This document shows, one piece after another, positions 1-32,000 of a stretch of 32,000 nt of DNA. Position 1 is the stretch's first letter. Each line of letters opens with the position of its first letter. The DNA is from Microcystis aeruginosa NIES-843 (GTDB lineage: Bacteria > Cyanobacteriota > Cyanobacteriia > Cyanobacteriales > Microcystaceae). The stretch lies in NCBI RefSeq assembly GCF_000010625.1, contig NC_010296.1:1290001-1322000 (forward strand), read 5' to 3'. The notes beneath the pieces are model-generated. The model did not search any database and was not told the DNA's origin. It saw nothing but the letters and a program-made list of their open reading frames with translations. Made by a program: the position numbers and the translations under genes.

Positions 1-227
1 TAGACGTGGGGACAGAAGTATTAATTCAAGAAGCTTTAGAACAGATTTTAGTCAATCGTACTGCTATTATTATCGCCCATCGTCTCTCCACTATTCGCGA
101 TGTCGATCGAATTCTTGTCCTTAAACGCGGGGAATTAGTCGAATCGGGAACCCATGAAGATTTATTAACCGAAGACGGCCTCTACGCTAGTTTATATAAA
201 CTGCAAATGTTAGGCACAGATAGTTAA
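1..227 (+). CDS. ABC exporter (MsbA/ABCB-type) ATP-binding/permease protein, C-terminal fragment; the gene starts upstream of the window
   Basis: ORF 6..227 is open to the window edge. The sequence ...TAIIIAHRLSTIRDVDRILVLKRGELVESGTHEDLL... is the H-loop and C-terminal end of exporter-type ABC nucleotide-binding domains. Confidence 0.8.
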   Translation, partial: DVGTEVLIQEALEQILVNRTAIIIAHRLSTIRDVDRILVLKRGELVESGTHEDLLTEDGLYASLYKLQMLGTDS

Positions 228-418
228 CAGTTATCAGTGATCGGTTATCAGTTATCAGTTATCAGATTAAAGTGATAAGTGATAAGTTTTAAGTTTTAAA
301 TGATATTATTCGCCGATCAATCTTCACTAATTACTGTTTACTGATTACTGTTTACTGTTTACTGTTTACTGTTTACTGTTTACTGATCACTGACAAATCC
401 CCCACTTCCCACTTCTCA
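228..418. repeat. Composite STRR-type tandem repeat block: (TTATCAG)n, (GTGATAA)2, (TTTACTG)n, then CCCACTT units
   Basis: Read directly: cagttatcagtgatcggttatcagttatcagttatcag ... ctgtttactgtttactgtttactgtttactg ... cccacttcccacttc. It fills the whole spacer up to the ATG at 421. Confidence 0.9.
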
Positions 419-420
419 CA

Positions 421-1860
421 ATGCCTTCGCCAGAATCTGCTCCGCTATTATCACAACTGCAAAAAAAAGTCAATAGTTTAGATGTACCATTTTATGCACC
501 AGGGCATAAGCAGGGGGAAGGAATCGGGGAAGATTTAAGTAATTTACTGGGAAAAAGCGTCTTTAAAGCCGATTTACCCGAATTACCCGACCTTGATAAT
601 TTGTTTGCCCCGACGGGGGTGATTAAAGAAGCGCAAATTTTAGCAGCCGAGACATTTGGGGCAGATAAAAGCTGGTTTTTAGTCAATGGCTCCAGTTGTG
701 GCATTATTGCGGCGATTTTAGCCACTTGCGGCGAGGGAGATAAAATTATTTTGGCGAGAAATATTCATAAATCGGCAATTTCGGGCTTAATTCTCTCTGG
801 GGCGCAGCCTATCTTTATCAATCCCGAATATAATCCCACTATCGATCTAAATTTAAATATAACCCCCCAATCCCTCGAAAATGCCCTGAAACTTCATCCC
901 GACGCCAAAGCGGTGATGGTAGTCTCTCCCACCTATCAAGGGGTTTGCTGTGACTTAGAAACTATCGCCCAGATTACCGATCATTATTCTATCCCGCTGC
1001 TCGTCGATGAGGCTCACGGGGCGCATTTTGCCTTTCATCCCGATTTACCTCCGGCTGCCCTGTCTCTCGGCGCTGATATGGCTATTCAGTCCACCCATAA
1101 GGTTTTAGGGGCCTTAACTCAAGCATCAATGTTACACTTAAAAAGCGATCGCATTAGTTCCGAAAAAGTCGATCGAGCCTTACAATTAGTTCAAACCACT
1201 AGCCCTAGTTATTTGCTTCTCGCTTCCCTTGATAGTGCTAGAAAGCAAATGGCGACGCAAGGACTAGATTTACTGACCAAAACCCTCGATTTAGCCGCTT
1301 CGGCCCGAAAAGAACTCGATAAAATCCCTAATATCTCTGTTTTAGACTTTCCCCATTCTATCCCGGGTTGTCACTGGTTCGATCGCACTCGTTTAACGGT
1401 AATCGTCAAAGATTTTGGCTTAACTGGTTACGAAATAGACGATATTTTGCGAGAAAAATACGCCGTCACCGCAGAATTACCGACTTTAAGCCAACTTACT
1501 TTTATTATCTCCATCGGCAATCATCGCGAACACATTAATCGCCTAATTACTGCTTTTCAATGCCTTAAATCCCCTTCCTCTACCAGTTTACCCCCCACTC
1601 CTCCCCCAGTCACGGGAAATTTGGCTATTTCTCCTAGAAAGGCTTTTTTTGCCCCTACAGAGATAGTATCCCAGAAAAATGCCCTCGATCGTCTTAGTGC
1701 TGATGTTATCTGTCCCTATCCCCCCGGTATTCCCGTTTTGATGCCGGGAGAGTTAATTTCTCAGGAAATCCTCGACTATCTGCAAACTATTTTAGACCTC
1801 GGTGGCACGATTACCGGCGGTAGTGATGATAATTTAACTACTTTCAGGGTTTTAAAATAA
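421..1860 (+). CDS. PLP-dependent Orn/Lys/Arg decarboxylase family protein
   Basis: 479-aa ORF. It has the LVDEAHGAHF and IQSTHKVLGALTQASMLH (PLP-lysine S-x-H-K) blocks typical of the Orn/Lys/Arg decarboxylase major domain, and a C-terminal PYPPGIP block. Confidence 0.85.
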   Translation: MPSPESAPLLSQLQKKVNSLDVPFYAPGHKQGEGIGEDLSNLLGKSVFKADLPELPDLDNLFAPTGVIKEAQILAAETFGADKSWFLVNGSSCGIIAAILATCGEGDKIILARNIHKSAISGLILSGAQPIFINPEYNPTIDLNLNITPQSLENALKLHPDAKAVMVVSPTYQGVCCDLETIAQITDHYSIPLLVDEAHGAHFAFHPDLPPAALSLGADMAIQSTHKVLGALTQASMLHLKSDRISSEKVDRALQLVQTTSPSYLLLASLDSARKQMATQGLDLLTKTLDLAASARKELDKIPNISVLDFPHSIPGCHWFDRTRLTVIVKDFGLTGYEIDDILREKYAVTAELPTLSQLTFIISIGNHREHINRLITAFQCLKSPSSTSLPPTPPPVTGNLAISPRKAFFAPTEIVSQKNALDRLSADVICPYPPGIPVLMPGELISQEILDYLQTILDLGGTITGGSDDNLTTFRVLK

Positions 1861-3255
1861 TCGCAAAATTATCTGATATATTAACCGGAAAAAGGCGGTA
1901 ATAGCAATTGCTCCGATGGCTGCCATCACGGCAATGATAGCAATTTCAGGAAAATTTAGGCTTCCTTGCAGTTGCGAAAGAAAGAAGATGAGGGTGAGGG
2001 TAATTGCTGCTAGAATCGGTAAATCTCTCCCTTCAATCACTTTTTTAAATAATGCCAAAACTAAGCCACCTAAGATCATAAAAGCGATGACAATTCCTAG
2101 CGAGGGGAGTAAACTATTTAAGGCAATTACTAATAATGTCCCCTCAAATCCTGTAAAGGCAGCATTAGCGAAGGTTTCCCCAAGAGAAAAGCGGGAAGTT
2201 TTTCTAATCACTGGAGAAGCTGGAGGGGATGGAGGAATTGGGGAAGCTGGAGGAGATGGGGAAGATGGAGGAATTTGAGAAGCTGGAGGAGATGGGGGAG
2301 GTGTATTTAAAGCGGTTAAAACTTCTCCACAGGATTGAAATCTATCCAGGGGATTTGCTAGTAACATTTTATTGAATACTCTTGCTAAATCTGCACTGAT
2401 GTTGGGGGCATAATTTTGCCAATTCCAGACCTGTTTTTGGGGATCGTATAGATCATCAGGATCGCGATTAGTTAAGAGTATAACACAGGTAGCTGCTAGG
2501 GCATATAAATCTGTGGCTGCCGATACCTGATTGCCTAATTGTTGTTCGGGAGGAGCAAATCCAGCTGAGTAAATTGTTGTGGATTTCTCTTGTGTATTAC
2601 TAGGGTTATTGGTAGCCTGTTTTACTGCCCCAAAATCGAGTAAATAGAGGCGGCCATTTTGGGAGCGCATGATGTTAGATGGTTTTATATCCCGGTGAAT
2701 GGAACCATTTTCATGAATAAATTTGAGGATAAGAAGTAATTCTTTGAGAATGTTTTTGACTTCACTTTCTTGAAAGGGTTTTTGTTGCTGTTGGAGAATT
2801 TCTTCTAAGTTTTTACCGTCGATATATTCCTGGGCCAGATAGAAAAATTGCTCTTCTTTTCCCGTTAATTGATTCTTGACTGTTAAAGGGAAAAAAGCAT
2901 AGAGATCGGGGATTTGGGGATGTTCTCGTCCTAAATCTTCTAAAACGTGCGCTTCTTGAAAAAATAAATTTTTCGCTTTTTCTAAAGCTTGCGGACTTAA
3001 ATTACCGGAAGGTTGAAATTGTTTGAGTACACATTTAGCTTTTTTGGGACTATAACGATCTACTGCTAAAAATGCCGCCCCAAATCCTCCTTGTCCCAAT
3101 AGACGTTCTGGCAAATAACGTCCCCCTAAAATTAATGGCATCCCGCAAGTAGTACAATATTTCTGCTCGATCGAGGTTAAGCGATTGCTATCGTCTAGGT
3201 CTGGGCATTGATTACGCGGTCTCGGACAGTGGGGACGCGTACAAATAACTTCCAT
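1852..3255 (-). CDS. Ser/Thr protein kinase with N-terminal Cys-rich zinc-ribbon-like region, Pro/Ser-rich linker and C-terminal multi-helix membrane domain
   Basis: Hanks kinase motifs GQGGFGAAF, HRDIKPSN, DFG and APPE. The N-terminus has CxxxxC...CxxC, and the C-terminal ~110 aa are hydrophobic. The ORF track starts at a TTG (3303); I prefer the ATG at 3255 (MEVICTRPHC). Confidence 0.85.
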   Translation of the reverse strand: MEVICTRPHCPRPRNQCPDLDDSNRLTSIEQKYCTTCGMPLILGGRYLPERLLGQGGFGAAFLAVDRYSPKKAKCVLKQFQPSGNLSPQALEKAKNLFFQEAHVLEDLGREHPQIPDLYAFFPLTVKNQLTGKEEQFFYLAQEYIDGKNLEEILQQQQKPFQESEVKNILKELLLILKFIHENGSIHRDIKPSNIMRSQNGRLYLLDFGAVKQATNNPSNTQEKSTTIYSAGFAPPEQQLGNQVSAATDLYALAATCVILLTNRDPDDLYDPQKQVWNWQNYAPNISADLARVFNKMLLANPLDRFQSCGEVLTALNTPPPSPPASQIPPSSPSPPASPIPPSPPASPVIRKTSRFSLGETFANAAFTGFEGTLLVIALNSLLPSLGIVIAFMILGGLVLALFKKVIEGRDLPILAAITLTLIFFLSQLQGSLNFPEIAIIAVMAAIGAIAITAFFRLIYQIILRLF

Positions 3256-3485
3256 AGTCACCGTTTCCCGTGGTACTGCTCTTAGTTTAGCTACTACCGG
3301 CAATTCGGGTTAAAATTTTTATTCTTAAGAAAGAGTTAAAAAGAGCGTTCGTAGGCCGACACGGATTGCCATTATACTACAAGGTTAGCAGAAATTTTGG
3401 AGTTTGTCAAGTCTTTGGCTGAAAAAAATTCAGCCAGATCTAGCGGTTATCTTCATGGTGGAGTGGGAAGTCTCGGCGCTTTTCT

Positions 3486-3839
3486 TTAGTTGAATGAGCG
3501 TGCCAGACGATTAACCCCGGTGTGTAATAACTGTTCCAAGCTTTGGCGATCGCTGATGGCTTGAAGATTGATCACAAAACAGGTTAAACCCAGTCCAAAG
3601 AGGATAAAAGTGGGGGCCATAACCACACCAATCATCAACCAGGTGGCGACGTGGAGAAACATGGTGATAGCGAACAACAAAGCTAGGGAAGCAATGGGGA
3701 AGATTTGACGGGTAGGACGACCGAAATAGAGAAAAAGAACTGTTAAAACGGTGGTTACTAAGTTAGCGGGTACTAAAAAGGCACAAATCGAGACGCAATA
3801 GTTGCGGGAAAATTCAGCGAGGGTATTAAAATCTATCAT
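3486..3839 (-). CDS. Hypothetical small integral membrane protein (about 3-4 predicted helices)
   Basis: 117-aa ORF with long hydrophobic stretches and no competing ORF. I recognise no family. Confidence 0.55.
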   Translation of the reverse strand: MIDFNTLAEFSRNYCVSICAFLVPANLVTTVLTVLFLYFGRPTRQIFPIASLALLFAITMFLHVATWLMIGVVMAPTFILFGLGLTCFVINLQAISDRQSLEQLLHTGVNRLARSFN

Positions 3840-3956
3840 TAATATTACTTTACAATTGCCTGAGTCTTAGTACTCTCGATTGTAGCGGAAAATTTACATG
3901 ATCGGCATGAAGGTGACTAAAGGCTGTGGTGCAATAGATTTTCGAGAGGGAGCTAA

Positions 3957-5711
<1,755 letters not shown>

Positions 5712-5792
5712 GGTTCGCCGGTTCTATTGGCTCAAAATCTGGTTTTTTGGGGGGAAACCCCCGAAAATTTCTCATATTACCCCCAGTTTGTC

Positions 5793-6110
5793 CTAGGGTT
5801 TCCCGAATTGACGTTGATAAACTACTTCTTCCTTGCCAGATTCCAGTTTAATATCGGAGCGAGGATAGGCCACACATAACAAAGCATAGCCTTCTTTTTG
5901 CAGGTCGGGGGATAATCCCATGCCCTCACCTTGTTCGACGCTACCCTGGGAAAGTTGAGCGGCGCAGGTAGTACATACGCCCGCATTGCAAGAACTGGGT
6001 AAGTCAATCCCCGCATCGTAGGCCGCCTGTAGTATAGTTTGATCTTCCCTAACTTCGATCGTTTGTGTGGTTCCTAAATGAGAAATTTCTACTTTGTAGG
6101 TTGTGGTCAT
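5793..6110 (-). CDS. Plant-type [2Fe-2S] ferredoxin
   Basis: 105 aa. The cluster ligand pattern is SCNAGVCTTCA...LLCVAYP (C-x4-C-x2-C...C), and the fold-typical N-terminus is TYKVEI. Confidence 0.9.
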   Translation of the reverse strand: MTTTYKVEISHLGTTQTIEVREDQTILQAAYDAGIDLPSSCNAGVCTTCAAQLSQGSVEQGEGMGLSPDLQKEGYALLCVAYPRSDIKLESGKEEVVYQRQFGKP

Positions 6111-6283
6111 AGCTAATGAATGATGCTTTGAACTTCACCTATTTTATCATTCTAGATTGCGGATAGAGGAGAGAGGGGGGAAATCTTTACCTAATCAGAT
6201 TTTCACCGGTCGGCAGATAATTGATTGTCATGAAAGATGATAAGTAGGTAGGCGTTAAAAATTATCAGACACCACCCTTATCA

Positions 6284-6361
6284 ACGGGGGACTAAGGGTA
6301 GGGTTGATTCATGAATCAACCCTACTATGAATCAACCCTAGTACTAAGGGGGTATCGAACC
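6284..6361. repeat. MITE-like small repeat containing a 26-nt perfect palindrome
   Basis: TAGGGTTGATTCATGAATCAACCCTA (6299-6324) is a perfect palindrome, followed by a direct re-iteration ATGAATCAACCCTAG. The ends ACGGGGGACTAAGG... and ...GGGGGTATCGAACC recur at 18764-18904. Confidence 0.6.
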
Positions 6362-6501
6362 TAAAAACTATTTTTAATTTAATTATAACCAGCTACTTAA
6401 AGTCCTCAAAAGTAGTAACTTTTTCTGGCAATTTGTCCTGTAGTTAAAACAAACAAAAGAGAGAAATAAATTCTCTCTTCTGCAACCGAGGGGAAGTTAT
6501 T

Positions 6502-6699
6502 CTATTTGTAATTGGCTCTCGTGTCTTTAACCGCCGCCCAAAAAAATAGGGCTGTTAATGGTACACTTGCCGCTAGAATTAGGCCAGTGGTGGTATTGCC
6601 TAAATCCGGTTCTCCCGAACTAATTTCAAAGACACAACCCACACCAGCGATCGCTGCAATACAGGATAATAACAATAAAACGCCGCTTTTCGGGGTCAT
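6502..6699 (-). CDS. Hypothetical small membrane protein (two hydrophobic helices), probably co-transcribed with def
   Basis: GAGGAG lies 5 nt upstream of the ATG at 6699. It has two hydrophobic segments, is on the same strand as def and sits 31 nt downstream of it. The overlapping + strand ORF 6512..6721 has no such support. Confidence 0.5.
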   Translation of the reverse strand: MTPKSGVLLLLSCIAAIAGVGCVFEISSGEPDLGNTTTGLILAASVPLTALFFWAAVKDTRANYK

Positions 6700-6730
6700 C
6701 TTCACTCCTCACCTAAATTAACTAATGCCT

Positions 6731-7303
6731 TTATTTTGTCACTTTCTCGACCGGTTTCACCGCTTGCACGGAAAAACCGTGTTTTTTTAATTCTTCATTG
6801 AGTGCCAAATCGTTATCTACTCTGTCCACGAACATGACACCATTAAGATGGTCCATTTCGTGTTGAATTACCCGCGCTAGTAAACCGTTAGCTTGCAGTT
6901 TTCGCGGTTTCCCCTGTTCATCTTTATAACTCACTTCGATCGCTTGGGGACGGATGACATCTAAAAACACATCGGGAATACTCAAACAACCCTCTTCCGC
7001 TTTGCACAATTCCCGACTATAACCGATAATTTGGGGATTAATCAGAATTAGGGGCGGATTTTCCGGTTTATCGTGTTCACAATCGATGACAATCAATTGT
7101 TTATTGACTGCCACTTGCGGAGCCGCTAAACCGATACCATTGGAACTATACATAGTTTGCAGCATTTCTCTGGCTAATTGGCGGATGCTGTCATCGACTT
7201 TAGCAATCCGCTTGGCCGGTTGACGCAGGACTCGATCGCCGAGATAATGCAGTTCTAAAGGGGGTTTTTCTAATTTGCGTTTTTCTACGGTAATAGTGGC
7301 GCT
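6731..7303 (-). CDS. def: Peptide deformylase
   Basis: All three signature motifs are present: GIGLAAPQ, EGCLSIP and QHEMDHLNG. The start is chosen at MSATITVE (7303); the ORF-track start at 7333 adds 10 aa. Confidence 0.93.
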   Translation of the reverse strand, partial: SATITVEKRKLEKPPLELHYLGDRVLRQPAKRIAKVDDSIRQLAREMLQTMYSSNGIGLAAPQVAVNKQLIVIDCEHDKPENPPLILINPQIIGYSRELCKAEEGCLSIPDVFLDVIRPQAIEVSYKDEQGKPRKLQANGLLARVIQHEMDHLNGVMFVDRVDNDLALNEELKKHGFSVQAVKPVEKVTK

Positions 7304-7440
7304 CATAAACTTAATTATCGATGGGATGCACAATTTTGATCTTAGTCACTGGCTCTGGGGGATTTCTCAGGAAAAGGGAGAAAAAAACCCAGACCCTTCA
7401 TAAAATTTTACACCGCTCACAGACAGTTCGTCCATATCAG

Positions 7441-7537
7441 GGGGTGGGAAGTGGGGGAGTGGGGAGATTTTTCAGTTATCAGTAAGCAGTAAACAGTAAT
7501 CCGTGGGGGAGTGGGGAGAAGGGAGAAGGGAGAAAAA
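7441..7537. repeat. Composite STRR block (G-rich GGGGAGT/GGGAGAA units, TTATCAG, CAGTAAA)
   Basis: Read directly: ggggtgggaagtgggggagtggggag...cagttatcagtaagcagtaaacagtaat...gggggagtggggagaagggagaagggag. The unit families match those at 228-418, partly in inverted orientation. Confidence 0.85.
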
Positions 7538-7553
7538 AGCTGATTGCAACCGG

Positions 7554-8951
7554 CTACTTATTAGTAATTGGTATTCCTAGCCATTGGCTTAATTCCGCTG
7601 CTAACCATTCAATTTCGGGTTGACTCAGATATTCTTTTGTTTTACTGCTAATAGTATATTCTTTAGTCCCCACCCAAATAGTTAAAGCCATCGGTACATA
7701 AACTTGATCGCCATCACCATCTTTGCTATGATAACCATCAGCTTTCACCAGTTTATTAATATGTTGCCGTGCCATTTTATTTTTGCCCGGAAGTGTCAAA
7801 CCCCAAATTCGCTGAATGGCAACAATTTCTTGACTATCAATAGTGATAATTTCCTCCCCTTTGAGACAATAAATAATCTGGTAAAGCATTCCTAAACCCA
7901 CAAACCAAAAAGGCAAGGAAAAGAGCAGAAAAAACCAACTTATCCACAGAGGAATGGAAACTGCTCCTCCTGTCCATACTAATAAAAAAGCGTTCCAAGC
8001 GATGGCAAAGGCTCCAAGAAAAATTAATTTAGGGGTAAAACCTTCGGGAGGTAAAGATATTTTAATTTTCTCCTCGCTTTTTTGCAACTGTACCCGACTC
8101 CCTGCGGGTTTTTCAAGGTTCGAGGCAGTTAATTGAATTTCGTGGAGAGTATTTAAAGCTTGATTTGCTGCTTGTGCTGAAATAAACCTTTTCTCGAGAC
8201 TAGGTTCAAGTAATTGCCCTAACCAATGAACAAAAGCAGGGCTTAAATTGGCTAAATTATTTAATTGAATCTTGCCATCTTTTTGGGGTAAATCGGCGGG
8301 ATGAATGCCTGTAGCTAGATAGATTAAAGTGGCTCCTAAACTGTATAAATCAGAAGCGGCAACGGTGCGACCACCGAATTGTTCGGGGGGCATATAACCG
8401 TAGGTTCCGACAATAGTTAAAGTGGCCTGTTCCTGTTGGGCAACAGTCTGGACAGAACCAAAATCAATTAAATAAACATTGCCGATACTATGGCCCGAGC
8501 GATCTTTTAATAAGATATTACTAGGTTTCAAATCCCGGTGGATAATTGGCGGATTAAGTCCATGGAGATAAATTAAAATACCTAGGATAGATTTAGCTAA
8601 TTCTTGTAGGTCTGCTTCAGTAAATTTGCGACCGGTTTCTACCTGTTCCTTGAGAGATTTAGCCTCGATATAACTCTGAACAAGGGCAAAACCTTGATAG
8701 GTATCGGTGCGAACTTCAAAATAGTCGATATATTCAGGAATCGAGCGACAATCTAGATGTTTAAGAGTTTCGGCTTCCCGTTTAAAAAGTTTTAAATCTG
8801 TCCATTCAAAATCGGGACTGAAGATTAATAATTTGACGACAACAGTAGCGCCCGTTTTTAGATCTTGGGCGAGAAAAGTGCGTCTTCCGGTTTGTTTACC
8901 TAACTGACTTTGGATTTGGTATCGATCGCCTAAAATTTGCCCTGGCAGCAT
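7554..8951 (-). CDS. Ser/Thr protein kinase with C-terminal transmembrane and extracytoplasmic domain
   Basis: Kinase motifs VVVKLL (Lys), HRDLKPSN, DFG, GYMPPE. Two or three hydrophobic helices follow (IFLGAFAIAWNAFLLVW..., WFFLLFSLPFWFVGLGMLY). Confidence 0.85.
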   Translation of the reverse strand: MLPGQILGDRYQIQSQLGKQTGRRTFLAQDLKTGATVVVKLLIFSPDFEWTDLKLFKREAETLKHLDCRSIPEYIDYFEVRTDTYQGFALVQSYIEAKSLKEQVETGRKFTEADLQELAKSILGILIYLHGLNPPIIHRDLKPSNILLKDRSGHSIGNVYLIDFGSVQTVAQQEQATLTIVGTYGYMPPEQFGGRTVAASDLYSLGATLIYLATGIHPADLPQKDGKIQLNNLANLSPAFVHWLGQLLEPSLEKRFISAQAANQALNTLHEIQLTASNLEKPAGSRVQLQKSEEKIKISLPPEGFTPKLIFLGAFAIAWNAFLLVWTGGAVSIPLWISWFFLLFSLPFWFVGLGMLYQIIYCLKGEEIITIDSQEIVAIQRIWGLTLPGKNKMARQHINKLVKADGYHSKDGDGDQVYVPMALTIWVGTKEYTISSKTKEYLSQPEIEWLAAELSQWLGIPITNK

Positions 8952-9361
8952 ACAATATATTCCTAGGATAATCCTAATTCTAGGCTAATCGAGAAATTTC
9001 TCAACCGCAAGCTAACAAAACGGAAGTTTGACCGAATCATCAAAACTTTAGCGTCTCCCAGGATAACTGCGGCGAAATTCAATTGTATCGCCCGTTTTTC
9101 GCCAATTCCTGGACTGGGCTGAGGGATGTATTTTTTCAGGTTAAAAGAGAAAATAGGCATCAGAAAAGAAAATTGGCCCATCTCCGTCTGGGAAATTTTA
9201 GTACAAATGTTCAGACTGTCAACTCCGGTGCTGCCATGCAGTCTGAAGGAGTAATTTAGATAGTCAACAGCTTAGTGTACAAGGGAGCAGCCAGTTTAAT
9301 TCCCATCGAGGTGGAGTTTCCTGATATAGTTTTAAAAGCAGTCGGTTCAAGACAAAAAGAC

Positions 9362-10291
9362 ATGGTTACTAGGGGCGAACAAGGGGTAGAAGTGAGGAAA
9401 AACGAGAGCTTTTCTCTGGCTTCCTATCTGGAGGAAAAGCGGTTAATTGTCGAGTCAGCTTTAGATAGCTCTTTAGTTATCGGCAATCCTGCCAAAATCT
9501 ACGAGGCGATGCGCTATTCTCTCCTCGCTGGCGGCAAACGTCTGCGGCCGATTTTATGTCTGGCTACCTGTGAATTGATGGGGGGTTCCCTAGAGATGGC
9601 TTTACCCACCGCTTGCGCCCTGGAAATGATTCACACTATGTCATTAATTCATGACGATTTACCCGCCATGGATAACGATGATTACCGACGCGGGAAATTA
9701 ACCAATCATAAGGTTTTTGGCGAAGATATCGCTATTTTAGCCGGGGATGGTCTCCTAGCCTACGCTTTCGAGTATGTGGCTACCCAGACTCGTAATGTAC
9801 CTCCCCTACAGATTTTAGAGGTAATTGCCCGTTTAGGTCGCACTGTCGGGGCAGCGGGTTTAGTGGGAGGTCAGGTTTTAGACTTGGAATCCGCAGGAAA
9901 ACCCGATATTTCGGCAGAAACTCTCGGTTTTATCCATACTCAGAAAACGGGGGCCTTGTTGGAGACTTCTGTGGTGTCGGGGGCAGTTTTAGCGGGGGCA
10001 AAAGCGGAAGATATAGCTAAATTAGCCCGTTATGCCCAAAATATTGGCTTGGCTTTCCAAATTATCGATGATGTTCTCGATATCACGGCGACAAAGGAGG
10101 AATTGGGCAAAACCGCCGGTAAGGATCTACAGGCACAAAAAGCCACCTATCCTAGTCTCTGGGGGATAGAAGAGTCCCGCCAGCAAGCTCAACAGTTAAT
10201 AGATAGTGCCATCGGTGAATTGAGTGGCTACGATGAGGCCGCTGAACCTTTACGGGCCATCGCCGAGTATATTGTTAATCGTAAAAATTAA
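9362..10291 (+). CDS. crtE: Geranylgeranyl diphosphate synthase (trans-polyprenyl diphosphate synthase family)
   Basis: First Asp-rich motif [17 protein letters not shown] and second motif QIIDDVLD. A length of about 309 aa from the ATG at 9362 fits the family; the ORF-track GTG at 9275 adds 29 aa. Confidence 0.88.
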
Positions 10292-10308
10292 ATTAAACGA
10301 ATGAGATT

Positions 10309-10761
10309 ATGCAGGACTTCGAGCAGGTGTTACACAATCAAATACTGCTAGTCTCTCTTTTAGCTTGTTTCACTGCCCAGGGATTAAAAGCGCTGATTGA
10401 GTTAATCCGCGATGGTAAGGTGAGTCTGCGCTATCTAGTCTCGTCGGGAGGAATGCCTAGCGCTCACTCGGCGCTGGTGGGGGCCTTGGCTACTGGGGTA
10501 GGATTACAGATGGGTTGGTCTAGTCCCGAATTTGCGATTGCGGCGCTTTTTGCGGTTATTGTTATGTATGATGCGGCTGGAGTGCGTCAGGCAGCAGGAA
10601 AACAGGCCCGGATTCTCAATCAAATTATCGATGAAATGTTCCAGGAGGGCAAGGAATTTAACGAGGAACGTTTAAAGGAATTAATTGGTCATACTCCTTT
10701 TCAAGTGCTGGTCGGTTTAAGTTTGGGTATCGGTATCGCCATGGTGCTGCTCTGTCATTAA
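10309..10761 (+). CDS. Divergent PAP2 / acid-phosphatase-vanadium-haloperoxidase-related membrane protein (DUF212 family)
   Basis: 150 aa with the GGMPSAHSA and MYDAAGVR blocks characteristic of that family. It lies immediately downstream of crtE on the same strand. Confidence 0.75.
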   Translation: MQDFEQVLHNQILLVSLLACFTAQGLKALIELIRDGKVSLRYLVSSGGMPSAHSALVGALATGVGLQMGWSSPEFAIAALFAVIVMYDAAGVRQAAGKQARILNQIIDEMFQEGKEFNEERLKELIGHTPFQVLVGLSLGIGIAMVLLCH

Positions 10762-10825
10762 TTGAGGTGTTTTCTGGGGTTGAGATAAACTAGATTTAAT
10801 ACCTGAAAATCCGGGGTAATCACTC

Positions 10826-10909
10826 ATGTTACAATCCCTAAAAATTGAGGGCTTTTGCGGTTTTCAAAGTTTTGAGATGGCCAATCTTGGTACGCCAATT
10901 CAAATTTGA
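10826..10909 (+). pseudogene. Relic of the N-terminus of an AAA_15/OLD-type (abortive-infection-like) ATPase
   Basis: ATG at 10826 gives MLQSLKIEGFCGFQSFEMANLGTPIQI*. The pattern hxSLxIEgFxgFxxxxh..LG matches the conserved start of that ATPase family just before its Walker A, but the frame stops before any P-loop. Confidence 0.3.
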
Positions 10910-11039
10910 AACGCATCAGCAGCAATGTTTGAGATAGAGGCAAAAAGTAATCAAAGTTACAGGAATCCACTCAACAAAGTGCTGATAACTGGGTAAATTG
11001 GCACAAGCATCGCTCCAGTATTCAGCTACATGGTCTAAA

Positions 11040-11278
11040 TAGGGTTTGCTGAAAAAGTTTGTTGGTGGGGTTAGGAGTCGGTCGTCAGGAGTCTCCGAGT
11101 CAGGAGTCGGGAGTTTCAGGCTTTGTTGCCCTCTCTTTTTGTACCAACTTATGTACTACAAGAAGGATAATGCAAGGTTTTTGATGGTCCCAATCCGATT
11201 TTCGCAGCATGAACATCGGATTTTAACAGGTCAAAAGCCTTATTTTAAAAGGGTTTTACCATTATTCAGCAAACCCTA
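11040..11278. mobile_element. MITE (about 235 bp, non-autonomous) with 12-bp perfect terminal inverted repeats and TA flanks
   Basis: GGGTTTGCTGAA (11042-11053) and TTCAGCAAACCC (11265-11276) are perfect inverted repeats, each flanked by TA. The interior has GAGTC-type tandem units and a hairpin ATCCGAT...ATCGGAT. It has no credible coding capacity. Confidence 0.65.
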
Positions 11279-11621
11279 AATAATCAGTTTTTAATAACCG
11301 GATTTAGTATTATTGGATAAGCCTTTCCACTTAGAAGATGTACCAGACTGAGCCTGAATCCGCCGTATGAAAAGCGATTAAAATCGTCATAATTTCCCCC
11401 AGACATAAGCTTATTTTTCGTTGTCGAGTCTTCAGTCCATAAGCAAGTAAGCTTTTTGAGCATTGAGGCGCAAATTATTGGCAAAAATCATCGACAGGAC
11501 AGAATAAAGCATCTATACTAACCCTAGGGCAAGGTGGCTGAATGGTTTTCTGTTTTTCAGCAGATCACTTCTCCCTTTTCTTATCCCGAACTCAGGTTAT
11601 ATATAAGGAGAATAATTAACC

Positions 11622-12452
11622 ATGACCGAAAATAGAGGACCGATTCCTGTAGTTGTCAACGGTGCAGCCGGTAAAATGGGACGGGAAGTCATTAAAGCCG
11701 TTGCTCGTGCCGACGATATGATCTTAGTGGGTGCAGTGGATCGAAATCCAGCTTTTCGAGGTCAAGATGTGGGGGAAGTGGCCGGTTGTGAACCCCTAGA
11801 AGTGCCGATTCTCGACGATTTACCGAGTGTTTTAGTCCTGGCAACTCAGGAAAAAGTGCAAGGGGTGATGGTGGATTTTACCCATCCCGACGGTGTTTAT
11901 GACAATACCCGCAGTGCGATCGCCTATGGAGTGCGTCCCGTGGTGGGAACTACGGGATTATCGGCGGCACAACTACAAGATTTAGCCGAATTTGCCGAAA
12001 AAGCCAGCACCGGCTGTTTAGTTATCCCCAATTTTTCCATTGGCATGGTTTTACTACAACAGGCTGCCCTGCAAGCATCCCGCTACTTTGATCATGTGGA
12101 AATTATCGAACTGCATCACAATCAAAAAGCAGACGCACCCAGTGGAACGGCGCTCAAAACCGCCGAATTACTGGCAGAATTAGGTAAAACCTTTAATCCT
12201 GCCCAAGTTTCCGAAAAAGAAACTATCCCCGGCGCTAGAGGCGGTTTAACTGCTGAGAACATCCGTATTCATAGCGTGCGTCTACCCGGTTTAATTGCCC
12301 ACCAAGAAGTCATTTTCGGTTCCCCCGGGGAAATCTATACCCTTCGTCATGATACCAGCGATCGCTCCTGTTATATGCCGGGGGTTCTCCTCTCTATCCG
12401 TAAAGTTACTCAGCTGCAATCCCTCGTCTACGGTTTAGAAAAAATCCTCTAA
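11622..12452 (+). CDS. dapB: 4-hydroxy-tetrahydrodipicolinate reductase
   Basis: N-terminal NAD(P) site [14 protein letters not shown] and signature [18 protein letters not shown]. The 276-aa length fits. Confidence 0.95.
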
Positions 12453-12641
12453 ATCAAGATAGGTAGTGATTTTATTGTAGTGGTGATAGCTCAAACCTTT
12501 GCTAATTGGGCATTGTCGTCATCAATAAAGTACCAAACAGTTCGGCACCCCCCTGATCAAGGTAGTAGGGGGGATCGAAGGCAAAATCTATCTTCTATTT
12601 AATTAGAACCGCTTACCTAAACTCAATGGTAAAATAAGCTC

Positions 12642-12995
12642 ATGAGCGCTTTTCCTACCCCAGAACTCGATAAAATCCTCAAAGAAAAAGATATTCAAGG
12701 AGAACAGCAAAGACAAACCCTGCTGGCGAAAACTCAACAATGGCTTCATGAAAATGCCGTAAAATACGGAATTAATCGAGCTTATATCTTTGGCTCCGTG
12801 ACTCGTCCCTATAAATTTCACCCCGGTTCTGATGTGGATATTGCCGTCGAAAATATCAATCCCGAACTGCACTTTGAGGCTATTAGTATTCTTTCCTATT
12901 ATCTGGGGAGAGAGGTGGATATTATTCTGCTGAAAAACTGTCATTTTGCCCACCGAATTCGGGAAGAAGGAATTTTATGGACAACCGACAACTAA
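12642..12995 (+). CDS. Nucleotidyltransferase-domain protein (MNT/MntA-type antitoxin), pair 1
   Basis: Minimal NTase motif IFGSVTRPYKFHPGSDVDIAV (G-S...D-x-D). It is 117 aa and overlaps the downstream HEPN-like ORF by 19 nt. Confidence 0.8.
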   Translation: MSAFPTPELDKILKEKDIQGEQQRQTLLAKTQQWLHENAVKYGINRAYIFGSVTRPYKFHPGSDVDIAVENINPELHFEAISILSYYLGREVDIILLKNCHFAHRIREEGILWTTDN

Positions 12996-13447
12996 TTCTG
13001 TTGAAAGCTGATATAAATGCTCAATTACAGCTAATCAAAGCGATCGATGGTAAACTAGCTGTTAGAGCCGAAGGTGTTAATCCCGATGATGTCATTCGCC
13101 TAGAAAGCATTGCCTATCAAATCCATAATTTATACAGTGCCACTGAGGATTTACTTAAAATAGTGGCTACCTGTTTTGAAAATCATATTGCCGATACTCG
13201 GCAATGGCATACAGCCTTATTAAACAGAATGACTGTCCCTATCCCCGGAATTCGTCCTGCTTTTATTTCTTCAGAAACCGCCGCTTTGTTAAATAGTTTG
13301 CGAGGATTTCGGCACTTTTTTCGTCATGCCTACGGCACAAATATTGATTATGAGCAATTGAAAGTTAATTTAGACAGGGCAAGAAAAATCTACAGAAACT
13401 TAGAAAAAGATATTCAAATTTTCTTTGAACAATGGGCAGAAAGTTAA
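12977..13447 (+). CDS. HEPN-domain (HepT-like) putative RNase toxin, pair 1
   Basis: 156 aa and predicted all-helical. FRHFFRHAY (13310-13333) fits the HEPN R-x4-H-x-Y motif. The gene is translationally coupled to the upstream MNT gene. Confidence 0.7.
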   Translation: MDNRQLILLKADINAQLQLIKAIDGKLAVRAEGVNPDDVIRLESIAYQIHNLYSATEDLLKIVATCFENHIADTRQWHTALLNRMTVPIPGIRPAFISSETAALLNSLRGFRHFFRHAYGTNIDYEQLKVNLDRARKIYRNLEKDIQIFFEQWAES

Positions 13448-13473
13448 GCTAAATAATCGCTATTATAATTATT

Positions 13474-13845
13474 ATGTCGGTCAATAATCCCTATCTTGAA
13501 TACTGGCAAAAACGCCAAAAAGAACAGCAGGAATATAATCAAAAATTAGCTCAAGAGGCAAGGAAAAATCTTCCGCCAGTTATTGATTATTTAAAAGAAA
13601 ATTTCCCAATTACAAAAATTATCCTGTTTGGTTCTCTAGTTAAAGGTAAATTTCAGGAAACTTCTGATATTGATCTAGCAGTTGCTGGCATACCCCCAGA
13701 AAGTTTTTTTCAAGCTTTAGGAAAAGTTAATTTAATTAGCGCTCGCTGGATTGATTTAAAGCCTATAGAAGACTTAGAACCTCATTTTCTTAAAAGAGTT
13801 TTGCAAACAGGAGAATGTCTTTATGCGTCCGATGAGTGCCAGTGA
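13474..13845 (+). CDS. Nucleotidyltransferase-domain protein (MNT/MntA-type antitoxin), pair 2
   Basis: LFGSLVKGKFQETSDIDLAV NTase motif. It is 123 aa and overlaps the downstream ORF by 23 nt. Confidence 0.8.
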   Translation: MSVNNPYLEYWQKRQKEQQEYNQKLAQEARKNLPPVIDYLKENFPITKIILFGSLVKGKFQETSDIDLAVAGIPPESFFQALGKVNLISARWIDLKPIEDLEPHFLKRVLQTGECLYASDECQ

Positions 13846-14323
13846 ATTACAAGAAATCGCCCTTGATATTGCCACTGAAGTTAATAGATTAAATCGGCTA
13901 GAAAGCCAAATGCGTTTAGTTCAAGCGGAAATGCTAACCAACCCGGCACTAGCCGATATTTGTGCCGAAAGTTTAGCCCTAAAACTCGATAACTTCTATA
14001 CAGGATGTGAACGAATTTTTCAAATTATCGCTTCTGAGTTAAATGGTGGCTTACCATCTAGTTATGACTGGCATAGAAGGCTATTAAATCGTATGAGCAA
14101 ACCTCAAGATTATCGTCCTGCTGTATTACGAGAAGATACCGTGCATAAACTTAATGAATACCTAAGCTTTCGGCACGTTGTTCGCAATATCTACGGTTTT
14201 GAATTGGAAAAACAAAAACTAGAAAATCTGGTTAATAACTATTATAATACATGGCGACAAGTCCAAGAAGATATTAATAGTTTTATCCTTTGGTTAAAAA
14301 CCACAGCAGACAGTCTTAATTAA
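13823..14323 (+). CDS. HEPN-like protein paralogous to 12977..13447, with a variant active-site motif (R-x4-N), pair 2
   Basis: It aligns by eye with pair 1: WHRRLLNRMS vs WHTALLNRMT, and SFRHVVRNIYG vs GFRHFFRHAYG. The position of the HEPN histidine is Asn (codon aat, 14186-14188). Confidence 0.65.
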   Translation: MRPMSASELQEIALDIATEVNRLNRLESQMRLVQAEMLTNPALADICAESLALKLDNFYTGCERIFQIIASELNGGLPSSYDWHRRLLNRMSKPQDYRPAVLREDTVHKLNEYLSFRHVVRNIYGFELEKQKLENLVNNYYNTWRQVQEDINSFILWLKTTADSLN

Positions 14324-14509
14324 ACCTCAAAGACAAGATTGCTTGTTGAGATGGGGAAAGAGGCAACACCCCCCCAACCCTACCCGACGTCGGGGGGAGA
14401 TTTAGCTAATCTAAGGATAGGCGGTTAAAATGCGTCTTAGCCTATTCATAAAAGAACTGATGAGCCGTCAACTTCATTTCACAGTGGTTATTCTGACTTG
14501 AGAAAGTTA

Positions 14510-15166
14510 TTAACTTACTTCCGATGATTGCTGTACTTTCTGACCTATTTTTGGTTCCGTCCCTGCCAACAATCTTTTAATATTACCCTGATGACGAACA
14601 ATCACATAGATTCCCCCCATCAAACTAAATAAAATATAGGGGAGAGGTTGACCCAAAACAACCATTAAAATATTCACCACCAGCGCCCCGATAATCGAAC
14701 CTAAAGAAACAATCCGGAAAAGTGCCAGAATAACTAAAAAACTCGCCAAAGTTACGCAAGCCACTAGGGGATTCATCACTAATAAAACCCCTAAACTGGT
14801 GGCGACGGATTTACCACCACTAAAATTCAAGAAAATCGATTTACTATGACCGATGACTGCACCCAATGCTGCCCCGATAATTAACCAATAATACCAACTT
14901 TCTGGGAGAGGATTGACATCAATAAAATATAGTCCTCGTACCAGGGCCACCGCCACCATTCCCTTTAACATATCAATTAATAACACCGTCGCCCCGGCAG
15001 TTTTTCCCAGAGTTCTCAACACATTGGTGGCCCCAGTGGAACCGGAACCATAGTCACGAATATCGATACCTTTGCTGTATTTACCGATTAAATAACCCGT
15101 GGGAATCGAACCGAGCAGATAGGATAAAAGTAAGATAGTAAGACTGATAAGAATCGGAATAAGCAT
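14510..15166 (-). CDS. plsY: Glycerol-3-phosphate acyltransferase PlsY
   Basis: 218-aa polytopic membrane protein with the PlsY signature blocks GSGSTGATNV, SIFLNFSGGKSVATSLG and HxxNIxRL. Confidence 0.92.
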   Translation of the reverse strand: MLIPILISLTILLLSYLLGSIPTGYLIGKYSKGIDIRDYGSGSTGATNVLRTLGKTAGATVLLIDMLKGMVAVALVRGLYFIDVNPLPESWYYWLIIGAALGAVIGHSKSIFLNFSGGKSVATSLGVLLVMNPLVACVTLASFLVILALFRIVSLGSIIGALVVNILMVVLGQPLPYILFSLMGGIYVIVRHQGNIKRLLAGTEPKIGQKVQQSSEVS

Positions 15167-15235
15167 AAATTAACCCCAATTTTTAGCAAGAGCGAGCGCC
15201 GTTATCAGTGTATCAGCCCGAAGACAAAAAACCAC

Positions 15236-15931
15236 TCACAGGGAACCATAGACGGGAATTGCCGCCCCGCGCAAGTCTTTCGCCCCTTCCCCTGCCAGAA
15301 AACAGATCACCTCGGCTAGAGATTGGGGACTTACCCAGTCCTTGGCATTTGCCTCTCCCATCGCTTCCCGGTTGCCCGGAGTATCGATAATGCTGGGCAA
15401 AACCACGTTAGCGGTAATATTAGTCTGTTTGGTTTCTTCTGCGATCGCTTGAGTTAAAGCCACTACCGCCGCTTTCGAGGCACAATAGGCGGCCAAATTT
15501 GCCCCCGGTTGTACGGCACCACGAGAACCGATAGTGACGATACGACCATAATTATGAAGTTTCATCGAGCGTAAACAGTGTTTACACAGTAAAAAAGTGC
15601 TATGGAGGTTTAAATCGAACATTTTTAGCCAATCTTCATAACTAAACTCCTCCGTCGCCCCCATGGTAAAACCCCCGACTAGATGAATTAAGACATCGAC
15701 CCGACCGAGATCATCAATTAATCTAGCCACGGCAGTTTCTTGGGTTAAATCCACCCTGACAAAGCGAATACGCTCAAATTCCGCCGCACTCAGCCGAGAT
15801 TTCAGACGACCTACCTCCCTTTCCTCCCGATAGGTCATGGTTAGATGACCGCCATGGTGTAAAACCGCCGGAGTGACTCCTAAACCCAGTCCTCCCGTAC
15901 CGCCGGTCAGCAATACCCGTTTATCTTTCAT
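15236..15931 (-). CDS. SDR-family (short-chain dehydrogenase/reductase) oxidoreductase
   Basis: The cofactor motif LLTGGTGGLG follows the internal Met (start set at 15931 from ORF-track arithmetic). The catalytic motif is YCASKAA (Y-x3-K). Confidence 0.85.
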   Translation of the reverse strand: MKDKRVLLTGGTGGLGLGVTPAVLHHGGHLTMTYREEREVGRLKSRLSAAEFERIRFVRVDLTQETAVARLIDDLGRVDVLIHLVGGFTMGATEEFSYEDWLKMFDLNLHSTFLLCKHCLRSMKLHNYGRIVTIGSRGAVQPGANLAAYCASKAAVVALTQAIAEETKQTNITANVVLPSIIDTPGNREAMGEANAKDWVSPQSLAEVICFLAGEGAKDLRGAAIPVYGSL

Positions 15932-16013
15932 ATTGATTGATATATAATCGATCGCTCCAATTATAGATGATTTAACCGGGCAATTAGGCAATATTACAGC
16001 CTTTCTCGCCGGG

Positions 16014-17039
16014 CTAGGATTCCTTCATCGCTTGTTTTTTCTCCGCCTTGAGGTCGCGACTGCTGGCGGCGGCAATTTCCGCATCCATCAGGGTGCGTCC
16101 GGTGGCCGCCAGATAGACATCATCGAGACTAGGACGGGATTGGGCCATGCTGAACACGGGTAATCCCGATTCGGCTAGGGTTTGTTCAATTTTGCTTAAA
16201 GGATTGCTATTGGCCGCCACGATGAGATTCAGGGAGTTACCCTGGACGGTATTAACGATCACTTCCTCGACAAAAGGCAGACGGGATAATAACTCTTTCG
16301 CTTTTAGGGCTTCTTCCTCTGGGGAAAATTCTCGCACTTTTAGGGTAATGCGATCGCCGCCCAGTTGCTCCTTCAGTTGTGAGGGGGTACCGCGAGCGAT
16401 GACGATACCATTGTCGATAATTGCCAAGTTATCGGCCAAGGCGTCAATTTCTTCGAGATAATGGCTGGTAATTAACACACTGGTTCCGGCCGCCCGCAAT
16501 TGTCGCAGAAAATCCCAGACAATCAAACGACTTTCGATATCGAGTCCCACAGTCGGTTCATCCAGCACCAAAACTTCCGGCTGATGCAGTAATCCCGCCG
16601 CTAAATCCAGCCGTTTTTTGATGCCGCCGGAATAGGTTCCTGTTTTTTTGTCGGCGTATTCCTCTAATCCTAAAAGATTTATTAATTCTTTGATGCGCTC
16701 TCTTGACTTTTGAGCAGGAATGTGATAGATAGCCGCTTGTAGTTGCAACAGTTCCCGGCCCGTGAGCATTTTATCAAGGGCGACTTCTTGGGCAACGTAA
16801 CCCAGGCGTTTACGGGCGGATTTGGGGTTATTCAGGGCATCGACACCCCCCACCTCGATTTTGCCGCCATCGGGTTTAGCAAGGGTACAAAGACAGCGAA
16901 TCGTGGTGGTTTTCCCCGCACCATTGGGACCGAGTAAACCGAAGATTTCTGCCGCTGCCACGGTAAAGGAGATATCTTTAACCGCTGCTGTCTGACCGTA
17001 GGATTTTTTTAACTTTTCGATCGCCACCGCAAGGGTCAT
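16014..17039 (-). CDS. ABC transporter ATP-binding protein, DrrA/ABC-2-associated type
   Basis: Walker A GPNGAGKTT, signature YSGGIKKRL, Walker B VLVLDEPTVGLD, H-loop ITSHY, plus the C-terminal ~100-aa extension typical of the DrrA-like subgroup. The start could be the GTG at 17057 or the ATG at 17039. Confidence 0.88.
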   Translation of the reverse strand: MTLAVAIEKLKKSYGQTAAVKDISFTVAAAEIFGLLGPNGAGKTTTIRCLCTLAKPDGGKIEVGGVDALNNPKSARKRLGYVAQEVALDKMLTGRELLQLQAAIYHIPAQKSRERIKELINLLGLEEYADKKTGTYSGGIKKRLDLAAGLLHQPEVLVLDEPTVGLDIESRLIVWDFLRQLRAAGTSVLITSHYLEEIDALADNLAIIDNGIVIARGTPSQLKEQLGGDRITLKVREFSPEEEALKAKELLSRLPFVEEVIVNTVQGNSLNLIVAANSNPLSKIEQTLAESGLPVFSMAQSRPSLDDVYLAATGRTLMDAEIAAASSRDLKAEKKQAMKES

Positions 17040-17622
17040 AAGCTGATTTTCGCCCACTTGAGCGAGACAATTTTTTTGTTAACTTTCTCGGTCTATTTTA
17101 ACCCAGATTCCCCACTGCAAAATCTGGTATTGTAAATCTGACCTCCTCACCGCGCTCTCCGTGGCGGTGATGACTGGCAGCTCAAACGGGCTTAAATAAA
17201 CGATCTTCGCCTAGGTTGATGCTCGATCGAGACGCTTACCATCTCTAAATTTTCTAGAACTATCGTTTAGTTCTCACGGACAATTCTAGTAGATAGTTTC
17301 TGCAAGAAATCAGGCTGATTGTCTTTAATCTTGGCCTAGATTTGAGCTAGTTTTCCAGATTTCTGCCTTCTTTGGCTCGCTTTTTTCGGTCTATCATCTT
17401 TTATTTGTGCTTTTTTACAGCCTTTCTCCTAAAATTGACTCCTAGCTCCTGACTCCTGACTCACTAAAACGACAACTTCGCATCTCACCATTAAGATAGC
17501 TGCTGTAACACTTATAGAAAACACTGTCCCATAGACAATTATTTTTAGTCTATGATACAATCAGAACACTTCGCTTGTCATATTAGGTTAGGCGAGAATG
17601 AAAATTAGCACTAAAGGTATTT

Positions 17623-18672
17623 ATGAATAAAAGCTACGTTATTTGGAACAATAAAGGCGGAGTTGGCAAAAGCACTATTACTTTTCACGTTGCATCTATG
17701 TATGCAGAAGAAAACTTAGATCGAAATGTTGTAGTTATAGATATGTGTCCACAAGCAAATTCCTCGGTAATGCTTATGGGCGGTGGAATGAAAGCTGAAA
17801 ACTATCTTCAAGAGCTAATTATTAAAGAGACTCCTAGAACCGTAGTTGGCTATTTGACAGATAGTGCTTTAAAGAAAGATACAAGTGATGCTAATCGATA
17901 CTTGCTTCAATTAAAAGCAATTAATGATAATTTGTCACCAAATATTTTTTTAATGTGTGGTGATGGAAATCTTGAGTTAATTGCGCCTCTTTTAGCAGAC
18001 AGAGCAAACACAGTACCCCTATCAAGTGCAGATTCTCCCTGGGTTGAAATACATTCTATTATGAAGAACTTTACAGAACGCTCTATTTTTGGTAAGCCCA
18101 CTACATTTTTTATTGATACTAATCCTAGTTTTTCAATTTATACACAAATTGCAATTTTATCAGGACAGAAACTATTGATTCCTATAAATGCTGATGATTC
18201 TTCAATTTATGCCATATCTGGGTTGTTTAATCTAGTTTGGGGAACAGAAAAAGAACATCCCGTATATGGTAATTATACATTTGCCAATAAAGTTCATAAG
18301 TATGGGCTAGAGAGACCCAAAATCGCCTTGCTTTTGGGAAATAGATTTACTCAGAAAAGTGGTACCGCCCACGCTTTTAAAGCATTGTCAGAAGAGGCTG
18401 TCAGAAAAATGTTTTCAGAGTATCAAAGAAATAAATGTCGTTTTGTTGATGGGGACAAATACAACTATGATGAAGCACAGTTTGAAAAAGCATATAACTA
18501 TGAAATAAGAGATTTTAATAGTGCTGGAGTAGTATCCGCCAATCAAGGATTACCCTTGAGCAAAATGTTAGATACACCTCATTATTTAGTTTATAAAGAA
18601 GATATACAGGTCTCGAAAGACCAGAGAACAAAATGCCATAGTGTGATTAAAAAACTTGTCGCAAGATTATAA
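17623..18672 (+). CDS. ParA/MinD-superfamily P-loop ATPase, orphan (no adjacent partner gene), with a long C-terminal extension
   Basis: Deviant Walker A NNKGGVGKST at residues 9-18, A' motif VVVIDMCPQANSS, Walker B TTFFIDTNPS and the IPINADDSS block. At 349 aa it is about 100 aa longer than minimal ParA proteins. Confidence 0.85.
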   Translation: MNKSYVIWNNKGGVGKSTITFHVASMYAEENLDRNVVVIDMCPQANSSVMLMGGGMKAENYLQELIIKETPRTVVGYLTDSALKKDTSDANRYLLQLKAINDNLSPNIFLMCGDGNLELIAPLLADRANTVPLSSADSPWVEIHSIMKNFTERSIFGKPTTFFIDTNPSFSIYTQIAILSGQKLLIPINADDSSIYAISGLFNLVWGTEKEHPVYGNYTFANKVHKYGLERPKIALLLGNRFTQKSGTAHAFKALSEEAVRKMFSEYQRNKCRFVDGDKYNYDEAQFEKAYNYEIRDFNSAGVVSANQGLPLSKMLDTPHYLVYKEDIQVSKDQRTKCHSVIKKLVARL

Positions 18673-19060
18673 AATTTGATTGCACCACAAAATACGAACA
18701 AAAATTACAGAACTATGAAAAATAATCGAATCTTCTGGCTCTTCGGTTTGTGTTATGCAATAGACGGGGGTTATAAGGAATGAAACCCTTATAGAGACAG
18801 ACATTACCGCAATTTTTGTCAATTATTTTCGATCTAGAGCGAACTAATCAATTAAATCCCTTGCCAGATAAGGATTTAGTCGATTTATGCCCCCCTATCG
18901 AACCATACCAAGTCCCGAAGAGCCAATCTTCTCTTGATTAATACTTGGCTAATTTATTACTGACGATGTAGATAGTTTCAAAAATAATGCAATCGCTCTA
19001 CATTAGCTCTACATTTTTGTTACACTGAACTCCATCTAACAGATCGATGCTAGATAACAG

Positions 19061-19090
19061 GAAAGCGATCAAGAAAACTTGATCGCTTTC
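19061..19090. other. Perfect 13-bp stem / 4-nt loop hairpin in the non-coding stretch downstream of the ParA-like gene
   Basis: GAAAGCGATCAAG-AAAA-CTTGATCGCTTTC read directly. No U-tract follows on either strand, so it is not a canonical terminator. Confidence 0.5.
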
Positions 19091-19317
19091 GTCTAGTTCA
19101 AAATCCTCATCAGCAGCGAAAACGGCTTGATATTAAATATAAATCTCAAGACAAAACTTGATCAAAAATCATAGTTATCTTGACATGATATCCTTATCAA
19201 ACTAAGGGATTATTCCCTGAAAAACTGGCAACTTTTTTGACTATAATAACGACAAGATTATCGGTATAGTTTTAAACTATCCTAGGATAAGCCCTATCTC
19301 GATCGCAATATATATTT

Positions 19318-20349
19318 ATGAAATTTAGTGAAATTGCCCAAAAATTAAGTCCTTTAGTACAATCCCAGAGTTTGACCGCCTATCCCGACAGAAATCCCCA
19401 AATTAAAGCCATAACTCCCATCGAAACCGCCCTAGTCGATACCATTAGCTATATCGAAGGGGGAAAATTTGCTTCCTTTGTCGCCAAAACTGACGCTACT
19501 GCCCTAATTCTGCCCCTGGATAGCAATTTACAACAACAGGCCGACGAACGCGGCATCGCTTGGTTAGCTAGTGCCAATCCCCGACTTTTATTCGCCCACG
19601 CCATCAAATTATTCTATCAACCCTTTCAGCCCCAACCCTACATTCACGCCACCGCCGTGGTGCATCCATCGGCTAAAATCGGCCATAAAGTCGCCATCGG
19701 GGCCCATGCCGTGGTAGAAGCCAATGTCACCCTCGGTGATGGTGTTTGCATTCATCCTAACGCCGTTATTTACCCCGGGGTGCATATTGGTGATCGCACA
19801 ATTCTCCACGCTAACTGTACCATCCATGAACGGGTACAAATCGGCAATGATTGCGTTATCCACAGTGGCGCCGTTATCGGTGCTGAGGGCTTCGGTTTTG
19901 TGCCGGTTCCCGAAGGCTGGTTTAAGATGGAACAATCCGGTATCGTGGTCTTAGAAGATGGGGTAGAAATTGGCTGTAATAGCACCGTTGATCGCCCGGC
20001 AGTGGGAGAAACCCGCATCGGTAGCCAGACTAAGATCGATAATCTCGTCCATATTGCCCATAATTGCCAAATTGGCCAAGCTTGCGCCCTAGCAGGACAG
20101 GTGGGCATGGCAGGAGGCGTAAAATTGGGCAATCGCGTTATTTTAGCAGGACAGGTGGGCATTGCCAATCAAGCAGCGATCGGGGATGGTGCGATCGCAA
20201 CCGCCCAAACTGGCATTCACAACGATATCGGGGCAGGAGAAGTGGTTTCTGGCTCTCCCGCTATGCCGCATAAACTATTCCTCAAGGTAGCAGCCGCTTA
20301 CAAGCGTTTACCCGAAATCTATCAAGCGGTTAAGCAGTTGAAAAAATAG
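19318..20349 (+). CDS. lpxD: UDP-3-O-acylglucosamine N-acyltransferase
   Basis: 343 aa. It has the N-terminal LpxD-type domain, a long left-handed beta-helix of hexapeptide repeats (IG..V.IG.., repeated), and a C-terminal helical tail. Confidence 0.92.
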   Translation: MKFSEIAQKLSPLVQSQSLTAYPDRNPQIKAITPIETALVDTISYIEGGKFASFVAKTDATALILPLDSNLQQQADERGIAWLASANPRLLFAHAIKLFYQPFQPQPYIHATAVVHPSAKIGHKVAIGAHAVVEANVTLGDGVCIHPNAVIYPGVHIGDRTILHANCTIHERVQIGNDCVIHSGAVIGAEGFGFVPVPEGWFKMEQSGIVVLEDGVEIGCNSTVDRPAVGETRIGSQTKIDNLVHIAHNCQIGQACALAGQVGMAGGVKLGNRVILAGQVGIANQAAIGDGAIATAQTGIHNDIGAGEVVSGSPAMPHKLFLKVAAAYKRLPEIYQAVKQLKK

Positions 20350-20358
20350 CCCTATTCA

Positions 20359-20456
20359 GGGGACAGGAGACAGGAGACAGGAGACAGGAGATTATTTTTA
20401 TTTATTCTCCCTTCTCCCCACTTCCCCACTTCCCCACTTCCCCACACCCCACTTCC
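20359..20456. repeat. STRR arrays: (GGAGACA)x4, then (CCCCACTT)x3-4 with one CCCCACA unit
   Basis: Read directly: ggggacaggagacaggagacaggagacaggag ... ccccacttccccacttccccacttccccacaccccacttcc. Confidence 0.9.
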
Positions 20457-20462
20457 GTTACA

Positions 20463-21147
20463 GTAGAGCAGGAAGTCGCCTTCCCACCCCCTGCTTCAAA
20501 ACCGGACTTACGACTTTCGCCGTATCCGGCTCCTGAGTAACTAGGCTACTGTCATTAGTAGAATAATAATGGGAATTATTATTTCCTTGTCTATTCAACC
20601 CTCTTGGCTGTATCCCCACCAGACAAGATTGTTGGTTTTAGGGCGTATATGACCGTTGATTGTTGCTTAGACTTCCTAGTTACCCGTCCTTTGTCAGCAT
20701 ATCTTTGATATTACTCAAAGCCTTGGCTTTTAAGGACATCCTCTCCCTCTATTGACTTGCGGATGGTTTCCTACTGCCCCAAACGGGCAGAGTCAATCAG
20801 GGTTACTTCGTTCCCTATAACCATTGGTTGAACCATTAGGATGATACTGTCCACAACAGAGTAACGGGAATGCCTTACTGATAGTGGTATGAGCTATCAG
20901 CCCCAACTCTGTTAACTTTTGTTTCGAGCCTGTCAGCCTTTTGGCTCGTGGGTGTTGACGATGGTTAATTCGTATCTTCGCCCCAGGGCTATCCATAGGT
21001 TCTGGCTCAACGGGTTTCTGATTTAGGCTATCAGATACCGCTTTTTTTCCTCGCTCACTACCTCAGATGTACCAAGTCTAAAGCAGCAGGAAATGCCGTC
21101 ACTCTAGGCATCTAGAGGACAGGACTAAGGTTATTACTAACCCGCAC
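20463..21147 (-). mobile_element. ORF-less group II intron (ribozyme only, no reverse transcriptase/maturase ORF)
   Basis: The minus strand starts GTGCGGGTTAG at 21147. Domain V, GAGCCGGATACGGCGAAAGTCGTAAGTCCGGTTT (20532-20499), has the AGC triad, a 2-nt bulge and a GAAA tetraloop. A domain VI-like hairpin (GGAAG-GCGA-CTTCC) follows, ending ...CTAC. Compatible DI/DII/DIII/DIV helices are visible. The 3' boundary is uncertain by about 10 nt, and an alternative GTGCG lies at about 21240. Confidence 0.75.
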
Positions 21148-21237
21148 CTGTAGGGTTATAAAGTTATCAAGGTACTACATTTACCAAGCGGCTAATCCTC
21201 TAAACGTCTTACTGTCTAGTTTCTAGCCAACGAATCG

Positions 21238-21297
21238 CACCACACCCCACACCCCACTTCCCACACCCCACACCCTACACCCCACACCCCACACCCC
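21238..21297. repeat. STRR array of CCCCACA heptamers with variants
   Basis: Read directly: caccacaccccacaccccacttcccacaccccacaccctacaccccacaccccacacccc. It ends 8 nt before the ggt GTG start. Confidence 0.9.
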
Positions 21298-21304
21298 GAT
21301 CAAA

Positions 21305-22849
21305 GTGACTCGCAAAAGCAAGGGCGCTATCGCCGCAGGACATCCAAAAACTGCCGAAGCTGGACAATTAATCTTAGAAATGGGCGGAAATGCCTTCGAT
21401 GCGATAGTTGGCTCGATTTTAGCGGCTTTCGTGGTCGAATTCACCCTCGCTTCGGCGGGGGGCGGCGGTTTTTTACTAGCACATACCAAAGAAAAAGTCA
21501 ATACCCTTTTTGATTTTTTTTGTCAAACTCCAAAATATAAAAAACCCTTGACAAATATCGACTTTTACCCAGTGGCGATCGATTTTGGTGGTGCTAGTCA
21601 AGATTTTCACATTGGCCGAGGTGCGATCGCTACGACTGGGGCGTTACGGGGATTGGAAACAGTGCAGAAAAAACTGGGAAAATTGCCCTTTGCCGTGGTA
21701 GCGGAACCAGCGATCGAATATGCTCGACAAGGCTACATTTTGAGCCAATATAACGGCTTTTGCCTGGGTTTACTCGCTTCGATCCTGCTCAAAGATAGAG
21801 AGGGCTTAAAAGTCTATGCTCCCCAAGGAAAACTCCTCCAAGCTGGCGATCGCTGTGTGATGAGGGATTTTGCCAACAGCTTAGAGGAATTAAGCAAAAA
21901 AGGCGTAAAAGACTTTTATGAGGGAGAAATCGCCCACCAAATCGCCAAGGATATGCAGGAGGGTGGTTATCTCACCCTAGAGGATTTAAATCATTACCAA
22001 GTCCTTGAGAGAAAACCCCTAAAAACCGAATATCGGGGTTACGAAATACTGACTAATCCGCCTCCTAGTTCTGGGGGAATTCTCCTAGCTTTTGCCCTAA
22101 AATTACTAGAAGCAGTTAATTTATCGGCTTTAGAGCATCTAGGAGCCAAACATCTGCAAATTTTAACGGAGGTGATGGCCTTAACCAATCAAGCGCGCGC
22201 CCAAGGCTACGATAATTTTATCCATCAGGAGGGAATCGAAGAGCAATTCCTCTCGTCGGAATTTTTAGGCAAATATCCCAATAAATGGGGCAGTACCACC
22301 CATATTAGTGTTATCGATGGGGAAGGTAATGCCGCCAGTGCCACCTTTTCCAACGGGGAAGGATCAGCTTATACCGTGCCGGGGACGGGAATTATGCTCA
22401 ATAATATGATCGGGGAAGCGGACTTAAATCCCTTTGGTTTTCACAATTGGCCGGTTGATCGTCGTTTATCCTCAATGATGTCCCCGACGATGATTTTAGA
22501 GGAAGGAAAGCCGCGATTTGTTCTCGGTTCTGGGGGTTCCAATCGCATTCGCACCGCTATTTTGCAGGTTATTAGCAATTTAATCGATTTTCGGCAATCT
22601 TTAGCTGATGCGATCGCTGCCTCGCGCATACATTGGGAAAATCAACAATTAGGAATTGAACCTTTAGAAGATCGGGAAAATATGCTCAAAAATCTGGTTT
22701 TACCCGCAAATACTCAAGTATCCCGTTGGCAAGAACAAAATATGTTTTTTGGGGGTGTGCATGGGGTGGCAGTGAATGATCGGGGGGAATTAACCGCTAC
22801 GGGCGATCCGCGTCGGGATGGAGTAGGATTAGTGATTAGGGATTTTTAG
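21305..22849 (+). CDS. ggt: Gamma-glutamyltransferase family protein (no obvious signal peptide)
   Basis: N-terminal GAIAAGHPKTAEAGQLILEMGGNAFDA block. The autoprocessing/nucleophile site is GSTTHISVIDGEGNAAS. Also present are MLNNMIGE and the C-terminal GGSNRI and GDPRRDG blocks. Confidence 0.88.
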   Translation: MTRKSKGAIAAGHPKTAEAGQLILEMGGNAFDAIVGSILAAFVVEFTLASAGGGGFLLAHTKEKVNTLFDFFCQTPKYKKPLTNIDFYPVAIDFGGASQDFHIGRGAIATTGALRGLETVQKKLGKLPFAVVAEPAIEYARQGYILSQYNGFCLGLLASILLKDREGLKVYAPQGKLLQAGDRCVMRDFANSLEELSKKGVKDFYEGEIAHQIAKDMQEGGYLTLEDLNHYQVLERKPLKTEYRGYEILTNPPPSSGGILLAFALKLLEAVNLSALEHLGAKHLQILTEVMALTNQARAQGYDNFIHQEGIEEQFLSSEFLGKYPNKWGSTTHISVIDGEGNAASATFSNGEGSAYTVPGTGIMLNNMIGEADLNPFGFHNWPVDRRLSSMMSPTMILEEGKPRFVLGSGGSNRIRTAILQVISNLIDFRQSLADAIAASRIHWENQQLGIEPLEDRENMLKNLVLPANTQVSRWQEQNMFFGGVHGVAVNDRGELTATGDPRRDGVGLVIRDF

Positions 22850-23109
22850 GTAATGGGTACAACTTGCAGGCGTAACCCAAGTGCTGGCAAAACCTTAAGA
22901 ACTGTAGCAAACTCTGGATTACCCTGATTCGACAAAGATTTATAGAGACTCTCCCGTCCCAAACCCGTCTCACGAGCAATATCGCCTAATGCTGCCACTA
23001 CTAAGCTAGGATCGCCCTCTTCGAGGGCAGCTTCCAGATAAGCGGCGATATTTTCTTTTGTTTTCAAATGATCTGCTGCATCCCAAGGATAAGTCTGAAT
23101 TGTAGCCAT
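22846..23109 (-). CDS. Addiction-module antidote protein (HigA-like, the family usually found downstream of an HI1419-type killer gene), possibly internally deleted
   Basis: PWDAADHLKTKENIAAYLEAALEEGDPSLVVAALGDIAR...GLGRESLYKSLSNQGNPEFATVLKVLPALGLRL matches the family consensus as I remember it. About 9 residues of the HTH (ARGMxQhAx) appear to be missing. Confidence 0.75.
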   Translation of the reverse strand: MATIQTYPWDAADHLKTKENIAAYLEAALEEGDPSLVVAALGDIARETGLGRESLYKSLSNQGNPEFATVLKVLPALGLRLQVVPIT

Positions 23110-23119
23110 AGAGAACCTC

Positions 23120-23179
23120 CTATAAGTATTGGGCTAAATCTAATGCTGTTCTAATGTCCCGTTCAAAATCAATCGAATC
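23120..23179 (-). pseudogene. C-terminal relic of the cognate addiction-module killer (RelE/ParE-superfamily, HI1419-type) gene
   Basis: The minus-strand frame just upstream of the antidote ATG reads DSIDFERDIRTALDLAQYL*. This resembles the ...Q..DI..A..LA..L terminus of the killer family. An in-frame stop lies directly upstream, and there is no room for a full gene before 23263. Confidence 0.35.
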
Positions 23180-23310
23180 TTATTTTAGCTGGTGCTTAAA
23201 AGACGGTGGCTTTCATGCTCCCGTGTTACTATCGGTAATTAGTAATCGGCCAACATAGTGGTGTGAGCTTATTTACTTCTTATCGTTTACTGTTTACTTT
23301 CGAGATACTC

Positions 23311-24846
23311 ATGTTGCTCTTGCGTTATGGTATTACCGTGAGTGCGGTGCTTGGGTTGATTTTCTTGGCTGAATCCTCGGTTAAGGCACAAACTCAGTCC
23401 GCTGCCGATTTATTGAAGAAACCGCAACCTACTGCCAATCCAGTTTCTCAATTACCCGGTCCATCGGCGGCACCGGCAACCACGGAAGCGGATCCCAAAG
23501 CCCCTAATTATCTTAATCCTAGTGGCAATCCCCTAATTTTTCCCACCAAACCGGATGAGGTGAATATTAGGGTAGTACAACCGCTCACCTTAAATCAAGC
23601 GATCGAATTAGCTTTAAAAAATAATCAGACCTTACAGACCGCCCGGATTAATTTGGAAATCGCTCGCGCCCAATTAAAGGAACAACAGGCGGCTTTATTG
23701 CCCACTGCCCAGGCGGAAACCAGTCTCACTCAAGATCAATCGGCAGCTGCCCAAAGACAGAATAATTTGGCTCGTCAACAGGGCATCCCAGCAGTTACAC
23801 CCGAGGATAGTACCAACCTTCAGGGTAGTGTTCAGATCGTCTATGGGGTTTATACAGGGGGTGAACGGGCAGCCCAGATCAAAAGGGCCGAAAAAGTGAT
23901 CCGGCAACAGGAATTAGAGGTGGAACGAGTCTCGGAACAAACTCGTTTTGATGCCACCGATGCCTATTATGAATTACAAAGGGGTGACGCTCAGGTAGCG
24001 ATCGCCCAAGCCTCGATCGAAGATGCTAGTCAAAGTTTACGGGATGCTCAATTATTGGAGCAAGCGGGACTAGGAACCCGATTTGCTGTCCTACAGGCGG
24101 AAGTTGACCTAGCCAACGCTAACCAAGACTTAACCCGGGCGATTTCTAACCAGCGTATTTCCCGACGGCGACTGGCACAGATATTAAGTGTCGGTCAGCA
24201 CATCGAGTTAACCGCTGCCGATGAGATTCGCGAGGCGGGAACTTGGGGCTTGAGTCTTGATGATAGTATCGTTTTGGCCTACAAAAATCGCGCAGAATTA
24301 GAACAACAACTCTTACAACGGGAAATTAGCGCAGAAGACCGCTCGATCGCCATTTCGGCGGTGATTCCCCAAGTGGACCTTCTGGGCGAGTATAATGTCC
24401 TCAACGATCTCAGTGATGAAGCTGGTTTTGGCGATGGTTTTAGGGTCGGTGGCCGGATTCGTTGGACTTTCTTTGATGGTGGTCGTGCTTTTGCTCGCGC
24501 TCGTCAAGCGGAAAGAAATATCGATCGCGCCGATACGGAATTTTCAACCCGTCGCAATGAAATTCGCCTTCAAGTGGAGGAATCCTACTATAGTTTGATT
24601 TCTAACCAAGAAAACATCAAAACTTCGCAAAAAAGCATTGAATCCGCCACGGAAAGTCTGCGATTAGCCCGTTTACGCTTTCAGGCGGGTGTGGGAACCC
24701 AAACGGATGTGATCAACTCCCAACGGGATTTAACCGATGCCAGAAGCCGTTATCTACAGGCGATCGTCGATTACAATAGATCCTTGAATAGTCTCCAGCG
24801 AGCGATTAGTAATTTACCGGATAATCGTTTGTTTGAAGTGCGTTAA
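23311..24846 (+). CDS. TolC-family outer membrane efflux protein
   Basis: Signal-peptide-like MLLLRYGITVSAVLGLIFLAESSVKAQ from the ATG at 23311. Two tandem OEP repeats with long coiled-coil heptad regions (LTLNQAIELALKNNQTLQ..., SIVLAYKNRAELEQ...). Confidence 0.85.
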   Translation: MLLLRYGITVSAVLGLIFLAESSVKAQTQSAADLLKKPQPTANPVSQLPGPSAAPATTEADPKAPNYLNPSGNPLIFPTKPDEVNIRVVQPLTLNQAIELALKNNQTLQTARINLEIARAQLKEQQAALLPTAQAETSLTQDQSAAAQRQNNLARQQGIPAVTPEDSTNLQGSVQIVYGVYTGGERAAQIKRAEKVIRQQELEVERVSEQTRFDATDAYYELQRGDAQVAIAQASIEDASQSLRDAQLLEQAGLGTRFAVLQAEVDLANANQDLTRAISNQRISRRRLAQILSVGQHIELTAADEIREAGTWGLSLDDSIVLAYKNRAELEQQLLQREISAEDRSIAISAVIPQVDLLGEYNVLNDLSDEAGFGDGFRVGGRIRWTFFDGGRAFARARQAERNIDRADTEFSTRRNEIRLQVEESYYSLISNQENIKTSQKSIESATESLRLARLRFQAGVGTQTDVINSQRDLTDARSRYLQAIVDYNRSLNSLQRAISNLPDNRLFEVR

Positions 24847-24874
24847 TTGTGGGATTTATCGCGGTGTGGTGTGG

Positions 24875-24896
24875 GGGGAGATAGCCAAATCTCCCC
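24875..24896 (+). terminator. Candidate intrinsic terminator between convergent genes
   Basis: GGGGAGAT-agccaa-ATCTCCCC (8-bp stem) followed by tatttta, about 28 nt after the TolC-family stop. Confidence 0.4.
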
Positions 24897-24900
24897 TATT

Positions 24901-25239
24901 TTAACGAGTTTGGATAATTCTAATCTGTTGTTCCCGCAATTGCTGCAGGGTGGGAGTTTCCTGTAGCTCTTGCACCTGCGGACGCAGATTATTACAACGA
25001 GAGGAATTAATGCTACCGCATTGATTTTCGATCGTGTTCTGTCGCCGCTGCTCGATTTGGGGACTGGTGCGAAAGTTTAATTGCTGATTGTATTGGGGAT
25101 ATTTTTGGTAAGCGCAGGATTCAGCCCCCGCTAAACAACGCTCACTGATAGGCAATTGGGCCAAGACTAGGTTGCCGCTAACGCAAACCCAACCCAGACC
25201 CAGAAACAAACCTGATAATAAAGAATTTTTAGTGATCAT
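24901..25239 (-). CDS. Hypothetical secreted Gln-rich protein with four Cys
   Basis: The internal Met at 25239 gives a signal-peptide-like MITKNSLLSGLFLGLGWVCVSGNLVLAQ. The upstream 49 codons of the ORF-track model look non-coding. No family recognised. Confidence 0.5.
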   Translation of the reverse strand: MITKNSLLSGLFLGLGWVCVSGNLVLAQLPISERCLAGAESCAYQKYPQYNQQLNFRTSPQIEQRRQNTIENQCGSINSSRCNNLRPQVQELQETPTLQQLREQQIRIIQTR

Positions 25240-25407
25240 CGCCAATATACCTCGGTGATCAAAAAATGTAGTCTCAGCATTGGCGGCCATGACGGTAATT
25301 ACCCGGCAGACTCTCGATCGTGATTCCACCTCTTTTATTCTAGTCAATTTTTCTCGCCCCGCCCACGATAGCTGAAAACAGCCCATTGCCAGCTTAAGAT
25401 CACTGGG

Positions 25408-27384
25408 TTAGGCGATCGTTCCCGTCAGGGGGGAACTAGGACTAGCATAGGACTTAATCGGCATTCTTCCCGCTAAATAGGCTAAACGTCCCGCTTTTGC
25501 CGCCATTGCCATGGCTTGGGCCATCATAGCCGGATTGGCCGCCATAGCGATCGCACTGTTAATTAATAAAGCATCCGCACCCATTTCCATGGCCCGGGCC
25601 GCTTCTGAGGGTGTACCGATCCCGGCATCTACCACCACGGGAATTTGGGCCGATTCGATGATAATCGCGATATTTGCCTCATTTTTAAGGCCCTGTCCCG
25701 ACCCGATCGGCGATCCCAGCGGCATAACCGTGGCGCAGCCAGCCTCCTCTAAACGTTTGGCCAAGAGAGGATCGGCGTTAATATAGGGCAGTACGGCAAA
25801 ACCTTCTTTAACTAATTGTTCGGCCGCTTGCAAAGTTCCGATCGGATCGGGTAATAAATATTTAGGATCGGGAATAACTTCGAGTTTAATAAAGTTATTG
25901 TCTTCCTGTCCCAATAATTTGGCCATTTCTCGCCCTAAACGGGCCACCCGAATCGCTTCTTCGGCCGTTTGACAACCAGCAGTGTTGGGTAACATCCAGA
26001 TTTTCGACCAATCGATCGCCGCTGCTAATCCCTCATGGCCGGGTGCGTTCGTTTGTACTCGTCTAACGGCGACGGTGACGATCTGACATTCACTGGCAGT
26101 AATACTTTCCTGCATAGTGGTCAGATTGGCATATTTGCCAGTCCCAGTCATCAAGCGGGAGTGAAAGGTTTTCCCTGCAATGGTGAGGCGATCATTCTGG
26201 GGCGATAAAAGTGCTTGGGGTTTATTCTCAATAATAGTTAAGGACATAGGTGGAATAGTAAGGGGTGATGGTCGCTTAAAGCGATCGCAGCTAAAATGGG
26301 TCAAAATGGGATTAACTTTGTCATTAATCACCAGGTCAGCGATTAAGGAAGCAGTGACAGGGGCGAGTAAAATGCCATTGCGATAGTGACCGGTGGCTAA
26401 AATCAGGTTATCACAGCTACTGCGGCCTAAAATGGGTAATTCATCCGCTGTACCCGGACGGAATCCCCACCACATTTCCTCGATTTCCCAGTCAGCTAAA
26501 GGGGGATAGAGACGGGTGGCCCGCTCAAAAAGGGTTTGTAGTCCTTGGGGTGTATTACCCGTTTGCCAGGCCACTTTTTCGGAAGTGGCCCCGATAATTA
26601 AACGACCATTGCGACGGGGAACTAGATAGGTTTGCGGACCGAATAAAACCCTAGCTAAGGTCTGGTTAGGGGGCATTTTTACTGCGGCCATTTGACCTTT
26701 GACGGGATGGATAGGGAGGGGTAAAAGTTGACTCGTCCAGGCTCCCGCCGCTAAAATGTAAATTTTTGCTTCTAATTCCCCAATTGAGGTATAAATACTC
26801 TTGACTTTTCCCTGCTTTTGCTGTATGGCGTGGACTTCTATGCCTTGGCGAATTTCTACCCCTAAATTTTCGGCCGCTTGTTGCAGCCCAGTCACTAGCT
26901 GCCGGTTGTCCACTTGTCCATCGTCAGGATACCACCAACCACCGACCACATCTTTACCTAGTCCGGGTTGGTAGAGGTGAACTGCATTGCTGTCTAACCA
27001 AATTTTATTAACTTCCTCGGTAGTAAAAGGCTGATCTAGCTCGTAAACGGGAGCAAGAATACCACAGGGATAGTAGCCGCTGTTTATTCCCGTTAAATCC
27101 TCGATTTTGCGGCTCCACTCTGGATATAGCCAGCGCGATTGTAAACAAAGATCGAGAAACGGACCCGGGGGAATCCCCTCCGCATGGGGGGCCAACATTC
27201 CCGCAGCCGCACGACTAGCGGCCTGAGCTATATCTCGAACTAGGAGGGTAACTTTTGCCCCGCGCAATTGCAAATCGACGGCGATCGCTAATCCGATGAT
27301 ACCACCGCCCACGATCAAAATTTCGCTAGTTGAGTTCTTGACCCTCCCATGGCTAAAAGCGAGGGATTCTTGGTTCAACGACAT
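25408..27384 (-). CDS. thiG: Bifunctional glycine oxidase (ThiO) / thiazole synthase (ThiG) fusion protein
   Basis: The N-terminal half has the FAD site [17 protein letters not shown] and DAO-family blocks. The C-terminal ~260 aa begin [19 protein letters not shown], with further blocks [19 protein letters not shown] and [11 protein letters not shown], which are typical of ThiG. Confidence 0.9.
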
Positions 27385-27532
27385 GGCTTAAAAATCTAAA
27401 GGAAATGTAACCTTGATCCTAACTCGCAATTAGTCAGCCGAGAGGAGGGAGAAGTGAGGCTACTGGCATAATTTAAGATTAAGATGATTTTTAGTCAATC
27501 TTTTCTAAGCTTCCCTTTTTCTTTAGAGCATT

Positions 27533-28159
27533 ATGACTTCCCCTGCTGTCGATCGAGTTTATCAAGGTCAATTCGGAGAGTTTACGATTACGGATAGCGA
27601 TCGCCTAGGGGTGCGTCTCTACCGTCTGGGTTTAAATTTAGCGGCTTTTAGTTTCGCTGTCGCTACAATTATAGTTCTCACCCGACCGCAATTACTGCCC
27701 CTGACTAACCTTTTATACATGGGTTTTTGTCTGGGGTTAGGCATCAGTTTATTGACTATCCATATTTATTTAATTCCCCTCCATCGTCTCCTGCAAGTTT
27801 TTTGGCTAATTGGGGCGATTACTTCCCTAATTTTCAGCCTCTATTCTCACCTTTCTCCCCTAGAATTTGTCTATAACCATCCGGTGAGTTTATTCGGTGT
27901 GGGCTTTATTTTTGCTAGTCTCACGGGGATTTATTTCAAAGAAGCTTTTTGTTTTAATCGTCTAGAAACCAAGTTTTTAACCCCTCTAGTTCCCACCCTT
28001 TTACTCGGTCATCTTTTGGGGATATTGCCCTTAAATTGGGAAAAGGGGCTATTAATTCTCTGGGCGACTTTATTCTTGATCTTTGCTCTGAGAAAGTTAA
28101 GCCAACCTCTCCCCAACGATATCGGTGATAAATCAGTCTTTGAACATCTTAACCATTGA
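27533..28159 (+). CDS. Conserved-hypothetical-type polytopic membrane protein (about 6 helices)
   Basis: 208-aa ORF, strongly hydrophobic and periodic, with no competing ORF. The family is not confidently recognised. Confidence 0.6.
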   Translation: MTSPAVDRVYQGQFGEFTITDSDRLGVRLYRLGLNLAAFSFAVATIIVLTRPQLLPLTNLLYMGFCLGLGISLLTIHIYLIPLHRLLQVFWLIGAITSLIFSLYSHLSPLEFVYNHPVSLFGVGFIFASLTGIYFKEAFCFNRLETKFLTPLVPTLLLGHLLGILPLNWEKGLLILWATLFLIFALRKLSQPLPNDIGDKSVFEHLNH

Positions 28160-28313
28160 TGAACTGATAACTGTCTCGGAGTCTCGGAGTCTCAACTAAG
28201 TAGGGAGGCACAATTATAGCGTTTACTGTTCGCAAGAGGTACATTATCGATGTTGAAAAGCTTAATTAGCAAAGGTTTAACTGTGCCACACAGGTGTGAG
28301 AACCGCTATATTT

Positions 28314-28459
28314 GTAGGATGGGTTAGCGGTAGCGTAAACTATGCGGGCGTTGGGTTTCATGCTTCAACCCAACCTACGTTCTACCTCAAAATCGGTAAA
28401 ACCCTACACCCCACACCCCACACCCTGCCCCCACGACAAACTTTTTCAGCAAACCCTAC
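28314..28459. repeat. Composite MITE-like repeat: long hairpin module, CCCCACA heptamers, then a MITE terminal sequence
   Basis: GTAGGATGGGTT (28314-28325) pairs with AACCCAACCTAC (28367-28378). An inner GTTGGGTT...AACCCAAC stem is present. Then ccccacaccccacaccctgcccccacgacaaaCTTTTTCAGCAAACCCTA, the same end as the MITE at 11040-11278. Confidence 0.6.
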
Positions 28460-29458
28460 CTATCTGGGGGCCTCTATGGTAGCGGGATTAGCGGTATTGG
28501 GAGTCTTGCTGGTGAACATTTGTATCAGACTAAAACCGACAAAAGCGAGTAAGGCTATGCCACCGATAGTAGCAACAATTTTACCCACGAGATTTTCTGT
28601 GCGGGGTTCTTCGGGGGCATCCTCGTTGGGATCCTCCGAATGGGCAAAACGATTGTAGAGGAAATCGAGGGCTTCATTGCGGAGTTCGTAGTAACGGGGA
28701 TCCTCGGTGATTTGGGAACGAACCCGGGGACGAGCAAAAGGCATCTTTAACACCTCACCGATTTTAGCGCTCGGGCCGTTGGTCATCATCACCAAGCGAT
28801 CGCACAAGAACAAAGCCTCATCGATATCGTGGGTAATCATCAACACAGTTAACTGGTGTTCTTGCCAGATTTTCAGCAATTCTTCCTGTAATTCCTCTTT
28901 GGTGATCGCATCTAAGGCCCCAAAGGGTTCATCGAGGATGAGGACTTGGGGACGAATGGCCAGGGCGCGGGCGATCGCAACCCGTTGTTTCATGCCTCCC
29001 GATAATTGGGGGGGTTTTTTCTGGGCTGCTTCTGTCAATCCCACTAGGGATAGATTTTCTTCCACGATCCTCACCTTCTCAGCGTGAGATTTTTGGGGAT
29101 AAACCGAACTAACCCCGATATAAACGTTCTCAAAGGCAGTTTTCCAGGGCAAAAGCGAATAATTTTGGAATACCATCATCCGGTCCGGTCCCGGTTCCTT
29201 AACCTCTTTATCCTGTAGCAGCACTTGCCCACGACTAGGAGAAGAAAACCCCGCCACCATATTTAAAAGAGTCGATTTACCGCAGCCGGAGTGACCGATA
29301 ATGCAGACAAATTCCCCCTCATTGACTTGCAGCTCCACACCGTCTAAAACGGTGTAAACCCCTTCGGGAGAGGGGTATTCTTTGGCAACATTACTAACTA
29401 ATAAAAAAGGCTGGGTGGTGGTGCTGGAATTCACGGTCTTATCGGTAAAAGTTTGCAT
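28460..29458 (-). CDS. Nitrate/nitrite or bicarbonate ABC transporter ATP-binding subunit (NrtD/CmpD type) with a hydrophobic C-terminal tail
   Basis: Walker A GHSGCGKST, signature LSGGMKQRVAIARAL, Walker B LILDEPFGALD, H-loop ITHD. It lies downstream of an NrtC/CmpC-type gene. The last ~60 aa include IVATIGGIALLAFVGFSLIQMF. Confidence 0.88.
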   Translation of the reverse strand: MQTFTDKTVNSSTTTQPFLLVSNVAKEYPSPEGVYTVLDGVELQVNEGEFVCIIGHSGCGKSTLLNMVAGFSSPSRGQVLLQDKEVKEPGPDRMMVFQNYSLLPWKTAFENVYIGVSSVYPQKSHAEKVRIVEENLSLVGLTEAAQKKPPQLSGGMKQRVAIARALAIRPQVLILDEPFGALDAITKEELQEELLKIWQEHQLTVLMITHDIDEALFLCDRLVMMTNGPSAKIGEVLKMPFARPRVRSQITEDPRYYELRNEALDFLYNRFAHSEDPNEDAPEEPRTENLVGKIVATIGGIALLAFVGFSLIQMFTSKTPNTANPATIEAPR

Positions 29459-29504
29459 ATTCGTCCTAGATTTATTTTAAGGTGGGCTTTGCCCACCACA
29501 ACCA

Positions 29505-31511
29505 TTAATTAGCGACGGGATCATCGAGGAGAACTTCCGAGACGCGATAATCGCGACGGATCGAAAAACGTTCCAGATAGCCGATCGGATCGTCGGGATT
29601 GAAAATAAGATGATCAAAGAGGGCAAAACTGTGGCGATTGGGTTCCAAATCGGGAAGGCCCAGGGACCTGCAAGCTTCGCCAAATAGATCGGGACGACGG
29701 ACGCGTTCAATCACTTCCACCCAGTTGCGAGGGAAAGGCGCGTAACCCCAACGGGCAAGCTGAGTAAGGGTCCATAGGGCCTCACTTCGGCCCGGACAGT
29801 TAGCTTGATCGACGTAAAACTGATTAAATCGGAATAGGGGTTCGGGGGCAGTTCCTAAACCGCGATCATAACCATCGAGGAAACCGGGGCGGATAATTGC
29901 CCTATCCACACCCACATACTGGGGCTGACTGAGAATATTAACGATATGTTCTCGATTACGCTGATCATCGCAGTATTCGCAGGCTTTAATTAAAGCTTTC
30001 ACCATGGCGATATGGGTTTCGGGATGTTTCGCTGCCCAAGTTTCCTTGACTCCGAGGACTTTTTCCTGGTGTCCGGGCCAAATATCAAGATCGGTGGCGA
30101 TAACGTAGCCTAATTTTTCGTGAACGGCGTAGGAGTTCCAGGGTTCCCCCACACAATAACCGTCGATCTTACCCGCTTTTAGTAGGGAAACCATCTGAGG
30201 CGGCGGAATTACGGCTAAATTCACATCACTATCGGGATCGATGCCGCCACTAGCTAACCAGTAGCGTAACAGTAGATTGTGCATGGAAGCAGGGTGAACC
30301 ATGCCGAAAGTGGCGATTTTATCGGGACTTTGCTGGAGGGCATCCTTTAAGTCCTCGAGTTTTTCTACCCCCAATTCCCTGTATTTATTGCTGAGGGTGA
30401 TGGCGTTACCGTTGCGACTGAGTACCAAAGCGCTAATCACGGGGACAGAGGGCTTATTGCCGGCCCCAATGGTCATGCTCAGGGGCATTCCCGCCACCAT
30501 CTGGGCCGCATCGAGACGACCGGTGGCCACTCCTTGGGCGAGTGCTTTCCAGTTGGGTTCCCGTTGCAGGATAACATCCTCTAATCCTTCCTCGGCGAAG
30601 AAACCTTTCTCTTTGGCAATAATAATCGGGGCGCAATCGGTGAGGGGGATAAAACCGATGGTAGGATTGGTTTTCAGTCGGGTAGCTTGGCCGATCACTG
30701 TTACTGGTTCGCTGGGTTGGCCGACTTTCTTCGATCGCTTCTGTTGGTTGAGGAAATAAACGATCTCGTTACGGAGGGAGTAGTAACTGGGGTGGTTAAC
30801 TACTTCTAAACGATGCCGGGGCCGGGGAATGGGAACATCGAGAATCTGACCGATATGGGCCTCCGGACCGGTGGTTAACATCACCACTCGATCGGATAGT
30901 AATAGGGCTTCATCCACATCGTGCGTGACCATGATACAGGTAACGTGGCTTTCCTCGACGATTTCCATCAAACGTTCCTGTAAATTGCCTCTGGTTAACG
31001 CATCCAGCGCCCCAAAGGGTTCATCGAGTAGCAGAACTTTTGGCCGTAGGGCTAAAGCGCGGGCGATCGCTACCCGTTGTTTCATGCCTCCCGATAATTC
31101 TCCCGGTCGTTTGTTGGCCGCATGGCGCAGGTGTACCATATCGATACTATGTTCGATGACACTTTTGCGTTCAGCAGCCGGCAGATGACGCAGCACACGG
31201 TTAACTCCTAGGGCGATATTTTCCCGGACGGTTAACCACGGCAGCAGCGAATAATTCTGGAACACCACCATGCGATCGGGACCGGGACCTTTAATTTCTT
31301 TTCCCTCTAAAATTACCCCTCCCACCGTCGGGCGATCGAGTCCAGCGACCATATTTAAGAGGGTGGATTTCCCGCAACCGGAGTGACCGATTAAAGAGAT
31401 AAATTCCCCTTGAGTAACGCTGAGATCGATATTTTTCAGGGCAATATATTGACGGCCATCGGGCAGAGGGAAAACCTTATCAATGTGATCGACTTCAATA
31501 AATGCAGACAT
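29505..31511 (-). CDS. Nitrate/nitrite or bicarbonate ABC transporter ATP-binding subunit with C-terminal NrtA/CmpA-like solute-binding domain (NrtC/CmpC type)
   Basis: 668 aa. The N-terminal ~260 aa form the ATPase (GHSGCGKST, LSGGMKQRVAIARAL, LLLDEPFGALD). The C-terminal ~400 aa form a periplasmic-binding-protein-like domain, the hallmark two-domain architecture of NrtC/CmpC. I cannot separate nrt from cmp by eye; no narB follows. Confidence 0.9.
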   Translation of the reverse strand: MSAFIEVDHIDKVFPLPDGRQYIALKNIDLSVTQGEFISLIGHSGCGKSTLLNMVAGLDRPTVGGVILEGKEIKGPGPDRMVVFQNYSLLPWLTVRENIALGVNRVLRHLPAAERKSVIEHSIDMVHLRHAANKRPGELSGGMKQRVAIARALALRPKVLLLDEPFGALDALTRGNLQERLMEIVEESHVTCIMVTHDVDEALLLSDRVVMLTTGPEAHIGQILDVPIPRPRHRLEVVNHPSYYSLRNEIVYFLNQQKRSKKVGQPSEPVTVIGQATRLKTNPTIGFIPLTDCAPIIIAKEKGFFAEEGLEDVILQREPNWKALAQGVATGRLDAAQMVAGMPLSMTIGAGNKPSVPVISALVLSRNGNAITLSNKYRELGVEKLEDLKDALQQSPDKIATFGMVHPASMHNLLLRYWLASGGIDPDSDVNLAVIPPPQMVSLLKAGKIDGYCVGEPWNSYAVHEKLGYVIATDLDIWPGHQEKVLGVKETWAAKHPETHIAMVKALIKACEYCDDQRNREHIVNILSQPQYVGVDRAIIRPGFLDGYDRGLGTAPEPLFRFNQFYVDQANCPGRSEALWTLTQLARWGYAPFPRNWVEVIERVRRPDLFGEACRSLGLPDLEPNRHSFALFDHLIFNPDDPIGYLERFSIRRDYRVSEVLLDDPVAN

Positions 31512-31661
31512 TTTCAGTTATCAGTTATTAGTTATCAGTTATCAGTTATCAGATGTGAGTTTTTAGTTTACTGTTTACTGTTTACTTAAAAAGCTCCCCA
31601 CACCCCACACCCCACACCCCACACCCTGCCCCCACCGAAAAACTTTTTGCCGCAAACCCTA
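31512..31661. repeat. Composite STRR block plus a MITE terminal sequence filling the intercistronic spacer
   Basis: (TTATCAG)n at 31515-31552, (TTTACTG)n at 31566-31586, (CCCCACA)n at 31597-31626, then ctgcccccaccgaaaaactttttgccgcaaacccta. The final cta is the complement of the stop codon of the upstream permease gene. Confidence 0.85.
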
Positions 31662-32000
31662 TTTATTTTCTTCGGGTACAACTAATTTAGCGATGTAGGC
31701 CATGAGGCGATCGAGTAAGAAACCAACAATACCCACATAAATCAGGGCGAGGATAATTTCACTGATCATGGAACTATTCCAAGCATCCCAGATAAAGAAG
31801 CCAATTCCCACGCCACCGATCAGCATTTCCGCCGCTACAATCGCCAACCAAGATAAACCGATACCGATTCTTAATCCCGTGAAAACGTAGGGAACAGTAG
31901 CGGGAAAAAGAATATTGAAAAAGTATTCAACTTTGGATAATTTTAGCACTCTAGAGACGTTTTTATAGTCTTGGGGAACCTGCTGTACTCCCACGGCCGT
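31659..32000 (-). CDS. NrtB/CmpB-type ABC transporter permease, C-terminal part (gene continues beyond the window)
   Basis: The frame is open to the window end. It shows the BPD-type inner-membrane permease C-terminus (hydrophobic helices, ...LDRLMAYIAKLVVPEENK) and sits upstream of the NrtC/CmpC-type gene on the same strand. Confidence 0.85.
   Translation of the reverse strand, partial: TAVGVQQVPQDYKNVSRVLKLSKVEYFFNILFPATVPYVFTGLRIGIGLSWLAIVAAEMLIGGVGIGFFIWDAWNSSMISEIILALIYVGIVGFLLDRLMAYIAKLVVPEENK

Follow-up and report, generated by a model that had tools for sequence, protein, structure and literature searches.

A non-autonomous group II intron in the lpxD-ggt spacer of Microcystis aeruginosa NIES-843, probably homing into heptanucleotide arrays

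In a 32,000-nucleotide window of the Microcystis aeruginosa NIES-843 genome, the spacer between lpxD (19318-20349) and ggt (21305-22849) contains, on the minus strand, an ORF-less group II intron of the self-splicing type. The complete element is 784 nt long and extends over 20457..21240 (-), as delimited by empty spacers, sibling alignments, a junction table and the predicted fold; intron position p is 21241 minus the window coordinate. Taken together, our findings strongly suggest an intact, non-autonomous group IIB intron, probably of the chloroplast-like (CL) cyanobacterial lineage, that is mobilized in trans and homes into GGGGTGT-type arrays. A sequence-only reading of this DNA had already called a minus-strand group II intron that lacks an ORF and lies outside genes; the Rfam match, empty sites and sibling copies described below bear out that call, and the element is indeed intergenic.

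Boundaries and ribozyme structure

In strains with an identical LpxD protein, the lpxD-ggt spacer is empty and measures 150-240 bp. Excising exactly 21240..20457 from the NIES-843 sequence puts the heptamer register back in place, with GGGGTGT abutting GGGAAGT. Using the internal ORFs and a scan of metagenomes, we located sibling copies at no fewer than nine Microcystis intergenic loci, where they are 98.6-100% identical over positions 1-784. All copies found start with GTGCGATTCG and finish with CTACTGTAAC. The ends GUGCGA...AAC agree with the group II consensus (GUGYG...AY) and coincide with the insertion borders relative to the empty sites, and identity between siblings stops at these same ends. 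The 5′ splice-site consensus GUGCGA (21235..21240, minus strand) lies exactly at the insertion boundary in nine junctions, and the intron start, GTGCGAYTCGTT.GCTAGAAAC, is common to the ORF-containing relatives L141 and L147-L151. The 3′ end is at 20457 (...CUACUGUAAC), 7 nt past the branch-point A at 20464.

The sequence-only reading had placed the ends elsewhere, at a GTGCG at 21147 and at 20463. Siblings and empty sites do define GUGCG...AC ends, but these involve a different GTGCG: 21147 is intron position 94, and the empty sites, the nine sibling junctions and the 5′ end common to related introns put the true 5′ end, GTGCGA, at 21240. That the shorter boundaries are real and the preceding 93 nt ordinary spacer has next to no chance of being correct. 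The GTGCG pentamer at 21147 and the CTAC at 20463 do exist, but the 93 nt are missing from the empty sites, occur in each sibling extending that far, share 73-84% identity with the 5′ termini of ORF-containing introns and fold into covarying helices 1-5. Moreover, a junction at 21147 would be without any EBS/IBS pairing, and identity between copies runs on past 20463 to 20457. Missing from the earlier reading were the opening 93 nt of domain I, the actual exon junctions and the specificity for the target.

The intron RNA folds into six domains round a central wheel, with an MFE of -259 kcal/mol (z = -6.8 relative to shuffles). A consensus structure derived from alignment A4 comprises 24 helices in which 94.6% of cells are paired, compared with 33-43% when the partners are slid. 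The alignment of domains I-III, which includes the intron and seven ORF-containing cyanobacterial relatives, contains 128 pairs, 70 of which changed on both sides, compared with 9-17 when slid, and the observed values were reached by none of 500 shuffles. Domain I (p7-434; 20807..21234, minus strand), delimited by RNAalifold on alignment A4 and by pair counts, is closed by the basal stem UUCGUU (p7-12)/AACGAA (p429-434). Domain II (p439-496; 20745..20802, minus strand) consists of helices 19-21, with eight pairs changed on both sides in helix 19, and domain III (p504-555; 20686..20737, minus strand) of helices 22-24, with the motifs AAGC...GAUAUGCUGAC common to relatives. The pairings ATTGACT/AGTCAAT in domain II, and GTCCTT/AAGGAC and CTTTGA/TCAAAG in domain III, which had been proposed by eye, are present in both the MFE fold and the covariation-supported consensus. 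A proposed GGGTTA/TAACCC pairing found no such support: GGUUA pairs locally with UAACC round a GUAA loop, and domain II has at its base the CCC of the conserved GUAACCC.

Domain IV (p556-705; 20536..20685, minus strand) is about 150 nt long, lacks a reverse transcriptase (RT) and is closed in the MFE fold by an 11-bp basal stem, GGGUAACUAGG/CCUAGUUACUC; the previously suggested pairings CTTGTCT/AGACAAG and AATAATAAT/ATTATTATT are also present in this fold. Domain V (p709-742; 20499..20532, minus strand) is 34 nt long with an AGC triad, a bulge and a GAAA loop. Its position had been read correctly from the sequence, as had the presence of domain VI next to it. The Rfam model RF00029 matches domains V and VI significantly at 20534..20457 (-) over model positions 1-77 (55 bits, E 2e-8; gathering score 40). 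Among eight homologues all domain V cells are paired, and compensatory changes are found in four of the five distal pairs. Domain VI (p747-781; 20460..20494, minus strand) has a GCGA loop and a branch-point A at 20464 that is bulged in both the Rfam alignment and the MFE fold; its spacing to the 3′ end is equal in relatives. Structural support for domains IV and VI comes from folding and pairwise comparison, and covariation covers domains I-III and V.

The best score of the Rfam D1-D4 models on the intron fell below threshold (RF01999, 22.8 bits, E 0.03; gathering score 36). They also failed to match the ORF-containing relatives at E < 0.01, indicating that these models do not cover the lineage of the intron. 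Two further segments of domain I deserve mention. A UAUGG strand of the 11-nt type of GAAA tetraloop receptor was read between helices 11 and 12 (20993..20997, minus strand), and CCUAAU, the other receptor strand, lies at 20835-20840 (-); judged by the known receptor motif, they are a candidate zeta receptor for the GAAA loop of domain V. Helix 14 carries one C-U mismatch and one G-U pair in the sub-variant to which the window copy belongs; all relatives and the sub-variant L137/L144 have it paired throughout.

Relatives, lost coding capacity and mobility

Over its first 86-96 nt the intron matches genuine ORF-containing introns carried by Nostocales plasmids, and domains I-III and V-VI are homologous to those of L141 and L147-L151. 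These relatives are RT-X-HNH introns of Nostocales and Oscillatoriales, for example on Fremyella diplosiphon plasmid AP018240 (L141) and Aphanizomenonaceae plasmid CP150887 (L147). They have in common with the window intron the 5′ end, the covarying domains I-III, the positions of EBS1, EBS2 and EBS3, and the layout of domains V and VI, with a sequence identity of no more than about 75-85% in conserved blocks. Unlike the window intron, they have in domain IV a gene for an RT/maturase of about 570-620 aa, which in L141 runs into domain V (ORF end at 6421, domain V at 6353-6385), and they occupy unique sites, often within genes, rather than arrays.

Assignment to the IIB class is consistent with the position of EBS3, which in IIB introns lies in an internal loop of domain I and pairs with the +1 base, as candidate C392 does. 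IIA introns use instead a delta position next to EBS1. The intron-encoded protein (IEP) of L141 has as its closest solved relative the T.el4h maturase/RT (PDB 6ME0, E 2e-108), a similarity that makes the CL class probable. The T.el4h intron has been described as CL/IIB1 (PMC2882425). Domain V of the relatives passes the Plastid-ndhA-ndhB-2 model; the window intron falls short on the plastid model, at 41.7 bits against 61.

As the sequence-only reading had claimed, the intron has no RT ORF. Pfam searches with the internal ORFs gave no match, and tblastn with a related IEP detected an RT neither in the intron nor anywhere in the window, nor in 215 kb of Microcystis loci. We rejected as a protein gene the 67-aa ORF in domain I (20793..20996, minus strand), which has no Pfam match and no equivalent in seven related introns. 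A second spurious ORF of 53 aa spans domains IV-VI (20458..20619, minus strand), and its C-terminal part is probably a remnant of the lost IEP frame: the terminus ...NDSSLVTQEPDTAKVVSPVLK resembles ...NLSQVIEEPDEVKVSRPVLK of the L141 IEP, although the match is weak (blastx E 0.002). A candidate N-terminal/Shine-Dalgarno remnant is represented by a weak local alignment. These putative remnants suggest an ORF-containing ancestor that would have lost nearly the whole RT/maturase gene from domain IV. The annotation of M. aeruginosa PCC 9443 lists the 53-aa ORF as a ‘conserved hypothetical protein’.

Splicing and retrohoming would depend on an RT/IEP provided in trans, from a related intron with an ORF at another place in the genome, a dependence that we infer by analogy. 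In the TeI3 introns of Thermosynechococcus, dependence on a trans-acting IEP has been shown experimentally, and driver IEPs mobilize ORF-less CL/IIB1 introns in trans (PMC2882425). Seven group II RTs have been reported for M. aeruginosa NIES-843 (PMC8934634). A database search with the 53-aa remnant returned two Microcystis ‘hypothetical proteins’ alone, both of them from ORF-less copies, and thus no parent IEP. None of the 120 cyanobacterial RTs listed in a homologue search with the L141 IEP was named Microcystis, and a tblastn search of plasmids for the IEP was swamped by enterobacterial introns.

The intron family has been mobile recently. The window copy has the majority base at every variable site and thus equals the family consensus, arguing that it is not a fossil, and the derived window-type variant sits at several different loci, indicating that it moved after gaining its changes. 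The intron's presence or absence is polymorphic among strains with identical LpxD. Decayed copies also exist: L143 has lost domains II-III and V, and others are broken by IS630-like and ISL3 elements. Several of the contigs that carry copies have a terminus within the intron or at the array next to it, as fits assembly breaks at repeats. Neither the exact domain V nor the 5′ end gave a match in scans of viral contigs. A contig scan with a degenerate domain V pattern listed 120 loci from many phyla and none from Microcystis; the likeness of these loci is at the level of domains V and VI alone.

The copy in the lpxD-ggt spacer is antisense to both neighbors, with ggt, the one upstream, divergent from the intron, so that it could not be spliced from their transcript. 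No sigma-70-like promoter was found upstream on the intron strand, and a promoter/terminator scan of the spacer detected nothing above chance. Sub-threshold miRNA matches at 20357-20436 were dismissed as genes; they correspond to a GGAGA/TCTCC repeat hairpin.

Target recognition in heptamer arrays

All insertion sites lie within GGGGTGT-type heptamer arrays, in which the target takes the form ...GGGTGTRGGGTGTG followed immediately by G across the insertion point. In the window, the 5′ exon target GGGUGU-GG-GGUGUG (21241..21254, minus strand; IBS2 at 21249-21254, IBS1 at 21241-21246) is part of an array at 21240-21297, and the 3′ exon begins with G 20456 (IBS3), followed by a GGGGAAGT/GGGGTGT tandem-repeat array (20415..20456, minus strand). 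These 14 nt, R being the base at -8, stand before the intron in nine of nine junctions, one of which has A at -1, and the first 3′-exon base is G in all seven junctions read.

EBS1, CAUACC (p350-355; 20886..20891, minus strand), is located in the terminal loop CUCAUACCA of the hairpin p341-363 and pairs with GGUGUG at exon positions -6..-1. The homologous loop in L141, L146, L147, L148, L149, L150 and L151 complements the respective 5′ exon at -6/-5..-1/-2. The EBS2 candidate, ACACCC (p286-291; 20950..20955, minus strand), is single-stranded, precedes the helix p293-297 and would pair with GGGUGU at -14..-9; the homologous segment in L146, L148, L149, L150 and L151 pairs with the introns’ own exons at about -13..-8. 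An alternative register, in which CCCAC would pair with GUGGG at -10..-6, is also compatible with the sequence. The EBS3 candidate C392 (20849, minus strand) occupies the central position of an internal loop with conserved A-N-A sequence and would pair with the +1 G. Its column in alignment A4 (499) pairs with the first 3′-exon base in seven of eight sequences, six times by Watson-Crick pairing, in what is a small sample; the sole other A4 column to reach seven of eight has three Watson-Crick pairs.

Pairing of EBS1 and EBS2 with GGGUGU-RG-GGUGUG and of C392 with the following G thus suggests homing into GGGGTGT-type arrays. The predicted ligated-exon junction would join ...GGGGUGUG to GGAAGUGGGG (GGGGUGUG^GGAAGU-type), and GGGGTGT arrays in intergenic spacers would offer the intron many harmless landing sites. 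The balance of evidence tips, by a modest margin, toward EBS1, EBS2 and EBS3 having become specialized for (GGGGTGT)n, with the intergenic arrays of Microcystis acting as safe landing pads across the genome. Target choice of this kind by group II introns was not described in the literature searched, and literature searches on group II introns in Microcystis, and on group II introns with heptamer/STRR repeats, gave no description of this element.

The sequence-only reading had left two options, a non-autonomous intron mobilized in trans or a fossil. That the window copy, and perhaps the whole family, is the dead residue of a past burst with an IEP, and neither splices nor moves, now appears improbable. 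This would account for the failure to find a cognate IEP with the 53-aa remnant or by tblastn of the 215 kb of Microcystis loci, for a window copy that is antisense to both neighbors with no promoter-like site upstream, for the existence of decayed copies and for the weakened helix 14. It is difficult to reconcile, however, with a divergence of at most 1.4% among copies at nine or more sites, with a window copy equal to the consensus, with relocation of the window-type variant after its changes arose, with presence/absence polymorphism among strains sharing LpxD, and with catalytic landmarks that are all intact. Consensus identity and near-identical copies with good EBS/IBS pairing at nine sites or more therefore favor the intron mobilized in trans over the fossil.

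Even less probable is spread by events at the DNA level, such as array recombination or a transposase that duplicates its target site, in place of RNA-guided retrohoming. Arrays are recombination-prone and variable between strains, and relative to the closest empty allele the same 17 nt (GGAAGTGGGGTGTGGGG) flank the window element on both sides. Other copies, however, have no flanking duplication beyond the repeat unit, and the L001, L003 and L007 arrays vary in unit number without any intron; we therefore rejected the 17-nt repeat as a target-site duplication. Relative to the closest empty allele, the array of the window allele is 21 nt longer, an excess that we tentatively attribute to array polymorphism and not to the insertion mechanism. 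Furthermore, the element has neither terminal inverted repeats nor a transposase, and its junction is always at the same repeat base, with 12-13 bp of EBS/IBS complementarity.

Precedents and implications

Among known systems, the ORF-less introns of the TeI3 type in Thermosynechococcus elongatus come closest (Mohr, Ghanem and Lambowitz 2010, PMC2882425); the window intron is a known kind of element at an unusual landing site. TeI3 is likewise a cyanobacterial IIB intron; its ORF was lost by a domain IV deletion that left remnants, as is probably true of the window intron, and both families comprise many near-identical, mostly intergenic copies with good EBS/IBS pairing. TeI3 needs the IEP of a related intron, the same dependence that we propose by analogy for the window family, and T.el4h (6ME0) is nearest to the IEP of the ORF-containing relatives of the window intron. 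The two differ in host, the window intron residing in a mesophilic bloom-former of a different lineage, and in target, since TeI3 inserts into unique sites or other introns and the window intron into a heptanucleotide tandem array. They also differ in that the searches described above yielded no driver IEP for the window intron and that its candidate N-terminal ORF remnant is weakly recognizable.

Repeated targets are known for class C (IIC) introns, which insert at terminators and attC sites, and for RmInt1, which inserts in ISRm2011-2 (see also PMC8919778). Their strategy resembles that of the window intron in that an abundant, harmless repeated motif lets copies accumulate outside genes. 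Class C introns, however, recognize a stem-loop, their domain V is short and they lack an EBS2. The window intron has a 34-nt domain V, pairing through EBS1, EBS2 and EBS3, and a linear G-rich repeat without a hairpin as its 5′ exon, and we rejected its membership of class C.

The intron is invisible to protein-based annotation and yields spurious ‘conserved hypothetical protein’ calls. Given that, among strains whose neighboring genes are identical, some carry it and others do not, it can serve as a fine-scale marker of Microcystis populations, and specialization for the arrays, if true, may add to polymorphism at the strain level and to shifts in the length of arrays. At this particular locus, a stable antisense structure of 784 nt separates lpxD from the start codon of ggt and could affect ggt expression. 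With this intron, a mesophilic bloom-forming host joins the few bacteria with proliferating ORF-less introns, and retargeting to an abundant simple repeat would explain how the intron multiplied without damage to genes.

Identity and boundaries of the intron

The Rfam group II intron model for domains V and VI (RF00029) matches window positions 20534..20457 on the minus strand over model positions 1-77, scoring 55 bits (E 2e-8) where the gathering threshold is 40, and the 34-nt domain V that the sequence-only reading had placed at 20532-20499 lies inside this match. The flanking ORFs, encoding LpxD (19318-20349) and gamma-glutamyltranspeptidase (21305-22849), are both on the plus strand, and neither of the ORFs inside the element (67 aa and 53 aa) matches a Pfam family. 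The element is therefore real, intergenic, as had been proposed, and antisense to lpxD and ggt alike.

An exact LpxD protein look-up led to empty sites in Microcystis, among them contigs of GCA_000312265.1 and GCA_003389435.1 as well as the complete genome AP019314.1; the lpxD-ggt spacer there is just 150-240 bp. Alignment of the window with these sites shows that the inserted DNA starts with GTGCGATTCG at 21240 and ends with ...CTACTGTAAC at 20457, within an array of GGGGTGT/GGGGAAGT units; deleting exactly these 784 nt brings back the heptamer register, GGGGTGT followed directly by GGGAAGT. Sibling copies, gathered through the internal ORFs and one metagenome scan, are 98.6-100% identical across positions 1-784, or as far as the contig end, and all start with GTGCGA and end with AAC. 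The empty sites and shared sibling ends thus make the GTGCG at 21147, previously taken as the 5′ end, internal (intron position 94), the true start being 21240; the 3′ end likewise moves 6 bases further, to 20457, 7 nt past the bulged A at 20464. The insertion is precise and polymorphic, with group II ends. Because the array in the window allele is 21 nt longer than in the closest empty allele, 17 nt flank the intron on both sides. Other intron copies have no duplication of this kind and arrays differ among strains without the intron; we read the extra 21 nt as array polymorphism rather than as a target-site duplication.

The neighborhood has further features. Directly past the lpxD stop codon, an imperfect hairpin at 20357-20436 (GGGGAGAAGGGAGA with CTCCTGT repeats), from which sub-threshold Rfam miRNA matches arise, is kept in empty-site strains and may be the lpxD terminator. 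The region from an ABC-transporter gene to lpxD (17058-19317) is strain-variable: the window and one comparison locus (L008) carry a ParA-like ATPase ORF (17623-18672 in the window), another (L003) has an IS605 OrfB/TnpB gene, and no gene is called at two more (L001 and L002). At 12642-14323, two neighboring gene pairs, each combining a nucleotidyltransferase (Polbeta/NTP_transf_2) with a HepT-like gene, have a toxin-antitoxin-type layout; their domains were read from Pfam calls precomputed for the orthologous loci L001-L003.

Ribozyme fold, relatives and coding capacity

Folding of the 784-nt RNA gives six domains arranged round a central wheel, with an MFE of -259 kcal/mol (z = -6.8 versus shuffles). 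The first 86-96 nt of the intron, omitted by the sequence-only reading, share 73-84% identity with the 5′ ends of Nostocales plasmid introns. Relatives include a complete Fremyella diplosiphon intron encoding a 607-aa RT-X-HNH protein (L141, 4001-6427), an intron on an Aphanizomenonaceae plasmid whose protein is annotated ltrA (L147), and four more obtained via the protein family; all share the 5′ start GTGCGAYTCGTT.GCTAGAAAC. In a nine-sequence alignment of domains I-III, the RNAalifold consensus has 128 pairs, with 94.6% standard-pair cells and 70 pairs changed on both sides, compared with 33-43% and 9-17, respectively, when partners were slid by 1-3 columns; none of 500 shuffles did as well. 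Every cell of domain V is paired, and compensatory changes among homologs occur at four of its five distal pairs. The ribozyme architecture is conserved. Pairings suggested earlier for domains II-IV are present in the MFE fold, and those of domains II and III also in the consensus structure, whereas the GGGTTA/TAACCC pairing is not supported: GGUUA instead contributes a strand to a local hairpin with a GUAA loop, and the CCC in the conserved GUAACCC belongs to the base of domain II. The Rfam models gave a positive result for domains V/VI and a sub-threshold one for D1-D4 (22.8 versus 36 bits); the latter says nothing either way, since ORF-containing relatives also lack a D1-D4 match at E < 0.01.

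In these tests the element behaves as an ORF-less IIB intron. It does not belong to class C, and homology to its relatives, rather than an IEP tree, makes CL lineage membership likely. Domain IV is about 150 nt, and the prediction that it lacks a reverse transcriptase was borne out: no RT occurs in the intron, the 32-kb window, or 215 kb of fetched Microcystis loci. No counterpart of the 67-aa ORF was found in relatives. The 53-aa ORF terminates in a recognizable remnant of an IEP C-terminus, and in L141 the IEP frame extends into domain V (ORF end 6421, domain V 6353-6385); the N-terminal IEP remnant is weak.

Among the comparison loci, the Nostoc sp. UHCC 0926 plasmid pn1 (L142:4001-5129) carries an ORF-less relative whose host is a second, degraded group II intron: it lies in the GAAA loop of that intron's domain V, a twintron arrangement with the 5′ exon GAGGAGCGGTGTGAGGTGAAAGT. 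In Planktothrix serta PCC 8927 (LR734879.1; L150:271-4073), two introns interrupt a ribonucleotide reductase small-subunit gene: a group II intron at 612-3015 and, beyond it, a group I intron at 3303-3604 (RF00028, 69.5 bits).

Target recognition in heptanucleotide arrays

All nine 5′ junctions read ...GGGTGT-R-G-GGTGTG immediately before the intron, a single one having A at -1, and the 3′ exon starts with G in seven of seven read. EBS1, CAUACC in the terminal loop CUCAUACCA (p348-356, counted from the intron start), complements exon -6..-1, and EBS2, single-stranded ACACCC (p286-291), complements -14..-9; RNA-target complementarity is present at every insertion site. The homologous EBS1 loop complements the last 5-6 exon bases of its own intron in 7/7 relatives, and the EBS2 segment pairs with its own exon at about -13..-8 in 5/7; this co-variation confirms how the loops were assigned, and also the 5′ splice site. 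In a possible alternative EBS2 register, CCCAC would pair with GUGGG at -10..-6. Just two alignment columns pair with the first 3′-exon base in 7/8 sequences, and we take C392, which lies in an internal loop of conserved A-N-A form, as the putative EBS3 of a IIB arrangement because its column gives six Watson-Crick pairs and its rival three.

Intergenic heptanucleotide tandem arrays are numerous in the window (222-419, 7440-7534, 11073-11114, 17436-17462, 28401-28425 and 31514-31626), with units AGTTATC, TTACTGT, GGGAGAA, TGACTCC, CCCCACA and others. The EBS sequences fit solely GGGGTGT-type arrays. On the minus strand, the target motif also stands unoccupied at 21261-21296, 28404-28425 and 31598-31626, the latter two being candidate targets; homing is thus far from saturating. 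For two intron copies from different loci (L137:2945-3000 and L144:1430-1489), common flanks, including 3′ flanks, surround the array (CCTAGGGGCAGGG...array...GGGGTTTTAYCGATTTT), so some target arrays sit within a larger dispersed repeat.

Spread, decay and proposed trans-mobilization of the family

Over seven copies, 20 positions vary, and the window copy has the majority base at each. There are two sub-variants: helix 14 contains a mismatch in the window type and is paired in L137/L144 and all relatives. The window type is present at several loci and therefore moved after gaining the mismatch. The family has spread recently. A dead copy (L143:1-289; GCA_007095885.1, SFBG01000073.1) is missing domains II-III (positions 425-578) along with 713-761 in domain V, yet still adjoins a GGGTGT array, with UAUACC in place of CAUACC in its EBS1 loop. 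Others are split by IS630-like (DDE_3) elements at intron position about 113-115 (L131:135-1281, L136:3410-4556 and L139) or by an ISL3-family transposase gene after position about 140 (L135:12611-13867).

We infer mobilization in trans: splicing and retrohoming would need an IEP supplied from elsewhere, given that driver IEPs of T. elongatus TeI3/TeI4 mobilize ORF-less CL/IIB1 introns, which arose by domain IV deletion (PMC2882425), and that seven group II RTs are reported in M. aeruginosa NIES-843 (PMC8934634). The nearest protein to the L141 IEP is T.el4h, the maturase/RT in PDB 6ME0 (E 2e-108). No Microcystis driver was among the cyanobacterial RTs listed in a homolog search with this IEP, and the 53-aa remnant ORF led only to two ORF-less Microcystis copies. 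Copies are in mixed orientation to neighboring genes; some follow a gene on their own strand, from which read-through transcription could reach them. The gene upstream of the window copy is divergent, and no promoter-like site was seen upstream of that copy.

Within the single literature collection searched, neither Microcystis ORF-less introns nor group II introns homing into heptamer or STRR-type arrays were described. ORF-less IIB introns as a kind are already known; the noteworthy part is the target specialization of this one.
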